A stretch of 64,000 nucleotides of DNA from an uncultured Chloroflexia bacterium (lineage in GTDB: Bacteria; Chloroflexota; Limnocylindria; Limnocylindrales; CSP1-4). Positions 1 through 64,000 of this stretch are shown one piece after another. The position numbers and the translations under genes were made by a program. How positions within the stretch are numbered: the stretch's first letter is position 1; each line of letters begins with the position of its first letter. The stretch spans positions 2,624,001-2,688,000 of the forward strand of contig OY970218.1 of NCBI GenBank assembly GCA_963713975.1, written 5' to 3'. The notes below the pieces were generated by a model that saw only the letters and a list, made by a program, of their open reading frames with translations, ran no database searches and was not told where the DNA came from.

Positions 1-546
1 GCGCTGCCGGGCGTTGGGCCGTACACGGCTCGAGCCGTGGCGGCGATCGCGTTCCGCGTGCCCGTCGGCGCCGTGGACACGAACGTCCGGCGGGTGCTCG
101 GGCGCATAGCCGCGGGAGGGGCGGAGGCCATCACGGCGCCGGCCATGCAGGGGCTGGCGGATGCGGCGGTCCCACACGACCGACCCGACGCATGGACGCA
201 CGCGCTGATGGACCTTGGCGCGACGGTGTGCAGGCCGTCGCGGCCACGCTGTACCGGCTGTCCGGCGGTCGCCTGGTGCCGGTACGCGGCGGGGGAGCGA
301 GCCGTTGTTCCGGTGGCGGGTCGGCGGCGACCGGATCCCGCCTTCCCATCGACGCGCCGCTGGCTCCGCGGCCGCGTCCTGGAGCGTGCCCGCGCCGCGG
401 AGGACGGGGCATGGGTTGCGTACCCCGAGGCGATGGGGTCGCATCCGGCCGCCGCGGTGCGCGAGGCGGTGCTTGCCCTTGCAGGAGAGGGGCTGCTCGA
501 GGCCCGCGACACGCCCGATGGCCCGGAGGGCAGGCTCCCGGGCTGA
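1..546 (+). CDS. mutY: A/G-specific adenine glycosylase, HhH-GPD family (5'-truncated by window edge)
   Basis: Frame 1 reads ALPGVGPYTARAVAAIAF...VDTNVRRV (HhH + Asp), ALMDLGATVC and the Cx6Cx2Cx5C [4Fe-4S] motif; short C-terminus. Confidence 0.9.
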   Translation, partial: ALPGVGPYTARAVAAIAFRVPVGAVDTNVRRVLGRIAAGGAEAITAPAMQGLADAAVPHDRPDAWTHALMDLGATVCRPSRPRCTGCPAVAWCRYAAGERAVVPVAGRRRPDPAFPSTRRWLRGRVLERARAAEDGAWVAYPEAMGSHPAAAVREAVLALAGEGLLEARDTPDGPEGRLPG

Positions 547-569
547 GCCCGCCGGCGCACAATGCGTCC

Positions 570-1001
570 ATGGGCTACGACCTCGAGCGCTTCGTGACCG
601 CACAGGAGCACGCTTATGACGACGCGGTCCGCGAGCTCCGCGCCGGCCGCAAGACGGGGCACTGGATCTGGTACGTGTTCCCGCAGCTCACCGGCCTGGG
701 CCGAAGCGAGATGTCGCGCTACTACTCGGTCGCCTCACTGGACGAGGCCCGCGCGTACCTGGCACACCCCGTCCTCGGCCCGAGGCTGCGCGAGTGTTCA
801 GGTGCGGTCCTGGCGATCGAGGGCAGCACGGCGGAGCGCATCTTCGGGCCGGTGGATGCCCTGAAGGTATGCTCGTGCATGACCCTGTTCAGCCGGGCCG
901 CCCCGGGCGAGTCGCCGTTCGAGGAGGTCCTTGAGCGCTTCTACGACGGCAGAACCGACCCGAACACGGACCGACTGCTCGGCATCGCCGCGGCCGGCTG
1001 A
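570..1001 (+). CDS. DUF1810 family protein
   Basis: DLERFVTAQ...ELRAGRKTGHWIWYVFPQ...YLAHPVLGPRL...SCMTLF signature; CACAAT -10 box 6 nt before the ATG. Confidence 0.9.
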   Translation: MGYDLERFVTAQEHAYDDAVRELRAGRKTGHWIWYVFPQLTGLGRSEMSRYYSVASLDEARAYLAHPVLGPRLRECSGAVLAIEGSTAERIFGPVDALKVCSCMTLFSRAAPGESPFEEVLERFYDGRTDPNTDRLLGIAAAG

Positions 1002-1045
1002 CGCGCGCCGGGCCGCGGACGGCCCCGGGCGGTACCCTTCAGGCG

Positions 1046-1828
1046 ATGCCCCCTCGAACCATGCCCCTGCCTGCGGACGACCCCGCCCTGGCGACGATGA
1101 GCCTCGACGAGCTCGAGTTGCGCTGGGCGGCTGCGGCGGCACGCACAGCGATCACCGCGGAGGCGATGACCGGCGCAGACCTGAAGGCACAGGCCCTCGG
1201 CATCGCCGGCGAGCGGCTCATGGAGCAGGCGGGTACCGCGGTCGCCGCCGCCGCACGGGCGCTCGTGGAGTTCAACGGGCGCGAGGGCAAGCCCGTCCTG
1301 GTCCTGGCCGGTCCCGGCAACAACGGCGGAGACGGCTTCGTGGCGGCGCGCCGTCTCGCCGAGTGGGGCGTGCCGGTCATCGCCGTGCTGGTGGCGGCCA
1401 ACGAGCGCCCCGGCACCCCGGACGCCCTGCGCAACTGGAAGCGCCTCGACGATCATGCCGGGGTCACCAGGATCCACGCACCCGTGGCCCGCGACCTCGC
1501 CATCCTCGGCCAGGGCATCGACAAGGCATCGATCGTGGTCGACGCGCTCTTGGGAACCGGTGTCCGGGGCCAGCTTCGGGAGCCCGTCCGCACCGCGGTA
1601 GAGCTGATCCGCAAGGCCCGTGAGGCCGGGATCCCGGTGCTCGCGGTGGACACCCCGACGGCCGTCGACCTGACTTCGGGCGACCCCTCCGAGCCGGTCG
1701 TCCGCGCTGATCTCACTGTCACGTTCCACCGGCCGAAGACCGGCCTGCGCACGAGGATGGGTCGTGCCCTGGCGGGCCGCGTCCTCGTCGCGCCGATCGG
1801 GATCCCGTCGGAAGCGGACCGGACCTAG
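1046..1828 (+). CDS. nnrE: NAD(P)H-hydrate epimerase (stand-alone YjeF N-terminal domain)
   Basis: LMEQAG, GPGNNGGDG, VDALLGTG, AVDTPT, ADLTVTF, IGIP motifs; start could be 1061. Confidence 0.88.
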   Translation: MPPRTMPLPADDPALATMSLDELELRWAAAAARTAITAEAMTGADLKAQALGIAGERLMEQAGTAVAAAARALVEFNGREGKPVLVLAGPGNNGGDGFVAARRLAEWGVPVIAVLVAANERPGTPDALRNWKRLDDHAGVTRIHAPVARDLAILGQGIDKASIVVDALLGTGVRGQLREPVRTAVELIRKAREAGIPVLAVDTPTAVDLTSGDPSEPVVRADLTVTFHRPKTGLRTRMGRALAGRVLVAPIGIPSEADRT

Positions 1829-1838
1829 GCGCCGAAGG

Positions 1839-2045
1839 ATGACCGAGGCACGCCAGCCCGGCCTGCGCGCGGTCCTTCTCCTGGCGGCCGCCGTCGTGCT
1901 GGTGGTGATGGTGGCCGCCGGCGCCACCGCCCTGCTGCCGGCCGACGCCCAGGGGGTCGTCTTCCACACGCCGCTCCTGATCGTGGTCCTGATCGGCGGG
2001 ACGGGTCTCGTCCTGTGGCGCATCCTCCGCCGGCCGGGTGCCTGA
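1839..2045 (+). CDS. small two-helix membrane protein
   Basis: 68-aa ORF with two hydrophobic segments filling the gap between nnrE and glpD; AAGG upstream. Confidence 0.65.
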   Translation: MTEARQPGLRAVLLLAAAVVLVVMVAAGATALLPADAQGVVFHTPLLIVVLIGGTGLVLWRILRRPGA

Positions 2046-2054
2046 GACGATCGG

Positions 2055-3689
2055 ATGACCGGTCCGATCGAACGCCGCGCCGCCGACCTCGCCCGCCTGG
2101 CCGACGAGCGGTGGGATCTGCTCATCGTGGGCGGAGGGATCGTGGGGGCGGGCGCCCTGCTCGATGCGGCCTCGCGCGGCCTGAAGGTCGTGCTCATCGA
2201 GCAGGACGACATCGCCGCCGGGACCAGCTCCCGGTCCAGCCGCCTGATCCACGGCGGGCTCCGGTACCTCCAGCAGGGCCAGGTAGGCCTCGTCCGCGAG
2301 GCGCTGGCGGAGCGGGCGCGACTCATCCGCCTGGCGCCGCACCTGGTGCGCATGGAGGCATTCCTGTTCCCGATCTATGGGCCGCGCGTGGTCAAGCGGG
2401 CGTTCTACGAGATCGGGTTGACGGCCTACGACCTCCTGGGCTCGACCGCATCGGCCGGTCGCCACCGGCATCTTGGCCTCGCCGACACCCTGGACTACGC
2501 CCCGGACCTCGTCCGCAAGGATCTCCGAGGGGCGTTGCTCTACCACGATGCGATGGAGGACGACGCGCGGTTCACCCTGGCGGTCGCGCGTACCGCGGTC
2601 GCCCATGGCCAGGGGTCCGCCGTCGTGGTGACCCGCGTCCGGGCGACTGCCCCGCTATGGGAGCGCGATCGGATCGCCGGCGCGAATGCTCGGGACCTTG
2701 TCTCGGGTGCCGGTCTCGATATCCGCGCGACAGCCGTCCTCGACGCGACAGGCGCCTGGGGCTCGATGCCGGCCCGGCACTTCGGTTCGGGCTCCTTCAG
2801 CGTCCTGCCGGCCCGCGGCAGCCACCTGGTCATCGAGCGCGAGCGCATCCCCGCGCGTGGAGGCATGACGCTGCGCATCCCGGGACGCGTCGCGTTCATG
2901 GTCCCCTGGCCGCGCCACTGGATCGTCGGCACCACGGACAAGCCGTATCGGGGGCCGCTGGACCACGTCGCCGCGAGCGCCGAGGAGGTGGACGAGATCC
3001 TCGGCACGCTCAACGGGGCCCTTGAGCTGAGCGTCACGCGCGATGACATCGTCGGCACCTACGCCGGCCTACGCCCGCTCATCGCCCCGTCGGATGCCAC
3101 GACGTCCGTCAGGGTCTCGCGCGAGCACAGGGTGGCCGTGGAGGCACCGGGCCTGGTCCGCGTCAGCGGCGGCAAGTACACGACCTACCGCTTGATGGCC
3201 CGCGATGCCGTGGATACGGTCCTGGGTCCCGCGGCGAGGACGCGGCCCACCGCCACCGGGGAGCTGCCAATCCTGGGCGCTGCCCCGCGCGCGGAGCTCG
3301 ATGCCCTGGCCGCCCGCCTGGCTCGCGAGCACGAGCTGGGAGCGGAGGCCACCGCCTCCCTCGTGGACCGCCACGGCACGGAGGCCGCAGGCCTCGTGGC
3401 GATGGGCCGGGAGCGGGACCTGCTGCGACCACTCCTGGATGGTCACCCGTTCCTCGAAGCGGAGATCGTCTGGGCGGTCGAGCAGGAGCTGGCCGTCACC
3501 ATGGACGACCTGCTCGCCCGGCGGATCAGGCTGGCCCCGGTGCTGTGCGACCGGGGCGAGAGCGTTGCGGACCGCGTGGCCGACATCGCAGGCGGGATCC
3601 TGGGCTGGGATTGGCAGCGCCGCAGACAGGAGATCGAGACCTACCTGGAGGGTGCCCGGCGGGAGTTCGGGGTTCCGCCTCCAGCGTGA
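2055..3689 (+). CDS. glpD: FAD-dependent glycerol-3-phosphate dehydrogenase/oxidase
   Basis: GGGIVGAG FAD motif, GTSSRSSRLIHGGLRYL, GTTD, YAGLRPL, GGKYTTYR. Confidence 0.92.
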   Translation: MTGPIERRAADLARLADERWDLLIVGGGIVGAGALLDAASRGLKVVLIEQDDIAAGTSSRSSRLIHGGLRYLQQGQVGLVREALAERARLIRLAPHLVRMEAFLFPIYGPRVVKRAFYEIGLTAYDLLGSTASAGRHRHLGLADTLDYAPDLVRKDLRGALLYHDAMEDDARFTLAVARTAVAHGQGSAVVVTRVRATAPLWERDRIAGANARDLVSGAGLDIRATAVLDATGAWGSMPARHFGSGSFSVLPARGSHLVIERERIPARGGMTLRIPGRVAFMVPWPRHWIVGTTDKPYRGPLDHVAASAEEVDEILGTLNGALELSVTRDDIVGTYAGLRPLIAPSDATTSVRVSREHRVAVEAPGLVRVSGGKYTTYRLMARDAVDTVLGPAARTRPTATGELPILGAAPRAELDALAARLAREHELGAEATASLVDRHGTEAAGLVAMGRERDLLRPLLDGHPFLEAEIVWAVEQELAVTMDDLLARRIRLAPVLCDRGESVADRVADIAGGILGWDWQRRRQEIETYLEGARREFGVPPPA

Positions 3690-3818
3690 GGGGCACGTCG
3701 TGGAGCCTCTCCGGCGCCCGGCTTGCGAAAATTGGGTATCGCCACGGTTGCGATTAGCCCGTAGACTCACGCTGCGCGGACGCCGCGCGTGCTCATTTGG
3801 ATCGCACGTTCGACACTT

Positions 3819-3879
3819 GGTCTCCTCCGGCACAACACTCGAGGACCCGGGCAAGAGGCGGCGAAAACTGGAGGAGATC
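3819..3879 (+). promoter_or_regulatory. 5'-UTR helix sequestering the Shine-Dalgarno of the Zn-ribbon gene
   Basis: GGTCTCCTCCGG (3819-3830) pairs over 12 bp (2 G-U) with CTGGAGGAGATC (3868-3879), which contains the SD GGAGGAG. Confidence 0.55.
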
Positions 3880-3884
3880 GGCAC

Positions 3885-4286
3885 GTGGCCGACAAGACAC
3901 TTTCCTGTTCGGACTGCAACATGGAGTTCGCTTTCACGGAGCGCGAACAGGCCTTCTACGCCGAGAAGGGGTTCACGGAGCCCCGCCGGTGCCCCTCGTG
4001 CCGCGCCAGCCGCAAGGCAGCGCGCTCGGGTGGTGACAGCGGGTATGGCGGCGGCTCGTATTCGAGCGGCGGCTATGACTCCGGCGGGTATGGCGGTGGT
4101 GGCGGCTATTCCGCCGGCGGTTACGGTGGCGGCGGCGGCGGGGGCGGCGGCTACAGCAGCGCGCCGCGCGAGATGTTCGCGGCAACCTGTTCCAGCTGCG
4201 GCCGCGAGGCCAAGGTTCCGTTCCGCCCAACCAATGGCAAGCCGGTCTACTGCTCGGACTGCTTCCGCGCCCAGCGCGGCGGCTGA
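3885..4286 (+). CDS. zinc-ribbon protein with Gly/Tyr-rich linker and C-terminal CxxC-x17-CxxC domain
   Basis: ADKTLSCSDC...FTEREQAFYAEKGF.EPRRCPSCR; REMFAATCSSCG...VPFRP..GKPVYCSDCF; GTG start with strong SD. Confidence 0.9.
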   Translation: MADKTLSCSDCNMEFAFTEREQAFYAEKGFTEPRRCPSCRASRKAARSGGDSGYGGGSYSSGGYDSGGYGGGGGYSAGGYGGGGGGGGGYSSAPREMFAATCSSCGREAKVPFRPTNGKPVYCSDCFRAQRGG

Positions 4287-4301
4287 GCTCCAGCGCCTCA
4301 C

Positions 4302-4337
4302 AGCCGGGTCGCGGTCTCCGCGGCCCGGTTCTTGATT
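4302..4337 (+). terminator. probable intrinsic terminator
   Basis: AGCCGGGTCGCGG-TCT-CCGCGGCCCGGTT hairpin followed by CTTGATT. Confidence 0.6.
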
Positions 4338-4469
4338 CCGGGGCCGTGCGCCATTACCTACCTACCGGCCGGCCGGTGTAGCATCGAGCCAATGCTCGAT
4401 CCCTTCACTCGGCCATGCGGTCCCAGGCCCGCTCGTCCGAACGTGACCACAGCGGAGGATTCCTGACCG

Positions 4470-5912
4470 ATGGCCGTCGGCTCTTCCAACGACTTCGACC
4501 TCATCGTCCTCGGTGCGGGGACCGGCGGGTACGCCGCAGCGTTCCGGGGTGCCCAGCTGGGCCTTCGCGTCGCCCTCGTCGACGAGGACCGGATCGGCGG
4601 CACCTGCCTCCATCGCGGCTGCATCCCCACCAAGGCCATGCTCGAGAGTGCCTCGCTGGCCGAGCGCATCCGCCATGCATCCGACTTCGGTCTGCGCCTC
4701 CCCGGCGCCGCCGAGGTGGACTTCGCCCAGATCGCCAAGCGGCGCGACCAGGTCGTGACGCGGATGTGGAAGGGCGTGCAATCCCTGGTCAAGAAGAACG
4801 ACGTGACCTGGATCGCGGGCCGCGGTCGCCTCGATGGACCGACCAGAGTCCGCGTGGTCATGGCCGGAGAGGACGGCACGCCGGGGACCGGGGGCGAGCG
4901 GGTCCTCAACGGCACCGACGTGGTCCTCGCTACGGGTTCCCGGGTGAAGTCGCTGCCCGGGATCGTCCCCGACGGGAAGCGGATCCTGACCTCGGACGAC
5001 GTGCTGCGCTCGGATTCGATGCCCGCCAGCGTGATCGTCATCGGTGCGGGGGCGGTCGGCGTCGAGTTCGCCTCCATGTACCACGACCTCGGTGCCACGG
5101 TGACGCTCCTCGAGTACCTGCCGGCGATCGTCCCGCTCGAGGACCGCGAGGTCAGCAAGGAGCTGGAGCGGACCTTCAACAGGCGTGGGATCAAGGTCGT
5201 GACCAATGCCCGTTTCGATGCCGTGAGCGTCATCGCGAGCGACGCCGACGTGCGCATCACGGTCGGCCCCGAGGGCAAGGAGCCGACGGAGATCTCGGCG
5301 GAGATGCTCCTCGTCGCCGCGGGCCGGGCCACCAACGTGGAGGACGTGGGCCTCGAGACCACGACCGCCGAGGTCGACCGGGGCATCGTGAAGGTCGACG
5401 GTCACATGCGGACGAAGGAGCCCCACCTGTACGCGATCGGCGACATCGTAGGCGGGCTCATGCTCGCGCACACGGCCGCCCACGAGGGGATCACGGCAGT
5501 CCATACCATCGCCGGTGACCCGGACGTGCATGCCATGGACTACGTCAAGCAGCCCAGGGCCACGTACTGCCGCCCGGAGATCGCGTCGGTCGGCCTGACC
5601 GAGCAGGAGTGCGAGACACGCGGCCTGCCCGTCAAGATCGCCAAGGTCCCGTTCCAGGCCGTGGCCAAGGCCATCATCGGCGGGGAGTACGAGGGCTTCA
5701 CCAAGATCATCGGCCACGCAGAGACCGATGAGACGCTCGGCATCCATATCATCGGGCCGCATGCCACGGACCTCATCGCCGAGGCCTCGCTGGCGCTGGC
5801 CCTCGAGGCGACGCCGTGGGAGATCGGCGCCGCGACGCACGCGCACCCGACCTTCTCGGAGATCCTGGGCGAGACGGCGATGGCGGTGGACGGACGCTCG
5901 ATCAACTTCTAG
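4470..5912 (+). CDS. lpdA: dihydrolipoyl dehydrogenase (E3)
   Basis: GAGTGG, GGTCLHRGCIPTKA redox disulfide, GAGAVGVE, HAHPTFSE. Confidence 0.95.
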   Translation: MAVGSSNDFDLIVLGAGTGGYAAAFRGAQLGLRVALVDEDRIGGTCLHRGCIPTKAMLESASLAERIRHASDFGLRLPGAAEVDFAQIAKRRDQVVTRMWKGVQSLVKKNDVTWIAGRGRLDGPTRVRVVMAGEDGTPGTGGERVLNGTDVVLATGSRVKSLPGIVPDGKRILTSDDVLRSDSMPASVIVIGAGAVGVEFASMYHDLGATVTLLEYLPAIVPLEDREVSKELERTFNRRGIKVVTNARFDAVSVIASDADVRITVGPEGKEPTEISAEMLLVAAGRATNVEDVGLETTTAEVDRGIVKVDGHMRTKEPHLYAIGDIVGGLMLAHTAAHEGITAVHTIAGDPDVHAMDYVKQPRATYCRPEIASVGLTEQECETRGLPVKIAKVPFQAVAKAIIGGEYEGFTKIIGHAETDETLGIHIIGPHATDLIAEASLALALEATPWEIGAATHAHPTFSEILGETAMAVDGRSINF

Positions 5913-5967
5913 GCCGTCGCGCGGAGCCGGCAACTGCCGGTCCGGCCGCCGGCCCACGGAGGACGCC

Positions 5968-7068
5968 ATGACGGTCACGGGCGACGGCGGCAGCACAGCC
6001 GGCCCCCTCGCGGCCTCCGTGGGGCTGGCCGATGCCGACCTCGTGGCCATGTACCGGACCGTGGCCCTCGCGCGCGCGTTGGACGAGCGGATGTGGATCC
6101 TCAACCGCGCCGGCCGGATCCCGTTTGTCATCAGCGGGCAGGGTCACGAGGGCGCCCAGGTGGGGCTCGCGTGGCCGCTTCGCCGGGGCCATGACTGGAT
6201 CGCGCCGTTCTACCGGTCGATCGCCACCTGCCTCGCGTTCGGGATGACGCCGCGGGACCTGATGCTGGCCCAGTATGCCAAGGCCTCCGACCCGGGCTCG
6301 GCAGGACGCCAGATGCCCGGTCACTACGGGAGCCCCGAGCACAACCTGGTCAGCGTCTCGTCACCCGTGGCCACCCAGATCCTCCATGCCGTGGGGATCG
6401 CGCTTGCGGCCAGGATCCGGGGCACCGACCAGGTCGCCGTCGCGATCATGGGGGAGGGGAGCTCCAACCAGGGTGACGTCCACGAGGCGCTCAACTTCGC
6501 GGCCATCCATCGCCTCCCGTTCGTGCTCCTGATCGAGAACAACGGCTACGCGATCAGCGTGCCCGCCGAGAAGGAGCTCTCCGTTCGGGACGTGGCATCG
6601 CGCGCGTCCGGATACGGGATGCCGGGCGTGGTGGTGGATGGCACGGACGTGCTGGCCTGCTTCGCGGCCGGTCGGACGGCGGTGGATCGCGCCCGGTCCG
6701 GCGGTGGGCCAACCCTGGTCGAGGCGAAAGTGACCCGGCTGACCGCCCACAGCTCGGACGACCAGCAGACCAAGTACCGCTCCGAGGACGACTTGGCGGA
6801 GGGCCGGGCCCAGGACCCGTTGCCGATCTTCCGTGCGCAGCTCCGTGCCGCCGGCGTGCTCGACAACACGCTGGAGGCGGCGCTCGCGGCGGAGATCGCC
6901 GCGCTGGTCGAGGACGCGACCGACTTCGCCGAATCCGAGCCGGACCCGGATCCCGCGACCGCCCTCGACCACGTGTATGGCGATCCCGGTGCCGGGGAAC
7001 CGCCGCCGCCGTGGCACCCGGCACCCGATACCGGCCCGGAGCTTCCTCGCCCGGAGCCCGCGCCATGA
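5968..7068 (+). CDS. 2-oxoacid dehydrogenase E1 alpha, probably branched-chain (BkdAA-like)
   Basis: RAGRIPFVISGQGHE, GRQMPGHY, GEGSSNQGDVHEALNFA...NN TPP motif, AHSSDD; SD GGAGG. Confidence 0.9.
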   Translation: MTVTGDGGSTAGPLAASVGLADADLVAMYRTVALARALDERMWILNRAGRIPFVISGQGHEGAQVGLAWPLRRGHDWIAPFYRSIATCLAFGMTPRDLMLAQYAKASDPGSAGRQMPGHYGSPEHNLVSVSSPVATQILHAVGIALAARIRGTDQVAVAIMGEGSSNQGDVHEALNFAAIHRLPFVLLIENNGYAISVPAEKELSVRDVASRASGYGMPGVVVDGTDVLACFAAGRTAVDRARSGGGPTLVEAKVTRLTAHSSDDQQTKYRSEDDLAEGRAQDPLPIFRAQLRAAGVLDNTLEAALAAEIAALVEDATDFAESEPDPDPATALDHVYGDPGAGEPPPPWHPAPDTGPELPRPEPAP

Positions 7069-8048
7069 CCGTGCGGACCTTCATCGAGGCCATCCGGGAC
7101 GCTATGGCCGAGGAGATGCGCCGGGACGAGTCCGTGGTGGTCCTGGGTGAGGATGTCGGCAGGAAGGGCGGCGTGTTCCTCGCGACGGACGGCCTGTGGG
7201 CGGAGTTCGGCGATGACCGCGTCATCGACACGCCGCTCACGGAGTCCATGATCGTCGGGGCTTCCATCGGGGCTGCGCTCAACGGCATCCGCCCCATCGC
7301 CGAGATCCAGTTCGCGGACTTCATCCACCCGGCGTTCAACCAGATCGTGTCCGAGGCGGCGCGGATGCGGTACCGCTCCATCGGCGGGTACGCGGTGCCC
7401 ATGGTGATCCGCGCCCCGTACGGCGGCGGGGTCCACGGGGCGCTGTACCACTCGCAGTCCGTGGAGGCGTTCTTCACCCACGTCCCGGGCCTCAAGGTGG
7501 TCATCCCCTCGACACCCTACGACGCAAAGGGGCTCCTTAGGTCGGCGATCCGCGACGACGACCCGGTCCTGTTCTTCGAGCACAAGAAGATGTACCGGTC
7601 CGTGCGCGGGAACGTGCCGGACGGGGAGTACACCGTGCCCCTGGGGAGGGCGTCCATCCGTCGACCCGGCCGTCAGGTCACGGTCGTCGCCTACGGGCTG
7701 ATGGTGGTGTATGCGCTCGAGGCCGCCGAGCGAGTGGCCGGCGAGGGGATCGACGTGGAGGTCATCGACCTGCGCACGCTGCGCCCGCTGGACCGGGACA
7801 CGCTGCTCTCGTCGGTGCGCAAGACCGGCAAGTGCCTGATCGCGTACGAGGACAACCGGTTCGGCGGATACGGGGCGGAGATCGCCGCCATCGTCGCCGA
7901 GGAGGCGTTCGACTACCTGGACGGGCCGGTTGCCCGGATCGCGGGGCCGGATGTGCCAGGGGTCCCGTACAACCACCTCCTGGAGGACTGGTTCATGCTC
8001 AGCCCGGCCAAGATCGCGGATGCCATCCGCCGCCTGGCGGCCTACTGA
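7065..8048 (+). CDS. 2-oxoacid dehydrogenase E1 beta
   Basis: GEDVG..GGVF, DTPLTES, AEIQFADF, HSQS, EHKKMY; ATGA overlap with E1 alpha. Confidence 0.93.
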   Translation: MTVRTFIEAIRDAMAEEMRRDESVVVLGEDVGRKGGVFLATDGLWAEFGDDRVIDTPLTESMIVGASIGAALNGIRPIAEIQFADFIHPAFNQIVSEAARMRYRSIGGYAVPMVIRAPYGGGVHGALYHSQSVEAFFTHVPGLKVVIPSTPYDAKGLLRSAIRDDDPVLFFEHKKMYRSVRGNVPDGEYTVPLGRASIRRPGRQVTVVAYGLMVVYALEAAERVAGEGIDVEVIDLRTLRPLDRDTLLSSVRKTGKCLIAYEDNRFGGYGAEIAAIVAEEAFDYLDGPVARIAGPDVPGVPYNHLLEDWFMLSPAKIADAIRRLAAY

Positions 8049-8401
8049 TGGCGGCATCGGGCTCGGACCTCACGGCAGTCGAAGCCAGGCTGCGGGCCAT
8101 GCTCGTTCCGTACGAGGACCGGCTCGAGACGGCCACGATCTACGGCATCCCAACGCTCCGACGCGCCGGCGCCAGGGCCCATGACTGGTTCGCGTTCGTG
8201 AAGCCCGCGTCGAAGCACGTGGGCTTCTACCTCCTCCCCGTCCACACCTGGCCGGACCTCGTGGCCCCGATCTCGCCTGCGCTGCGCAAGCGGCACACCG
8301 GCAAGTCCACGTTCACGTTCGCAGTGCCCGACGAGGCGCTGTTCGCGGAGCTCGAGGCGCTCGTGGCGCGGGCGTACCAGCGGTATGTGGGCGGCGCGTA
8401 G
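8048..8401 (+). CDS. DUF1801/YdhG-like small protein
   Basis: FAFVKPASKHVGFYLLPV...LRKRHTGKSTFTF pattern; TGATG overlap with E1 beta. Confidence 0.7.
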   Translation: MAASGSDLTAVEARLRAMLVPYEDRLETATIYGIPTLRRAGARAHDWFAFVKPASKHVGFYLLPVHTWPDLVAPISPALRKRHTGKSTFTFAVPDEALFAELEALVARAYQRYVGGA

Positions 8402-8737
8402 GGGGCACCCGCCATCAGACCCGCGCCGGGACCGGGCGGGCGTCAATCGAACGGCGCGCTGCCTCCGCCCGCGCCGCGAGCAACCAATGGCCCACAATCG
8501 CTATCCCGCTCGCTATAGCGAGCAGAGGGCCCGAATTCGGCGATCAGGCCCGCCCGGTGCACGCCATGGCGAGCAAGACATAGACCGCGAACGATCCACG
8601 GGCCGGCCAGGGGCCGGGAGGCAGCCCGCCCGGCGGCCCGAAGGCAGCCCGGAAGGCGCGCCGTCGCGGGATGCGCGACACTAGGGGCCAAGTATCCTCG
8701 TGTCCCCGCGATCCGCTCCATCGGAGGAACAGACCCA

Positions 8738-10147
8738 GTGGCCAAGGTGACGATGCCCCAGCTCGGCGAGAGTGTCGCGGAGGGGACGATCGGACGCTGG
8801 CTCAAGCAGCCCGGTGACAAGGTCGCCAAGTACGAGCCCCTGCTCGAGGTCATCACCGACAAGGTGAACGCCGAGGTGCCGTCGCCGTATGCCGGTGTCC
8901 TGAGGGAGATCCTCGCGGAGGAAGGGGCCGTCGTCCCCAACAACGCCGAGATCTGTGAGATCGAGACCGAAGACGAGGCATCGGCCGGCGCGGCACCCGC
9001 CGAGTCGACGGCACCCGCGGTCGCGGCATCGGCCGGCGAGGCAACCCCGGCACCCGCGGCCCCGGCCGGCGAGGCCGGCGAGGCAACCCCGGCCCCGGCG
9101 AGCGCATCCGCCGAGCCGGCGGCGACCGGGGTGGCACCCTCCGCCGCACCCGCGGCCCACGACCCGAACGCCCGCATGACCCCGGCGGTCCGCCGGCTGC
9201 TCCGGGAGCATGGCCTGGAGGCGGCCCAGGTCGCCGGCACCGGCGGCGGTGGCCGGATCACCCGCGAGGACGTCATCGCCCACGTGGAAGCCGTTCGCAC
9301 CGGAGCCGTCCCGGCGGCGCCCACCCCGCCGACCGCGCCAGCCGCGCCTGCAACGAGCACGCCCGGCGGCTCCCCGGCACCCGCTGCTGCCGTGGCCTCA
9401 GCCGGCACCGCCGGTGGCCCCATCGAGTTCCCGTCCGGCGCGGACGAGGTGCTCCTCCCGACGACCCAGATGCGCAAGGGCATCGCCGCGCAGATGACGC
9501 GTGCCCTTGCCGCCCCCCACGCCTACGTGCAGATGGAGATCGACGCGAGCCGACTCGTGCGTCTTCGGGACAGCATGAAGAAGGCCTACCAGGCCAAGGA
9601 GGGGGTCGGGCTGTCGTTCGTCCCATTCGTGGTCAAGGCGGCTGCCGAGGCCCTCAAGCGAAATCCCACGTTCAACGCGGTCTGGACGGACCAGGGGCTG
9701 CTGGCCAAGCGCCGGGTCAACATTGGCGTCGCAGTCGCGGTCGACGAGGGCCTGATCGTGCCCGTGATCCGGGACGCGGACACGCTCTCCGTCCACGGCC
9801 TCAACCTCGCGATTGCCGACGTGGCCAACCGGGCCCGGGCGAACAAGCTGCGCCTCGACGACTTCGGTGGCGGCACCTTCACGGTGGACAACACCGGGTA
9901 CCTCGGCACCAACCTCGTGATGCCCATCATCAACGTGCCGGAGGTGGGCATCGTCACGATGGAGGCGATCACGAAGCGCGCGGTCGTGGTCAGCGGCGAG
10001 GACGGCGACGTGATCGCGATCCGCCCGATCATGAACATGGTCCTGGGCCTCGACCACCGCGCCAACGATGGGGCCGGCGGCGCCGCGCTCCTGCGTGACA
10101 TCAAGGCTTGGCTCGAGGCCGTCGGGCCCGAGACCTCGGTCTATTAG
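8738..10147 (+). CDS. dihydrolipoamide acyltransferase (E2)
   Basis: MPQLGESVAEG...TDKV lipoyl domain, E3-binding GTGGGGRITREDV, catalytic DHRANDG. Confidence 0.95.
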   Translation: MAKVTMPQLGESVAEGTIGRWLKQPGDKVAKYEPLLEVITDKVNAEVPSPYAGVLREILAEEGAVVPNNAEICEIETEDEASAGAAPAESTAPAVAASAGEATPAPAAPAGEAGEATPAPASASAEPAATGVAPSAAPAAHDPNARMTPAVRRLLREHGLEAAQVAGTGGGGRITREDVIAHVEAVRTGAVPAAPTPPTAPAAPATSTPGGSPAPAAAVASAGTAGGPIEFPSGADEVLLPTTQMRKGIAAQMTRALAAPHAYVQMEIDASRLVRLRDSMKKAYQAKEGVGLSFVPFVVKAAAEALKRNPTFNAVWTDQGLLAKRRVNIGVAVAVDEGLIVPVIRDADTLSVHGLNLAIADVANRARANKLRLDDFGGGTFTVDNTGYLGTNLVMPIINVPEVGIVTMEAITKRAVVVSGEDGDVIAIRPIMNMVLGLDHRANDGAGGAALLRDIKAWLEAVGPETSVY

Positions 10148-10169
10148 GGTCCGGCGGCACCACCCGGCC

Positions 10170-11237
10170 ATGGCTCGCGAGCTCCCGGTCTTCGATCCAA
10201 ACCCAGGGCATGCCCACGCGCCGGCGTCGGGGTTGTCCATCGCCATCGGTGGCGGGCAGTCCCTGGAGGTCGAGTCGCCTGCGCCGACGGGGCTCCGTCC
10301 GCTGCGCCGGCACCCGGAGTGGATCAAGTCCCGGATGCCCTCGGGCGACAACTACGCAGATCTCAAGGGACTGCTGCGCGGCCTGAACCTCAACACGGTC
10401 TGCGAGGAGGCCGTGTGCCCCAACGTCGGCGAGTGCTGGGACCAGCGAACGGCCACGGTCATGATCCTGGGCGACGTCTGCACCAGGGCCTGCGGCTTCT
10501 GCGCCATCAAGACGGGCAAGCCCACCTGGTTCGACGATGACGAGCCGCGCCGCGTCGCCGAGGCGGTGACCGCGATGCGCTTGGACCACGTCGTGGTCAC
10601 CAGCGTCGCCCGGGACGACCTCCCGGACGGCGGCGCCGGGGCATTTGCGGCCACCATTCGGGAGATCCGCTCCCGCAGCCCGTTGATGGGCGTCGAGGTC
10701 CTGATCCCGGACTTCAACGGTGAGGAGGCGCCACTGCGGACGGTGATGGAGGCCGGCCCGGACATCCTCAACCACAATCTGGAGACCGTGCGCAGGCTCC
10801 AGGGCCCGGTGCGCAAGCGCGCCCGCTGGGATCGCACCCTCGGCGTGCTGGAGCGGTCCAAGGCCTACGCCGCCGAGTACGGGCGTGAGGCCCACACCAA
10901 GAGCAGCCTGATGGTGGGCCTGGGCGAGACCCGCGAGGAGCTGGCCGAGTCGTTCGAGGCGTTGCGCGCCGTGGACTGCGACATCCTCACGATCGGGCAG
11001 TACCTGCGACCCACGCTCAACCACCTGCCGCTCGAGCGCTACTACCATCCCGACGAGTTCGCGGAGATGCGGGACGAGGCCCTCGCGCTGGGCTTCAAGC
11101 ACGTCGAATCGGGACCGCTCGTCCGATCCAGCTACCACGCACGGGACCAGGTTCCCGGTGCCGCCGAGAGGGCGCTCCGGCGGCGCGCCACCATCGACGC
11201 CGATGGCCGGGTGGTCCCAGGGGTGGCTGCCGACTGA
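10170..11237 (+). CDS. lipA: lipoyl synthase
   Basis: CEEAVCPNVGEC, CTRACGFC radical SAM motif, RSSY. Confidence 0.95.
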   Translation: MARELPVFDPNPGHAHAPASGLSIAIGGGQSLEVESPAPTGLRPLRRHPEWIKSRMPSGDNYADLKGLLRGLNLNTVCEEAVCPNVGECWDQRTATVMILGDVCTRACGFCAIKTGKPTWFDDDEPRRVAEAVTAMRLDHVVVTSVARDDLPDGGAGAFAATIREIRSRSPLMGVEVLIPDFNGEEAPLRTVMEAGPDILNHNLETVRRLQGPVRKRARWDRTLGVLERSKAYAAEYGREAHTKSSLMVGLGETREELAESFEALRAVDCDILTIGQYLRPTLNHLPLERYYHPDEFAEMRDEALALGFKHVESGPLVRSSYHARDQVPGAAERALRRRATIDADGRVVPGVAAD

Positions 11238-11265
11238 TCGCGGCCGGGCCGCGTATTCTTCGCCC

Positions 11266-12321
11266 ATGCCCGCCAACCTGAGCCGCAAGATCCCTCTCGC
11301 CGAGCTCCACTGCCACCTCGGCGCGGCCGTGACCCCGGCCATCATGTGGTCGATCGCCCACGCCCAGGGGATCAAGCTCCCGACCCGCGACTACTGGGAC
11401 TTCCGGGACCTCATCACGGTCCATCCTCGGCGACCCAAGAGCTTCGACGGCTACCTGCAGCTGTTCCACTGGACCGAGCTGATCCAGTCCAGCCCGATCG
11501 CCGTGGAGCGCGCCGTCTACGAGGTCATCGGCGGCGCCTACCGCAAGAACAACGTCACCACCACGGAGCTGCGCTTCAACCCCATGAAGCGGAACCGGGG
11601 TGGCGAGCAGGACCTGGACCACATCATCGCGGCGGCGGTCCGCGGCATGGACAAGGCGACGCTGGAGTACCCGGTCAAGCCCGGCCTCATCTTCTGCCTC
11701 GATCGGGCGTTCCCGTACGAGCTCAACGAGATCATCGTGGAGAAGGCGATCGCCTGGCGTGACCGGGGCGTGGTCGGCGTCGACATCGCCGGGCCCGAGT
11801 CGGCCACCTTCCGCGTCGCGGACTACCGGCGGATCTTCCGCCGCGCCCGCCAGCACGGCCTGGGCATCACCGTCCATACGGGCGAGTCCGGCCCGGTGGA
11901 GGAGATCGGTCGCGTCATCGAGCAGCTGGAGCCGGACCGCATCGGCCACGGCGTGAAGGCCGCCTACGACCCGCGAACGATGGCGATGCTCCGCGAGCGC
12001 GGCATCGTGCTGGAGATCTGCCCGACGTCGAACCTCAACACGGGAGTCGTCTCGAGCTGGGAGGAGTTCCGCTGGATCTTCGACCAGTTCCATCGCAACG
12101 GCGTGCGCTACACCATCAGCACGGACGGTCCGGAGATGCTCAAGACCTACATCAGGGACGAGCTGGCCACGCTCGGGCGGCTCGGCATCCTGTCGATCGA
12201 GGAGCAGCAGCAGATCGCCGCCACGTCGCTGGCCGCCTCGTTCGTGCCCAACGTCTCGGATGTGTCGCCCGCCCGCCGTGAGCCGGCGACCCGAGTGGTC
12301 GTGGAGCGCGAGGAGGGCTGA
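11266..12321 (+). CDS. adenosine deaminase family amidohydrolase
   Basis: ELHCHL, ELRFNP, GVDIAG, HTGE, RIGHG, EICPTSN, STDGP. Confidence 0.85.
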   Translation: MPANLSRKIPLAELHCHLGAAVTPAIMWSIAHAQGIKLPTRDYWDFRDLITVHPRRPKSFDGYLQLFHWTELIQSSPIAVERAVYEVIGGAYRKNNVTTTELRFNPMKRNRGGEQDLDHIIAAAVRGMDKATLEYPVKPGLIFCLDRAFPYELNEIIVEKAIAWRDRGVVGVDIAGPESATFRVADYRRIFRRARQHGLGITVHTGESGPVEEIGRVIEQLEPDRIGHGVKAAYDPRTMAMLRERGIVLEICPTSNLNTGVVSSWEEFRWIFDQFHRNGVRYTISTDGPEMLKTYIRDELATLGRLGILSIEEQQQIAATSLAASFVPNVSDVSPARREPATRVVVEREEG

Positions 12322-13080
12322 TCAGCCCTCCCTGGCGATCGCCGGTCTGCCCGAATCCGCGGCGGGGCCCGTCACGCGGTACGTGCAGCAGCGATCACCG
12401 GTGGCGATGTGCCGCTCGCGCACCACGTCGGCGTCGAGCACGGTGCGGAACAGGTCCAGCTCGGCCTGGCATGCGGCCGGTATCCCCCGGGCCACGTCCA
12501 GGACGGCGCAGTTGTGCTCCACGAGCCGGATCGTCCCATCATCCACGACGGCCTCGGAGATGTAGCCGAGCTCGTCCTGCAGCCCTGCCAGCACCCTCAC
12601 GCGGTCGGCCAGCGGTGCGTCGGGTGGCAGCGAGGCGCCCATCCGCTCCCGGAGCCGCGCCTCGGCCTGGCGGCGGCGGGCCGCGAACACGTCCTCCACG
12701 AGGCCCTCGCCGCCGACCTCGAGGATCGCGGCCAGGAGCCCCGTCGCCAGCCCGTCGTAGTTGGACGGGAACAGGTCCTGGGCATCGGGCGTGGTGTCGT
12801 AGAGGTGTCTCGGCCGCCCCACACCGTGGCGCTCGCTCGTTCGCGAGACCAGCCCCGCCGTGTCCAGGGCTCGCAGCTGCTGGGCGACCCCGCTCCGGCT
12901 GGCCCCGATCGCCTTGGCGATGGCGTCGGGTGCGGAGGGTCCTGCGCGGCGCAGGTGGACGAGGATCGCGCGACGGAGCACGGAGGCACTTGCCCCGTTG
13001 CCGTTACCGTGGCCGTTGAGTGGGCCGTGGTCGGCGGCGGGCGCGCCTGGAGCGGGAGCGGGGACAGTGCGCTCGGACAT
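12322..13080 (-). CDS. ArsR/SufR-like winged-helix regulator with C-terminal Cys motif
   Basis: N-terminal HTH with GRPRHLY; HNC-x12-C...RCC putative Fe-S ligands. Confidence 0.85.
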   Translation of the reverse strand: MSERTVPAPAPGAPAADHGPLNGHGNGNGASASVLRRAILVHLRRAGPSAPDAIAKAIGASRSGVAQQLRALDTAGLVSRTSERHGVGRPRHLYDTTPDAQDLFPSNYDGLATGLLAAILEVGGEGLVEDVFAARRRQAEARLRERMGASLPPDAPLADRVRVLAGLQDELGYISEAVVDDGTIRLVEHNCAVLDVARGIPAACQAELDLFRTVLDADVVRERHIATGDRCCTYRVTGPAADSGRPAIAREG

Positions 13081-13157
13081 GCGCGGCAGAGGCTAGCAAG
13101 AACGGCGCGGCAGCGCTTGCGGGACGCCGGCCACGGCGGAGCCGCGCCACGCCTGCC

Positions 13158-13976
13158 CTAGCCGTCGACGATCGCGAGCCGGACCATGAGGCGGTATTCG
13201 CCGTTCTTGCCGACGCAGGTCTGGAGCGTCATCGACGGGTTCGATTGCGCCGCCCACGCCCAGGAGGCGGCGGTTGTCGGACGGGTGACCTTCCACCACC
13301 TGACGGCGTACGTGCGGACCCTGCCCGAGCCATCGGCGTAGTACGCCTTCATGCCGGTCCTCAGCCGCCCGCGGACGTAGGCATCGTGGAGGGGCTTCAT
13401 CACGCTGTAGGCGTGGCCCATCAGGTAGACGTTGTTCGCGCCCGAGCAGCCCCAGCGGTACATGAAGTTGTCCGGCGGGCGGCTGCGATCACACGGGAAC
13501 TGGCGGATCGACCTGCTGATGCCGAGCGACGGGATCCAGACATGGTTGGTGCCGGAGTACGACCGCGCGGCCGGCTTCTCGGAGGAGCGCCCGACGGCCG
13601 CCTCGTGCTTCTTCGAGGGGCGCGCCGCCTTGTCGGCCTTGGTCGCCTTGTCGGCCTTGGTCGCCTTGTCGGCCTTGGTCGCCTTGTCGGACTCCTGTTC
13701 GACGGCGGCGGCCGGGGCCTCGACCTGCTCGATGACCCTGGGCGCGCTCGCGGGCGCCGATGACGGCCTGGTGACGACGGGGACTGCGGGCGGTACCTGT
13801 TGCTCGACGGTGGTCTCGACCGCGAGGACCTGACCAGCGGGAGGACCTGGCGGGAGCTGGTAGGTGACCGTCCGCGTCGTGACCGCGGCCGCGGCGACTG
13901 CGGAGACGGACTCGACGGCGAGGAAGACCGCCAGGATCGTGGACAGGGCACGCCGCGAGCGGGGGTGGTGTTCCAT
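13158..13976 (-). CDS. sortase-like protein with N-terminal signal/anchor and Lys/Ala repeat linker
   Basis: WIPSLGI, N.YLMGHA (His), TLQTC (Cys), YRLMVR (Arg); hydrophobic N-terminus. Confidence 0.8.
   Translation of the reverse strand: MEHHPRSRRALSTILAVFLAVESVSAVAAAAVTTRTVTYQLPPGPPAGQVLAVETTVEQQVPPAVPVVTRPSSAPASAPRVIEQVEAPAAAVEQESDKATKADKATKADKATKADKAARPSKKHEAAVGRSSEKPAARSYSGTNHVWIPSLGISRSIRQFPCDRSRPPDNFMYRWGCSGANNVYLMGHAYSVMKPLHDAYVRGRLRTGMKAYYADGSGRVRTYAVRWWKVTRPTTAASWAWAAQSNPSMTLQTCVGKNGEYRLMVRLAIVDG
13627..13690 (-). repeat. 18-bp tandem repeat (~3.5 copies) encoding (DKATKA)n
   Basis: GCCTTGTCGGCCTTGGTC repeated on the + strand inside the sortase gene. Confidence 0.9.
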
Positions 13977-14151
13977 GCCCGGAGCATCGATGCCCGCGCG
14001 CACCACATCGACGGCCCGGTGGTCAGGGGGTGTCCAGGCGGCTCCACCCGGTACCGGTGTGGTCTGGTGCGGTGGTGCCCGGTCCGTGGCAGTACCTGCC
14101 GGGACCCGCTGCCGCAGCGGGTCCTGTCGGCGACCCTGCAGCCCTGCTGCT

Positions 14152-14634
14152 TCAGCCGCCGGTGCCGGCAGCCTCCGCCAGGGTGGCCCGCAGCGCCGCC
14201 TCGAACTCCGGGGCCCACGGGCCCTGGCTCGTGAGCACGTAGGGCGACTGCTCGATCTGCTCGAACGTCTCGGCATCCGTCACGTACGAGGCAGCACAGG
14301 GTGCGATCCGCTCGCGGTTCCTCTCGAACGCGTCGCGGTTCCGGAACACGTACAGGTAGAGCGTGACCGGCGTCTCCTGGTCGAGGCCTCTAGCGTCGAA
14401 CCGGATCGCGGTCTTCATGAGGTCCGGATCGTCGCATCCGGCCTCGCCGGAGACCCAGTCCGCCGCCTTGATGTGGGCACCATTGAGACGGCCGGCAAGG
14501 CCCGGGAAGTCGGTCGGCGTGGCGGGCGGTGGCGAGCTCGAGATCGTCCCGCAGGCGGCGACCAGGGCCGGAACCGCGGCGACGATCACGGCGAGCCTGC
14601 GGAAGCCGGACGGGCCGGCGGGGAGCGATGCCAT
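14152..14634 (-). CDS. hypothetical lipoprotein
   Basis: LVAAC lipobox; TAGCCT -10 box 6 nt upstream; hairpin downstream near 14102-14124. Confidence 0.75.
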   Translation of the reverse strand: MASLPAGPSGFRRLAVIVAAVPALVAACGTISSSPPPATPTDFPGLAGRLNGAHIKAADWVSGEAGCDDPDLMKTAIRFDARGLDQETPVTLYLYVFRNRDAFERNRERIAPCAASYVTDAETFEQIEQSPYVLTSQGPWAPEFEAALRATLAEAAGTGG

Positions 14635-14716
14635 TGCCGGAGGCTAGCACCCGTCCCCGCTACCCGCCGATCCCCCGCCCGGTGTCGAGCCCGGCGGGGG
14701 CTGTGCGCTGCGTCCG

Positions 14717-17707
14717 CTACCCGCGGTTGCGCCGCTTTGCCTCGCGCAGCCGCGCCAGCGTGTCGGTGGTGTCTCCGACGCCCGACGGTGGTGGTGGCGG
14801 TGGCGGTGGCGCCGGTGCGGGCGGCGGCGGGAGCGGGTTCGGCGGGGTCGGCGCCTCGCCGTCCGGCAACGTGCCCACTGCCGGTCCCGGTTTCGCTTCG
14901 GGCGTCGCGGCCATACCGCCCTCGACCACGGCAACGGCGGCCCCATCGGCGGCGGCAATACGGTCGGCCGTCTCGCGCCGCAGCGCCGATCGTGCCCCCG
15001 AGGCGCCGGCACGTTCGCGGGCGGCCAGCATGCTCTCGGAGGTCACGGTGCGGGCCGCGACCCGCCTTCCGCGCACCCGGTCCGTGATCCACCGCCGGCC
15101 GTCCACGAGCTCCCGCCGCCCCAGCGCAACACGTCGAAGCGCGATGTCCAGCGGCCACAGGAGGAGGGCGAGCACCAGCAGCCACGGCCAGAGATCCGTG
15201 TAGCGGCTCGTGGATTGCAGGTCGTGGATCCAGACGCCCGCCGGCAGGTCCACCTCGGAGCCGCCGGTGGCCGCGCGGATCGCCCCCAGCAGCGGCTCGT
15301 TCGCACCCAGGAGTCGGTACTCCGCCGCGGTGGGCGCGACCAGGCCCAGCGTGCGACCCAGGGCGGCGGCGCCGGGCTTGGTCTGGGTCACGCGGACCGC
15401 GTAGGCGCCGCTCTCGAGCGAGGCTACCGGCGACTCGTACACGCCGGGTGCGACCTGGCTGAGGTCGACCGCGACCGGCTCGAGGTCGGGCCCCACCAGG
15501 GCAACCCTCGTCGCGTAGAAGTCGCGGGGTGAGCCGTCGGTGTCGACGCTCTCGACGCGCAGGTAGGTCCGGCCGCCGCGATCCACGAACGCGGCCTCGA
15601 TGCCGCCGCTCTCCTCGCCCGGGAACGTCCATCCGACCATCTGGCTGAAGAACCGGCTGAACCCCTGCCACCCGACCCAGCTCTTCGCCCAGCGTCCCGT
15701 GGAGTCCGATGTCCAGGCCACCGACCTGCCCAGGCCGTACTGCCACTGGGCCAGCAGCGGGTCGTCGCGCGCGGTCACCAGCACCGTCTGCGCCGCCGGC
15801 TTCGCCGTCGTCCCGTTGTAGCCAAGCAGCTGGGGCATCCCGTCGTCGATGCCGCGCAGGATCGGCGAGCTGGAGGCGAGGATCGGGAAGAACGCCTCCT
15901 CCACGATCTGCTGGCCGGAGACCTGCTGCGTCTCCTTGAGGAAGATGTCCGGGATCGATGCCGGGTTGGCTGCCGAGTAGAACCGCCCGCCGCCCGCCTT
16001 CGCCAGCTGCTCCAGGAACGGGTTGGCACCACCGCCCGCCCCCACCGTGGACAGCGTGATGCCGGCAGCCTGCATCCGCTTGATGATCTCGTCGTACTGG
16101 CCGCTGCTCGACCAGCCGTCCGTGAGCAGGATGATGTGGCGACGCGTCGCCGTCGCGGTCTCGAGCGACTGCACCGCCTGGTCGAGGCCGGCGTAGATGT
16201 TGGTCTGGCCCAGCGGCGTGATCGCGCCGATGGCTCCCTGGAGGTCCGCCAGGCCCCCCAGCGGCGCGGTCTTGACCACCCAGTGGGCGGCCTCGTTGAA
16301 GGCCACCACGCCCAGCTCGTCCTGGGCGGTCAGGGCCGAGGCTGCGCGCAGGATGGCCTCCTTGCCGATGTCGGTCTTCTTGACGCCGGCGATCCCTGAG
16401 CCACCGCCCATGCCGCCGTCGAAGCTGTTGCAGTGGCAGGCGTCCATCGACCCGGACTCGTCGATGACGACCACGAGGGCGACGTCGGGCTGCTTCTGGC
16501 GGTCGCGCACGCCCATGTCGACCGGGAGCGCCTCCTCCAGTGGGGTGTCCGTGTAGCCGCCGGCGCCGTAGGCGCGCGGTCCGCCGATGGTGACCAGGCC
16601 GCGGCCGAGGTCGCGGACGTACACCTGGAGCGCCGCCAGCGCGGCGTCCGTGAGGCGCAGTCGGGGCACGTCCACGAGCACGATGGAGTCGTAGTCCGCG
16701 AGCCCGGCGAGGTCGGACGGCAGGGCCTCCGGGATCACCGTGTCCACCGTCTGGCGCTCCGTCTCGAGGGCCGCCACCAGCTGGAGCGCGACCTCCTCGT
16801 CGCCCTTGACGACCAGAACCCTGGGCTCGCCCTTGACGATGGTGTTCGCGTCGGCGCGATCGTTCTGGTTGAACGCGTCGCGGGCCGCCTCGATGACGAT
16901 CCGGAAGCGCAGGAACCCCGCGTCCCTGGCCGTGAACAGGAAGTCGACGCGGTTCGCGCCGGCGGCGAGCTCGAGCGGCCTGGTCGCGGCCAGGTCCCCG
17001 TTGACGAACAGGCGCGCGGTTGCCGGCTGGGCGATGGTGGACGTGACGTCGCCGGTCACCTGGACCTGTTCGCCGAGCCGCGCCGTGGACGGAGCGGTCA
17101 GCCGCTCTACCACGACCTCCTCGGCGCCGGCGAGGCCGGTGAGGTGCGTCTCCACCTGGATGCCCCGGGCGGCGGCAAGGGCCGCCTCCGTCTGGCCGGA
17201 TCCGGTCGTGTCGTTGCCATCGGAGAGCAGGACGATCCGCTTCTGGGCGTCGTCCGGGAACAGGGCGCCCGCCAGCCGGAGGGCTGCCCCGATGTCGGTC
17301 GCGCCGCGGACGGGCGTGGAGGCGATGCGATCGATCTCCGCGAGGTCGGACGGCAGCCGCTCGACGAGCGCGTCCCCACCGAACGCGACGATCCCCGCCA
17401 CGTCCTCGTCCTCCTTGGCGGTGAGGCTCTCCCGGAGGAACGCGAGCGATTCCTCGCGGCCGGCCGTCCCGACCGAGTCCGAGAGGTCCACGACGTAGAC
17501 CACGGCCAGGCGGTCCACCGGCAGCACGAGCTGGAACCCGGCGAGGGCGAAGACCAGCGCCGACAGCAGCAGCACGCGGATTCCGAGGGCTGTGCGCCGT
17601 CGCCCCACGCCGAGCCGGCGGCGCGAGGCCATGTGCAGGGCGATGACGACTGCCACCAGGGGCGGCAGGAGCAGCAGGGCCAGCGGCGCATCGAAGTGGA
17701 TGCCCAT
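14717..17707 (-). CDS. membrane protein with two VWA domains and a GATase-like domain
   Basis: MIDAS motifs DLSDS...TD...LLSDG and DESGS...TN...LLTDG; WQYGLGRSVAWTSD; N- and C-terminal TM segments; Pro-rich tail. Confidence 0.88.
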   Translation of the reverse strand: MGIHFDAPLALLLLPPLVAVVIALHMASRRRLGVGRRRTALGIRVLLLSALVFALAGFQLVLPVDRLAVVYVVDLSDSVGTAGREESLAFLRESLTAKEDEDVAGIVAFGGDALVERLPSDLAEIDRIASTPVRGATDIGAALRLAGALFPDDAQKRIVLLSDGNDTTGSGQTEAALAAARGIQVETHLTGLAGAEEVVVERLTAPSTARLGEQVQVTGDVTSTIAQPATARLFVNGDLAATRPLELAAGANRVDFLFTARDAGFLRFRIVIEAARDAFNQNDRADANTIVKGEPRVLVVKGDEEVALQLVAALETERQTVDTVIPEALPSDLAGLADYDSIVLVDVPRLRLTDAALAALQVYVRDLGRGLVTIGGPRAYGAGGYTDTPLEEALPVDMGVRDRQKQPDVALVVVIDESGSMDACHCNSFDGGMGGGSGIAGVKKTDIGKEAILRAASALTAQDELGVVAFNEAAHWVVKTAPLGGLADLQGAIGAITPLGQTNIYAGLDQAVQSLETATATRRHIILLTDGWSSSGQYDEIIKRMQAAGITLSTVGAGGGANPFLEQLAKAGGGRFYSAANPASIPDIFLKETQQVSGQQIVEEAFFPILASSSPILRGIDDGMPQLLGYNGTTAKPAAQTVLVTARDDPLLAQWQYGLGRSVAWTSDSTGRWAKSWVGWQGFSRFFSQMVGWTFPGEESGGIEAAFVDRGGRTYLRVESVDTDGSPRDFYATRVALVGPDLEPVAVDLSQVAPGVYESPVASLESGAYAVRVTQTKPGAAALGRTLGLVAPTAAEYRLLGANEPLLGAIRAATGGSEVDLPAGVWIHDLQSTSRYTDLWPWLLVLALLLWPLDIALRRVALGRRELVDGRRWITDRVRGRRVAARTVTSESMLAARERAGASGARSALRRETADRIAAADGAAVAVVEGGMAATPEAKPGPAVGTLPDGEAPTPPNPLPPPPAPAPPPPPPPPSGVGDTTDTLARLREAKRRNRG

Positions 17708-19812
17708 CACGCGCCCCTGCCCGTGGCCCGGCTTCCACGCAGGCGCATCATGATCCCGCGACGGAGCCGGGCCAGCGTGTCGCGCTCGTAGACGAGCCAC
17801 TCGACGGTGAGGACGAGCAGGGCAATCAGCACGACCGGGATCCACAGCTCGTCCCGCGCGCTGGGCCGCACCGTCCCGGCACCGTCGGCCGCGCCCGTGC
17901 CGCCGTCGGGGCTCGCCGCCGGCCCGCCCATGGCCTGGAGCCGTGCGGCGTCGCCCGGTGCGATCCGGGACTCGTCGACGTCGAGCAGGGCGACAGCGAA
18001 GCGGACGGGGGCGTCCGGGTCTGCGGGACGGAAGGTGGGTGACGCCCCCGGCGAGGCGCCTGCGCCGGTCGAGGCCGAGGCGGATGGCGCCGGGGATGAC
18101 GAGCCTGCCGACGGTGACGTGCTCGCGTCGGGGTCGGCGATCGGCGTCACCGTGTACACGCCCAGCAGGTCGGTGCGCGCGAAGGTCACGGCGCCCGCGC
18201 CATCGACCGGCGCCAGGAGCTCGTCGATGGTGCCATCCGGGCGCTCCACACGCACGCCCGCCGCCCCGGCCGGGATGTCGAGCGTGACGGGGGCGCCGGG
18301 CGCGATGGCATCGACGGGCGTCTCGGAACCTCCGAGCAGCTCGCCCGCCAGGTTGGCGAGCAGGACCGGGAAGGCCACCTGGAGCGGCAGGTCGGAGCGA
18401 CGCGGCTCGAAGGCCATGACCGCGGCCGGCTGTCCCGCGAGCGTGCCCGCAAACAGCAGCGGCGACGTGCCGGGGCCCGGGATGACCGGGCGCGCCCAGG
18501 ATGGCAGCTCCAGCTTCCGGGCCTCGCCGACGTGGACCGTCGACAGGTCCACGTAGCGCAGGATGGGGTCGGAGGCATCGATCGCACCGATCCCCGGGTT
18601 CGTCAGGGTTCCGGTGACGGTGGCCAGCGGCGACGAGGCCGGAGGCGCGATCGCGAGGATCGGCTTGGCCGGCAGGTCCGCGGGCAGGTAGCCCTCGAAG
18701 ATGATCAGGTCGAACAGCTCGGGCCTGGTCCCGGGGCCGTACTCGGCGGGCGTCACGCCATACAGCTCAGTGTCCGGGAGGTAGGTCAGCGCGGTCTCCA
18801 GGTACGGGTCGCCATCGCCGACCAGGAGGATCGTCCGCAGGCGTGCCGGCGGCACGATGGCCCATGCCCGGTCGTCCACGGCCAGGGGATCGGCGACCGC
18901 GCTCGTCGTCTCGTCCCTGGCCACCAGGCGGACCTCGACCACCGACGCCGGGTGGTCGGGATCGTCGATGTCGTCGATGGAGATGTCGGTCTTGCGCTGG
19001 GGGTCCAGGGTCAGGACCCGCGAGTCGCGCAGCACCCCGTCCGCGTAGAGCTGGACCCTCCGCTCCGCCATGCCCAGGCCCAGGTTCGCGATGGAGATGA
19101 ACGCGGAGTGGGACAGGCCGCTGGGTGCCGTCCGCACCGCCAGCGCGACGATCGCCTCGTTCTTCGCCTCCCGGCCGACCTGGAGGACGCGGACGGGCGC
19201 CTGGAGGGTGCCGGTCGGTGGCGTCGCGAGGGCCGCGTCCGTCGCCACGAGGATCTCGGCGTCCCCCGAACGGGCAGCCAGCGCGGATGCGAGGCGCAGC
19301 GCATCGCCCAGGTCACCGACGTCGGAGGTCGGGGTGATGGCCTCGATGGCCTGCTTGACGTTGCTCATGTCGTCGGTGCCGTTGGCTACCACCCGGGCCG
19401 TCCGGCCCGCCGCGATCACGCTGACCTTGCCGCTCGCCGGGAGATCCTTGAGAGCGTCGATCGCGGCGGCCTTCGCGGCGTCGAGGCGGGTCGGGCTCGC
19501 GTCGGTCGCCTGCATTGACGCGGACGTGTCGATCACCAGCACCAGATCCCCGGCGAGACCCGCGGGCCGTTCCACGAATGGGCGCGCGGCGAGCAGGACC
19601 AGGATCACGACCAGCAGCAGCTGGAGGAGCAGCAGAAGGCTCCGGCGCAGTCGCTGCCACGGAGCGTTGGCCTCCACGTCCGCCACCAGCCGCTGCCACA
19701 GGAGCGTCGACGGCACAATTGCCTCGTCCCGCCGCAGCTTGAGCAGGTACATCGCCACCACGACCGGCAGGAACGCCAGGCCGGCGAGCGCGAGCGGTGC
19801 GAGGAGCCCCAC
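17707..19812 (-). CDS. BatA-type N-terminal double-TM + VWA domain protein
   Basis: LPVVVAMYLLKLRR...PSTLLW...LLLLQLL..LAARP; DTSASM MIDAS; C-terminal TM ending EW. Confidence 0.9.
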   Translation of the reverse strand: MGLLAPLALAGLAFLPVVVAMYLLKLRRDEAIVPSTLLWQRLVADVEANAPWQRLRRSLLLLLQLLLVVILVLLAARPFVERPAGLAGDLVLVIDTSASMQATDASPTRLDAAKAAAIDALKDLPASGKVSVIAAGRTARVVANGTDDMSNVKQAIEAITPTSDVGDLGDALRLASALAARSGDAEILVATDAALATPPTGTLQAPVRVLQVGREAKNEAIVALAVRTAPSGLSHSAFISIANLGLGMAERRVQLYADGVLRDSRVLTLDPQRKTDISIDDIDDPDHPASVVEVRLVARDETTSAVADPLAVDDRAWAIVPPARLRTILLVGDGDPYLETALTYLPDTELYGVTPAEYGPGTRPELFDLIIFEGYLPADLPAKPILAIAPPASSPLATVTGTLTNPGIGAIDASDPILRYVDLSTVHVGEARKLELPSWARPVIPGPGTSPLLFAGTLAGQPAAVMAFEPRRSDLPLQVAFPVLLANLAGELLGGSETPVDAIAPGAPVTLDIPAGAAGVRVERPDGTIDELLAPVDGAGAVTFARTDLLGVYTVTPIADPDASTSPSAGSSSPAPSASASTGAGASPGASPTFRPADPDAPVRFAVALLDVDESRIAPGDAARLQAMGGPAASPDGGTGAADGAGTVRPSARDELWIPVVLIALLVLTVEWLVYERDTLARLRRGIMMRLRGSRATGRGA

Positions 19813-19813
19813 G

Positions 19814-20833
19814 TCAGCCGACCACGCGCCGTCGCCGCAGCTCCGCGAACACGAGATCCGCGAGCGGGGTGTCCGTGGCGATCGGCACGTACGATGCCCG
19901 CCGCTTGCGGGCCAGGTCCGAGAGGCCCTCCTGCCAGGCCACGAGACGCGCCTTGTAGTCGTCGAGCGCGGCCAGGTCCACGGTCACGTCGAGGCGCTCG
20001 CCGTTCTCGCTGTCCACCAGCCTGAGGTCTCCCTCGAGCGGCGGGTCCAGCTCCTCGGGCGAGAGCGTGTGGAGGACGATGAGCTCGGAGCCCGTCGCCG
20101 CGAGCTCGCGGATCACGCGATCCGCCGATGGGTCCAGCAGGTCCGACAGGAGGACCACCACGCCACGGCCGGTCAGCATCGCCGCGGCGTGCCGGGCCGC
20201 GAGCAGCAGGTCGGTCGGGCCGTCGGCCGGCCGGATGCCCGACAGGTTGCCGAGCAGGCGGAAGACCCTCCCGGATCCGCGCAGGCCGCTGTGGCGTCGC
20301 GCCGTGCGGCCCGAGAGCGCGGTCGTCACCACGCGGTCCTCGCCGGCGAGGGCGACGTAGCCCAGGGCGGCCGCGGCCCGCTTGGCAAAGAGCAGCTTCT
20401 CGGGCCGCCCGAACGCCATGGACGGGCTGGCATCGAGCAGGAACGTGATCGTCACGTCCTCCTCCTCGACGAACAGCTTGACGAACAGTTTCTCGAGCCG
20501 GGCGTAGACGTTCCAGTCCAACTGGCGGAGGTCGTCGCCCAGCGAGTAGTCGCGGTAGTCCGCGAACTCGACGGACTGGCCGCGCTTCACGCTCCGCCGT
20601 CCGCCCTTGAGCCCGCCGCGGACCGGTTGCTTCATGAGCACGCCGAGCCGCTCGAGCTGCCGCAGGAAGCCCTCGTCGAAGACCGTCGGGTCGAGGTCGT
20701 TGGCCAGGAACGCCCGGACCCCATCTGGCTTCCCAGGGGCGCGTGCCGCTGCCGGGGCACGCGCCGACTCGGGCGCGGCCTCGGACACGTGCTCCGGGCC
20801 CGTGTCCTCGGGCGGAGTGGGGGACAGGGTCAT
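19814..20833 (-). CDS. DUF58 domain protein
   Basis: GQSVEFADYRDYSLGDDLRQLDWNVYAR...VKLFVEE; DASPSM. Confidence 0.93.
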   Translation of the reverse strand: MTLSPTPPEDTGPEHVSEAAPESARAPAAARAPGKPDGVRAFLANDLDPTVFDEGFLRQLERLGVLMKQPVRGGLKGGRRSVKRGQSVEFADYRDYSLGDDLRQLDWNVYARLEKLFVKLFVEEEDVTITFLLDASPSMAFGRPEKLLFAKRAAAALGYVALAGEDRVVTTALSGRTARRHSGLRGSGRVFRLLGNLSGIRPADGPTDLLLAARHAAAMLTGRGVVVLLSDLLDPSADRVIRELAATGSELIVLHTLSPEELDPPLEGDLRLVDSENGERLDVTVDLAALDDYKARLVAWQEGLSDLARKRRASYVPIATDTPLADLVFAELRRRRVVG

Positions 20834-20846
20834 GATCGCGAGCCGC

Positions 20847-21878
20847 CTACTCCACGGAGGGCGGCACGACCTCGTCCAGGATCGACCGGATGACGGCCTC
20901 GGACGTGATGCCCTCGGCCTCGCCCTCGAAGTTGAGGATCACCCGGTGGCGGAGCGCGGGCATAGCGGCGGCACGAACGTCGTCCAGGGACACGTTGTAG
21001 CGGCCGTCCATGAGGGCCAGGATCTTGCCCGCGGTCACGAGCGCCTGCGCCCCGCGCGGCGAGCCGCCGTAGCGCACGTACTGGCGCACCAGTGACGGCG
21101 CCCGCTGGCTGTCCGGGTGGGTGGCGGCCAGGATCGACACTGCGAAGGCCGTGATGTGGGGCGCGATGGGCACCGCGCGGGCCAAGCGCTGCATCTCCAC
21201 GATCTCGGCCGCCGTGGCGGCGGGGCTGGCCTGCGGCGCGTCCGCGCCCGTCGTCCGGTCGATGATCGCGATCAGGTCCTCCTCGGACGGGAACGGGACC
21301 ATGACCTTGAGCAAGAACCTGTCCAGCTGGGCCTCGGGAAGGGGATACGTGCCCTCCATCTCGAGCGGGTTCTGGGTGGCGAGGACGAAGAACGGCGGAT
21401 CGAGTGGATAGCGGTTGCGCGCCACCGTGACCTGGTGCTCCTGCATCGCCTCCAGCAGGGACGACTGGGTCTTGGGCGTCGCCCGGTTGATCTCGTCGGC
21501 GAGGACGAGGTTGGCGAAGATCGGGCCCGGCTGGAAGCGAAAGACGCGGCTGCCGCCCTCCTCGATCAGGATGTTGGTGCCGGTGATATCGGCCGGCATC
21601 AGGTCGGGCGTGAACTGGACCCGGCTGAACGAGCAGTCGATCACGTCCGCGATCGTCCGGACGAGCATGGTCTTGCCTAGACCGGGCACACCCTCCAGGA
21701 GGACGTGGCTGTTCGCGAGCAGGCCGACGAGCGTGTGGCGGACCAGCTCGCGCTGGCCGACGATCACCTTGCCGATCTCGCTCTCGATGGCCCGGGCCCG
21801 TTCGGCGAAGGCCTCCGGGGCGATGCGGTGCGGCTCGGCCGTCGCGGGGGCCCCGGTCGGGGCGGTGGGAGCGTCCAT
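20847..21878 (-). CDS. MoxR family AAA+ ATPase
   Basis: GVPGLGKT, RVQFTPDLMPADI, LADEINRATPKTQS, ATQNPLEMEGTYPLPEAQLDRF. Confidence 0.95.
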   Translation of the reverse strand: MDAPTAPTGAPATAEPHRIAPEAFAERARAIESEIGKVIVGQRELVRHTLVGLLANSHVLLEGVPGLGKTMLVRTIADVIDCSFSRVQFTPDLMPADITGTNILIEEGGSRVFRFQPGPIFANLVLADEINRATPKTQSSLLEAMQEHQVTVARNRYPLDPPFFVLATQNPLEMEGTYPLPEAQLDRFLLKVMVPFPSEEDLIAIIDRTTGADAPQASPAATAAEIVEMQRLARAVPIAPHITAFAVSILAATHPDSQRAPSLVRQYVRYGGSPRGAQALVTAGKILALMDGRYNVSLDDVRAAAMPALRHRVILNFEGEAEGITSEAVIRSILDEVVPPSVE

Positions 21879-21918
21879 GGGTCCTCCGGGGGTCTGGTGG
21901 CCGCGTCGGCCGGTCGCG

Positions 21919-23865
21919 CTAGTTACCGGGATCGAGCGAGCTGAAGTAGTCGCGAACGTAGTCCTTGACCGAGATCGGGACGTACGAGCGGTCGAGCGTG
22001 GTCAGCGCGTAGTCGTGGAAGTCGCCGTACACGGAGTCGTAGGGGACGTACGCGCCGTTGTTGCTGCCCTGGCCCTGCTGGCTGCCCTGCTGCGTCTGGC
22101 CGTCGCCGCCGGTGCCCGCGACATAGGACGGGTCGCCCGGCTTGCCCAGGCGGTCGAAGGGGGCGAACACCGAGGACTGGTCGGCGCCGAGCTGGCTGGG
22201 ACGGTTGGGGTTGATCGGCCCGCCCGGCCTGCCGTTTGACATCCCGGTGCCGAGGTGGGCGGCGTTCGAGCCGCCGCCCCCGAGCGAGCCACCACCCTGA
22301 CCCTGCCCCTGGCCCTGACCCTGCCCCTGGCCCTGGCCCTGCCCCTGCCCCTGCCCCTGCCCCTGCCCCTGCCCCTGCCCCTGCCCCTGCCCCTGCCCCT
22401 GCCCTTGCCCACCACTGGACGATGCGCCCGGGGACTGGCTCGCGCCGCCACCCTGGGCGGAACCCGGCGAGGCACTCGGGTTGGGGCTGCCCTGCTGTCC
22501 CGTGCCCTGCTGTCCCGTGCCCGGCTGTCCCGTGCCCTGCTGACCCGTGCCCTGCTGGCTTCCCGCGTTGGCCAGCTCGCGTCGTGCATCCTGCAGACCC
22601 GAAGCGGCCGTCGCCAGGTCGCGGTTCACCTGCACGCGGTCTGCGGCAGAGGTGAGCGCCTCACCCAGGCGGTCCATCGCGGCCCGGGCACCGGCGCTGT
22701 CCTCCTGCGAGAGGCTGGCAACGGCATCGCGGAGCGCCTGACCGGCCGCGCCGTCTGCCTGGCTCGCCTGACCCTGGAGCTCGGCCAGGCGTCGGGCGAG
22801 AGCGTCGCGTTCGGCCGGCGTCATCGCGTCCGTCTTGTCGCCCGCGTCCTCGAGGTCGCGCCTGGTCTCGTCCGGGTCACCGCCGGGATTCGCCTTCGGG
22901 TCGGCCGTGGCCGTCCGGGACAGCGCCCGGGAGAGGGCGGCGATCGATGCGGCGCGCTGTTCTGCCGCGGGGTCCAGCTGGGCACGGACGTCGTCCTCCA
23001 CCGAGCCCAGCTGGGCGAGGTTGCGCTCGAGATCGCCGGGGTTGGCGCGCAGCCGTTCGGCCAGCTGCCTCAGCTCCTCGGACAACCGCGTCCGCGGATC
23101 GTTCGCGCTGGCGCCCTTGCCGTCGAGCCGTCTCGCGATCTCGTCGATCCGCTCGGCCTGGCGCTCGGCCTCCTGGCGCAGCTCGCGGTTCTGCTGGATC
23201 ACGAGATCCATCGGGTTGGGGACCAGGACGGCCGGGACGATGAGCATGAGAGCGAACAGGGCCGTCATCGCCGGCCGGCGCGCGATCCTCGGCCGGAACA
23301 GCGACGGGTCCACTGCGCCCAGGCGGGCCAGCGCATCGCGGCGCTGGCGGCGGACGAAGCGTGCCTCCGCCGCGGCCAGGTCAAACGCTCCATCGACGGC
23401 GATCGTCTCGTCCTCGCTCGACGGGGCAGGGCCCGCGGTCCCGGGGCTGGCATCCGCGAAGGCCAGGGCGGAGGCGACGGCGTCGCCATCACCGCTCTCG
23501 GCGTCCAGCGCGAGGGCCGTCTCGCCGAGCGTCGGCCGCACCCGGGCCACCGCGACCAGCAGGGCCACCAGCCCAAGGACCGGGAGCGCGACCGCGACGA
23601 GCGGGGCCTGTTCCAGCGGGAGGATGCGCTGGGCGATGACGAGGCAAAGCTCCGCGACCGCCACCACGGCGGCCACGTACCAGGCCCTCCGGACCGAGCG
23701 GCGAAGCCACAGGCGACGTCGATGGGGCGCCAACCCGTACCTGATCCCGCTCAGCGCCGGGTCCAGCGCGACGCCGAGCGTCGCCGGGTCGGCAGGGACG
23801 AAGGCCGGCGCTGCGGCGGATCGGCGTCGGTGCAGCGCCCACCGAGGCGGCAGGATCCGCGGCAT
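21919..23865 (-). CDS. membrane-anchored coiled-coil protein with Gly/Gln linker
   Basis: Three N-terminal TM segments, helical Ala/Arg/Glu region, (GQ)n linker, C-terminal VP...VRDYFSSL motif. Confidence 0.85.
   Translation of the reverse strand: MPRILPPRWALHRRRSAAAPAFVPADPATLGVALDPALSGIRYGLAPHRRRLWLRRSVRRAWYVAAVVAVAELCLVIAQRILPLEQAPLVAVALPVLGLVALLVAVARVRPTLGETALALDAESGDGDAVASALAFADASPGTAGPAPSSEDETIAVDGAFDLAAAEARFVRRQRRDALARLGAVDPSLFRPRIARRPAMTALFALMLIVPAVLVPNPMDLVIQQNRELRQEAERQAERIDEIARRLDGKGASANDPRTRLSEELRQLAERLRANPGDLERNLAQLGSVEDDVRAQLDPAAEQRAASIAALSRALSRTATADPKANPGGDPDETRRDLEDAGDKTDAMTPAERDALARRLAELQGQASQADGAAGQALRDAVASLSQEDSAGARAAMDRLGEALTSAADRVQVNRDLATAASGLQDARRELANAGSQQGTGQQGTGQPGTGQQGTGQQGSPNPSASPGSAQGGGASQSPGASSSGGQGQGQGQGQGQGQGQGQGQGQGQGQGQGQGQGQGQGQGGGSLGGGGSNAAHLGTGMSNGRPGGPINPNRPSQLGADQSSVFAPFDRLGKPGDPSYVAGTGGDGQTQQGSQQGQGSNNGAYVPYDSVYGDFHDYALTTLDRSYVPISVKDYVRDYFSSLDPGN
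22295..22410 (-). repeat. 6-bp tandem repeat encoding about 19 GQ dipeptides
   Basis: (CCCTGC)n on the + strand; a 15-bp QQGTG-type repeat lies nearby (~22490-22558). Confidence 0.95.
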
Positions 23866-24908
23866 CAGGCCTCACCCCCGGACGGCCGAGGCGGCCGGCG
23901 CCGCAGGCGTACATGCCAGCGCCGGGTCGGCGACACGAGCTGGACCGACGCCACGATCAGCACGAGCGCGGTCACGAGCATCGCGACCAGGCTGCGCGGC
24001 CAGTAGCTGTCGCGCACGCCGCCGAGGTTCGCCCCGGCGTCGGCGAAACCGGCGCCGTCGCTGTTCGTGACGCCGGCCACGACCTGGCAGGATGACCCGA
24101 AGCCGGTCTCCGTGCCGCACATCACGTCAATCTGGGCGACGAACGGGTTGAGCCACATCAGTGCCTCGGGTGGCCTGCGGGTCAGGTTCTCGATCAGTCC
24201 AGCGTCACGGTTCGCCCGGTCCGGCAGGAACCCGCTGGATCCCGTCATGGCGGTCCAGAAGATGAACACGAAGGCGGTGCCGGCCGTGAGCGCGATCACG
24301 ACGACGAGGTTGATCACGGTCGCGGCCTGCGTTCGTCGAACCAGGGCAGACACGAACAGGCCCATCGCGCCGTAGGTCAGCGCCGTGGCCAGCAGGACCA
24401 CGTATGCCCGGACCACGTCCTCCGGCGCCACCCCGCCGTACGTGAACACGAGGGCCACGATGGGGATGGAGGCGAGCAGCAGCAGCAGGATCCAGGACAG
24501 CGCCGAGAGCAGCTTGCCGAGCACGATCGCGAGCGAGGAGATCGGCGTCGTGACCAGCAGGTCGAGCGTCTGCTTCTCGCGCTCGAGGCTGATCGCGCCG
24601 GCGGTGGAGGCCGGGGCGAGGATCAGGGTCACCAGGGTGAGCAGCATGACGATCGCCAGGAACAGCAGGCGCCCGATCTCCGACGACGCCGAGAAGGCCG
24701 AGTTGAAGCCACCGGAGAAGCTCCGCTCGGTGAGCGACTCGATCATCCACGCGAAGCCCGCGACCACCAGCAGGTAGACCGTAAGGATCACGAATGCCCG
24801 CTTGCCACGCATGCGGCCACGCAGCTCCTTGACGCCCACGGCGGCCATGCCCGTGCCGATATCGCGGACCCCGGCGAACCTGGACCGCCCTCCGGCGACG
24901 CCGCTCAC
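23865..24908 (-). CDS. ABC-2-type transporter permease
   Basis: KELRGRMRGKRAF, AISLEREKQTLDLLVTTP...IVLGKL; six TM segments; GTGA overlap with the ATPase gene. Confidence 0.9.
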   Translation of the reverse strand: MSGVAGGRSRFAGVRDIGTGMAAVGVKELRGRMRGKRAFVILTVYLLVVAGFAWMIESLTERSFSGGFNSAFSASSEIGRLLFLAIVMLLTLVTLILAPASTAGAISLEREKQTLDLLVTTPISSLAIVLGKLLSALSWILLLLLASIPIVALVFTYGGVAPEDVVRAYVVLLATALTYGAMGLFVSALVRRTQAATVINLVVVIALTAGTAFVFIFWTAMTGSSGFLPDRANRDAGLIENLTRRPPEALMWLNPFVAQIDVMCGTETGFGSSCQVVAGVTNSDGAGFADAGANLGGVRDSYWPRSLVAMLVTALVLIVASVQLVSPTRRWHVRLRRRPPRPSGGEA

Positions 24909-25876
24909 GTTGCGCCCCACACCGGGGCGGGATCCGGGTCGGGTGCCGTCACCTGGAGGAAGAGCTCTTCGAGGTCGCTCGCGGCGCGGGCGAACGAGGC
25001 GATGCGCAACCCGGCGCCAACGGCGTGGGCAAGGAGCATGGCCGTGCCTTCCTCATCGCCGTGGAAGCCGATCTCGATGGTCCCGTCCGCCAGGAGCTCC
25101 GAGGTCACGACGTCCGGCCGGCCGGCGAACCAGGCCCGGGCGGCCTCCTCATCGTCCCGGTCGCCGAGGACGCGGGCCCGGAGCACGGCACCGACGCGCA
25201 GGCGCTTCTCGATCTCGGCGACCCGGCCGTGGACCAGGACCTGGCCGCGGTCGATGATGGCGACGGAGGTGCACAGCTCCTCGAGCTCGGGCAAGATGTG
25301 CGATGAGACGAGGATGGTCTTGCCCAGCTTGCGCAGTTCCCGGAGCAGCTCCCGGAGCTCCACGCGAGCCCTGGGGTCGAGTCCCGAGGCGGGCTCGTCC
25401 AGGAGCAGGACGAGCGGATCGTGGACGAGCGTGTGGGCGAGGCACAGGCGCTGCTGCATGCCCCGAGAGAGGCCCTGCACGTAGACGTCGCGCTTGGAGC
25501 CCAGGTCGACGAGCTCCAGGAGGTCGCCGATCATGCGCCGCCGGCGGTCGGCGGGGATGCCGTAGCAGCGGGCGAAGAAGTCCAGGTACTCCCAGACCTT
25601 CATGTCGTCATAGACACCGAATGAGTCCGGCATGAACCCGAGGACGCGTCGCACGTCGTTGGGGTTCCGGCGGACGGATGCACCCGCGATCTCGGCATCG
25701 CCACTGTCCGGGACGAGGAGCGTGGCCAGGATTCGCAGGGTCGTCGTCTTGCCGGCGCCGTTGGGGCCCACGAGGCCGAAGATCTCGCCCTCTCCGACGT
25801 CCAGGTCCAGGCCACCCACCGCGACCGTCCGGTCGTACCGCTTCACGAGGCCCGTCGCCCGCACGATGCTCGTCAT
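24905..25876 (-). CDS. ABC transporter ATP-binding protein
   Basis: GPNGAGKTT, LSRGM, LLLDEP, SSH. Confidence 0.95.
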   Translation of the reverse strand: MTSIVRATGLVKRYDRTVAVGGLDLDVGEGEIFGLVGPNGAGKTTTLRILATLLVPDSGDAEIAGASVRRNPNDVRRVLGFMPDSFGVYDDMKVWEYLDFFARCYGIPADRRRRMIGDLLELVDLGSKRDVYVQGLSRGMQQRLCLAHTLVHDPLVLLLDEPASGLDPRARVELRELLRELRKLGKTILVSSHILPELEELCTSVAIIDRGQVLVHGRVAEIEKRLRVGAVLRARVLGDRDDEEAARAWFAGRPDVVTSELLADGTIEIGFHGDEEGTAMLLAHAVGAGLRIASFARAASDLEELFLQVTAPDPDPAPVWGAT

Positions 25877-28323
25877 CGGACGGTCCCTTCGATGCTGATC
25901 GGGAGCTGGAAGCTGATCTGGTCCTGGCGCTCGTTCACGAACCGCACCTGGACCTCGCCGCTGGCCGGGTCCACCCAGCGGCCGGCGTCGGGCAGCTCGT
26001 AGGCCGTTCCCTGCACGAGGTGCGCGAATTGGACCCACTCGCCCGTGCGCAGGTCCAGGACCTCGATGTCGGGCAGGCCGTCCTGGGGCACGACACACCC
26101 CTCCGTGCCGGGATCGCAGCGGACCGCCTCCGTGAGGGTCTTCGATGCACCACCCGGCATGGCCAGGTCCCCGCCGAAGGTGAGCCCGACGAGGACCCTC
26201 GACGGCACGAAGGTCCCCTCGAACTGGATCGGCCGGTACGAGACCCGGGCCGTGCCGGGGCCGAGGTTGATCGACCACGGGTCCTTGGAGAAGAAGTTGG
26301 CGCCCACCTCGAGGATGGAGGTCCGGACGAGGTCATAGTTGAAGGTCGTCTTGCCGCTGATCGAGTACGGAAGCTGGACCTGGTACAGGATGTTCGCCAT
26401 GCGCCTGGTCGTCTGGCCCTCGATCTCGAAGGGCACGACCGGCTGCGTGCCCCATGCCAGCAGCGTGGCGGTGTCGGCCGGGATGGCGTTCGGGAAGCCG
26501 GTCATCGGATCCATCGAGATCTGGTCGACGACAGACCTGCGCACCAGCGTCCGCTGGCCCTCCTCGTCGAGCGTCGAGCCGTCCCAGTTCATCTGCCCGA
26601 AGATGCGCTCCGACAGCGGGATGCCGTTGAACGGGTTGTTGGCGATCGCGAGATTGACCTCCGCGGTGGCACCGGCGGCGATGTCCCGGAGCGGCATCGC
26701 CGAGGAGCCGACGACGATCGCGGCGGCGTGCAGGGGCTGGTCCGAGCGGTTGGTCACGGTTCCAGTCAGGCGACCGTCCGCGAGGTGCAGGTCCGCGACG
26801 ACCTCCGGTCCGGTCGCGGATCCCTCCGCGCGGACCATGCGGATGGAGCCGACGCCCACGGCCAGGTCCCGGATCCGCGATGGGTCACCCTCGACGATAT
26901 CGAGATCGGCCACGAACCCGGTGCCGAAGATGTCGCCGTTCATCGGCGCCGACAGGAGCGCGTCGCCGGCGACCGTGACCTGGTACGTGGCCCGCGACGG
27001 GCTGAACACGCCGAGGTAGGACTGGACGGTCGCGGCCTCCGTTGCCGGTGCACCGCGGACGATCCCCACCTCGTGGACGATCACGTCCGATCCGCGGAGG
27101 GCACCCCCGATGAGAAACGAGCCGGCGGTGAACACGATGATCAGCGCCGGGACCGTCACCCACGCCCATTCGCGCCGGTCGAGTCGTCGGAGCACCAGGT
27201 AGTTCACGGGGCCGACGAGCAGGATGTACCCGAGCAGCAGCACCACCAGCCCGCCGGTCGGCGGCAGGGCGAGGCTTGGGAGGTTGGTCACCGCCGACAC
27301 GATCGAGGAATTGTCCGCGAGCCCGACCGAGCCGACGGCACGCTGGGGCAGCAGCTTGCGCCACAGCGGTGTGTCCCAGGTCTCACCCTCCGCCACCCAG
27401 GTCGTCGTGGGGTCGAAGCCGAGCAGCGTCACGGATCCATTGCCGACCTCGAGGTCCGCCGCGATCACGCGGTCGCCCGATGTCGCGAGCACCCGACCGG
27501 CGCCGGGCTCGCCGGCGTACGCGGTGAGGGTCGCGGCACCCTGCGGCACCCCGCCGAGGATCGGACGCAGGGCGGCGGGATCGATGTCGACGGTCGAGGT
27601 CGGGCGGTACGGGAGCAGGTCGTCCGGGAACCCCGACAGCGAGTCGGCGCCCGCCGTCCCGCCGACGATCACGAGCCGGCCACCGCCTGCGAGCCAGACC
27701 CGCAGCGCGGCGACCTGGGCCGGCGTGAGCGTGGCGGCGTCGACGTCCTGCCACACGATGCTGTCGAGGGCCGACCAGGCCTGGATCCGCTCCGGCAGGT
27801 CTGCCGGCGTGAGCGTGGCGATGCTGGGGGCGGCACCGGACTGGTTGGGCAGGAGCCGGAGCTCGCTGACGATCCTCGCCGGGTTCTCCGAGACGACGCC
27901 GACGACGAGCTGGGACTGGTCGTGGACTGCCGTGGCCACCAGTGCCTCGGAGACCACGCGGTCCCCGCTGACCAGCTGGACCTTCATGTTGCCCCCGAAC
28001 GGCGGGGGCTGGGCATAGAGCAGGTACTGCTTGCGCGACCCGGTGGCCAGCTCGACCGGAGTCCCGAAGCGAGTCTTGGAGTCAGCGCCACCCTTCACCT
28101 GGAGCTCACCCGTCACATCGGGCCCCGCGTTCTCGAGATCCACGGCGATCGCGAACCAGGAGCCCTGGCGGACGTGTCCCTGCAGGAGGGCGTGGGCCGT
28201 CATGACCGGGCCGTCGTCGGCAGCCGCCGCGAGACCCGGGCCGAGGGCGCCGAGGAGGAGCACGCCCGCCGCCGCCAGCGCGAACACGGCGCGCGCCGTG
28301 CGGGGGATGCGGGGCAGCGGCAC
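25873..28323 (-). CDS. large exported/membrane protein (signal peptide, GATase-like domain, 2 TM, C-terminal beta domain)
   Basis: Signal peptide; WLAGGGRLVIVGG; YILLVGPVNYLVLRRLDRREWAWVTVP; SD GAGGAG before GTG. Confidence 0.85.
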   Translation of the reverse strand: MPLPRIPRTARAVFALAAAGVLLLGALGPGLAAAADDGPVMTAHALLQGHVRQGSWFAIAVDLENAGPDVTGELQVKGGADSKTRFGTPVELATGSRKQYLLYAQPPPFGGNMKVQLVSGDRVVSEALVATAVHDQSQLVVGVVSENPARIVSELRLLPNQSGAAPSIATLTPADLPERIQAWSALDSIVWQDVDAATLTPAQVAALRVWLAGGGRLVIVGGTAGADSLSGFPDDLLPYRPTSTVDIDPAALRPILGGVPQGAATLTAYAGEPGAGRVLATSGDRVIAADLEVGNGSVTLLGFDPTTTWVAEGETWDTPLWRKLLPQRAVGSVGLADNSSIVSAVTNLPSLALPPTGGLVVLLLGYILLVGPVNYLVLRRLDRREWAWVTVPALIIVFTAGSFLIGGALRGSDVIVHEVGIVRGAPATEAATVQSYLGVFSPSRATYQVTVAGDALLSAPMNGDIFGTGFVADLDIVEGDPSRIRDLAVGVGSIRMVRAEGSATGPEVVADLHLADGRLTGTVTNRSDQPLHAAAIVVGSSAMPLRDIAAGATAEVNLAIANNPFNGIPLSERIFGQMNWDGSTLDEEGQRTLVRRSVVDQISMDPMTGFPNAIPADTATLLAWGTQPVVPFEIEGQTTRRMANILYQVQLPYSISGKTTFNYDLVRTSILEVGANFFSKDPWSINLGPGTARVSYRPIQFEGTFVPSRVLVGLTFGGDLAMPGGASKTLTEAVRCDPGTEGCVVPQDGLPDIEVLDLRTGEWVQFAHLVQGTAYELPDAGRWVDPASGEVQVRFVNERQDQISFQLPISIEGTVR

Positions 28324-28531
28324 TCGGGCTCCTCGGGTGCGGGCGGCTGGACGGTTTGAGCCATGACGCCCGTGGTCCACGAAAAGTTGCACGAGACCCC
28401 CGCGTGGCAGCCGCCACGGCCTTCCGGTGGCCGTTCGGGCCCGCCTATCGTACGATGCACGGACCCCAGGTCCGCCGGTGAGCGTCCGTGCGCCGCACCC
28501 GACCGCACCGTCACCGCGTACAGAGGATCCC

Positions 28532-29842
28532 GTGCCCGACGTCAGACCCTTCCGCGCCCTCCGCTTCGACCTCGAGACGGTCGGGGACGTGGGCAAGGTG
28601 GTGGCTCCGCCGTACGACGTGATCGGGCCAGCGCTCCACCGGGAGCTGCTCGCACGCCATCCGCGCAACGCAGTGCGCCTGGACCTGCCGCAGGCGGAGC
28701 CCCGCGAGGAGCCCGACGAGCGCTACCGGCGGGCTGCGAAGACGCTGACCGCATGGCGCTCGGACGGGACGCTGCGCAGGGACCCGCGCCCGTCCGTGTA
28801 TGTCTGCGAGCAGACCTACCGGGTGCCCGGCACGGGTATCGAGCGGACGCAGCGTGGCTTCTTCGCCCGTCTCCGCCTCGAGCCGTTCGGGCCGGGGAGC
28901 TCCGTGCTGCCGCACGAGCGGACGCTGTCCGGCCCCAAGGAGGACCGATACCGCCTGCTGCGGGCGATGGGGATGAACACCTCGCCGGTGGTGGCGTTGT
29001 TCGAGGACGCCCAGCGCGTGTCTGCCGGGGCGCTCGCGACCATCGCCGCCGGGATGCCGGCCGCCGACGTCACGGACGACGATGGCGTGCGTCATCGCCT
29101 GTGGGTGGTCGCGGACGAGGGCGAGGACTCCCCGGCTGGCGTGCTGCTCGCTGCGGCTGCGGCCGGGCCGGTGTACATCGCGGACGGACACCACCGGTAC
29201 GAGACCGCCGTCCGCTACCGCGACGAGCGACGGACCGCGTCGACCGAGCAGGACCCGGCCTTCGACTTCGTGCTGATGCTGTTCCTCGATGCGGCGGACC
29301 AGCTGACCGTGCTGCCCACGCACCGTGTCGTGCGTGGTCTGGGTGAGGCGGGCACTGCCGGCCTCGTCGCCCGGCTTCCGGAGCTGTTCGTGGCCACCCC
29401 CTCCACGACCGAGGCACTCGTCGCACGGTTCGAGGCAGCCGGGGAGCTGGCGGGCGGGGATGGCCGGTTCGCGCTGCTGACCCGCGAGGGAGCATGGTCG
29501 CTCGAGGCGCGCCGCGAGGCGTTCGACGCGCGAGGGGGTAGCGGCGCGGCCGTCCGGGCCCTGGACGTGTCGCTCCTCGGCACAACCCTCGAGACCCTGG
29601 CCGGGATCGATGCCGCCGCCGTGGCAGGGGGCGAGCGCATCACGTACACCAAGTCCGCGGCGGAAGCCGCTGCCATGGTTGCCGACGGGAGCGATGCCGC
29701 GGATGCCGCGTTTCTCCTGGAGCCGACACCCGTTGCGTCCATCCTCGCGGTGGCGCGCGACGGCGACGTGATGCCCCAGAAGTCGACCTACTTCTACCCC
29801 AAGGCCCTGACCGGGCTCGTCCTGAACCCGCACGAGTGGTAG
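28532..29842 (+). CDS. DUF1015 family protein
   Basis: VRPFRALR, APPYDVI, PHERT, IADGHHRY, MPQKSTYFYPK. Confidence 0.93.
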   Translation: MPDVRPFRALRFDLETVGDVGKVVAPPYDVIGPALHRELLARHPRNAVRLDLPQAEPREEPDERYRRAAKTLTAWRSDGTLRRDPRPSVYVCEQTYRVPGTGIERTQRGFFARLRLEPFGPGSSVLPHERTLSGPKEDRYRLLRAMGMNTSPVVALFEDAQRVSAGALATIAAGMPAADVTDDDGVRHRLWVVADEGEDSPAGVLLAAAAAGPVYIADGHHRYETAVRYRDERRTASTEQDPAFDFVLMLFLDAADQLTVLPTHRVVRGLGEAGTAGLVARLPELFVATPSTTEALVARFEAAGELAGGDGRFALLTREGAWSLEARREAFDARGGSGAAVRALDVSLLGTTLETLAGIDAAAVAGGERITYTKSAAEAAAMVADGSDAADAAFLLEPTPVASILAVARDGDVMPQKSTYFYPKALTGLVLNPHEW

Positions 29843-29852
29843 GGGACCGACG

Positions 29853-30731
29853 ATGACCGAGCCCTCCTCCACGTCCGCCGACCGCCAGGTCCCCAGGACC
29901 GCCACGGGCGGCCGCCCCGTGCGCAAGGATGAGATCGAGCTCGCGGAGCGCGGCCTGTACATCGAGTCCTGGCTCCCGGAGCGTCGTTCACGGCGGCGGC
30001 CCATCCTGTTCGTCCACGGCGAGCTGGGCGGATCGTGGGTCTGGGAGCGGTTCCTGAACCACTTCGCGGGTCGCGGCTGGGAGGGCCACGCCCTCAACCT
30101 GCGGAACCACTACTGGTCGCAGACGGCGGATCCGGCCACCCTCGACATCGAGTCCTACACCGAGGACGTGATCGCGGCCATGGATCGCCTGGGACCCCAG
30201 GTCGTGGCGGTCGGGCACGGCATGGGCGGCCTGCTCGTGCTCAAGGCGATCGAGCGGGCTCCCGTGTCGTCGTACGTGCTGATCGCGCCGGAGGCGCCCA
30301 AGGAGCTTCGCCCTGCGGCCAGGGCCCACGTCGTGCGGGACATCCCGGATGCCTACGGGCGCTCGGAGCTCGGCTGGGAGACGCTGCCCGAGAAGCTTAT
30401 GCGGGAGCATCGCGACCTGACCCTCAACGACGTCCTCAGGATCCAGCACCTCCTCGGCCAGAAGGCGTTCGAGTCCGGGCGTGCCAGGCGCCAGGTCCTC
30501 TCGGGCGTGCCCGTGGACCACTCGGCGCTGCCGGAGGTGCCCCGGCTCGTCATCGGCGGCGGTCTCGATCTCTACGTGTCGGAGCCCGACGTCGAACGCC
30601 TGGGGGAGTGGCTCGGGGCACCCTACGAGCCGTTCGGTGCCCACTCGCACTACGGCCTGGTGCTGGGCGAGCAGAGCTACCTCCAGGTGGCGGAGACGCT
30701 GCGCGCATTCCTCGAGGCCAACCGGCTGTAG
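29853..30731 (+). CDS. alpha/beta hydrolase fold protein lacking the catalytic Ser (GHGMGG)
   Basis: FVHG oxyanion loop, GHGMGG elbow, GGLD acid, C-terminal SH His. Confidence 0.85.
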   Translation: MTEPSSTSADRQVPRTATGGRPVRKDEIELAERGLYIESWLPERRSRRRPILFVHGELGGSWVWERFLNHFAGRGWEGHALNLRNHYWSQTADPATLDIESYTEDVIAAMDRLGPQVVAVGHGMGGLLVLKAIERAPVSSYVLIAPEAPKELRPAARAHVVRDIPDAYGRSELGWETLPEKLMREHRDLTLNDVLRIQHLLGQKAFESGRARRQVLSGVPVDHSALPEVPRLVIGGGLDLYVSEPDVERLGEWLGAPYEPFGAHSHYGLVLGEQSYLQVAETLRAFLEANRL

Positions 30732-30819
30732 CCGCCCGCCGCGCAGCGTGCCCCGGTTGCGAGCCCCGCGACGGTCCTGCTATCCTCCGTGGCCGGTTGG
30801 ACGCTCGCGTCCGCCCTAT

Positions 30820-30896
30820 GCCGCATTCGTCTAGAGGCCTAGGACACCGCCCTCTCAAGGCGGAGACCACCGGTTCGAATCCGGTATGCGGTACCA
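30820..30896 (+). tRNA. tRNA-Glu(CTC)
   Basis: Acceptor GCCGCAT/ATGCGGT, anticodon arm CCGCC-CTCTCAA-GGCGG, T-loop TTCGAAT, encoded CCA. Confidence 0.97.
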
Positions 30897-30909
30897 GCAA
30901 CGATCCACC

Positions 30910-30945
30910 CAACGCCTCCGGTCCACCGGGGGCGTTGCTCATTCT
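30910..30945 (+). terminator. hairpin terminator after tRNA-Glu
   Basis: CAACGCCTCCGG-TCCA-CCGGGGGCGTTG followed by CTCATTCT. Confidence 0.65.
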
Positions 30946-31076
30946 CCGGGGTCTCGTGGCCTCTCCCGCCGCCGTTCACGTGCGCTCCAGGGCTCCTCGG
31001 CGCGCAGCGCGGCCCATGCCCGCGGGCGCGATGGCCTAGACTCGGGCCGTCCCCTTGCCGTAGCTCTGGATGGTTG

Positions 31077-32195
31077 ATGTCCACCGCGCCCGACCGTCGA
31101 CTCGCGATCCTCGCCGAGGGCAACTTCGGTTTCCACCACGGCAAGACTGCCATGGGGGTGATCCGGTTCGGCACCGACAAGGTCGTGGCCGTGGTCGACT
31201 CCACGCAGGCGGGCCACAACGTGCGCGAGTGGCTGGGCGACTCGGGCCGGTTCGACATCCCGATCGTCGGCTCGCTCAACGAGGCACTGGGCTTCGTGCC
31301 CCGGGCCGACGCGCTGCTGATCGGGATCGCGCCGACCGGAGGCAGGCTGCCGGACGAATGGCGGGTGCTGATCCTGGCGGCGATCCGGTCGGGCCTGGAC
31401 ATCCTGTCCGGTCTGCACACCCTGCTGGGGGACGACCCGGAGCTGGTCGAGGCCGCACGCAGCTCCGGCGTGCGCCTCGTGGACTACCGGCGGCCGCCGG
31501 AGCGGATGGAGACGTCGGTCGGGCGTCGCCACCTGCCGGGGAAGCGCGTCATCCTCACCGTGGGCACGGATTGCGCCGTGGGCAAGATGTCCGTGGCGCT
31601 CGAGCTGCGGCGGGCCGCGGTCGCCGCGGGCCGCTCGGCATCGTTCGTGGCGACGGGCCAGACCGGGATGATGGTCGAGGGCTGGGGCGTCGCGATCGAC
31701 CGCGTCGTGGCCGACTTCGTCCAGGGGACGGGGGAGTGGCTGGCGGAGGAAGGCGAGCGGCGAGGCGACTGGGTCATCGTGGAGGGCCAGGGGTCGCTGG
31801 ATCACCCCGCCTACAGCAGCGTCACGCTCGGCCTCATCCACGGGACGACGCCGCACGCCATGATCCTGGTGCACGAGCCGGGCACAGCGGACCACGACTT
31901 CGAGCACCTGCCGGACCGCCGGTTCCCGATCGCGGCCCTGCCCGGGTTCATCCGGATCCACGAGGACGTCGCCGGCCTGGTCGCTCCCAGCAAGGTCGTC
32001 GCCGTGGCGCTCAACACGTCCCGGATCGCGGACGATGACGAGGCGCGCCGCGTCATCGAGGCCACCGCGGCCGAGACAGGCCTCCCGACGGCGGACCCGG
32101 TGCGCTTTGGGGGCGAGGTGATGTGGCGCCAGATCGAGGCATCGGTCGACGCGCTGCCGTGGTTGGCGCTCGCCGCACCGGAGGATCCGCGATGA
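31077..32195 (+). CDS. DUF1611 family protein (DgcN-like N-acetyltransferase)
   Basis: GKTAMG, GIAPTGGRLP, SGLH, TVGTDCAVGKM, ATGQTG, VEGQGSL. Confidence 0.9.
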   Translation: MSTAPDRRLAILAEGNFGFHHGKTAMGVIRFGTDKVVAVVDSTQAGHNVREWLGDSGRFDIPIVGSLNEALGFVPRADALLIGIAPTGGRLPDEWRVLILAAIRSGLDILSGLHTLLGDDPELVEAARSSGVRLVDYRRPPERMETSVGRRHLPGKRVILTVGTDCAVGKMSVALELRRAAVAAGRSASFVATGQTGMMVEGWGVAIDRVVADFVQGTGEWLAEEGERRGDWVIVEGQGSLDHPAYSSVTLGLIHGTTPHAMILVHEPGTADHDFEHLPDRRFPIAALPGFIRIHEDVAGLVAPSKVVAVALNTSRIADDDEARRVIEATAAETGLPTADPVRFGGEVMWRQIEASVDALPWLALAAPEDPR

Positions 32196-33280
32196 CGTTC
32201 CTGCTCCGCCTTCGCACCCTCGATCTCGCGCTGCGCGACCCGTTCGTGATCGCTCGCGCGGCACCCGGCGAGGGTTACCGGATCACGACGGTTATCGCGG
32301 AGCTGCGTGACGAGGCCGACGGCGAGGATGGCCCGGTCGGCATCGGGGAAGGCTACCCGGACGCGTACTACGGCGACACGCCCGCGACGATGGCGGCGGT
32401 TGCGCCGCTTCTGCTGGATGCGCTGGCACCCATCGAGGGCGATCTGCGCGGCACCGTTGGCGATGTCCGGGCGGCGCTCGAGGACGCCGAAGGCCTCATG
32501 GCGGCAGCGATCGGCCATCACGGCGCGATCAAGTGCGCGATCGACATCGCCCTCCACGACCTGGCCGGCAAGCGCCTGGGGCTGCCGGTCCGGGACCTGC
32601 TCGGTATCACGGGCGAGGTGCCGCCCACCGACTTCACCCTCGGGATCGACGAGCCCGCCATCGTCGCCGAGCGGGCTCGCCAGGCGGCTGGCTTCACGGC
32701 GCTCAAGATCAAGGTGGGCGGCCCGTCCGATATCGAGACGCTGGAGGCCGTCAGGGCGGTGTTTGACGGGCCGATCCGCGTCGATGCCAACACGGGCTGG
32801 ACGCCGGAGGGGGCGGTGGCGCTGTTGCCGGACCTTCAGCGGCTGGGCGTGGAGCTGATCGAGCAGCCCTTCCCGGCTCGCCGCCTGGACCAGATGCGCT
32901 GGCTGCAGGAGCGTTCCGACCTGCCGATCGTCGCGGACGAGAGCTCGGTGACCATCGAGGACCTGGACGCGCTGGTGGGCGTCGTCGCCGGGATCAACGT
33001 CAAGCTCGCCAAGTGCGGGGGGATCGGGCCGGCGCGGCGCATGCTCGAGCGGGCGAGGGAGCTCGGTTTCCGGACGTTCCTCGGCTGCATGGAGGAGACT
33101 TCGATCGGAATCGCGGCCTCGGCCGCCGTGGCGCCGCTGGCCGAATGGGTGGATCTCGACGGCTGCCTGCTCCTCGCGGACGACCCGGTCGATGGCCTGG
33201 AGCTCGGGTCCGACAAGCGCTGGCGGCCCGCCGACCGGCCAGGCCTGGGGCTGACGATCCGGTCCGACGCGCGGCTGTAG
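32192..33280 (+). CDS. enolase-superfamily dipeptide epimerase (DgcA / L-Ala-D/L-Glu epimerase-like)
   Basis: KIK, DAN, EQP, ADES, KLAKCGG, GCM.E, DLD; ATGA overlap with the DUF1611 gene. Confidence 0.92.
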   Translation: MTFLLRLRTLDLALRDPFVIARAAPGEGYRITTVIAELRDEADGEDGPVGIGEGYPDAYYGDTPATMAAVAPLLLDALAPIEGDLRGTVGDVRAALEDAEGLMAAAIGHHGAIKCAIDIALHDLAGKRLGLPVRDLLGITGEVPPTDFTLGIDEPAIVAERARQAAGFTALKIKVGGPSDIETLEAVRAVFDGPIRVDANTGWTPEGAVALLPDLQRLGVELIEQPFPARRLDQMRWLQERSDLPIVADESSVTIEDLDALVGVVAGINVKLAKCGGIGPARRMLERARELGFRTFLGCMEETSIGIAASAAVAPLAEWVDLDGCLLLADDPVDGLELGSDKRWRPADRPGLGLTIRSDARL

Positions 33281-33308
33281 GGTCGCCCTAGCGGGTCTTC
33301 CGCCGCGC

Positions 33309-33394
33309 GCATCCACAGGTTTCGGACGACTCGGCGGACCTGTCCACGCATGTTCGGGGGGTGTGGACAAATCGGTGTGAACCTTGGTGGAGAA
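33309..33394. promoter_or_regulatory. cluster of DnaA-box-like 9-mers
   Basis: GCATCCACA, CTGTCCACG, TGTGGACAA (reverse complement TTGTCCACA), TGTGAACCT and GGTGGAGAA within 86 bp. Confidence 0.45.
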
Positions 33395-33561
33395 GCCCCT
33401 ACCGGGCTCCGTGCACTGCGCGTAGCATTCAGGGATCGCCGGGCCCCAGGTTCTGAGGGAGCGGCCCAGCGGTACAGCAGAATTCCGCCGCCGACGGTTG
33501 GCAAGAACCCGCCGGTCCGTTGGCCCGAGCCCGTGCGTCCCAGGAGAGGAGACCCTTATCG

Positions 33562-33894
33562 ATGCTGCCCGCCGAGCCCGCACGTCAGGCCGCGCCTGAG
33601 GCGGAGGCGTTCGTCCGGTTCTGCTACCAGCGACGCAGGGTCGGCTGGCCGGAGCTGTACGACGAGATGTGTGCCGTCGCCACGCGTGGCCTGTTCCGGG
33701 GCATGGGGCATGACGCCCTGGCGGAGATTGGGGTGGGGTTCAGCCTGTTCGAGACCCCGCGTCTGGCGGGGCTGGTGAGAATGATCGCCGCCGAGGACCA
33801 GGCGGCGCGACGGCTGGCCCGCATGGCGGCCATGGATGCCGCCCGCGCCGCCGAGGATGCGCCGCGACCGCCCGCCACGGTGAGCGTGGCCTGA
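33562..33894 (+). CDS. hypothetical protein
   Basis: SD GAGGAG; non-random core FVRFCYQRRRVGWPELYDEMCAVA.RGLFRG. Confidence 0.75.
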   Translation: MLPAEPARQAAPEAEAFVRFCYQRRRVGWPELYDEMCAVATRGLFRGMGHDALAEIGVGFSLFETPRLAGLVRMIAAEDQAARRLARMAAMDAARAAEDAPRPPATVSVA

Positions 33895-33963
33895 GGATCC
33901 TGCGAACCGCGGCTTGAGGACGCGCGGACCGCGGCCCGGCGACGCGCGACGGCGCGGATGCGA

Positions 33964-34191
33964 TCAGGCGCGGATGCGGCGCCTGGCCATCTCACCCTCG
34001 ATCTGCCGCTCCGCCTCGACATAGCGGTCGATCTGCTCGCGGAGCTGGTTTGCCTCGGGCGTGTAGAGGTGCACCTGCTGCTGGAGGATGTACGAGAGGC
34101 GGCGGCTCGTCATCCGCACGTGGTCCAGGTTCTTCATCAGGACCAGGGGATCCATGGAGGCGAGATCGGACGGGGGATACATCGTGTTCAT
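33964..34191 (-). CDS. small helical hypothetical protein
   Basis: 75 aa with GC-rich third positions; TAGGAT -10 box shortly upstream. Confidence 0.7.
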   Translation of the reverse strand: MNTMYPPSDLASMDPLVLMKNLDHVRMTSRRLSYILQQQVHLYTPEANQLREQIDRYVEAERQIEGEMARRRIRA

Positions 34192-34343
34192 CGAGTCGTC
34201 ATCCTAGCCCAACCGCTCACGCCCGGGAGGGTATGCGCGCGCCGGTCGTCCCGGGTATGAGAAAGGGGCCGCTCCCGCAGCCCCTTCCTCGTCGGTTTCC
34301 ACAGGGCGTCAGCCCCGGTCTCGCCCGCTTCCAGCGCCGGAGC

Positions 34344-35066
34344 TCAGGAGCCCAGCGACTTGCCCTTGAGCTCGGCGAGCCGCACCTCGACCTCGAGCTC
34401 GTCCTCGCCGCTCTCGAGGTCGGCGAACTGGTTCTCCAGCGAGGAGGCGGCGACCTCCTCCATTCCGCGGGCTTGGGCCTCCTGGCGCCGGATGCGCTCC
34501 TCGAAGCGGTGCAGCTCCGAGGTCGGGTCCATGACCGAGACCTCCTTGAGCGTCTGCTGGACCTGCATCTGGGCCTGCGCCATCTTCGCCCGGCTGACGA
34601 GCTCGTCCCGCTTCTGCACCAACTCCTCGCGCTTGACCCGCAGCTGGTTGAGGCCCTTCTTGAGCTTGTCGACGAGCTCGGTCTGCTGCGCGATCTGGAT
34701 ATCGAAGGTCCGGACCTGCTCCTCGAACGAGATCTGGCGCCGGAGCGCCAGCTTGGCGAGCCCGTCGAAGCGGTCGGCCTCGGCGGCGTTGCCCTGGGCG
34801 CGCAGCGCCTCGGCCCGGTCCGAGGCGGCCTGGGCCTTGGCGCCCCAGTCGGCGGATGCGTCACGCGCCTCGCGCGCGTCGTCCTCAAGGAGGCGGAGAC
34901 TGCCGATCGTCTGGGCGACGGCCTCCTCGGCCTCGGCGATGTTGTTGGTGAAGTCCCGGATCAGTTGGTCCAGCATCTTCTCCGGGTCCTCGGCCTCATC
35001 GAGGATCGAGTTGACGTTGGCCCGGACGAGCTGTCCGATGCGTCCGAGGATCGAGGTCTGCGCCAT
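34344..35066 (-). CDS. pspA: PspA/IM30 family protein
   Basis: SILGRIGQLVRANVNSILDEAEDPEKMLDQLIRD, coiled coil, RLAELK C-terminus; SD GGAGG. Confidence 0.93.
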   Translation of the reverse strand: MAQTSILGRIGQLVRANVNSILDEAEDPEKMLDQLIRDFTNNIAEAEEAVAQTIGSLRLLEDDAREARDASADWGAKAQAASDRAEALRAQGNAAEADRFDGLAKLALRRQISFEEQVRTFDIQIAQQTELVDKLKKGLNQLRVKREELVQKRDELVSRAKMAQAQMQVQQTLKEVSVMDPTSELHRFEERIRRQEAQARGMEEVAASSLENQFADLESGEDELEVEVRLAELKGKSLGS

Positions 35067-35147
35067 GGTGTCCTCCCGACTGTCTTCAGGTCACTGGATT
35101 CTGAGGCCAAGACGGCCTATTCGTCGAGCCCGCCGGTCAAGTGCTCG

Positions 35148-37283
35148 CTACCATCGCCCCCCGCGTACGCGACCGCCACCGCCTCCACCGCCTCCACCAC
35201 CGCCCCCAAACCCGCCTGACCCCGGGCCACCGCCAGCACCGCCCCACGGGCTGCCGCCCCATCCGCTGCCGCCCCGCGCTGCGCCACTTATCGCCGCGCC
35301 CAGGATGCCGCCCACCACCGCCCCGATGATCTGCGTGTCCGCTCCCTGCGCTCGGGAGGGCCCCGCGACCGGGCCGCCGGTCCGGCTCCAACCCTCGAAC
35401 TCGCCGGCGGCGAGACGGTAGGCCTCATCGGCAAGCTGCAGGGCCCGATTGGCCGTCGCCGACGCCCCCTCCGGGTTCGTCGCCACGAGCCCCCGGGCCT
35501 CAGTCAGGCGCATCTCGGCCTCGGCGGCACGGGTCCGCGCCGTCTCCCCGACGCCATGCCGACGAGTGGTGATGTAGTCGACGGCCCTGCCTAGATGTCC
35601 CTGCGCCGTGGCGATGGCCGTCTCAGCCACCTGACGGCGGCGGGCGGCCTGGGCATTCGCGTCGGCGACCTGGGCCACGATTGCGTCGGCGGCCTGGTTC
35701 GCGGCCACGGCACGCTGGAGGGCCGTGAGGGGATCCAGGGGCCTGGCCCCGGCCACCCGTCGAGCCTCGTCGAGGGCGGTCTCGGCGGCCCGCAACGCAG
35801 TACCTGGGTCTGGGCTCACGCCGCTGGCGGTGGTGCCCGGCGCCGGGGGCCGTACGACGGGCACCCGGGCGAGTCCCGCGACGGCGTCGCGGGCCGCAGC
35901 GACGTCCCTGGCAGCGGCGTCCAGCTCGTTCGGGAGCCGAGTGGCCGCATCGTCGAGGCTCGCGGCCAGGCGCTCGACCGCCTCCACGAGCTGCGTCGCC
36001 CGGGCCATGGCATCCTGCGTGCGGCGGAGCGCGATGACACCCTCGGCGGGCTTGTCGCCCACCACGGCCCACCCCCGCTCGACCTCCTCCGATGCGGCAT
36101 CGATCGCCTTTCCGGCCTCGGTGAGGTTGCCGTCCACGGAGCCCGTGGCTGACGGGGCGTACGACTCGCGCAGCCGCGTCACGACCTGGTCGGCAGCGGT
36201 GCGGCGGACTCGCAGGGTCTCGATGGTGGCTGGGAGCGCGGCGAGCAGGGCGGGCGCCGTGGCCTCGAGGTCGCGGAGGTCGTCGAAGCGCTGCTCCTGG
36301 GCGTCGAGAAGCTGCTGGGCTCGGGTGCTCCGAGCGACCATCTCCCGCAGCATCGCATCGCGCTCGGGCGGCTTCTCCGGATACGCATCATCGAGCCGCT
36401 GGCGGAGGGCGAAGGCGGCCCGGAGCTCGTCGCCGGCGAGCCGGATGGCCTCTCGGTACGGGACCACCTCCTGGTCGCCCCACTGGGCCGCGGCGAACTC
36501 GACGTCGTTGGCCGCGTCCTTGAGCGCTTCGTCACCTTCGAGGAGGGCTCGGTTGGCGTCCCGGTTGAGTGTGTCGAGGGCTACGGCCTGGGCTCGTGCG
36601 CTCCGGCGTCGCTGCAGCAGCGTGCGGCCGACGAGCAGCAGCCCCCCGACCACCAGGAGGATCGCGAGGATCGGGACGAGGTTGAGACCGCCTCCCGAGG
36701 ATCCAGGTGCCGCGGAGCCCGACCCGGTGGCTGCCCCCGGGGTGGGGGTCGGGGCCGCGGGCGTCACCGTCACGGGTGTCGCCGTCGCGTCGGCCTGCAT
36801 CGCGAGGCCGGTGGCCGCGGCCACCGAGACCATCGCCGCCGCGAACTCGCCTTCGACGAGGGCGGGCTCGAGGGCATCGGTCAGGATCGCGTCGATCTCG
36901 GCATCGCTGATCTCGTCCAGCGACGGTCCGACCCACATGGAGTAGCTGCGGTCCTCGATCGCGACCAGGATCAGCGCATCGTTGCCGCCCAGCGAGCTGA
37001 CCGTCGCGGTGCTCTCGGTGAAGGCGTTGACGTCCTCGCCGCCCGTGGTGTCGATGTAGGCCGTGAACAGCTGGACATCGGCAGCGGCGCGCAGCTGCCT
37101 GAGCGCCGCGGCGACCTCTGCCTCGTCGGCGGGCGTCAGGACCCCGGCCTGGTCCATGACCTGCCCCCCGAGCCGCGGCGGCTCGTCGAGTGCGAGGACG
37201 GGCGCGGCCACCAGGGCGAGCAGCAGCACGGCGGCGGCAGCGGCCCGGAACGGCGGGTGAAGGAGCATCGTCCGGCAACTCAT
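35148..37283 (-). CDS. TPM domain membrane protein with coiled coil and Gly-rich tail
   Basis: Signal peptide, VMDQAGVL TPM start, TM helix, C-terminal GGRVRGGRW; start could be 37268. Confidence 0.88.
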   Translation of the reverse strand: MSCRTMLLHPPFRAAAAAVLLLALVAAPVLALDEPPRLGGQVMDQAGVLTPADEAEVAAALRQLRAAADVQLFTAYIDTTGGEDVNAFTESTATVSSLGGNDALILVAIEDRSYSMWVGPSLDEISDAEIDAILTDALEPALVEGEFAAAMVSVAAATGLAMQADATATPVTVTPAAPTPTPGAATGSGSAAPGSSGGGLNLVPILAILLVVGGLLLVGRTLLQRRRSARAQAVALDTLNRDANRALLEGDEALKDAANDVEFAAAQWGDQEVVPYREAIRLAGDELRAAFALRQRLDDAYPEKPPERDAMLREMVARSTRAQQLLDAQEQRFDDLRDLEATAPALLAALPATIETLRVRRTAADQVVTRLRESYAPSATGSVDGNLTEAGKAIDAASEEVERGWAVVGDKPAEGVIALRRTQDAMARATQLVEAVERLAASLDDAATRLPNELDAAARDVAAARDAVAGLARVPVVRPPAPGTTASGVSPDPGTALRAAETALDEARRVAGARPLDPLTALQRAVAANQAADAIVAQVADANAQAARRRQVAETAIATAQGHLGRAVDYITTRRHGVGETARTRAAEAEMRLTEARGLVATNPEGASATANRALQLADEAYRLAAGEFEGWSRTGGPVAGPSRAQGADTQIIGAVVGGILGAAISGAARGGSGWGGSPWGGAGGGPGSGGFGGGGGGGGGGGGRVRGGRW

Positions 37284-37333
37284 GGCGGTGCCCCAGATGC
37301 TACCCCGCGGCAGGTGCGTCCTGCGACGGGCTC

Positions 37334-38746
37334 TCAGATGGCGCGCAGTCTCGACGGCGGCCAGGTCCAGTCGATCGGCAGGTCCGCGGTGGAGAGCGCC
37401 CGCCTGCGACCGGCCTCGCTCGCACCCAGCACCAGGATGCGGTCGGTCTTGGTGGCCCGGCCGGCTTCGCCACCCCAGAGGCGGGTCATCTTGCGGTTGG
37501 CCGCGACCTCGTCCCGGACCACGCCGGCCAGCCGGAAGCCGGCGGGAAGCGCCGCTTCCTCCCAGGCCCGCTCCGCCAGCCGGAGGCCGTCGGAAGACGG
37601 CTTGCCGCGATCCATCTCCACGTCCCCGATCACCACGACGGCGATCCCGTCGTCGGTCAGCGCCGGACGGAGATCGGTGAGGACGTCCCGCAGGAACGCG
37701 AGGTACGGCTCGCGCTTGTGTGCATCGTCCAGCTGCGCGTCGATCGTCGCCGCGTCGAAGCCGAGGAGCCAGGTCCGCAGCCAGTTGTAGTAGCCGTACT
37801 TGAGGACACGGAGGTACGGCGGGGACGTCACCACCAGGCGGGCGCGATCAGGCAGGCCGTGCGCCCGGAGCACTGTCCGTGCCCGGCTTCCCGCGGTGCG
37901 CGCGTCGCCGCGCAGGGCGATCCCGGCCGTCGTCGGCAGCGGCTGGCGGTACAGGCGGTCGAGCTTAGCCGACAGCAGATCAAAGACGTCTCGCTGGGGC
38001 GGCTCGTACCCGGTCCGTGCCACGAAGTCGCGCACGTATCGAGGCGCCATGGAGAACGTGTTGGGCATGATCGTGGACAGGTAGGACGGCGTCTTGCCGT
38101 GCAGCATCCCCGCCAGTGCCCCGGCCAGGAAGCGATCGGTTCGATCGTCGAGAACCAGGTGTGAGCGGACCAGCAGCAGCTGGGCGAGGGTGCGTGGATG
38201 GAACGCGAGGGCAACCTCGTCGGGGACGGTCTCCGCTCGGGACGTGGGATCGGCCGCCGACCCTGCTGCCGGGACGAAGGCGGACGGGTGACCGGGACGC
38301 GTCTTGACCCGCTCGGCGAGGGCGAGCCACGACGGCGCATCGGCGGCCCAGGCGAGGCGGAGGGCCGCCAGGCGCGTCCGGGACTCGGCCGATGTCGCGG
38401 GCTCCAGCTTGGCGGCCGTCAGCACGTGGGCGAGCGGGTTGAGGTCGTTGCCGACGCCGATCCGGCCCTCGGCCGCCGCCTGGACCGGGGCAGTCCCGCG
38501 GCCGCTGAACGGGTCCAGCACGACGTCGCCGGGCCGCGAGTAGCGGGCGATGAAGGCATGCGCGAGGGACGCGGGGAAGCTCGCAAGGTAGGAGCACATC
38601 GGGTGGAGGCTGTGGCCCCACAGGCGTGCCTGATCCTTCCACTCGGGCTCGATGGCCAGGGCGGGCAGGGCGGGCAGGGCGCTCGGCAGCTCGAGGGCGA
38701 GCTGGCCGACGGCGATCGGTCGCGTTCGGACGGTCTGAGCGGGCAT
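37334..38746 (-). CDS. orphan DNA amino-methyltransferase (probably N4-cytosine, alpha order)
   Basis: SYLASFP, VLDPFSGRGT (motif I) preceding TSPPY (motif IV), VIGD. Confidence 0.85.
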   Translation of the reverse strand: MPAQTVRTRPIAVGQLALELPSALPALPALAIEPEWKDQARLWGHSLHPMCSYLASFPASLAHAFIARYSRPGDVVLDPFSGRGTAPVQAAAEGRIGVGNDLNPLAHVLTAAKLEPATSAESRTRLAALRLAWAADAPSWLALAERVKTRPGHPSAFVPAAGSAADPTSRAETVPDEVALAFHPRTLAQLLLVRSHLVLDDRTDRFLAGALAGMLHGKTPSYLSTIMPNTFSMAPRYVRDFVARTGYEPPQRDVFDLLSAKLDRLYRQPLPTTAGIALRGDARTAGSRARTVLRAHGLPDRARLVVTSPPYLRVLKYGYYNWLRTWLLGFDAATIDAQLDDAHKREPYLAFLRDVLTDLRPALTDDGIAVVVIGDVEMDRGKPSSDGLRLAERAWEEAALPAGFRLAGVVRDEVAANRKMTRLWGGEAGRATKTDRILVLGASEAGRRRALSTADLPIDWTWPPSRLRAI

Positions 38747-38912
38747 TCCCGGGCTCGATCAGGGATCGCGCGGGATTGGGCCCCGCCGCGAAGGGCGGCC
38801 AGCGTAGCACCGCGTTGCGTCCGCGCAACTGGGACGATCGGCCTATCCCGATGCGGACTGGCCGTCCGCGGAGTCGAGCGACCGGAGTCGCGTAGACTCC
38901 GAGCGGAGCCGC

Positions 38913-38988
38913 GCCCCCGTAGCTCAGCGGATAGAGCAGCCGCCTTCTAAGCGGTTGGTCGCAGGTTCGAGTCCTGCCGGGGGCGCCA
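38913..38988 (+). tRNA. tRNA-Arg(TCT)
   Basis: Acceptor GCCCCCG/CGGGGGC, anticodon arm GCCGC-CTTCTAA-GCGGT, T-loop TTCGAGT, encoded CCA. Confidence 0.97.
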
Positions 38989-39004
38989 ATGCCGGGGGCG
39001 CCAA
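38975..39004 (+). repeat. perfect tandem 15-bp duplication of the tRNA-Arg 3' end
   Basis: TGCCGGGGGCGCCAA at 38975-38989 and again at 38990-39004. Confidence 0.9.
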
Positions 39005-39214
39005 CGAGCCTCGCTCCCGGCCATAGGTCCCGCGGCGGAGGACCGGCAGGCACCCGGCTGACTGCGTTCCGAACCCCGCAGTCGGGACGTGCGGCACGCA
39101 GCGCGGTCACTGTGGTCCCGTAGCATCGTGTTGACGGATCAGACACACTCGGTCGCAGCAATCCTGTGCGCCCGCGTCCCGTCCCTGCTCCGGGTTGACC
39201 TGGAGGGAGGCCAC

Positions 39215-39706
39215 ATGCCCGCATTGTTCGCCAAGCCAGCAGCGCCGAGTGATGACAAGCGCTGGAAGATCGTCGAGACCCGGATGCGGCGGATGGGCGA
39301 CCGTCCGGCGGCCCTGATCGAGGCGCTGCACGCGGCCCAGGAGGCCTTCGGGTACCTGGACGAGGATGCCCTCCACTACGTCGGCGACACGCTGCGGGTG
39401 CCGCACTCGCGCGTCTACGGCGTCGCGACCTTCTACTCCTTCTTCACGCTCAAGCCGCAGGGCGAGCACACGTGCGTGGTCTGCACGGGCACGGCCTGCT
39501 ACATCAATGGCGCGAAGGAGATCCTGGCCGCGCTCGAGACCCACATCGGGGTCAAGCCGAAGGAGACGACTGCCGACGGCAAGGTGTCCATCCTGACCGC
39601 CCGCTGCCTTGGCGCCTGCAGCCTCGCGCCGGCGGTGATCGTGGATGGCGACGTCAAGGGCAAGATCGCCGCCGCCGACCTGGTGGCGCAGTTGGAGGCG
39701 TTGTGA
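39215..39706 (+). CDS. hoxE: bidirectional hydrogenase diaphorase subunit (NuoE-like)
   Basis: ALIEALHAAQEAFGYL, YGVATFY, CTGTAC, CLGAC [2Fe-2S]; SD GGAGG. Confidence 0.9.
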   Translation: MPALFAKPAAPSDDKRWKIVETRMRRMGDRPAALIEALHAAQEAFGYLDEDALHYVGDTLRVPHSRVYGVATFYSFFTLKPQGEHTCVVCTGTACYINGAKEILAALETHIGVKPKETTADGKVSILTARCLGACSLAPAVIVDGDVKGKIAAADLVAQLEAL

Positions 39707-41361
39707 GCGAGCAGCCCGTCGCGGCGCGGCCCATCCGCCGCCGCGTGATCACCGAGGAAGTCCACGAGGGTCCCGTACGTGCGCGCGCGTTCGTGTGCGA
39801 GGCCGCGAGCTGCATGTCGGCGCAGGCCCATGACGTGACCCTGCGGCTGGGCGAGGCGGCCGCGGAGGCCGGTCTGACCGATGTCGTCGTCAAGCGTGTC
39901 GGCTGCCTGGGCCTGTGTGCCGCGGGTCCGCTGGTCGAGATTCCGGAGACAGGTCGCCTGTTCAGCGCGGTCACGCCCGACGATGTGACACCCATCATCG
40001 ACGCACTCAGGGCTGTGACCCCGGAGGACACGCCGCAGCCCCAGGGCCCGTTCTTCGAGCGGCAGCTCCGCGTGGCCACCGAGAACATGGGCCGGATCGA
40101 CCCGGAGAGCCTGGACGACTACGTCGAGCGGGGCGGCTACGAGGCACTCAAGCGCATCCTGTCCGACATGACGTCCACGGAGGTCCGCGAGGAGCTCAGC
40201 AGGAGCGGGCTGCGAGGGCGCGGCGGTGCCGGCTACCCGACGGCGCTCAAGTGGACCACCGTGGCCAAGGCCGAAGGCACGCAGAAGTACGTGATCTGCA
40301 ACGCGGACGAGGGTGATCCCGGCGCGTTCATGGACCGCAGCGTGCTCGAGAGCGACCCGTTCCGTGTGCTCGAGGGCATGGCGATCGCCGCCTTCGCCGT
40401 CCACGCCACCGAGGGCTACATCTACTGCCGCGCGGAGTACCCGCTCGCAGTTGCCCGCCTCCGGTCCGCCATCCGGTCTGCTCAACGGGCAGGCCTGCTA
40501 GGCTCCAACATCGCCGACACGTCCTTCTCGTTCGACATCCAGATCCGGCTCGGAGCCGGCGCCTTCGTGTGCGGCGAGGAGACGGCGCTCATCCAGTCGG
40601 TCGAGGGCAAACGCGGCACGCCGAGGCCCAGGCCTCCGTACCCGGCCGTGCAGGGCCTGTTCGATTGCCCGACGCTGATCAACAACGTCGAGACCTTTGC
40701 CAACGTGCCGGCCATCCTGCGCAAGGGGGCGGACTGGTACGCGCAGATCGGGATCGGCAAGAGCCGCGGCACCAAGGTGTTCGCGCTCGCTGGCCGCATC
40801 GTCAACACGGGCCTCGTGGAGGTCCCGATGGGGATGTCGCTGCGCGAGATCATCTTTGACATCGGCGGGGGGATCATCGGCGGCCGGCCGTTCAAGGCGG
40901 TCCAGACCGGTGGCCCGTCCGGGGGCTGCATCCCCGCCGAGCATCTCGACATGCCGGTCAGCTACGAGACCCTGATCGAGCTGGGCTCGTTCATGGGCTC
41001 GGGCGGCATGATCGTCATGGACGACACCTCGTGCATGGTGGACGTCGCCAAGTACTTCATGGACTTCTGCCGCGACGAGTCCTGCGGCAAGTGTGTCCCG
41101 TGCCGGGTGGGCACGACCCAGATGTACATGCTCCTGGACCTCATCACGAGGGGTCGCGCCACGATGGCGGACCTCGAGCAGCTTGAGCGTCTCGCCGGCA
41201 TCGTCCAGCGGATGTCGCTGTGCGGCCTGGGGCAGGGAGCGCCGAACCCAATCTTCAGCACCCTGCGCTACTTCCGGGACGAGTACAACGCCCACATCGT
41301 GGACAGGGTGTGTCCCGCCGGGGTCTGCGTCATCGAGCAGCCTGCGGAGGTGATGGCATGA
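39703..41361 (+). CDS. hoxF: diaphorase FMN subunit (NuoF-like)
   Basis: N-terminal 2Fe-2S domain, GRGGAGYPT, CNADEGDP, CGEETAL, CGKCVPC...CGLG; GTGA overlap. Confidence 0.92.
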   Translation: MSEQPVAARPIRRRVITEEVHEGPVRARAFVCEAASCMSAQAHDVTLRLGEAAAEAGLTDVVVKRVGCLGLCAAGPLVEIPETGRLFSAVTPDDVTPIIDALRAVTPEDTPQPQGPFFERQLRVATENMGRIDPESLDDYVERGGYEALKRILSDMTSTEVREELSRSGLRGRGGAGYPTALKWTTVAKAEGTQKYVICNADEGDPGAFMDRSVLESDPFRVLEGMAIAAFAVHATEGYIYCRAEYPLAVARLRSAIRSAQRAGLLGSNIADTSFSFDIQIRLGAGAFVCGEETALIQSVEGKRGTPRPRPPYPAVQGLFDCPTLINNVETFANVPAILRKGADWYAQIGIGKSRGTKVFALAGRIVNTGLVEVPMGMSLREIIFDIGGGIIGGRPFKAVQTGGPSGGCIPAEHLDMPVSYETLIELGSFMGSGGMIVMDDTSCMVDVAKYFMDFCRDESCGKCVPCRVGTTQMYMLLDLITRGRATMADLEQLERLAGIVQRMSLCGLGQGAPNPIFSTLRYFRDEYNAHIVDRVCPAGVCVIEQPAEVMA

Positions 41362-42071
41362 CGGTCTACACCCTGACGATCGACGGCAAGGACGTCGCCG
41401 GCAACGACGGCCAGACGATCATGGACGTGGCCGAGGAGAACGGGATCGATATCCCGGGCCTGTGCCACCTGCCGGGCATCCACGACCGGGGCGCCTGCCG
41501 GCTGTGTGTCGTGGAGATCGCGGGCTCGCCAAAGCTCGCCGCAGCCTGCGTCACCCGGATCACCGAGGGCATGCAGGTGACGGCCCACTCGGAGGCACTG
41601 CTCGAGTACCGGCGCACGGCGACCGAGATGATGTTCCTGGAGCGCAATCACGTATGCGCGGTTTGCGTCGCCAACAACCACTGTGAGTTGCAAGACATGG
41701 CCGACGGGCTCGGCGTCAGCCACTTCGAGCTGCCACGCATCAGCCCCAAGGTCGACATCGATGCCAGCCACCGGCTGTTCGCGATCGATCACAACCGGTG
41801 CATCCTGTGCCTGCGCTGCGTCCGGGTGTGCGACGAGATCGAGGGCGCGCACACGTGGGACGTGATGCAGCGTGGTCTGGAGACCCGGGTCCAGACGGAC
41901 ATGGGCATCCCGTGGGGCGAGTCCCCGACCTGCACCAGCTGCGGCAAATGCGTCCAGGTCTGTCCAACCGGCGCCCTGTTCGAGAAGGGACGGCCGGTTG
42001 CGGCCGGCACCAGGACGACGCGTCCGTTCCTGCCCTGGCTGAGGGTCCGCACCGAGGAGACAGGGCTGTGA
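41358..42071 (+). CDS. hoxU: diaphorase Fe-S subunit
   Basis: CRLC, HVCAVC, CILCLRC, CTSCGKCVQVCP. Confidence 0.92.
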   Translation: MTVYTLTIDGKDVAGNDGQTIMDVAEENGIDIPGLCHLPGIHDRGACRLCVVEIAGSPKLAAACVTRITEGMQVTAHSEALLEYRRTATEMMFLERNHVCAVCVANNHCELQDMADGLGVSHFELPRISPKVDIDASHRLFAIDHNRCILCLRCVRVCDEIEGAHTWDVMQRGLETRVQTDMGIPWGESPTCTSCGKCVQVCPTGALFEKGRPVAAGTRTTRPFLPWLRVRTEETGL

Positions 42072-42598
42072 CCAAACCGCGAGTCGCAACAGTCTGGCTC
42101 GATGGGTGTTCGGGCTGCCACATGTCGCTGGTCGACCTCGACGAGCGGCTGCTCGACATCTTCGAGCGCGCGGACCTCGTCTACGGTCCGTTGGTGGACG
42201 TGAAGGAGTTCCCCGAGAACGTGGACGTGTGCCTGGTGGAGGGTGCTGTCTCCAGCGAGGACGATCTCGAACGGATCCACATCGTGCGCGAGCGGACGAA
42301 GACGCTGATCGCCTTCGGGGACTGCGCCGTCACCTCCAACGTGCCCGGCATGCGGAACCCGATCGGGGTGCAGCCACTCCTGGACCGGGCGTACCTGGAG
42401 AACGCGACCCTGAACCTGATGGTGCCCGACCTCGTCGTGCCCAAGCTGCTGCCGACGTCCCAGCCGGTCAACCGCTTCGTCCACGTGGACATCTTCCTGC
42501 CCGGGTGTCCGCCCAGCGCCGACCTGATCTACACGCTGCTCGACGACCTGCTCTCCGGCAGGACCCCCGAGCTCGTGGGCGCCCGGTTCGGGCGCTGA
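42068..42598 (+). CDS. hoxY: NiFe hydrogenase small subunit
   Basis: WLDGCSGCHMS, GDCA, PGCPP. Confidence 0.92.
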   Translation: MTKPRVATVWLDGCSGCHMSLVDLDERLLDIFERADLVYGPLVDVKEFPENVDVCLVEGAVSSEDDLERIHIVRERTKTLIAFGDCAVTSNVPGMRNPIGVQPLLDRAYLENATLNLMVPDLVVPKLLPTSQPVNRFVHVDIFLPGCPPSADLIYTLLDDLLSGRTPELVGARFGR

Positions 42599-42608
42599 GG
42601 AGCCCGAG

Positions 42609-44030
42609 ATGAGCCAGACCATCGTCATCGATCCCGTCACCCGGATCGAAGGCCATTCCAAGATCACTATCCAGCTCGACGACCGCGGTGAAGTGGTCGA
42701 CGCGCACTTCCACGTGACCCAGTTCCGCGGCTTCGAGCGGATCGTCCAGGGTCGCCCGGTGCACGAGATGCCGGCGATCATGGCCCGCATCTGCGGGATC
42801 TGCCCGGTGAGCCACCTCGTGGCCTCGGCCAAGGCCGTGGACGACATCATGGCCGTGGAGCCGACGCCGACGGGTGCCGATCTGCGGCGCGTGATCAACC
42901 TGGGCCAGATCGTCCAGTCGAACGCGCTGTCGTTCTTCCACCTGTCCTCGCCGGACCTGCTGTTCGGCTTCGACGCCGATCCGGCGGTGCGCAACATCAT
43001 CGGCGTTGCCCGCAAGAACCCGCAGCTGGCCAAGGACGGCATCGGGCTCCGCAAGTGGGGCCAGCAGATCATCGAGTGGCTCGGCGGCAAGCGGATCCAC
43101 CCCGAGGGCATCGTGCCGGGCGGCGTCGCCTTCCAGCTCACGGAGGAGGTCCGCGACCGGATCCTGGCCGGCGTGCCGGAGGCCATCGCGGCCGTGGAGC
43201 GGGCGATTGCCTGGTACAAGACCGACATGATCCGCTGGGAGGAGGAGGCCGCGACCTTCGGCAACTTCCGCTCGGCGTTCATGGGGCTCGTCGACCGCCA
43301 CGGCAACGTGGACCACTACGGCGGCTGGATGCGCGTGGTGGATGCGGACGGCCACTACCTGGCCGACAAGGTGGACCCCAAGACCTTCAACGACTACATC
43401 GGTGAGGCTGTGGAGCCTTGGTCGTACCTCAAGACGACCTACTGGAAGCCGATGGGCTACCCGGACGGGATCTATCGCGTGGGGCCGCTCGCACGGCTCA
43501 ACGTGGCGGAGCGTTGCGGAACGCCACGCGCCGATGAGGAGCTGGAGAAGTTCCGCTGGCGCGTGGGGCGCGTGGCGCTGTCGTCCTTCCACTACCACTA
43601 CGCGCGACTGATCGACACCCTGAATGCCATCGAGAAGGTCGACGAGCTGCTGCGCGGTCCGGAGATCCTCGGCAAGCACACCCGGTCCGTGGCCGGCATC
43701 AACCGTAACGAGGGGATCGGCGTGTCCGAGGCCCCACGCGGAACCCTGATGCACCACTACAAGGTGGACGACAACGGGCTGGTGGAGTGGGCGAACCTTG
43801 TGATCGCCACCGGCCACAACAACGCGGCCATGAACCGCGCGGTGCTCCAGGTGGCCCGCAAGCACGTCAAGGGGGACCGGCTCGAGGAGCCCATGCTCAA
43901 CCGCGTGGAGGCGGTCATCCGCTGCTACGACCCCTGCCTCTCGTGCTCGACGCACGCCCTTGGACAGATGGCCCTCCGGATCCAGCTGCTGGCCCCGGGA
44001 GGGGAGGTCCTGGGCGAGATCGCCCGCTGA
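42609..44030 (+). CDS. hoxH: group 3d NiFe hydrogenase large subunit
   Basis: TRIEGH, RICGIC (L1), DPCLSCSTH (L2) plus cleavable C-terminal extension. Confidence 0.95.
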   Translation: MSQTIVIDPVTRIEGHSKITIQLDDRGEVVDAHFHVTQFRGFERIVQGRPVHEMPAIMARICGICPVSHLVASAKAVDDIMAVEPTPTGADLRRVINLGQIVQSNALSFFHLSSPDLLFGFDADPAVRNIIGVARKNPQLAKDGIGLRKWGQQIIEWLGGKRIHPEGIVPGGVAFQLTEEVRDRILAGVPEAIAAVERAIAWYKTDMIRWEEEAATFGNFRSAFMGLVDRHGNVDHYGGWMRVVDADGHYLADKVDPKTFNDYIGEAVEPWSYLKTTYWKPMGYPDGIYRVGPLARLNVAERCGTPRADEELEKFRWRVGRVALSSFHYHYARLIDTLNAIEKVDELLRGPEILGKHTRSVAGINRNEGIGVSEAPRGTLMHHYKVDDNGLVEWANLVIATGHNNAAMNRAVLQVARKHVKGDRLEEPMLNRVEAVIRCYDPCLSCSTHALGQMALRIQLLAPGGEVLGEIAR

Positions 44031-44032
44031 CG

Positions 44033-44491
44033 ATGGCCGGGCCGGTGCTTGTCGTGGGGTACGGCAACCCGCTGCGCTCCGACGACGGCGTCGGGCCCGC
44101 GGTCGCCGAGCGCCTGGCCGGGGACGCGCGCCTTGTGGGTGTCAGTGTCCGCGCCGAGCACCAGCTGACGCCGGAGCTCGCCTTCGACGCGAGCACGGCG
44201 TCACTCCTCGTCCTGGTGGATGCCAGCGTCGATCAGGCGCCCGGGGTCGTCTCGGTGCGTGAGCTTGAGCCCGATCTCGACCCAGGCACGGCCTGGACGC
44301 ACCACCTCGATCCATCCGGCCTGGTGGGCCTGGCGCGCGAGCTCTGGGGCACGGCGCCGCCCGTGGTCCTCGTCAGCGTCGGCCCGGCCTCGCTCGACCT
44401 CGGGGAGTCGCTGTCCGACATCGTGGCGGCCGCCGTCCCGCGCGCCGCCGACGCGGTCGTCGCCATCGTGGAGGAGCACGGCCGTGCATGA
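44033..44491 (+). CDS. hoxW: hydrogenase maturation protease
   Basis: GYGNPLRSDDGVG, HQLTPE, VDA, THH. Confidence 0.9.
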   Translation: MAGPVLVVGYGNPLRSDDGVGPAVAERLAGDARLVGVSVRAEHQLTPELAFDASTASLLVLVDASVDQAPGVVSVRELEPDLDPGTAWTHHLDPSGLVGLARELWGTAPPVVLVSVGPASLDLGESLSDIVAAAVPRAADAVVAIVEEHGRA

Positions 44492-44825
44492 GGTTGGCCT
44501 GGTCGCGGAGCTGGTCGACGCGGCCGTGGACCGGTCCGGTGGCGCTCCGGTCGCCGTGGTCCGCGTGCGTCGGGCCACGACCATCCCGGATGACGTCCTC
44601 CGCCAGGCATTCGCGATGCTCGTGCCGGGCGGCCCGCTCGAGGAGGCCGTGCTGGAGGTCGAGACGTTCGACGTGCGTCTCGCGTGCAGTTGCGGCTTCG
44701 ATGGCGCGCTGGAGCACGACGACGTGATCGGGCCATCACAGGCCGTATGCCCCGGCTGCAGCGAGCTGCGGGGCATCCCGCCCACCGCCGAGCTCGAGCT
44801 CCTGGAGGTCCGGCCCGCGGAGTGA
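44484..44825 (+). CDS. hypA: nickel metallochaperone HypA (CxC...CxxC variant)
   Basis: N-terminal MHE, CSC and CPGC zinc ligands; overlaps hoxW. Confidence 0.8.
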   Translation: MHEVGLVAELVDAAVDRSGGAPVAVVRVRRATTIPDDVLRQAFAMLVPGGPLEEAVLEVETFDVRLACSCGFDGALEHDDVIGPSQAVCPGCSELRGIPPTAELELLEVRPAE

Positions 44826-45046
44826 CCGTGCCGCCGTGAGGCGGGACGCCGGTGCATCCCGGCACCGATTCCTGCGCAGGCGGCGTGCAACCGTGTCACA
44901 GCCGATGAACAATGCGTGTTGGCGCCCGATCCGGGCTTCCTGGCATCCGGGCGCCTGCCCGGGGGCCGGTGATCGCGATCGATCGACGCATGGTTGTGCC
45001 CCCAAGCGCCGCTCGCGCGGTCCCGGCCCCGACGGGGCCCTGCTCC

Positions 45047-45082
45047 TTCTCGTGCTCGACCCCCGTTTCTCGTGCTCGACCC
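45047..45082 (+). repeat. 16-bp direct repeat with 20-bp period
   Basis: TTCTCGTGCTCGACCC at 45047-45062 and 45067-45082. Confidence 0.9.
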
Positions 45083-45244
45083 GTCCGCGCGCTCGCCACC
45101 GGCGTCATTGGTACCACCGGGTAGACGAGAGTACGGCTTGGCGAATCTGCCCTGCACCCGGACACTCCCATCAACAGCGGGCCGGACCGCACCGCAGTGC
45201 CCCTCCCGGGCGCCCGGCTCCACGAGTGACAGAGGCAGACCCAC

Positions 45245-45439
45245 ATGGCGTCAATGGCGATCAACGATCTTGGACCCATGCTCACCGCGAGCGAAGTGGC
45301 TGAGATGCTCCACCTCCACGTGAACACCGTGAAGCGCCTGGGTGATCGCGGCGAGCTACCGTTCTATCGCGTCTGCAAGCGTGGCGATCGGCGGTTCCGC
45401 CTGGAAGACGTCATGGCGTTCCTGGCGCGCAACCGCTGA
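45245..45439 (+). CDS. small MerR-like/excisionase-family (BldC-like) HTH protein
   Basis: MLTASEVAEMLHLHVNTVKR...GELP..R...GDRRFR..DV. Confidence 0.88.
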   Translation: MASMAINDLGPMLTASEVAEMLHLHVNTVKRLGDRGELPFYRVCKRGDRRFRLEDVMAFLARNR

Positions 45440-45452
45440 TCCGGCGTTCGGG

Positions 45453-46757
45453 TCAGGCCCTCAGCGCATCCTCGAAGATCCGCAGCGCCTCTTCGACCTC
45501 GGGCACGGTCACGTCAAGCGGCGGGATCCAGCGCACGACCTGGTGCTGGATGCCGCAGTTCAGGATCAGCAGCCCAGCCTCGGCGGCCCGCGCTGCAACG
45601 GCTTCGGATGCGGCTCCGTCGGGTTCGCGCGTCGCCCGGTCCTTCACGAACTCCACGCCGATCATCAGGCCGCGCCCACGGACGTCGCCGATGCCCTGGA
45701 AGTCCGCCATCAGTTCCCGCAGGCCGCCGGCCAGCTCGGTGCCCCGGAGGCGGGCGTTGGCGACCAGGTCCTCGTCGTGGATCGTCTCGAGCACCGCGAC
45801 ACCGGCCGCGCAGGCAACCGGGTTGCCGCCGTACGTCGTCCCGTGGGCGCCGCGGCCCCACTGCTCCTGGAGATCCCTGCTGGTGACGATCGCGGACAGC
45901 GGCAGGCCGTTGGCGATCGCCTTGGCCACGCAGACCACGTCCGGGACGATGCCCGCATGCTCGAACGCCCACATCTCGCCGGTGCGCCCGAAGCCCGACT
46001 GGACCTCGTCCGCGATGAGCAGGATGCCGTGCTCGTCGCAGATGTCGCGCAGGGACCGGAGGAACGCGACCGGGGCCGGGTAGTAGCCGCCTTCGCCCTG
46101 GACCGGCTCGATCAGGATCGCCGCGACCTGCGATGGCGCGACCGTGGTGGCCAGCAGGTCGTGGAGGTAGTCGAGGCAGGCCCCGGTCGCCGCATCCTCG
46201 TCGTCCTCGAAGTCGCGGTAAGCGGCAGGGTAGGGGAGCTGGTAGATCGACGGGAGCAGCGGCTCGTAGCCGCGCCGGTAGTTGAGCGAGGAGCTTGTGA
46301 CGCTCGTCGCGCCGATGGTGCGGCCGTGGAACGCGCCCCGGAAGGCGAGGATCGCCGGCCGACCCGTCACCCGGCGGGCGAGCTTGATCGCTCCGTCGAT
46401 CGTCTCTGAACCGGAGTTGAGGAACAGCACGGCCTCGAGTGGAGCCGGGAAGGTGTCGGCCAGCATTCGGGCCAGCCGCACGGTTGACTCCGCGAACCCG
46501 ATGGCATGGACGGGCCCGATCAGCCTGTCCACCTGCTCGTGGATCGCCGCCGTCACACGGGGGTGCGTGTGCCCCAGGGCCGTGACGGCGATGCCGTTGG
46601 CGAAGTCGAGATAGGCGCGGCCGGCCGTGTCGTACAGCCGGTGACCGATGCCGTGGGACCAGCTCCGGTCCATGTACCGGCCCAGGACCGGCGACATGTT
46701 CGGGCCGGCCAGGGTTGCGAGATCGAGGGCGTCGGGAGCGGGGTCGATGGTGTCCAC
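45453..46757 (-). CDS. class III PLP aminotransferase (4-aminobutyrate aminotransferase-like)
   Basis: YLDFANG, NSGSE, FHGRT, EPVQGEGG, DEVQSGFGRTG, AKAIANG, TTYGGNP; TATACT 6 nt before the GTG. Confidence 0.92.
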   Translation of the reverse strand: MDTIDPAPDALDLATLAGPNMSPVLGRYMDRSWSHGIGHRLYDTAGRAYLDFANGIAVTALGHTHPRVTAAIHEQVDRLIGPVHAIGFAESTVRLARMLADTFPAPLEAVLFLNSGSETIDGAIKLARRVTGRPAILAFRGAFHGRTIGATSVTSSSLNYRRGYEPLLPSIYQLPYPAAYRDFEDDEDAATGACLDYLHDLLATTVAPSQVAAILIEPVQGEGGYYPAPVAFLRSLRDICDEHGILLIADEVQSGFGRTGEMWAFEHAGIVPDVVCVAKAIANGLPLSAIVTSRDLQEQWGRGAHGTTYGGNPVACAAGVAVLETIHDEDLVANARLRGTELAGGLRELMADFQGIGDVRGRGLMIGVEFVKDRATREPDGAASEAVAARAAEAGLLILNCGIQHQVVRWIPPLDVTVPEVEEALRIFEDALRA

Positions 46758-46856
46758 GATCCGAGTATAGGGACGCGCGACGGGCGCGGGCATCGCGGCC
46801 GACCGGCGGTAGGATGCCCCGAGGCCGTCCACGCCACGCCACCAGAGGCACCACCC

Positions 46857-48062
46857 GTGATCGACTTCACGCTCAGCGACGAGAGCCGCCTCGTCCGCGA
46901 CGCAGCCCGCGCCTTCGTCGAGGCCGAGATCCTGCCCTCCATCCGGGAGTGGGACGCCGGCGGGGAGGTCCACCGGGAAGTCTTCACGAAGATGGGCGAG
47001 CTGGGATTCCTCGGGGCGCCCATCCCGGAGCAGTACGGCGGCCTTGGCATGGACTACATCAGCTTCGCGCTGCTGTGCGAGGAGCTGGAGCGCGGTGACA
47101 CGGCGTTCCGCGTGGTCCAGAGCGTCCACGTGGGCCTCAACAGCCTGACGCTGCTCCAGTGGGGATCCGAGGAGCAGCGCCTGCGCTGGCTGGTGCCCCA
47201 GGCGAAGGGCGAGAAGCTGGCAACCTTCGCTCTCACGGAACCCGGGGTCGGGACGGACGCAGGCAGCCTCGCGACCACGGCGCGACGGGACGGCGACAGC
47301 TATGTCCTCAACGGGCACAAGATCTGGATCTCGCTGGCGGACATCGCGGACCACTTCCTCGTCTTCGCCAGCGTCGACCGGGCCAAGCGCCACAAGGGCA
47401 TCACTGCTTTCATGGTGGAGCGCGGGATGCCGGGCCTGACGACCGGGACGCTGCACGGAAAGCTCGGCATCCACGCGGGCAACACAGGTTTGCTCGACTT
47501 CGAGAACCTGCGTGTGCCGCTGGAGAACCGGATCGGCGAGGAGGGCGAGGGCTTCCTTGTCGCCATGAGCGCCATCGACCAGGGCCGGTACACCGTGGCG
47601 GCCGGCGCGGTCGGCCTTGCCCAGGCCTGCCTGGACGCGTCGCTCAAGTACGCCCACGAGCGCGAGACCTTCGGCCAGGAGATCGGCCGGCACCAGCTCG
47701 TGAAGCAGATGATCGCGAACATGGCGAAAGGGACCGAGATCGGCCGGCTGCTCGTGTGGCAGGCAGGCTGGCTCAAGAACCAGGGCCTGCGCAACACGCG
47801 CGAGACATCGCTGGCGAAGTGGCACGCAACCGATCACTCCGTGCAGGCCGCGCTCGATGCGATCCAGATCCACGGGGCCAACGGCTACTCCAACGAGTTC
47901 CCCGTGGAGCGCTACCTGCGCAACTCGAAGGCCGCCGTGATCTATGAGGGAACCAGCCAGTTGCACACCCTCATCCAGGCCGACTACGCCCTGGGCTATC
48001 GCGAGGACCGTCCGATCCGCTGTGAGCCCTGGCCGGCGCAGGGCTACAAGCGGCAGGGCTGA
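46857..48062 (+). CDS. acyl-CoA dehydrogenase
   Basis: FALTEPGVGTD, NGHKIWIS, RETFG, QIHGANG, IYEGTS. Confidence 0.95.
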   Translation: MIDFTLSDESRLVRDAARAFVEAEILPSIREWDAGGEVHREVFTKMGELGFLGAPIPEQYGGLGMDYISFALLCEELERGDTAFRVVQSVHVGLNSLTLLQWGSEEQRLRWLVPQAKGEKLATFALTEPGVGTDAGSLATTARRDGDSYVLNGHKIWISLADIADHFLVFASVDRAKRHKGITAFMVERGMPGLTTGTLHGKLGIHAGNTGLLDFENLRVPLENRIGEEGEGFLVAMSAIDQGRYTVAAGAVGLAQACLDASLKYAHERETFGQEIGRHQLVKQMIANMAKGTEIGRLLVWQAGWLKNQGLRNTRETSLAKWHATDHSVQAALDAIQIHGANGYSNEFPVERYLRNSKAAVIYEGTSQLHTLIQADYALGYREDRPIRCEPWPAQGYKRQG

Positions 48063-48285
48063 CCATCGGGGTTGCCCGCGGGCACCGTTGTCGGTCCGGT
48101 GGGCGCCTTCTCCCGCCACGACGGGCAGTCTGGTGCGGTGAGGTCCGGTCCTGCCGAGTACTGCTCGCGCACCTTGGGCAGTACCATTCGGCCTGTACTC
48201 ATTGGATCCGGCACGTTTCATGGCCGGCACCGGCGGCGGAGCTCAGGGACCGCCCGCGGGGAGAACGACGAGGGAGGTATTGCAG

Positions 48286-49101
48286 ATGACTCGGGGATCC
48301 GCACTCAATCGGGATGCGAGGCGTGGAGGGATCCGCTCCATGCTCGCCACAATCATGGCTGGGGCGCTGCTGCTGGTGTTTGCCGGTAGCGCGATGGCGC
48401 ACACGCCCAGCGCCACGCTGACCTGCCAGGACGGCCTCAAGGTCGACCTGCTCTACTACGCCAACTCCAACCCCGCCAGGAACACCGTGGCCGTCTCGAT
48501 CGACGGGATCGCGGTCAGCGGCTCGCCGTTCACGTTCGGCACGACGTTCCACGGCCAGTGGGCGGTGTTGCCGGCGACGGCGGCGCACACGGCCAAGGTC
48601 GTGATCGACGCCTGGGACGGCAGCCACGGCACCCAGTACGACAAGACGTACAACCTGCAGATCGGCGTCTGCCAGCAGCCGACCCCGACTCCGACGGTCG
48701 CGCCCACGCCCACGCCCACGCCGACGGTCGCGCCCACGCCCACGCCGACGGTCGCGCCGACCCCGACTCCGACGGTCGCGCCCACGCCCACGCCGACGGT
48801 CGCCCCGACCCCGACCCCGACGGTCGCGCCGACCCCGACCCCGACGGAAACGCCGACGGAGACCCCAACGGAAACGCCGACGGAGACTCCCATCGAGCCG
48901 ACCCCAACCCCGTCAGGCGACGTTGGGGGAGCCACCGGGACACCCGCACCGACGTCCAGCCCGGGCGTGACCCCGCCCTCGACGGATGGCGTGACCCCGG
49001 GTGACACGGGCAGCGGTCCCGGCGCGGGCCTGGCGCTCGTGCTCATCCTGCTCGCGGGTTCGTCGCTCGCCCTCCTCCCGGCTGCGAACCGCCGTCGCTA
49101 G
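48286..49101 (+). CDS. exported Pro/Thr-rich surface protein with C-terminal sorting-like signal
   Basis: Signal peptide ending AMA, small beta domain with 2 Cys, (PT)n stalk, PPSTD-spacer-TM-NRRR; SD GGAGG. Confidence 0.85.
48678..48910 (+). repeat. coding tandem repeats (PTPTVA / TPTE)
   Basis: Imperfect ~24-bp and 12-bp units inside the surface protein gene. Confidence 0.85.
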
Positions 49102-49131
49102 CTGATCGGCGGCGTCGCCGCCCACACGAAC

Positions 49132-49190
49132 GAGCCCCCGCCCGGGGTCCGGAGCCAACTCGGCTCCCTTCCCGGGGCGGGGGCTTTCTC
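49132..49190 (+). terminator. terminator hairpin between convergent genes
   Basis: AGCCCCCGCCC...GGGCGGGGGCT outer stem, inner GGAGCC/GGCTCC stem, then TTTCTC. Confidence 0.7.
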
Positions 49191-49234
49191 GTGCCGCGGG
49201 CGCTCTGCCCGGGAGTGCCGAGGACCAGCGGTGA

Positions 49235-50248
49235 TCAGCGCAGGCTGGCCGGCTCCGGGACCGGGCCGCCCGTCTCAGCCCGCGGGCTGCCACCATCGGT
49301 CGGGGGATCGAGGGATCGTGCCGGCTCAGTGTCTGCAGAGACGCTTGCCCGCCCTCGCGCCGTGACGATCAGCACGACCGCCACAAGGATCACCACCGAC
49401 GCAACGAGGGTCCTCTCCGTCAGCGTCTCGCCCAGGATGAGCCAGCCGAGGATCACAGCGACCACAGGGTTGACGTAGGCGTATGTCGACACCCGGCGGA
49501 GCGGCGCGACGGTGAGGAGCCACGCGAACGTGGTGAACCCGACCAGGCTGCCGACCACCACGAGGTAGACGATCCCGAACCAGCTGGTCGCCGACACGGC
49601 CGACAGCTCGAAGCCGGCCGTCTCGCCCGTGACGAGCGCGGCAACGAGGAATGCGATGCCGCCAGCGACCATCTGGAGGCCGGTCGAGAACAGCACAGGC
49701 CGGGGCAGGACGGCCCGTTTCGCCGCGTACAGCGTCCCCATCGACCATAAGAGGGGCGACACGATGAGTGCCAGCAGGCCGGCCGGGTCCAGGTCGCCGG
49801 CACCACCCGCCGGCCACGCGAGGATCGCCACGCCGACGAGGCCGACGGCGATGCCGATCGTGGCCACTGCCGGCATACGGTCACCGAACAGGATCCGGCC
49901 GAAGATCGCGAGCCACATCGGGACGAGGGCCACGAGGATCGCCGCGATGCCCGTCGGGATGGTCTGCTGCCCCCATGCCACGAGGCCGGTCCCGCCGAGC
50001 AGGAGCAGGGCCCCCACGATGGCGGCGTCCCGGACCTGCACGCCCGTCGGCCTGCTGATGCTGCCTCGAGACCGGATGGCGACCCCGCCCGCCAGGAGGA
50101 TCCCCGCGGGCACGAACCGGATGAAGCCCATCACGAAGGGAGGGATCGTGTCGATCGCCAGCTTCATCCCGAGATACGTGGATCCCCAGACGATATAGAG
50201 CACGATGAGGCCGGACCAGACGGCGAGAGGGCTGGGGCTTGACCGCAT
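49235..50248 (-). CDS. EamA/DMT family transporter (YedA-like)
   Basis: LYIVWGSTY, about 10 TM segments, STYAYVNPVVAVILG. Confidence 0.93.
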   Translation of the reverse strand: MRSSPSPLAVWSGLIVLYIVWGSTYLGMKLAIDTIPPFVMGFIRFVPAGILLAGGVAIRSRGSISRPTGVQVRDAAIVGALLLLGGTGLVAWGQQTIPTGIAAILVALVPMWLAIFGRILFGDRMPAVATIGIAVGLVGVAILAWPAGGAGDLDPAGLLALIVSPLLWSMGTLYAAKRAVLPRPVLFSTGLQMVAGGIAFLVAALVTGETAGFELSAVSATSWFGIVYLVVVGSLVGFTTFAWLLTVAPLRRVSTYAYVNPVVAVILGWLILGETLTERTLVASVVILVAVVLIVTARGRASVSADTEPARSLDPPTDGGSPRAETGGPVPEPASLR

Positions 50249-50402
50249 ATCCTGGTGCGTGCTCCTGCTCCGGGGAAGGCCGAGTGTAACGGCGGTGACG
50301 GACCTTGCGCTACCCGAGTAGGCCAAGTTGCGACAAGGTTGCGGCGACGGTGGGACAGCCCGGAAGGTTCGGATCGACTGCGTTCGGCAGGCGGAGGTCG
50401 TC

Positions 50403-51233
50403 CTAGGCGGCCGGCTCGAGCGCCGTCGGCCGGCAGACCTTGCACGGACGGTATCCGGCCTCCCCGGCGGCGCGGAGCGACCTGAACGACACTCGATAGC
50501 GGGGCTGCGTCCGGCGGGCGTGGCGGCAGGTGGGCCAGCACACGATCCGCGTCGTCTTCGAGCCCGTGAGGCGTTCGCCGCGGCGGGCGGCGTCCTCCAG
50601 GGCAGCCGGGTCGAGGCCCTCCGACTCGAGGATCGTGCGCTTGTTGCCGGGTCCGCCCAGGCTGTACTGGCCGATCGTGCCGTCCGTCCGGACGACGCGG
50701 TGGCAGGGCACGATGAGCGGTACCGGGTTGTGGCCGAGCGCCGTCCCGACGGCTCGAACCGCCTTCGGCCGCCCGATCTCCGCCGCGATCCAGCCGTACG
50801 GCCGCACCTCGCCCGGTGGGATCTCGAGCGCCTTGCTCCACACCGCCACCTCGAACTCGGTCCGGCCCCGCAGGTCGAGCGGGATCCGGACCCGTCGCTC
50901 TCCGGCCAGGCGGCGGGCGATCGCATCGGCGAGGGCATCGGGGAGGGCGTCGGCCGGCAGCGTTCGCCGCCCGGAACGTGCCTCGTGTCGAGCGAGGGCC
51001 TCTCCACCGTCGGCCGCAAGCTCGACCTCCGCGACGCCGCGACCGTTCCACGCGACCCACAGCGTGCCGATGGGGGAGGGGACGGGCGCCATGCGATCGA
51101 CCAGCCCGACCTCCACGAGCACGTCCTCGGCGAGCCCCGTCGGTGCAGGGACGGCCAGGGCAGCGAGACGGCCGGCTCCGTCGTCGTAGGCATCGAGTGG
51201 CGTGGATGGGTTGGTTCGGGGCGAGCGGGTCAT
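50403..51233 (-). CDS. methylated-DNA-protein-cysteine S-methyltransferase with C-terminal Ada zinc-binding domain
   Basis: RAVGTA..NP...PCHRV active site; C-terminal TTRIVCWPTC...GYRPCKVCRP. Confidence 0.92.
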   Translation of the reverse strand: MTRSPRTNPSTPLDAYDDGAGRLAALAVPAPTGLAEDVLVEVGLVDRMAPVPSPIGTLWVAWNGRGVAEVELAADGGEALARHEARSGRRTLPADALPDALADAIARRLAGERRVRIPLDLRGRTEFEVAVWSKALEIPPGEVRPYGWIAAEIGRPKAVRAVGTALGHNPVPLIVPCHRVVRTDGTIGQYSLGGPGNKRTILESEGLDPAALEDAARRGERLTGSKTTRIVCWPTCRHARRTQPRYRVSFRSLRAAGEAGYRPCKVCRPTALEPAA

Positions 51234-51808
51234 GCGGACAGCTCCTCGAGATCGGTGCCGGTCATCGCCGCCCGCAGGAGCGCGAGGCCGCGGTGGACCT
51301 GTGACTTGAGGGTTCCCTCGGACCGGCCGAGGACCTCCGCGAGCTCGGCGTACGAGAGGTCGTCGACGTGGCGCAGGACGACCGGGACCCGGTAGCGCTC
51401 CGGCAGCGCGGCGAGATGCTCCGCGAGGCGCTCGCGCTGGACAAGCCGGTCGACGTGGCCCGCAGGACTCTCTCCCTGGTCCGCGGCGGGTTCCAGGCCC
51501 GCCTCCAGGAGCGGATCCAGTGGCGTTGCCGGCACGACCCGCCTCCGCGCCCGGTTACGGCACAGGTTGAGGACGATCGTGGCCAGCCATGGTCGCAGCC
51601 TCAGGTCCCGAATCCGCTCCGTGTCGTAGGACTCGAGCGCCCTGTATGCACGGATCATGGCGTCCTGGGCAACCTCCTCGGCGTCGTGGGGGTTGCCGGT
51701 GACCCGGAGCGCGATCGAGTGACATCGATCCACGTGGGCACGGACCAGCAGCTCGAACGCGCCGTCGAGGTCGTGGGCAAGCCGATCCGTGAGCTCGTTG
51801 TCGTCCAT
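51230..51808 (-). CDS. ECF RNA polymerase sigma factor
   Basis: DAEEVAQD, WLATIVLNLCRN (region 2), LPERYR...LSYAELA...GTLKSQVHRG (region 4); ATGA overlap with the Ogt gene. Confidence 0.93.
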   Translation of the reverse strand: MDDNELTDRLAHDLDGAFELLVRAHVDRCHSIALRVTGNPHDAEEVAQDAMIRAYRALESYDTERIRDLRLRPWLATIVLNLCRNRARRRVVPATPLDPLLEAGLEPAADQGESPAGHVDRLVQRERLAEHLAALPERYRVPVVLRHVDDLSYAELAEVLGRSEGTLKSQVHRGLALLRAAMTGTDLEELSA

Positions 51809-51818
51809 CACCCTCCAG

Positions 51819-51845
51819 AACCCGGCCCCGGGCCGGTCGGTTGCA
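51819..51845 (-). promoter_or_regulatory. putative ECF-type autoregulatory promoter
   Basis: Minus strand TGCAACC-N16-GGTT immediately before the sigma start. Confidence 0.5.
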
Positions 51846-51930
51846 GGCGCGAATCCCGGCACCCTTGACGAACGATAGCGATACCGGGCCGGGTCGTCGG
51901 CGACCGCATGCCGCGTGCCACAATGCGGCC

Positions 51931-52938
51931 ATGCGCCTCGATGATCGCTTCGACGACCTGGTCGCCAGCCTGGGCGGGTTCTACCGCACCTGGTTCGTGT
52001 ACACGGGCCTCGAGCTCGGGCTGTTCGCGCGACTGCGCGACGGTGGCGCGGCGGGTCTCACGGTGGACGAGCTGGCGCGCAGGACGGGGACGGAGCCCGC
52101 GCTGATTGGACGCTGGGCCTGGGGCGCCGACGCCCACGACCTGATCGAGGTGTCCGACGGCCGGCTGCGCGTGACGGACGACGTGGCGTCCATCCTGCTC
52201 GCGGCGGACAGGCCCGAGTACCTGGGCGGGCAGTTCCTCCATGCGGCCATCGGGAGCCTGGACTTCGCGGATCTGCTCGACGTGTTCCGGACCGGCGTTC
52301 CGCGGACCTCGCGTCCCGATCGGTATCGCGAGGCCATCGCTCGCCTGACCGTGCAGGACATCGCGGTCTTCTTCCAGGAGGTCCTGCCCGCGATCCCGCA
52401 GCTCGTGGTGGACCTGCAGCCGGGCAGCCGGATCGTCGACGTCCACTGCGGCGGCGGCCGCTGGCTGATCGCCATGGCGCGACGGTTCCCGGGGACGATC
52501 CTGACCGGCGTGGAGTTCGAGCCGGACTCGGCGGCCCGGGCCCGGGCTGCTGTCGCGGAGGCCGTGCTGGGGGACCGTGTGTCCATCGAGCTGGGCGACG
52601 TCCACGCGATCGGCCACAGCGGAGAGGCAACGCTGGCGTACTTCCAGCGTGCCCTGCACCAGCTGTCCGAGCCGGTTTCTGCGTTGCGCTCCGCCTGGGG
52701 CGCGCTGGCGCCCGGCGGCTGGCTCGTGGCGCTGGACTGGTACCTGCCGACTGACCCCGATGAGCTGCGTACCCGCCACAGCGAGCTGCTCGCGGGCGTC
52801 CAGCTGGACGAGGTGCTGGGCGGGACCCGCCTCGTCACGGGCCCGGAGGCCCTGGGCTGGTTCGCGTCCGCCTCCATCCCGACGCCCGCGATCATCGATC
52901 TGCCGTCGGGTGCGACGGCGATCGTCGCCCACCGGTAG
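51931..52938 (+). CDS. class I SAM-dependent methyltransferase with N-terminal winged helix
   Basis: GLELGLF..L, degenerate motif I VDVHCGGG, LAPGG; CACAAT 6 nt upstream. Confidence 0.85.
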   Translation: MRLDDRFDDLVASLGGFYRTWFVYTGLELGLFARLRDGGAAGLTVDELARRTGTEPALIGRWAWGADAHDLIEVSDGRLRVTDDVASILLAADRPEYLGGQFLHAAIGSLDFADLLDVFRTGVPRTSRPDRYREAIARLTVQDIAVFFQEVLPAIPQLVVDLQPGSRIVDVHCGGGRWLIAMARRFPGTILTGVEFEPDSAARARAAVAEAVLGDRVSIELGDVHAIGHSGEATLAYFQRALHQLSEPVSALRSAWGALAPGGWLVALDWYLPTDPDELRTRHSELLAGVQLDEVLGGTRLVTGPEALGWFASASIPTPAIIDLPSGATAIVAHR

Positions 52939-52952
52939 CGGCGGGCCGGCGG

Positions 52953-53375
52953 TCAGTCCGCCTTCGCGTCCGCCGAGCAGGCCGGGCACAGCCCGCGGAA
53001 CACGACCTGGGCCTCGTCGATGGTGGCGCCCGCCAGCCCGGCATCCAGGCAGGGCTTCGCCCCGGTGACGCAGGGAACGTCCAGGACGACCCCGCAGCGG
53101 CGGCAGACAAGGTGGTGATGCCAGGTGCCGGCGACCTCGTACCGAGCCGCCCCCGGTCCCGCATCGGCCACGAGCAGGACGCCGCCCGCGGCGAGCGCGC
53201 CAAGGGCGTGGTAGAGGCTCGCCCGGGGAAGTGGCGTGGCGCTGCTGCGGAGGGCAGCGGCGATCTCGTCGGCGGTCGGGTGCCCGCCAAGCGATGCCAG
53301 CGCGTCGATGACGGCGACGCGCTGGCGGGTCACCCGCAGCCCGGCATCCCGGAGCCGGACGGCGGCGTCGGTCAT
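52953..53375 (-). CDS. Fur family regulator (FurA/PerR-like)
   Basis: LRVTRQR, HPTADE, HHHLVCRRCG, GLCPAC. Confidence 0.93.
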   Translation of the reverse strand: MTDAAVRLRDAGLRVTRQRVAVIDALASLGGHPTADEIAAALRSSATPLPRASLYHALGALAAGGVLLVADAGPGAARYEVAGTWHHHLVCRRCGVVLDVPCVTGAKPCLDAGLAGATIDEAQVVFRGLCPACSADAKAD

Positions 53376-53824
53376 CGGGCTTGGACGCGGAGCATCCAGC
53401 CGTGCTTCTCCAGGCCACCCGCGATGTCCAGGAGCAGGCCCTGAGTCACGAGGTCGGTGTCACCGAGGGCGGCCGCCCGACGCTCGATCCTCGATGCGAC
53501 CTCGGCCAGCCGGTCGCGCATCGCGGTCACGGCGTCCACGTCGCGCTGCCAGCCCTGGGTGGCGGCCGGGAGCGGCGAGGTCGCCGCGATCGTCGACAGG
53601 CGCCCATCGGGGGACACGTCGAGGGTTGCCAGCCGCTCCGCCACGTCGTCATACCAGAGACGGACCTGGTCCGTGATCTCGTCCAGCTGGAGGTGGACGC
53701 CGCGGAAGTCCTGACCCGTGACGTTCCAGTGGTAGTGCTTGGCCTGGAGCGACAGGTCGATCAGCTCGACGAGGCTCTCCTGGAGGGCTGCTGTGCGGCT
53801 CGTCACATCGACTGCCATGGTCAT
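53372..53824 (-). CDS. dps: DNA starvation/stationary phase protection protein
   Basis: KHYHWNVTG..F..VH..LDE...DDVAER; EKHGWM. Confidence 0.93.
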   Translation of the reverse strand: MTMAVDVTSRTAALQESLVELIDLSLQAKHYHWNVTGQDFRGVHLQLDEITDQVRLWYDDVAERLATLDVSPDGRLSTIAATSPLPAATQGWQRDVDAVTAMRDRLAEVASRIERRAAALGDTDLVTQGLLLDIAGGLEKHGWMLRVQAR

Positions 53825-53884
53825 CTCACGACTCCCGTCTGTACTACGGCTTGGGTGGGCGCAGCGTCCAGTGTATCGCCGATG

Positions 53885-53899
53885 TTGGACACAGTCCAA
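53885..53899. promoter_or_regulatory. palindromic operator, probable Fur/PerR-family box
   Basis: TTGGAC-ACA-GTCCAA about 60 bp upstream of dps-fur. Confidence 0.7.
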
Positions 53900-53985
53900 T
53901 ATGAACCGTAGCCGCGGGTCCGGGGGGCGTGCCGCGTGTCGCATCCCGCCGCGGCGGCGCGCTGCCGGCGGGCTATGGTGGAGGC

Positions 53986-54816
53986 ATGATCCCCTTCGTC
54001 GACATCGACGACGCCACCATGCGGGTTCTTGAACGCCACGAGACGCATGCGCATGCCATCGGGGGCCGGGATGTCCGGGATCTCACCCACGCGCTCGTCC
54101 TGTACGACCCGCGGGACGCGGAGCCGTTCTGGAACCGGATGGCGAGCGTCCGCTGGCCGGACGACGAGACGGGGTTCGACCTGCACCTGTCGCAGTCGCT
54201 GGTGCTGTTTGCCTCGCTCGATCGCCGGCCCCACGTCTGGCCATCGCCGGTGCACTCGGGGCCCGGGGACCTGGCCGACAGGCTTGCCGCGCACGGGTTC
54301 GAGGACGTTGGGGGAGGCCACGTCATGGTCCTTGAAGACCCCCTCGCATGCCGTCCGGTACGCCCGGGGGAGGCTGGACGTGGCATCACCGTGGCCTCGA
54401 TCCGGACTTCGGCCGATGCCGGTGACGGCGAGTCCGGCGAGCTCGGCCTGGTCCTGGCCGAATCGTTCGGGTTCCTGGACGCGCGTAAGGCCGAGCTCGC
54501 CGAGGACGTCCGGGCGACGCTGGACGACCCGAGGATCGCGTTCGCGCTCGTCCGCGTGGACGGGGAGCCGGCGGCAGCCGCCAAGGCCACGACGTTCGAC
54601 GGCCTGACCTACCTCTCGTCGATCGGGACCCGCGACGCGTTCAGGGGCCGCGGCCTTGCGGGCCTGGCGACGAGACACGCCATGGCCGCCGCCGGTGCTC
54701 ACGAGGCCGGGCGCGCGTACCTGGGCGTGAGCTCGGGCAACGACCCGGCCCTCCGGCTCTACGCACGGCTGGGCTTTGCGTCCGTCGGAGAGTCACCGGA
54801 CATGCTGCTGGGATGA
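53986..54816 (+). CDS. GNAT family N-acetyltransferase
   Basis: FRGRGLA acetyl-CoA motif; NDPALRLYARLGF. Confidence 0.88.
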   Translation: MIPFVDIDDATMRVLERHETHAHAIGGRDVRDLTHALVLYDPRDAEPFWNRMASVRWPDDETGFDLHLSQSLVLFASLDRRPHVWPSPVHSGPGDLADRLAAHGFEDVGGGHVMVLEDPLACRPVRPGEAGRGITVASIRTSADAGDGESGELGLVLAESFGFLDARKAELAEDVRATLDDPRIAFALVRVDGEPAAAAKATTFDGLTYLSSIGTRDAFRGRGLAGLATRHAMAAAGAHEAGRAYLGVSSGNDPALRLYARLGFASVGESPDMLLG

Positions 54817-55526
54817 TGCTCTGGGCCCGGCTGACCTGGCAGACGAAGGAGCCGTCGACGACGGCGGCCGAGCTTGTTCGCCGGCTCGAGGTTCCGGCCG
54901 TCCCGGGCGGCCTCGTGGCGGGCGCGCGCCTGCTGAGCCTGGGCACGGCGCTGCTCGAGGTGCGACCGTGGATCCGCGAGGGCCCGGACGATACGCCGCG
55001 CACCACCGGCCGCCTCATGCTGGAGCCGGTCCCCGACGGTGAGGAGACGCCGCGACGCGACGACGAGCGCCGACCGGCGCTCGTCGGCCTCGGTTGGGCC
55101 ACGGTGGACCTGGACCGGGCCGAGGCGGAGCTGGATCCGTGGATGGGTCCCCGGCCCGAGGGTGGCGGTGGAGACGGCGCCGGACGGACCGACGAACATC
55201 TTGGCGCCTCGACCCGGCTCCGCGGTGGTGCCGGATTGCCGGGCTCCTGGACGATCCTGCTGGAGCCATCGACCGAGGGTCGCGCCGCCGCGTCGCTGGC
55301 ACGGGACGGCGAGGGTCCGTGTGCCCTCTACCTGTGGCCCGCCGCGGGGCTGGACGCGTGGCTGGGGGCGGCCCGTGATCGCGGCGTCACCTCGAGCGCC
55401 TTGCGCGACGGTCCCTTCGGCTTGCAGGTGCTGCTGGCGGGTGCCGCTTCGGGGCCACACGTCATCATCGTGGAGAGCCGCACGCCGGTGGCGGCGCCGC
55501 CCGGGACGGGTACCATCGCGCCATGA
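54813..55526 (+). CDS. hypothetical protein, distant VOC/glyoxalase-like
   Basis: Overlaps both neighbours (ATGA); ATVDLDRA...LLEP...LARDGEG pattern. Confidence 0.65.
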   Translation: MMLWARLTWQTKEPSTTAAELVRRLEVPAVPGGLVAGARLLSLGTALLEVRPWIREGPDDTPRTTGRLMLEPVPDGEETPRRDDERRPALVGLGWATVDLDRAEAELDPWMGPRPEGGGGDGAGRTDEHLGASTRLRGGAGLPGSWTILLEPSTEGRAAASLARDGEGPCALYLWPAAGLDAWLGAARDRGVTSSALRDGPFGLQVLLAGAASGPHVIIVESRTPVAAPPGTGTIAP

Positions 55527-55963
55527 ACGACGCTGTTGAGGTCACGGTCAGGGCCGCTACTGCCGACGATGCCGAGCGTTTCGCGGCGCTTCTCTCGGAC
55601 GAGGGCTATCCCGCCGGGTCGTCGGACCTGGCGGCGCGCATCGACCGGTTCTCCACGCCGGACGCACGGGTCCTCGCGGCCGAGGCGGCGGGTGAGGTCA
55701 TCGGCTTCGTCGCCTTCACGCTGGTGCCGCGCTTCGAGACCGACGAGCGGTTCGCGCGCATCGTCGCCCTCGTGGTGGACCCTGGCGTCCGTGAGCGCGG
55801 CATCGGTCGCCGCCTGATGACGGAGGCAGAGCGCGTCGCAGGGGAGGATGGCGCCGCCTTCCTCGAGGTCACCGCCGGACACCATCGGCCGGAGGCACGC
55901 CAGCTGTTCGAGTCGCTGGGCTACGACGCCGGGCTGGCGGCGTACCTGCGCAAGCGGCCCTGA
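55523..55963 (+). CDS. GNAT family N-acetyltransferase
   Basis: LVVDPGVRERGIGRRL, FESLGY. Confidence 0.9.
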   Translation: MNDAVEVTVRAATADDAERFAALLSDEGYPAGSSDLAARIDRFSTPDARVLAAEAAGEVIGFVAFTLVPRFETDERFARIVALVVDPGVRERGIGRRLMTEAERVAGEDGAAFLEVTAGHHRPEARQLFESLGYDAGLAAYLRKRP

Positions 55964-56038
55964 TCCCGGCCCGCGCCAGGCTCGCATCGCGCCCGCACCC
56001 GGCCTGCGTTCCGGTGACCTTGCGATGACCCTCGAGCC

Positions 56039-57331
56039 ATGAGCTTGCCGCGCCTTCGTCTCCGCGACGAGGTCGCATCGTTGCTCGACCTGCCGTGGGA
56101 GCAGCCGCTCGCCCGCTGGGAGACCGGGGCCAGTCTCGACTTTCGCGAACTACCGGTCGGGCCGTCCCGGCACCTGGTCCGCTTCCTGGCGACGAGCGGC
56201 ACCATCCACGCGCTCAAGGAGCTCCCGGAGCTCGTCGCGGAACGGGAGTTCACGGTGCTGCGTCACCTCGAGGTCGCGGGCCTGCCCGCCGTCCGTGCGG
56301 TCGGCCTTGCCCAGCGCCCCGATCGCGGCGACGCGATCCTGGTCACGGAGTACCTGCGCCACTCGATGCAGTACCGGCGCCTGCTCATGCGCCTGCGCGC
56401 GGTGACCGCCGATTACCGCGACCGCCTGCTCGATGCGATGGCGCTGCTGCTGGTGGACCTGCACCGGGGTGGCGTGTACTGGGGCGACTGCTCGCTCGCG
56501 AACACCCTCTTCCGCCGGGATGGTGACCGGATCCAGGCCTTCCTGGTGGATGCCGAGACGAGCGAGGTGCACCCGGGGCTCTCGGACGGCCAGCGTGCCT
56601 TCGACCTCGACATCCTGGTCGAGAACGTCGCCTACGGACTGGCGGACCTCGCTGCCTACCAGGGCCGCCCCGAGGATGCGGAGGCGGCCATCGCGGCGGC
56701 GGAGTCCGTGCGCACGCGGTATGGCAGGGTGTGGCACGAGCTGTACGGCCAGCCGGACCTCATCCCTGGGGACCGGCAGGCGATCCGGGCGCGTCTGCGC
56801 CGCCTCAACGACCTCGGCTTCTCGGTCGACCTCGAGGTGGACCCGGTGGGTTCCGCTGGGGCGGTCCGACTGCGAACGTCCGTGACCACCCGCCGCTTCC
56901 ATGCGAACGAGCTGGAGCGGCGGACGCGGCTCCGTGCCCTCGAGGGCCAGGCCCGCATCCTGCTCAACGACCTCGCCGAGTACCGCGCCTGGCTCGAGTG
57001 GTTCGATCGCAGGCCCGTCGCGGCGGACGAGGCGGCAGACCGCTGGCTGCGCGATGTCTACCGGCCCACGCAGGCACGGATCACCGCCTTCGTCGGACCC
57101 GACCGGGACCTGGTCCAGGCGTATTGCGACGTGCTGGAGCACAAGTGGCTGCTGTCCGAGCAGGCCGGCACGGACGTGGGCCTCGACGCGGCGATCGTCT
57201 CCTACGTGGCCGAGGGCGCCCCGGCGCCGGAGCAGTCGGCCCCGGGAAGCACGCGGTCCCTGTCGCAGGGCGGCCCGGAGGGGGCGGAGGAGGAGCTGGA
57301 CGAGCTCGGCTACGACGGTGCCGCCAGCTGA
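56039..57331 (+). CDS. DUF4032 domain protein (Kdo/LPS-kinase-like)
   Basis: LLDLPW..PL..W, SRHLVRF, LH..GVYWGDCSLANTLFRRD, VDAETSE, LEHKWLLSE. Confidence 0.9.
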   Translation: MSLPRLRLRDEVASLLDLPWEQPLARWETGASLDFRELPVGPSRHLVRFLATSGTIHALKELPELVAEREFTVLRHLEVAGLPAVRAVGLAQRPDRGDAILVTEYLRHSMQYRRLLMRLRAVTADYRDRLLDAMALLLVDLHRGGVYWGDCSLANTLFRRDGDRIQAFLVDAETSEVHPGLSDGQRAFDLDILVENVAYGLADLAAYQGRPEDAEAAIAAAESVRTRYGRVWHELYGQPDLIPGDRQAIRARLRRLNDLGFSVDLEVDPVGSAGAVRLRTSVTTRRFHANELERRTRLRALEGQARILLNDLAEYRAWLEWFDRRPVAADEAADRWLRDVYRPTQARITAFVGPDRDLVQAYCDVLEHKWLLSEQAGTDVGLDAAIVSYVAEGAPAPEQSAPGSTRSLSQGGPEGAEEELDELGYDGAAS

Positions 57332-57346
57332 CCCCGACCAGGCGGC

Positions 57347-57880
57347 CTACCCCGGGGCCTGCCAGTGCTCCCGGTGGACGATCTCAGCGAGCGAGCGGCG
57401 CCCACCCGGCCGATTGGGCGCTGTGAGCTTCGACGGGTCTGCAGGGTAGCCGAACGACAGGATGTACTCGCACCACATCGCGTCCGGGTAGCCCAGCAGT
57501 CGCCGCGCTGCCTCCTGCTCATAGACGGTCGCCGGACAGCTGCCGATGCCCATCGCCCAGGCGACCAGCATCATCTGCGCCGCCGCGCCACCCGCGTCCC
57601 ACACGACGCTGAGGGGCTGGCCCGGCCCAAGCGGATCCGGCGTGACGAGCGCGACGGCCGCCGCGGCGCCGGCGACATGACCGGCGTACGGGCCGAGCTT
57701 CGAGAGGTCCTCGAGGCGGGCACGGTCCTCCATGACGATGAACGCCCAGCGCTGCTGGTTCTTGGAGCTGTGAGCCCTGCTGCCGGCGCGCACGATGCGC
57801 TCGAGATCGTCCGGGTCGATGGGGCGGTCCAGGAACTTCCGCACGGCCCGCTTCGTGCGAACTGCGTCCCAGACGGTCAT
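57347..57880 (-). CDS. nitroreductase family protein
   Basis: KRAVRKF, AHSSKNQQRW, GIGSC, FGYP; SD GAGGAG. Confidence 0.9.
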   Translation of the reverse strand: MTVWDAVRTKRAVRKFLDRPIDPDDLERIVRAGSRAHSSKNQQRWAFIVMEDRARLEDLSKLGPYAGHVAGAAAAVALVTPDPLGPGQPLSVVWDAGGAAAQMMLVAWAMGIGSCPATVYEQEAARRLLGYPDAMWCEYILSFGYPADPSKLTAPNRPGGRRSLAEIVHREHWQAPG

Positions 57881-57891
57881 CGGGCGGCTCC

Positions 57892-59001
57892 TCATGAGGT
57901 CGGGTTGGTGTCCTGTCCCGTCGGCACCGGGCTCGGGATCGGCGTCTGGTGGCGGCGGACCAGGCGGGCAAGCGAGCGCAGGCCTCCCGGCTCCTCGTCG
58001 AGGGTCGTGAGTCGCTCGGGATCCGGGAGTCGCTGGGCGGGGACATCCGTCGCCACCGCGGCAGCCTCGTCCGGGGCGAGCGGCCCACCGAGGTGCGTGG
58101 CCAGGAACCGGGCGATGGCGCCCCGGTAGACCGGGAACTCGTAGAGCCACGAGTGGCGTCCGTCAGGGACGATCAGCGTCTCGGTGACCGCCGTGGGTCG
58201 AGCCGCTCGCCTGGCCGCGGCCAGCCGGTGGAGGTCGCTCGCCGGCACGACCCCGTCCTCCGTCCCGTGGGCAAGGAGGACGGGCACATCGATGTCGCGC
58301 ACGGCGCGGGTCGCGCTGATCGAATCCACCGTATGGCCCCGCGGGCGGAGGTAGACGCGCACGGTCAGCCATGCAAGTGGCCAGGCGATGAACCCTGGGA
58401 TCGGAAGACGGGCAAGGCGGAATGTCTGGCGGGTGAGCCGCCACGGATCGGCCGGCGTGGAGACCGCGATCACCGCCGACACGTCCGGGTGGCCGACCGC
58501 GGCGACCAGCGAGCCGGCCGCACCCATGGAGTGACCGAGGATCGCCACGCGCGACACCTCTGGACGGTCCGCCAGCCAGGTCGCGGCCGCCTCGGCGTCC
58601 GCGGCGAACTCGCCCACGGAGAGGGGGAGTGTCTCCGGTCCATTGGCTCCGTGGCCGCGGACGTCGATCGTGAGCACGTGGAGGCCCACGGCGTGGAGCA
58701 CCTGGACGTGCCCGAGGGTGCGGTCACGGGCCGACTCCCAGCCGTGGACCAGCACGACACCCGGAGCCACGTCGGGGCCGGCCGGGATGTGCCAGCCCGG
58801 GAGTCGCAGGCCATCGGGCGTCGGGACGGTGACGTCCACCCAGTCCAGGCCGACTGCCGCCGGCGTCCACGCGGGCGGGTGGCGCTGCGGGTAACCGGCC
58901 CGCACCCGGTAGATCAGCGCGAACCGGTAGGCCAGAGCGAAGGGGATGGCCGCGACGGCGGCGGCGAGACCGGCTCGGCGAGCGCGGCGCATGGGTGGCA
59001 T
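57892..59001 (-). CDS. alpha/beta hydrolase with N-terminal TM
   Basis: HGW, DVRGHG, GHSMG, HGTEDGVV, GRH. Confidence 0.9.
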   Translation of the reverse strand: MPPMRRARRAGLAAAVAAIPFALAYRFALIYRVRAGYPQRHPPAWTPAAVGLDWVDVTVPTPDGLRLPGWHIPAGPDVAPGVVLVHGWESARDRTLGHVQVLHAVGLHVLTIDVRGHGANGPETLPLSVGEFAADAEAAATWLADRPEVSRVAILGHSMGAAGSLVAAVGHPDVSAVIAVSTPADPWRLTRQTFRLARLPIPGFIAWPLAWLTVRVYLRPRGHTVDSISATRAVRDIDVPVLLAHGTEDGVVPASDLHRLAAARRAARPTAVTETLIVPDGRHSWLYEFPVYRGAIARFLATHLGGPLAPDEAAAVATDVPAQRLPDPERLTTLDEEPGGLRSLARLVRRHQTPIPSPVPTGQDTNPTS

Positions 59002-59071
59002 GGCGCTATCGGACCCCGGGTCGCACCGGCTGTCAAGCGGGGGGGCCCGCGACGGGCGATACACTCGGACC

Positions 59072-59818
59072 GTGCCCCACAAGGACCCGCACACGGTGCT
59101 CGGCATCGAGCCCGGTGCTCCTCCCGACGAGATCAAGGCCGCCTGGCGCGCCCTCGCCCGCCGGCACCACCCGGACCTGATCGGCGACGACCCCGAGGTC
59201 GCCGGCCATGCGACGCGGCGCATGGCGGAGATCAATGCCGCCTATGCCGCCCTGACGCGGGCGGGCGAGACGATCGAGGCGCAGCGCTCCGGTCGCTCCG
59301 GGCGCACTACGACGGGCACCGGGACCAAGGGTGCGCCGGCCGGATCGGCCAGCCGCGGGGGCCCGCCACCGCCCCCCAGGACGCGACCGGTCACTGCCCG
59401 GGTCGACACGAGCAGCACCGTCCGACCGCGCAACCAGACCACCACACCGCCCGGGCTGCGGCTCCCGCTCTCGGGCCAGCCGCCACTCCGTCATGGCCGC
59501 TCCGCGCCGGACCTGAGGGCCTCGCAGCCGTCCGGGCCCATGGAGCGCGGTCGCCGCCATGGCCATGTAGTGCCCGAACCCCCGAGCCTGGAAGACGCGT
59601 TCGACGTGGAGGTCACGTTCGGGAAGTTCCACGGCCACACGCTCGGCCAGATCGCCGCCTTCGAGCCGTCGTACATCGACTGGCTCGCGGGAACCATGAC
59701 GCGCGAGCCGGACATTGCCATGGCCGCGCGGGTCATCGTCGGCGAGCTCGACAGGCGGGGCGTCCGGAGAGCCCATCGGCCGCAGCGTCCAGGGTGGCAG
59801 TCCAACCCGTTCCGCTGA
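59072..59818 (+). CDS. J-domain protein with C-terminal FGK-type (DUF3820-like) domain
   Basis: DPHTVLG...EIKAAWR...HHPD...EINAAY; C-terminal TFGKFHGHTLGQI...PSYIDWL. Confidence 0.85.
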   Translation: MPHKDPHTVLGIEPGAPPDEIKAAWRALARRHHPDLIGDDPEVAGHATRRMAEINAAYAALTRAGETIEAQRSGRSGRTTTGTGTKGAPAGSASRGGPPPPPRTRPVTARVDTSSTVRPRNQTTTPPGLRLPLSGQPPLRHGRSAPDLRASQPSGPMERGRRHGHVVPEPPSLEDAFDVEVTFGKFHGHTLGQIAAFEPSYIDWLAGTMTREPDIAMAARVIVGELDRRGVRRAHRPQRPGWQSNPFR

Positions 59819-59854
59819 GCTGAGCGGGCGGAGACGGCCGAGCGGCGCGAGCGG

Positions 59855-59892
59855 GAAACGAACGCACCCCCGGCGAGACTGCCGAGGGTGCG
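59855..59892 (-). terminator. intrinsic terminator (possibly bidirectional)
   Basis: Minus strand CGCACCCTCGGC-AGTCTC-GCCGGGGGTGCG then TTCGTTT. Confidence 0.75.
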
Positions 59893-60090
59893 GATAACGC
59901 CTGATGAGTGCAGCCGCCCGCCGGCTTCCAGGCCTGATGGCCGAGGTGCCCAGTTATTCGGCTCGTGACCGGTGGCGCGGTACCCCCGTGCCGTCGAGCG
60001 TCCCCGACGGCCGGGTTGTCCGGCCCTCCGGCCCGTGACCGACGCCCCAGGTGACTCCCGGATCGTCGCGGGTCGGCGCGTTTCGAACGC
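59855..60090 (-). ncRNA. candidate structured ncRNA (~235 nt), 6S/Ms1-like rod
   Basis: TTGAGC-N17-TACGGT promoter, extensive 5'/3' pairing, terminator hairpin with U-tract, no credible ORF. Confidence 0.6.
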
Positions 60091-60096
60091 ACGACA

Positions 60097-60125
60097 ACCG
60101 TACGAGGCTCCCGCCCGTTGCTCAA
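60097..60125 (-). promoter_or_regulatory. sigma70-type promoter of the candidate ncRNA
   Basis: -35 TTGAGC (60125-60120), 17-nt spacer, -10 TACGGT (60102-60097). Confidence 0.6.
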
Positions 60126-60286
60126 TGGGTCGCGTGTCCGGGCTCGACGGGGCGAAGGTCAGGCGCACAGGGGCACCGCCGGGACCATTTGGCCCGCGAC
60201 CAAGGGGACCATTGGCCCGCATAGGGAGTTTGCCCCATTGGCCCCTTCCGAGGCGGGAACGCCGGCCGGCCGGTACGCTCTCTGCG

Positions 60287-60898
60287 ATGGCCCCTCGACC
60301 TTCTGCCACCCGCCGCCTGGTGCTCGGGATCGCCGTGCTCGCGGCGATCACGCTGAGCCTCGTCGGCTGCACCGGGTCCGACGCGCCGATCCTGAGCTTC
60401 GACCCGGGGAGTCCCTGCACCACCAACGGCCAGCAGCCGGGAGCCTACCCGGAGCTCGAGGCCATGCTCCCGGATGCCTACGACGGTGAGGCGCCGTCCA
60501 ACGTGGATTCGGGCCGTACCTGCACGGCTGACGCGCTCGGCCCCCTCTCGGCGGCCGGCGTCGAGAACCTCCGGTTCGCCGGGGCCACCTGGAGGCTGGG
60601 CGGCACCTCGGGCGTGACGATGGCCGTGTTCGAAGCCGACGGTCTGGACCCGACCCTGATGCGCGAGTTCTACGCGACCGGTGCCGACGCAGCCCGGCGG
60701 ACCGAGAAGTCCGCCCTGTCGGACACGACGGTCGGTGGCGTGCCGGGCAAGCGGCTGGACGTCCTGGGCTCGGACGGCCTCGGCCAGACGGTGGTCGCAT
60801 GGCCGGCGGCCACGGATGGCCGCGTGTTCGTGCTGCTGGCCGCGGACCTGGGCGATGCCAAGGTGGCCGACATCCTCGAGACGTTCGGGTCGCGCTGA
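60287..60898 (+). CDS. hypothetical lipoprotein
   Basis: LSLVGC lipobox; TACGCT -10 box 7 nt upstream. Confidence 0.8.
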   Translation: MAPRPSATRRLVLGIAVLAAITLSLVGCTGSDAPILSFDPGSPCTTNGQQPGAYPELEAMLPDAYDGEAPSNVDSGRTCTADALGPLSAAGVENLRFAGATWRLGGTSGVTMAVFEADGLDPTLMREFYATGADAARRTEKSALSDTTVGGVPGKRLDVLGSDGLGQTVVAWPAATDGRVFVLLAADLGDAKVADILETFGSR

Positions 60899-60929
60899 CG
60901 GCTCGGGCCGGTGCTAGAGTCGCCGGACC

Positions 60930-62729
60930 ATGACCGACCGTCCCGACGCATGGGGCCCGCGCCGCCGGGCCTGGCGCATCGAGCGTCTCGCGCCCTCGCT
61001 GGACCGGCTTCCCGAGCGCCGCGAGCGGTTCGCCACCCTCGGCGATCTGCCCGTCGAGCGGCTGTACGGTCCCTGGGATCCTGACCGCGACCCGCAGGAT
61101 CTGGCGGGCGCCGATCCGTACGCTCATCCCGGGCCCGGCGGTCCGACCGCCATCGATCACCACGGCGACCCCCTGCGCGACGGACCGGGCCCGTATGCGG
61201 ACGTGGACCCGCCGCGTGACCTGGGGCTCCCTGGTGAGCCGCCCTACACCCGCGGAATCCACCCGACGGGCTATCGATCGCGGCCGTGGACCATGCGCAT
61301 GTTCGCGGGGTTCGGCAGCGCCGAGGACACCAACGCCCGGTTCCGCCAGCTGCTCGAAGCCGGCCAGACCGGCCTCTCGATCGCCTACGACATGCCCACG
61401 CTCTACGGCTACGACACGGACCACCCGGAGGCAGAGGGGGAGTTCGGGACCTGCGGCGTCGCCGTGAGCAGCCTCGCCGACATGGAGGTCCTGCTGGCGG
61501 GCCTGCCACTGGATCGCGTCAGCACCTCGATGACGATCAACGCCCCGGCCGCGCCGATCTGGGCGATGTACATCGTCGCCGCGGAGAAGGTGGGCGTTCC
61601 GCGGGACAGGCTCGAGGGCACGATCCAGAACGACATCCTCAAGGAGTACGTCGCCCAGAAGGAGTACCTGTACCCGCCCGAGCCGTCGATGCGCCTGGTG
61701 GTTGACACGATCGAGTTCGGGACGCGCGAGCTGCCCCGCTGGAACACCGTCTCGGTCAGCGGCTATCACATTCGCGAGGCCGGCTCCACGGCCGTCCAGG
61801 AGCTGGCGTTCACGATCGCGGACGGGATGGCTTACGTCGAGGCGGCCATCGAGCGCGGCCTGCGGGTGGACGACTTCGCCCCGCGGCTGTCGTTCTTCTT
61901 CAACAGTCACAGCGACTTCTTCGAGGAGATCGCCAAGTTCCGGGCCTCGCGCCGGATCTGGTGGAAGCTGATGAGCGCTCGCTACCGGGCCGAGAACGAG
62001 CGGTCCACCTGGATGCGCTTCCACACCCAGACCGCGGGCGTCTCGCTCACCCCGCAGCAGCCGCTCAACAACCTGACCCGCGTGGCGACACAGGCGCTGG
62101 CGGCAATCCTGGGCGGGACGCAGTCGCTGCACACGGACGCCTACGACGAGGCGCTCGCCGTGCCCACGGCCGAGGCCGCGCTCCTGGCCCTGCGCCAGCA
62201 GCAGGTCCTGTTCGAGGAGACGGGTGTCGCGTCCACGGTCGACCCGCTGGGCGGATCGTGGTTCGTGGAGGCGCTCACCAATCGTGTCGAGCGCGAGGTC
62301 TGGCGCTATCTGGACGAGATTGACCGCCGGGGCGGCATGGTCAAGGCCATCGCCGAGGGCTATCCGCAGCGCGAGATCGCGGACAGCGCCTATCGCTTCC
62401 AGCGCGAGTTCGACGCCGGTGAGCGGGCCATCGTGGGCCTCAACCGATACGTCAACGCCGAGCCCATCCGCATTCCCGTGCTGCAAGTGCCCGAGGGCTC
62501 GCAAGAGCGACACCTTGCCCGCCTGGAGCGGACGCGGGCCGGGCGTGACGGGACATCCGTGGAGGCGGCCCTGGCCGGCCTGCGTGACGCTGCTTCACGC
62601 CCCGGTACCAGCGAGACGAACCTGATGCCGCATTTCATCCGGTGCGCGGAGCGCTACGCGACCCTCGGCGAGCAGTGCCAGGTGCTGCGGGAGGTCTTCG
62701 GCGAGTACCGCGAGCCCGTTTCCGTCTAG
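60930..62729 (+). CDS. B12-dependent acyl-CoA mutase large subunit, isobutyryl-CoA mutase type
   Basis: [48 protein letters not shown]; no fused B12 domain. Confidence 0.92.
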
Positions 62730-62802
62730 CCGGGCAGACGCGATCGAGCTGGGATTCGGTGGCTCCGAACCTGGGCCGCCGGACGTGGGTTCGACTAGGG
62801 TC

Positions 62803-63504
62803 TCAGGCCGGGCGGTGGCGGGCGGCCAGGGCGACGGCCTCGCCGAGGCTGTGCGCCACCCCGTCGGCCTCGACGGTGTCCGCGAGGCCCGGAACGGCGG
62901 AGATCTGCCCGCCCACGATCACGCTGATCTCCCGCTCGCCTGCCGCCTCGCGCACGGCCCCGACGGCCTCCGCGAGGGCGCCGACCCGCTGCTCATCCAG
63001 CGCCGTCAGGGCGACCAGGGCGACGTCGTTGCGGCTCACGAACCTGCCGAGATCGGCGGCAGGCACGTCGGCACCGAGGTTCGCGACGGTCCACCCGTCC
63101 TCGGCCAGAAGGTGCTCCAGGCAGACGAGCCCGATCATGTGCTGCTCACCCGCCACGGCGGCCAGTACCGCAACGGGCCCGATCCGACCTTCCGGCCCCA
63201 TCTCGGGTCGGAGCCGGTCGAGCGTGCGCAGCAACGTGCGCGATGCGAGGTGCTCCTCGGCCACGGACCACTGGCCGGTGCTCCATCGCTCGCCGACCAG
63301 GGCCATCGCGTCGCGCAGCAGGCCGTCGTAGACCTCCGCCCGCGATGACTCTGCCAGGGCGTGGCGCAGGGTCCAGGCGGCCAGCTCGTCGTCGCCGTCG
63401 CCCAGGAGGCCGGCCAGCAGCTCCGGGGACAGGGACGTGCCGGTATCGGCATCGGCCGTCACCGGATCGACGGGCGGGAGGTTGAACGGGACGTGGTCGC
63501 TCAC
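62803..63504 (-). CDS. stand-alone cobalamin-binding protein (cap + Rossmann), CarH/AerR-like
   Basis: W-x9-EH (WSTGQWSVAEEH), EQHMIG, LGADVP, VGG. Confidence 0.88.
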   Translation of the reverse strand: MSDHVPFNLPPVDPVTADADTGTSLSPELLAGLLGDGDDELAAWTLRHALAESSRAEVYDGLLRDAMALVGERWSTGQWSVAEEHLASRTLLRTLDRLRPEMGPEGRIGPVAVLAAVAGEQHMIGLVCLEHLLAEDGWTVANLGADVPAADLGRFVSRNDVALVALTALDEQRVGALAEAVGAVREAAGEREISVIVGGQISAVPGLADTVEADGVAHSLGEAVALAARHRPA

Positions 63505-63552
63505 GGGCGGACTCTAGCATCGCGGACGGCGCGGCGGGTCTACGATGCCGTC

Positions 63553-64000
63553 ATGTATTCCGACGCCCTCTCCTTCCTCGAAGATGAACGCGATACCTTC
63601 CGTGCCTACGAGGCGCTGGACGAGCTCTCGGACGAGCAGTTGGACCTCCCCGTGGAGGCGGCCGGCGGCTGGTCTGGCCGTGACCTCATGGGCCACATCG
63701 TCCTATGGCAGGAGGCTGCCCTTGCCACGGCCAGGGAACTCGCGGTCGGCGAGCAGAGCGCCACGATGGATCGCCTGGAGGCCCAGTGGGCATCGGCGCC
63801 CGAGGCCGGCAACGCGATGAACGAGGAGGGCCTCGCGCGCTTCCGGGGGATGCCGATCTCCGACGTCCGGGCCCGGTTCCGCGAAGTCGCGGGCGAGCTG
63901 CGCGGCTATCTCACCGTGGTGCCCGAGACCCGCTGGATCAAGCACGGAACGCACCAGGAGTACTTCTTCGGCGAGACGACCGAGCACTACGAGGAGCACG
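63553..64000 (+). CDS. DinB/YfiT-like protein (3'-truncated by window edge)
   Basis: MYSDALSFLEDE...GWSGRDLMGHIVLW...EHYEEH; TACGAT 6 nt before the ATG. Confidence 0.75.
   Translation, partial: MYSDALSFLEDERDTFRAYEALDELSDEQLDLPVEAAGGWSGRDLMGHIVLWQEAALATARELAVGEQSATMDRLEAQWASAPEAGNAMNEEGLARFRGMPISDVRARFREVAGELRGYLTVVPETRWIKHGTHQEYFFGETTEHYEEH

Follow-up and report, generated by a model that had tools for sequence, protein, structure and literature searches.

Organization of the locus

The window, a stretch of 64,000 nucleotides of DNA from a Chloroflexota bacterium (Candidatus Limnocylindrales), contains a module of two genes on its minus strand. An ECF sigma factor gene (positions 51230..51808) is followed by the gene of a 276-aa protein (50403..51233) composed of an N-terminal peptide, an Ogt domain and an Ada-type Zn(Cys)4 domain. 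Pfam matches, the gene overlap and a complex model point to this partner protein as a probable anti-sigma factor. The sigma stop codon and the partner start codon overlap in the ATGA at 51230-51233, and the same 4-nt overlap is observed in 74 of the 75 related loci examined. The open reading frame of the sigma factor runs from a GTG (51230..51862). The conserved start, common to the related loci, is the ATG at 51808 ("MDDNELT"), which yields a protein of 192 aa. Pfam identifies Sigma70_r2 (4.4e-17) and Sigma70_r4_2 (5.9e-16) and no other sigma regions, and the NCBIfam model of the sigma70-ECF superfamily, TIGR02937, is matched with 90.3 bits (cut-off, 42.9). Regions 2 and 4 in the absence of region 3 or 1.1, together with the length of about 190 aa, place the protein among the ECF (group IV) sigma factors.

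The pairing of the two genes is widely conserved. Of 80 related Chloroflexota loci found with the partner protein, 79 have a same-strand sigma homolog immediately upstream, and the lone exception is a locus that begins at a contig end. An ECF sigma gene is also immediately upstream in 69 of 79 loci from other phyla. The ATGA overlap described in the original prediction is seen across the related loci, and the adjacency on which that prediction hinged is seen in the other phyla as well. Outside Chloroflexota, the pair is found in Acidobacteriota, Acidimicrobiia, Nonomuraea, Actinomadura, Spirillospora, Streptosporangium, Dormibacterota, Eremiobacterota and others, and the loci closest to the pair of the window all come from Chloroflexota / Ca. 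Limnocylindrales MAGs. Partner forms from Eremiobacterota consist of a ZAS domain and Ogt without the zinc domain, yet they are still paired with a sigma factor. Judged by best-match comparisons among the 17 sigma-like ORFs of the genome, the window sigma is the best match for 62 of the 67 Ogt-linked sigmas of other phyla. Three fused sigma-Ogt ORFs (P0133, P0237, P0268) were considered as Rosetta-stone evidence and dropped, since one indel at the ATGA overlap yields the same fusions.

Downstream of the partner, on the same minus strand, lies a gene for an EamA-family transporter (49235..50254; Pfam EamA, 2.7e-32) whose start codon is uncertain. Of 80 related loci, 70 have a homolog in this place and orientation, and the gene is possibly co-transcribed with the module. 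A consensus scan found no terminator-like site between the partner and EamA genes, which is weak and uninformative evidence, and the equally uninformative consensus scan of the locus for sigma-70-type promoters gave no site. On the plus strand, a class-I SAM-dependent methyltransferase gene (51931..52938; Pfam Methyltransf_25, 3.4e-10) is divergently oriented. It is a conserved neighbour, with the same orientation in 66 of 80 related loci, and no role in the switch is evident for it.

Two alkyl acceptor domains in the partner protein

Both lobes of an O6-alkylguanine-DNA alkyltransferase (Ogt) are present at residues 48-207 (50613..51092, minus strand), as indicated by Pfam, TIGR00589 and the fold. 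The Pfam DNA_binding_1/Ogt family (PF01035) matches residues 126-206 with 6.3e-30, and TIGR00589 scores 92 bits. The PCHRV motif is formed by residues 176-180, with the codon of the acceptor Cys177 at 50703-50705. The C-terminal methylphosphotriester-acceptor domain of the Ada Zn(Cys)4 type at residues 214-269 (50427..50594, minus strand) matches Pfam Ada_Zn_binding (PF02805) with 3.6e-10 and 40.1 bits against a cut-off of 23, and it is the sole match of this family in the genome. Its zinc cysteines are Cys232, Cys236, Cys264 and Cys267. Among 69 orthologs, Cys177, Cys232, Cys236 and Cys267 are invariant and Cys264 is conserved in at least 90%. Residues Pro176, His178, Arg179, Arg160, Asn169, Tyr146 and Glu205 of the Ogt domain are likewise invariant in this set. 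From a constant offset to Cys145 of human AGT, we take Arg160, Asn169 and Tyr146 to be the arginine finger, the Asn hinge and the equivalent of Tyr114, respectively. By these conserved residues, both acceptor sites appear competent.

For the Ogt domain, Foldseek ranks OGT of M. tuberculosis (4bhb) and the C-terminal domain of E. coli Ada (1sfe) highest. Ada structures 1sfe, 1u8b, 1zgw and 1wpk are all among the Foldseek matches. No HTH family is found by Pfam in the 276-aa protein, and the full-length equivalog model of the Ada bifunctional regulator (NF011964) gives 108 bits, below its cut-off of 345. Pfam and ortholog conservation therefore bear out the domain reading of the original prediction, namely an Ogt domain with PCHRV followed by a C-terminal Ada zinc domain with all four cysteines and lacking the AraC HTH.

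The N-terminal extension and its predicted complex with the sigma factor

An N-terminal extension of about 40 aa had been described for the partner; it comprises 47 aa, with Ogt homology beginning near residue 48-53. Residues 23-47 are conserved, and Leu26, Pro31, Gly43 and Asp46 are invariant in 69 orthologs. Conservation, alignment and modelling together delimit a predicted sigma-binding peptide at residues 19-47 (51093..51179, minus strand). No Pfam family matches residues 1-50 of the window protein. It contains no HxxxCxxC motif, nor any His/Cys motif ahead of residue 177, and it also lacks helices 1-2 of the class-I anti-sigma domain.

Longer homologs carry what the window protein lacks. 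An N-terminal zf-HC2 (ZAS) domain is present in eight of the 73 scanned representatives, all eight being Ogt+AdaZn homologs with lengths of 298-312 aa. In 12 long forms, Cys3, His29, Cys33 and Cys36 are invariant. For two long copies traced in their genomes (L167 and L198), the zf-HC2 score is above the Pfam cut-off and the gene is located behind a sigma gene. In a multiple alignment, the extension of the window protein aligns with the "LxxLxxxAPxxL" stretch just after HxxxCxxC of the long ZAS forms. This alignment suggests that the extension is probably a reduced anti-sigma domain, homologous to the distal part of ZAS.

Modelling of the sigma/partner pair predicts an interface with an ipSAE of 0.85 (0.84, 0.85 and 0.85 in the individual runs), while all three controls give 0.00. 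In a calibration made without the alignments supplied in the present analysis, 116 of 157 solved complexes attain this mark, as do 2 of 215 mismatched pairs. Because sigma/anti-sigma complexes exist in the PDB, the high score may stem from general likeness and not from actual binding by the window copy. At least 83% of contacts are shared between runs, and the pLDDT of the partner is at least 86. On the partner side, the interface is formed by residues 19-44 only, with no contacts from the zinc domain; on the sigma side, it comprises residues 15-56, 124-150 and 175. In the model, the extension forms two short helices (H20-25, H36-41) and lies between regions 2 and 4 of sigma. Sigma residues 43-56 presumably correspond, by their position, to region 2.2, with which sigma factors mainly contact the core enzyme. 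On the basis of a single multiple alignment and a single structure model, the window protein is probably an anti-sigma factor.

A conserved promoter and a candidate regulon

An ECF-like promoter, read as TGCAACC-N16-GGTT in the original prediction, is present in front of the sigma gene on the minus strand. The -35 element TGCAACCG (51838..51845) contains GCAAC at 51844-51840, and the -10 element GGGTTC (51818..51823) contains GTT at 51821-51819, 10 nt before the ATG. GCAAC and GTT at a fixed spacing of 18 nt are invariant in 69/69 aligned sigma upstream regions, which is far beyond chance. GTT is separated from the start codon by 10 nt in 53 of these loci, by 11 nt in 14, and by 9 and 12 nt in one each. 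With GTT this close to the ATG, a leaderless or nearly leaderless mRNA would be expected. In other phyla, 40 of 67 sigma genes are preceded by the same GCAAC-N18-GTT, those of the Nonomuraea and Spirillospora loci among them.

For the regulon, a promoter matrix was trained solely on sigma promoters of other genomes and then scanned over the genome of the window. The genome's own sigma site ranks first with 25.8 bits. The next-best match (17.3 bits) precedes an HhH-GPD/AlkA-type glycosylase gene, so that the link to alkA sought by a motif search has a candidate. Further matches precede an EamA transporter gene (17.2 bits) and a 243-aa ORF (15.8 bits), and all three sites are located 7-9 nt before the gene starts. 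These non-self scores of 15.8-17.3 bits are to be read against a reversed-genome control with 2 matches of at least 16 bits and 1 of at least 18. The motif is found before 7 of the 13 closest AlkA-like orthologs and is absent from the other 6. A looser-motif site precedes an EamA gene of the genome other than the one downstream of the partner. A pattern count of 4/4 was obtained with a pattern chosen after these matrix sites had been seen. The 243-aa ORF, a weak GNAT match, is unproven as a regulon member, its motif being conserved in 0 of 29 homologous family loci, one in a same-genus genome included.

With a stricter pattern, 47 matches are obtained across 41 family genomes, versus 15 for the backwards control. 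Of 46 family-wide sites examined, 14 lie before the sigma gene, 5 before EamA, 2 before AlkA-like and 2 before stand-alone Ogt genes; 21 are without a recognisable repair link. EamA genes with the sigma motif occur in 5 of the 41 genomes (G009, G010, G015, G016 and G019), and MFS exporter genes are also preceded by the motif. The genome's own stand-alone Ogt gene has no motif match of at least 12 bits, and no link of alkB or aidB to the module was found. Taken together, the sites suggest that the sigma motif may drive alkylation-repair genes, with thin support beyond the module's own operon.

Proposed mechanism

We propose that the two proteins are a cytoplasmic ECF sigma/anti-sigma pair running an alkylation-damage regulon in this bacterium, and we put the probability of this reading at roughly 0.6. 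Translational coupling of the two genes would cause sigma and partner to be made together. Residues 19-47 of the partner would then wedge between sigma regions 2 and 4 and keep sigma off the core RNA polymerase, as homology and the structure model suggest. From their domain identities, the Ogt domain would move alkyl groups from O6-alkylguanine onto Cys177, a suicide acceptor, and the Ada-type Zn(Cys)4 domain would move methyl groups from methylphosphotriesters onto Cys232. We infer that irreversible alkylation of one or both of these cysteines may inactivate the inhibitor by unfolding, proteolysis or a change in conformation or DNA affinity. The freed sigma would transcribe from TGCAAC(C/G)G-N14-(C)G(T/G)GTT promoters, including that of its own operon, which would give positive feedback and replace the spent repair protein. 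Its putative targets in this genome are the AlkA-type 3-methyladenine glycosylase and the EamA exporter, joined in relatives by a stand-alone Ogt. In its net logic, the system would resemble the adaptive response governed by Ada, except that a sigma factor held in trans takes the place of the AraC-type output.

A stronger version of the proposal, which we hold tentatively and at somewhat below even odds, is that the partner acts as a suicide-enzyme anti-sigma factor. Each alkyl transfer from damaged DNA onto Cys177 or Cys232 would destroy one inhibitor and free one sigma. The cell would thereby keep a stoichiometric count of alkylation lesions and respond through an autoregulated repair regulon of Ogt-AdaZn, AlkA-type glycosylase, Ogt and exporters. 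It would amount to an Ada-independent adaptive response common to Chloroflexota, Actinomycetota, Acidobacteriota, Dormibacterota and other phyla.

The intact and conserved Ada zinc domain would also suit a partner that helps the sigma factor. Such a sigma-bound positive factor would gain DNA affinity when its zinc cysteine is methylated, as N-Ada does, and would aid the ECF holoenzyme, with sigma providing the missing HTH output. Methylated E. coli Ada activates by touching region 4 of sigma-70 and the C-terminal domain of the alpha subunit, and the tight 1:1 coupling of the genes fits a stable partnership as well as inhibition. We nevertheless consider this unlikely. The modelled contacts come from the N-terminal peptide alone and cover sigma residues 43-56, as inhibitors do; the ZAS domain of the long homologs belongs to a family known only as inhibitors; and the Eremiobacterota forms, with ZAS and Ogt, remain paired with sigma after all without a zinc domain. 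The ZAS family also includes thiol-reactive sensors such as RsrA, so the partner might be an anti-sigma factor that responds to electrophile or oxidant attack on its zinc thiolates or on the Ogt cysteine. The long forms have a ZAS zinc site whose role could have been assumed by the Ada Zn(Cys)4 in the short forms, and EamA and MFS exporters in the regulon fit a response to small toxic molecules. On the other hand, the lesion-handling residues Arg160, Asn169 and Tyr146 of Ogt are invariant, and the AlkA-like and Ogt genes of the regulon indicate DNA alkylation, which leaves such a thiol switch with little probability as the whole explanation. Thiol attack and alkyl transfer from DNA are not mutually exclusive as signals.

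The partner could finally be nothing but a repair enzyme that shares a transcript with its own inducing sigma factor, in which case sigma activity would be set by transcription or by an unlinked regulator and the extension would have another role. That the extension of the window protein matches no family agrees with this. So do two publications: the ECF catalogue gives no putative anti-sigma factor for group ECF122 (PMC7826278), and a review names several ECF groups known without anti-sigma factors (PMC8999054). The extension is conserved, however, and aligns with the ZAS tail of the long forms, and the complex model puts it on sigma where the three controls score 0.00. An autoregulated ECF promoter without a brake would moreover lock itself on, and the retention of the 4-nt overlap in nearly every related locus is typical of stoichiometric partners. 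We regard a plain operon as improbable, and the sigma/anti-sigma pair as the preferred reading.

Relation to known systems

Nearly all understanding of the adaptive response to alkylating agents comes from Ada-type activators. To our knowledge, many phyla have no Ada that bears an HTH, and the genome of the window is likewise without one. If correct, the proposed pair would explain how alkylation repair is induced in such organisms. Consumption of an inhibitor by suicide repair would join proteolysis, partner switching and redox or conformational change as a new mode of sigma release. This small cytoplasmic pair is soluble, and its promoter is clearly delimited. The pair is present in cultured actinomycetes, which makes the idea directly testable, and it could serve as an orthogonal reporter of alkylation damage.

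In the entries consulted of the ECF catalogue (Casas-Pastor et al. 2021, NAR 49:986, PMC7826278), groups ECF122 and ECF203 have an O6-methylguanine methyltransferase at position +1, and a role in DNA repair is suggested. ECF203 also has an Ada_Zn_binding domain (1.22 per ECF). A TetR regulator is suggested for ECF203, and both groups are described there as 100% Actinobacteria. A 2022 review marks the ECF/Ogt pairing as an uncharacterised mechanism (PMC8999054). The window pair shares the methyltransferase at +1 with both groups and the Ada_Zn_binding domain with ECF203, by these catalogue descriptions and a best-match check instead of the group HMMs. The Nonomuraea, Actinomadura, Spirillospora and Streptosporangium loci share the pair, and their sigmas match the window sigma best. 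The differences from the catalogue entries are that the window organism belongs to Chloroflexota and the pair occurs in many phyla, and that the family motif is GCAAC-N18-GTT, whereas CTCAC/CGTCTAC (-35/-10) is given for ECF122 and no conserved motif for ECF203 (PMC7826278). Other ECF groups may be relevant too. From these entries, ECF/Ogt adjacency, with the Ada zinc domain in ECF203, is already listed for Actinobacteria (PMC7826278), and the novelty claimed in the original prediction was overstated. The idea that the repair protein holds the sigma factor gains from a gene placed, in 79 of 80 related loci, where an anti-sigma gene would be expected, and from the ZAS-tail alignment and the complex model. 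Our literature search found no experimental study of the ECF sigma/Ogt-AdaZn module, and the proposal, if true, would supply a mechanism and the missing anti-sigma factor for the uncharacterised ECF122 and ECF203.

A comparison with E. coli Ada shows that both proteins combine a Zn(Cys)4 and an Ogt (PCHR) domain as suicide methyl acceptors. Positive autoregulation and an AlkA-type glycosylase in the regulon, here a candidate, are further common points. Unlike Ada, the window protein has the reversed order, Ogt and then the zinc domain, and is without an AraC-type HTH; its proposed output is the release of a separate ECF sigma, in contrast to direct promoter binding by Ada.

Class-I anti-sigma factors of the ZAS type include RsrA, RslA and ChrR. 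The long homologs resemble this class (zf-HC2, PF13490) in that they begin with C-x25-H-x3-C-x2-C and are encoded behind a sigma gene. The window protein differs in that the zinc motif and the initial helices have been lost, and its sensors would be DNA-repair domains, neither ZAS thiols nor a periplasmic domain. Its predicted sigma-binding peptide, with two short helices in some 25-30 residues modelled between sigma regions 2 and 4, is also reminiscent of the short class-II anti-sigma factors CnrY and NepR. This likeness lies in the modelled structure, and a difference is that here a soluble enzyme of 276 aa carries the peptide at its N-terminus. A CnrH chain (4cxf) is found among the structure matches.

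Gene pair and domain architecture

The ECF sigma gene (51230-51808, minus strand) lies in an ORF that opens at a GTG at 51862. The ATG at 51808 is the start used in related loci. From this ATG the protein has 192 residues, the start 'MDDxxL…' being common to those loci, and Pfam finds regions 2 and 4 only. The gene shares a 4-nt ATGA (51230-51233) with that of its partner, a 276-residue protein encoded at 50403-51233 on the same strand. Pfam places the Ogt DNA-binding/active-site domain at partner residues 126-206 (6.3e-30) and the Ada zinc domain at residues 214-269 (3.6e-10), and the same search of the protein found no HTH. Against the NCBI full-length Ada model the partner reaches 108 bits where 345 are required. 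The original observation, an ECF sigma factor joined by ATGA to an Ogt-Ada zinc protein without HTH, is thus borne out in every element. In the NCBI family models the Ogt homology starts at about residue 48-53, which leaves an N-terminal extension of ~47 residues.

The closest contigs are all from Chloroflexota, most of them labelled Candidatus Limnocylindrales. A sigma homolog is found directly upstream on the same strand in 79 of the 80 loci fetched via the partner protein, the 80th starting right at the edge of its contig. The 4-nt overlap is kept in 74/75 related loci with a single sigma match; the exception, L029, has no in-frame start.

Across 69 orthologs the invariant residues comprise L26, P31, G43 and D46 in the extension, P176-C177-H178-R179, R160, N169, Y146 and E205 in the Ogt domain, and C232, C236 and C267 in the zinc domain, where C264 is at least 90% conserved. 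From the constant offset to Cys145 of human AGT, we take R160, N169, Y146 and E205 to be the arginine finger, Asn hinge, Tyr114 and Glu172 positions. With these residues in place, the Ogt domain looks catalytically competent. The AlphaFold model of the partner (mean pLDDT 80.5) is most similar to OGT of M. tuberculosis and the C-domain of E. coli Ada; its similarity to N-Ada structures is weaker. By its sequence, the partner carries two intact suicide acceptor modules.

Relationship of the partner to anti-sigma factors

Many Ogt+AdaZn proteins of 240-320 residues came up in a search of 1.84 billion representatives. Eight of the 73 scanned, all 298-312 residues long, have at their N-terminus zf-HC2, which is the ZAS anti-sigma zinc finger. 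C3, H29, C33 and C36 are invariant in twelve long forms, and the N-termini of two genomic long forms (L167 and L198) exceed the zf-HC2 cut-off. In a joint alignment with the long forms, the extension of the window protein falls on the 'LxxLxxxAPxxL' segment that follows the ZAS zinc motif; the extension alone matched no Pfam family. The partner therefore looks like a ZAS anti-sigma factor stripped of its zinc site and initial helices.

Using the long-form alignment as query, we retrieved 79 loci, spread over Acidobacteriota, Acidimicrobiia, Nonomuraea, Actinomadura, Spirillospora, Streptosporangium, Dormibacterota, Eremiobacterota, Rokubacteria, Binatia, Entotheonella and further groups. An ECF sigma gene is directly upstream of the partner homolog in 69 of them, so that the adjacency, proposed for checking across genomes, holds in this set as in the related loci. 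The 4-nt overlap occurs in 37, an HxxxCxxC N-terminus in 13 and the Ada zinc Cys pattern in 58. Of this genome's 17 sigma-like ORFs, the window's sigma is the best match, by a clear margin, for 62/67 linked sigmas, which argues that these form one orthologous group. Of the ten loci without sigma, four are cut at a contig edge and five have Ogt genes that lack the C-terminal zinc module. The remaining one, L225 from a Chloroflexota MAG, is an Ogt+AdaZn locus without an upstream ECF sigma. With PCHR at residue 138 (177 in the window protein), its product seems to lack the N-terminal extension, and the locus is a possible natural control. Six sigma-linked loci of Eremiobacterota/Vulcanimicrobiota (L226, L233, L235, L238, L239, L240) encode an HxxxCxxC N-terminus plus Ogt and lack the Ada zinc Cys pattern, so the pairing does not need the zinc module. 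Three protein representatives (P0133, P0237, P0268) are single ORFs of 435-554 residues in which an Ogt domain comes after the sigma regions; they could be genuine sigma/anti-sigma fusions or the product of artefactual frameshifts where the two genes share ATGA.

The structure model suggested for the pair gave a confident complex. Full-length sigma and full-length partner, each with a 69-row alignment, reach an ipSAE of 0.85 (runs 0.84, 0.85 and 0.85), against 0.00 for the best control; in a calibration made without user-supplied alignments, this score is reached by 116/157 solved complexes and 2/215 mismatched pairs. As solved sigma/anti-sigma complexes exist, the high score may reflect likeness to them. 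At least 83% of contacts are common to the runs, with partner pLDDT of at least 86. The confident contacts of the partner all lie within residues 19-44, and those of sigma at 15-56, 124-150 and 175. From its position, the sigma segment 43-56 ('EEVAQDAMIRAYRA') is region 2.2, the main core-binding helix, and anti-sigma factors act by covering this helix. Homology and model support binding of the N-terminal peptide to sigma, between regions 2 and 4, which should bar core polymerase.

Promoter and candidate regulon

An alignment of the 70-nt stretches preceding the sigma start covered 69 loci; L009, L032, L037, L065 and L075 were left out for uncertain starts, and loci with split sigma matches or truncated contigs had been removed earlier. 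GCAAC and GTT at 18-nt spacing are invariant, within the consensus TGCAAC(C/G)G-N14-cCG(T/G)GTT; the TGCAACC-N16-GGTT promoter noticed originally is this same element. SigR/SigH promoters, GGAAT-N18-GTT, have a similar geometry. From the end of GTT to the ATG there are 10 nt in 53 loci, 11 nt in 14, and 9 or 12 nt in one each, implying a leaderless or nearly leaderless, autoregulated sigma transcript. The motif also occurs within 120 nt upstream of 40/67 cross-phylum sigmas, among them those of Nonomuraea, Spirillospora, Acidimicrobiia, Dormibacterota and Acidobacteriota, and is mostly missing before the ZAS-long forms. One locus, L345 (G016:C185), has two motif copies 112 nt apart before a single sigma gene, 9 nt and 58 nt ahead of candidate starts.

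The 69 promoters were turned into a weight matrix, and the 3.62-Mb genome was scanned with it. The top score is sigma's own site (25.8 bits), followed by sites 9 nt ahead of the GTG start of a 218-residue HhH-GPD protein (17.3 bits), 9 nt upstream of a 310-residue EamA transporter (17.2 bits), in an intergenic region (16.1 bits) and 7 nt upstream of a 243-residue ORF with a weak GNAT match (15.8 bits). The reversed genome gave two matches of at least 16 bits and one of at least 18, so bits alone do not part the non-self sites from noise. Three of the four best non-self matches share the leaderless geometry. GCAACCG-N15-GGTTC, a pattern picked after its sites were seen, occurs four times in the genome, each time 7-9 nt ahead of one of these starts, and is absent from the reversed genome. 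Among solved structures, the HhH-GPD protein is closest to 3-methyladenine glycosylases: 2yg8 (9e-22), 2h56, Mag2 and Mag1 of S. pombe, and AlkA of E. coli (9e-9). The proposed search for the motif at repair genes thus gave a candidate site at this AlkA-like gene; the matrix scan found no motif before the genome's one further Ogt gene. No second Ada zinc domain was found in the genome.

The motif lies just upstream of 7 of the 13 closest AlkA-like orthologs and of none of 67 more distant ones. Of 23 EamA homolog loci, 4 have it within 250 nt, and the site of the 243-residue ORF is conserved in 0/29 other genomes. GCAACSG-N13-SGKGTT has 47 matches in 41 family genomes, against 15 in a backwards control. 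Among 46 sites examined, 14 are 7-12 nt before a sigma gene, with one more a second site in such a locus; five precede EamA, two AlkA-like, two stand-alone 177-residue Ogt and one MFS transporter genes. The other 21 have no recognisable link, about the number that the backwards control predicts. The sequences thus place a putative autoregulatory ECF-type promoter also in front of alkylation-repair genes. A weak 14.2-bit match at G000:C1:2623517 (minus strand), ~500 nt before the window's first base, lies 38 nt ahead of a 164-residue ORF resembling another ECF sigma; it could be chance or a sigma cascade.

Proposed mechanism and alternatives

Homology, cross-phylum context and structure model converge in support of the partner as an anti-sigma factor. 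The original interpretation is partly supported: all three favour this role, and the promoter sites favour the repair regulon. Release of sigma is a step that we infer: alkyl transfer to Cys177 and/or Cys232 would inactivate the inhibitor. Two routes seem most plausible: the alkylated Ogt fold would be destabilised and proteolysed, as alkylated alkyltransferases are, or the zinc site would undergo a charge-dependent change like that of N-Ada.

Three less likely explanations have to be set beside this. The pair could be a plain operon, the partner having no regulatory contact with sigma; the missing Pfam match of the extension would fit it, and the conservation of the extension, the structure model and the conserved overlap point to contact. 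The partner could be an Ada-like co-activator bound to sigma, which the tight coupling of the two genes would fit as well; the likeness to ZAS proteins and the peptide modelled between regions 2 and 4 speak for inhibition. In a direct thiol-alkylation switch, the zinc thiolates or the Ogt cysteine would be attacked chemically; the AlkA-like and Ogt genes behind the motif point rather to DNA alkylation. Overall, we give a probability of roughly 0.6 to the main reading, in which the sensor of this ECF sigma/anti-sigma pair is a suicide repair enzyme.

Relation to known ECF groups

ECF/Ogt adjacency as such is already known from catalogued groups. ECF122 (100% Actinobacteria) is said to have 'no putative AS factors'; its conserved +1 gene encodes an O6-methylguanine methyltransferase, and its promoter motif is CTCAC/CGTCTAC (Casas-Pastor et al. 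2021, PMC7826278). ECF203, also 100% Actinobacteria, has a methyltransferase at +1, together with Ada_Zn_binding, a TetR and an MFS, and no conserved promoter motif (PMC7826278). A 2022 review counts ECF122 with its methyltransferase among uncharacterised mechanisms (PMC8999054). Our literature searches found no experimental study of an ECF sigma/Ogt module. The reduced anti-sigma peptide, the ZAS-long forms, the cross-phylum spread, the GCAAC-N18-GTT promoter and the AlkA/Ogt/EamA regulon are absent from the accessible parts of the literature found.

Neighbouring genes

Divergent from the sigma promoter lies a class-I SAM-dependent methyltransferase gene (51931-52938, plus strand), conserved in this position in 66/80 related loci. 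Beyond it, a Fur-family regulator gene (Pfam 6.5e-17) overlaps a downstream ORF whose product looks Dps/ferritin-like (52953-53375 and 53372-53944, both minus strand); these two adjoin the methyltransferase in only 1/80 related loci. On the other side, the ORF at 48202-49101 (plus strand) encodes a long (T/A)PTPTV-type Pro/Thr repeat, a hydrophobic C-terminal segment and an RRR end, and has the look of a low-complexity surface protein, secreted or anchored.

Follow-up and report, generated by a model that had tools for sequence, protein, structure and literature searches.

Gene organization of the locus

In the window (the whole stretch of 64,000 nucleotides analysed here), a gap of about 470 bp separates the gene of a J-domain protein from a lipoprotein-like gene. 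The two neighbours are encoded on the plus strand, so that the RNA gene described here forms an opposite-strand unit within this gap. On the minus strand its elements follow one another in the order TTGAGC, a 17-nt spacer, TACGGT, a GC-rich stretch and a 12-bp hairpin (Table 1). Transcription is predicted to start at approximately 60090 (minus strand) and to end at approximately 59856, which would give a product of about 235 nt.

Table 1. Features of the RNA gene and its surroundings in the window.
Feature	Position	Strand	Evidence or remark
J-domain protein with ExoX-like C-terminal motif	58946-59818	+	Flanking gene
Lipoprotein-like gene	60287-60898	+	Flanking gene, followed by methylmalonyl-CoA mutase
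Conserved upstream boxes	60151-60241	-	Seen in the sequence; related boxes kept across genera
Three direct CCAATGG(TCC)-like repeats	60241-60233, 60215-60206, 60192-60182	-	Seen in the sequence
Box GGCGGTGCC	60180-60172	-	Seen in the sequence
Box GCGCCTGACCTTCGCC and inverted copy	60166-60151	-	Seen in the sequence
-35 hexamer TTGAGC	60120-60125	-	ATTG(A/C) kept in homologues; 17-18-nt spacer varies
-10 hexamer TACGGT (TANNNT type)	60097-60102	-	T1, A2 and T6 kept in the 30-sequence genus alignment
Conserved RNA core, 189 nt	59902-60090	-	R1 match end to end, 183.8 bits
P0, 5' hairpin (GCGU/ACGC)	60078-60090	-	Helix 1: double changes in 4/4 pairs, 88.1% of cells paired
P1, closing stem, 5' strand (pairs with 59913-59921)	60068-60077	-	G-C to A-U and A-U to G-C exchanges
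H5, local hairpin (CCGGG, loop, CCUGG)	60047-60061	-	Minimum-free-energy fold; pair probabilities 0.98-0.99
Near-invariant 5' junction strand ACCUGGGGCGUCGGUCACGG	60033-60052	-	Invariant in 30 genus sequences; GGCGUCG kept family-wide
P3, 5' strand; P4, 5' strand	60042-60038; 60035-60030	-	Within or at the 5' junction strand
Apical arm P5-P7 and terminal loop	59974-60025	-	Helices 8-11: double changes in 17/17 pairs
Near-invariant 3' junction strand UCACGAGCCGAAUAAC, with P4 and P3 3' strands	59953-59968	-	Genus and family alignments
H3, hairpin CGGCC-AUCA-GGCC, then UGG	59928-59943	-	Helix 12: 94.5% of cells paired
P1, closing stem, 3' strand	59913-59921	-	Consensus structure and covariation
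Conserved single-stranded 3' tail UGCACUCAUCA	59902-59912	-	Family consensus GCAGCACUSAUCG
Intrinsic terminator	Stem 59892-59863 (12 bp, 10 G-C); tail TTCGTTTCCC 59862-59853	-	Terminator prediction

The initial annotation had placed a TTGAGC-N17-TACGGT promoter on the minus strand, and an alignment of 30 same-genus homologues bears this out: both hexamers are conserved while the spacer between them is free to vary. Past the promoter, conservation in this alignment sets in at the inferred start and ends with the terminator. A generic sigma-70 promoter scan returned no site for the RNA gene, because TACGGT agrees with TATAAT at just three of six positions. The 12-pair terminator stem with its U-tract was found as annotated. 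Downstream of the core, a strong hairpin (-21 to -38 kcal/mol) is present in 64 of 65 homologue loci, these hairpins being the picks of a script, of which some lie beyond the RNA's own terminator; the terminator stem sequences differ between genera. In many genera, a UUCAUGUCC-like word replaces a clean U-tract after the stem. No conserved reading frame was found in the RNA, as the homologue alignments carry indels of 1, 2 and 5 nt, in agreement with the reported lack of a credible ORF. The locus very probably holds a stand-alone, functional gene for a structured non-coding RNA with its own promoter and terminator.

Boxes related to those listed in Table 1 (GGTGC..GCGCCYGACCATCG, CACCTGGTACGG) occur upstream of the RNA promoter across genera, also at loci that have no lipoprotein gene. 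The array extends more than 100 bp upstream of the -35 hexamer. Within the genus it consists of CGATGGTC-like words, two in direct and one in inverted orientation; in other genera it reads CACCTGGTACGG..GGTGCG..GCGCCCGACCATCG, with a GGGAC word approximately 10 nt before the -35 hexamer. The boxes are probably protein-binding sites, and the array looks like a multi-site operator at which a regulator would control either the RNA or the divergent lipoprotein gene.

Metatranscriptome coverage had been proposed as a check on transcription. Two freshwater metatranscriptome studies contain short contigs (151-170 nt, some with adapter remnants) from relatives, which cover only 59913-60082. In runs X1 and X2 small shares of the stretch were covered, with four contigs on the RNA body only. 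Because the contigs come from relatives, the bare flanks are uninformative, and the contigs are a weak hint of expression of the RNA and no proof of transcription. Two adapter-bearing contigs from different studies start within about 2 nt of each other, immediately ahead of the closing stem and in the 3' half of hairpin P0 (window 59953, 60052-60082). The shared start may point to processing of the RNA, or it may have arisen during library preparation.

Secondary structure and covariation

Folding of the minus strand of 59855-60095 gave a free energy of -134 kcal/mol (z = -4.0), which was reached by none of 200 shuffled sequences. The plus-strand fold of the same stretch was weaker (z = -2.09). 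Using RNAalifold on the 30 genus sequences, 61 pairs were predicted, 15 of them with compensatory changes. The minus-strand RNA is favoured because many of the pairs are G-U, which on the other strand become C-A mismatches.

A covariance model (R1) was built from the 189-nt core, and 28 diverse sequences from the whole family were aligned to it. In the 47 consensus pairs 91.8% of cells were paired, compared with 25-46% when the partners were slid by one to three columns. Double changes occurred in 36 of the 47 pairs, and in 500 shuffles the observed values were never reached; the alignment, being fitted to R1, favours the structure, and the margin is large even so. Covariation among homologues, the lack of which would have spoken against the initial annotation, is thus present. 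The supported helices are the 5' hairpin, the closing stem, P3 (UCGGY/GCCGA), P4, the apical arm and the hairpin GGCC-NNNN-GGCC. The predicted fold has a closing stem of 11-14 bp, the 5' hairpin, a junction with two short hairpins and a long irregular apical arm. Sequence and length of the apical arm vary by genus while its pairing is retained. Selection on pairing, evident from the G-U pairs and the compensation, shows that the RNA product is constrained.

Several of the helices drawn from the single sequence were recovered in the family alignment. Compensatory changes were found in the closing stem GCCGACCCGC/GCGGGCGGC and in the helix CGGGCCGG/CCGGTCACG, and all eight pairs of the apical CCGTCG...CGACGG hairpin show double changes. 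The hairpin GGCCGG-ACAAC-CCGGCC, once considered as an alternative to the latter, is absent from the consensus. The helix CTGGGGCGTC/GGGCACCTCGG lacks support, as its 5' strand is invariant and no consistent partner appeared in the inspected family alignment. The 3' strand of P3 is followed by an unpaired GUAAC-type motif, which reads AUAAC in the window copy. UCAUC-like words recur in the window (59893-59912) and in many homologues; the tail contains one as ACUSAUC, and another stands directly ahead of the terminator.

Closed and rod forms of the central junction

The word CCGGG (60061-60057) has two candidate partners, a local CCUGG, with which it forms hairpin H5, and a distal CCUGG at 59932-59928, with which it would form helix P2. 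For H5, 82.4% of cells are paired (+1 slide) and there is no covariation. For P2, which corresponds to the annotated helix TCCGGG/CCTGGA, the paired share is 81.6%, three pairs have one double change each and this paired share is reached by 12 of 500 shuffles; the support is weak, and the helix competes with the local hairpin. In addition, the CCUGG partner of P2 and the 3' arm of hairpin H3 overlap by two bases (the last two C).

In the case of the window RNA, the energy minimum of -105.9 kcal/mol belongs to the closed form, which contains H5 and H3. Forcing the P2 rod gave -101.2 kcal/mol, i.e. 4.7 kcal/mol worse, and the equilibrium probability of P2 was about 0.001. As the P2 rod is disfavoured energetically, a four-way junction is the predicted form of the free RNA. 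This is in line with the earlier remark that the classical large bubble of 6S RNA could not be seen.

Around this junction lie the most conserved bases, ACCUGGGGCGUCGGYCACGG to one side of it and YCACGAGCCGAGUAAC to the other. The junction words GGGGCGUCGG on one strand and CGAGUAAC on the other are the most conserved part of the RNA family-wide, while the helices drift with compensation. Such invariant bases would be more readily expected of a specific site for tertiary contacts or protein recognition than of a generic mimic of an open promoter. For the invariant CCUGG we also considered the variable CCANGG-type word that follows GUAAC as a partner; this pairing was inconsistent in the inspected family alignment.

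Distribution of the RNA

By BLAST, 35 of 36 other genomes of the same genus carry the RNA stretch, with 74-90% identity. R1 detected the RNA in 79 of 108 family genomes and in 18 of 27 sampled genera, as a rule full-length and in single copy. With R2, a 69-position model made for the 3' segment at family level, it was found in 42 of 44 sampled family genomes (E <= 6.5e-4). The genera of the family missed by R1 have divergent copies at the same site, which scored 14-31 bits with filters off and still show the core words, with changes that compensate each other such as CGAC/GUCG for CGGC/GCCG. In the bins G013, G031 and G172, two full-length copies were found on different contigs, which may reflect mixed strains or true duplication.

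Outside the family, R1 gave no match in any of 42 genomes of the streamlined sister family (f2) in the order sample. The same was true for the class sample of 106 genomes from other families (f2, 0/6; f46, 0/49; f3, 0/50; f47, 0/1); the class genomes counted include seven flagged as unpublished. The best R2 scores outside the family were at most 30.9 bits, which is noise level; second-best chance matches within family genomes reached 31.1 and 31.0 bits. A class-wide search for the pattern GRGGCRTCGR-N55-100-CGAGYAAC yielded only chance-looking matches outside the family. This pattern is too loose and yet misses the window copy, which reads CGAATAAC. Among viral contigs, a 19-mer core word matched two, in both cases within a protein-coding gene; R1 found none, the flanking genes of the window were absent, and the two contigs provide no evidence for a phage origin of the RNA.

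With high confidence, the RNA constitutes a new family that is specific to one family of the Limnocylindrales. This assignment follows from its own promoter and terminator, the strong covariation, its single-copy occurrence in one bacterial family and the lack of an Rfam match described below. In the literature searched, no non-coding RNA is described for this group.

Gene neighbourhood and relocation of the RNA gene

An orthologue of the J-domain gene is present throughout the order, and in 59 of 65 loci this gene stands tail to tail with the RNA. The protein has a proline-rich middle part (RPVTARVDTS..RPRN), an EPPRASxPTGPL word and the ExoX-like motif FGKFHGHTLGxIAAFEPSYIDW. It was full-length in all 44 family genomes and the six sister-family genomes sampled, while the rest of the class gave only generic J-domain matches. 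In the sister family (L203-L208, genomes of 1.0-1.4 Mb), the J-domain and lipoprotein genes abut or overlap on one strand without a gap (6/6), and none of these six loci has the RNA gene at the orthologous site. A gap of about 470 bp bearing the RNA in the window's family thus stands against the absence of any intergenic region in the sister family.

The remaining 6 of the 65 loci hold the RNA away from the J-domain gene, and the RNA is therefore not tied to this gene. Three of these six adjoin an SSB gene with an RsmI-like gene close by, and a fourth adjoins a tRNA gene. At locus L201 (genome G104), in part of one genus, the J-domain, lipoprotein and mutase genes are contiguous and lack the RNA. 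In related genomes (L077-L080, L089, L103) the RNA lies elsewhere, beside the SSB and RsmI-like genes or a tRNA. Taken together, the contiguous genes without the RNA and its presence elsewhere in relatives indicate that the RNA gene moved as a unit. In one family member, a 6C-RNA-like match (RF01066; L191:2698-2768, minus strand) of 44.3 bits, under the 47-bit cut-off, overlaps an sX13-like match about 1 kb from the RNA.

Comparison with catalogued RNA families

At the Rfam gathering score, only two tRNAs were found in the whole window. With E <= 10 on 59700-60400 there was one match, a chance match to M23 at E = 2.8, and no match to 6S. When all 4227 Rfam families were searched with E <= 5 against 19 diverse homologue loci, no family matched the RNA. 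Hence the Rfam comparison proposed earlier for 6S and Ms1 gave no match and the novelty of the RNA stands.

The search for a 6S RNA in the whole genome (RF00013; cut-off for membership 46.4 bits) gave no match at E <= 10, whereas control genomes gave matches. SRP RNA of the large type, RNase P RNA and tmRNA were all found in this genome. Rfam 6S was also not detected in the order (0/151 genomes), in the sampled members of the class or, at E <= 10, in the sister family (0/5 genomes). In the phylum, 34 of 151 genomes had a match. A 6S-type role is therefore unfilled here, which counts in favour of a 6S/Ms1 analogue; it is nevertheless a weak argument, because the other 117 of 151 Chloroflexota genomes are likewise without Rfam 6S. 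R1 did not match any of ten canonical Chloroflexota 6S loci, and these ten loci share no flanking genes with the window, so that positional orthology was rejected as well. A divergent ancient 6S RNA is disfavoured, since an orthologue with such conserved core words should show in sister families. The main points against it are the restriction of the RNA to one family, a ground state that is closed and junction bases that do not vary.

Discussion

The reading of this locus as either a 6S/Ms1 analogue or a new sRNA family can now be divided. Covariation, occurrence in one bacterial family and the lack of an Rfam match support the new family. For the 6S/Ms1 analogue no model match was obtained, and it stays a hypothesis. 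Single-copy structured RNAs of about 200 nt that are universal in a lineage and have invariant junction bases are rare and usually are cores of ribonucleoproteins or global regulators. The central part of 6S RNA is a large, mostly open bubble resembling an open promoter; 6S RNA associates with the sigma-A holoenzyme and serves as template for short product RNAs. In Actinobacteria, Ms1 RNA associates with the core of RNA polymerase. We tentatively propose that the RNA described here works in trans, its junction being the site at which a protein binds; by analogy with 6S and Ms1, RNA polymerase is the foremost specific candidate for that protein. The RNA would be transcribed from TTGAGC-N17-TACGGT near 60090 (minus strand) and terminated near 59856. 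On the enzyme, the CCGGG word would leave the local hairpin H5 and pair with the distal CCUGG to form P2, which would open a bubble of about 16 x 17-28 nt. The hairpin H3 (GGCC...GGCC) could then serve as a release hairpin, because it overlaps the P2 helix by two bases. In evolutionary terms, the class Limnocylindria would be without a recognisable 6S RNA, and one of its families would have invented its own RNA-polymerase-binding RNA independently of 6S and Ms1, with a closed junction that opens on the enzyme and a built-in release hairpin; we offer this scenario as a speculative one.

Alternatively, the RNA may bind another protein or join a ribonucleoprotein through the bases of the four-way junction, RNA polymerase not being involved, a possibility that we hold equally tentatively. 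The closed junction is the predicted ground state, no part of the RNA is better conserved across the family than the junction words, whereas the helices drift with compensation, and confinement to one family would suit a lineage-specific partner. On the other hand, no partner is indicated and no known protein-binding motif was recognised in the RNA; the neighbouring J-domain gene occurs also in the sister family, which lacks the RNA, and the RNA lies away from it in six of 65 loci. A base-pairing regulatory sRNA appears rather unlikely. Its seed would be the 3' tail (GCAGCACUSAUCG, with a second UCAUC-like word) or a conserved loop, and the fold would serve to stabilise it. The predicted fold leaves the tail unpaired, its sequence is shared by different genera, and the RNA has its own promoter and the type of terminator common among trans-acting sRNAs. 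However, a seed carrier needs far less than some 190 nt of covarying structure in which internal-loop bases are invariant, and UCAUC is too short to specify a target.

Two further explanations refer to the neighbouring genes. Transcription convergent with the J-domain gene could interfere with or insulate the neighbours, the RNA itself being less important. The tail-to-tail arrangement in most loci and the abutting J-domain and lipoprotein genes of the sister family would agree with this. It is improbable in view of the selection on pairing with its G-U pairs and compensatory changes, which constrains the RNA product, and of those genomes in which the RNA has moved and retained its structure; moreover, the strong terminator halts transcription ahead of the J-domain gene. 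Still less credible is a riboswitch-like sensor, in which the closing stem would control the terminator and hence read-through antisense to the J-domain gene. A stem-closed multi-helix junction with a terminator about 20-50 nt downstream has the appropriate layout, but the next downstream gene is on the opposite strand and no same-strand gene follows. Duplexes between the pre-terminator segment and the 5' arm of the terminator were no better than shuffles (mean z = -0.19; 3/65 below -1.64), and no riboswitch family was matched in the Rfam scans.

The RNA marks an abundant uncultured group of soil and freshwater. Should its partner be RNA polymerase, the regulatory problem addressed by 6S and Ms1 would have been solved independently for a third time, which would help to explain why 6S searches fail in much of the Chloroflexota. 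With another partner, it would represent a new class of RNA whose consensus is already well defined. Whichever applies, the RNA can be annotated in genomes of the family by means of the alignment and models.

With 6S RNA, for which a size of about 150-200 nt is typical, it shares a single-copy core of about 190 nt whose 5' and 3' parts form a closing stem and whose apical arm is long and irregular. Its central region, too, can be represented as a bubble, and it sits in a lineage without detectable Rfam 6S. In the Rfam consensus of 6S, the 3' strand of the bubble contains a hairpin CCUG..CAGG whose last GG is common to the flanking GGUUCA helix; the two-base overlap between H3 and P2 has the same geometry. 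Unlike 6S, it gives no model match, has other conserved words and a predicted closed four-way junction as ground state, carries an extra 5' hairpin, a single-stranded tail and its own terminator, and is restricted to one family.

PMC9130861 describes Ms1 as folding like 6S but with a further short hairpin at either end, and as encoded next to a HAD-IB hydrolase ('inhibition of morphological differentiation') and an oxidoreductase. The paired ends, the central region, the extra 5' hairpin and the terminator hairpin of the RNA resemble that description, and both RNAs are restricted to a lineage and difficult to detect by homology search. The Ms1 neighbours were absent from the RNA loci, which are flanked by J-domain/ExoX-like_C, lipoprotein-like and methylmalonyl-CoA mutase genes. 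Scans of all 4227 Rfam families at the locus and at the 19 homologue loci gave no Ms1-type match, the inclusion of Ms1 in Rfam being taken from PMC9130861. The actinobacterial framing of the initial annotation does not hold: the host belongs to the Chloroflexota (Candidatus Limnocylindrales), the Ms1 neighbourhood is absent and the SRP RNA is of the large type. The RNA is also shorter, about 235 nt compared with about 300 nt for Ms1.

The raiA-motif and OLE RNAs are large structured orphan RNAs of bacteria which we take to be comparable. The RNA described here differs from them in that it has no Rfam match, occurs in other hosts and is bounded by its own promoter and terminator. It resembles them as a well-covarying multi-helix RNA of about 200 nt with invariant junction bases and an as yet unassigned biochemical function.
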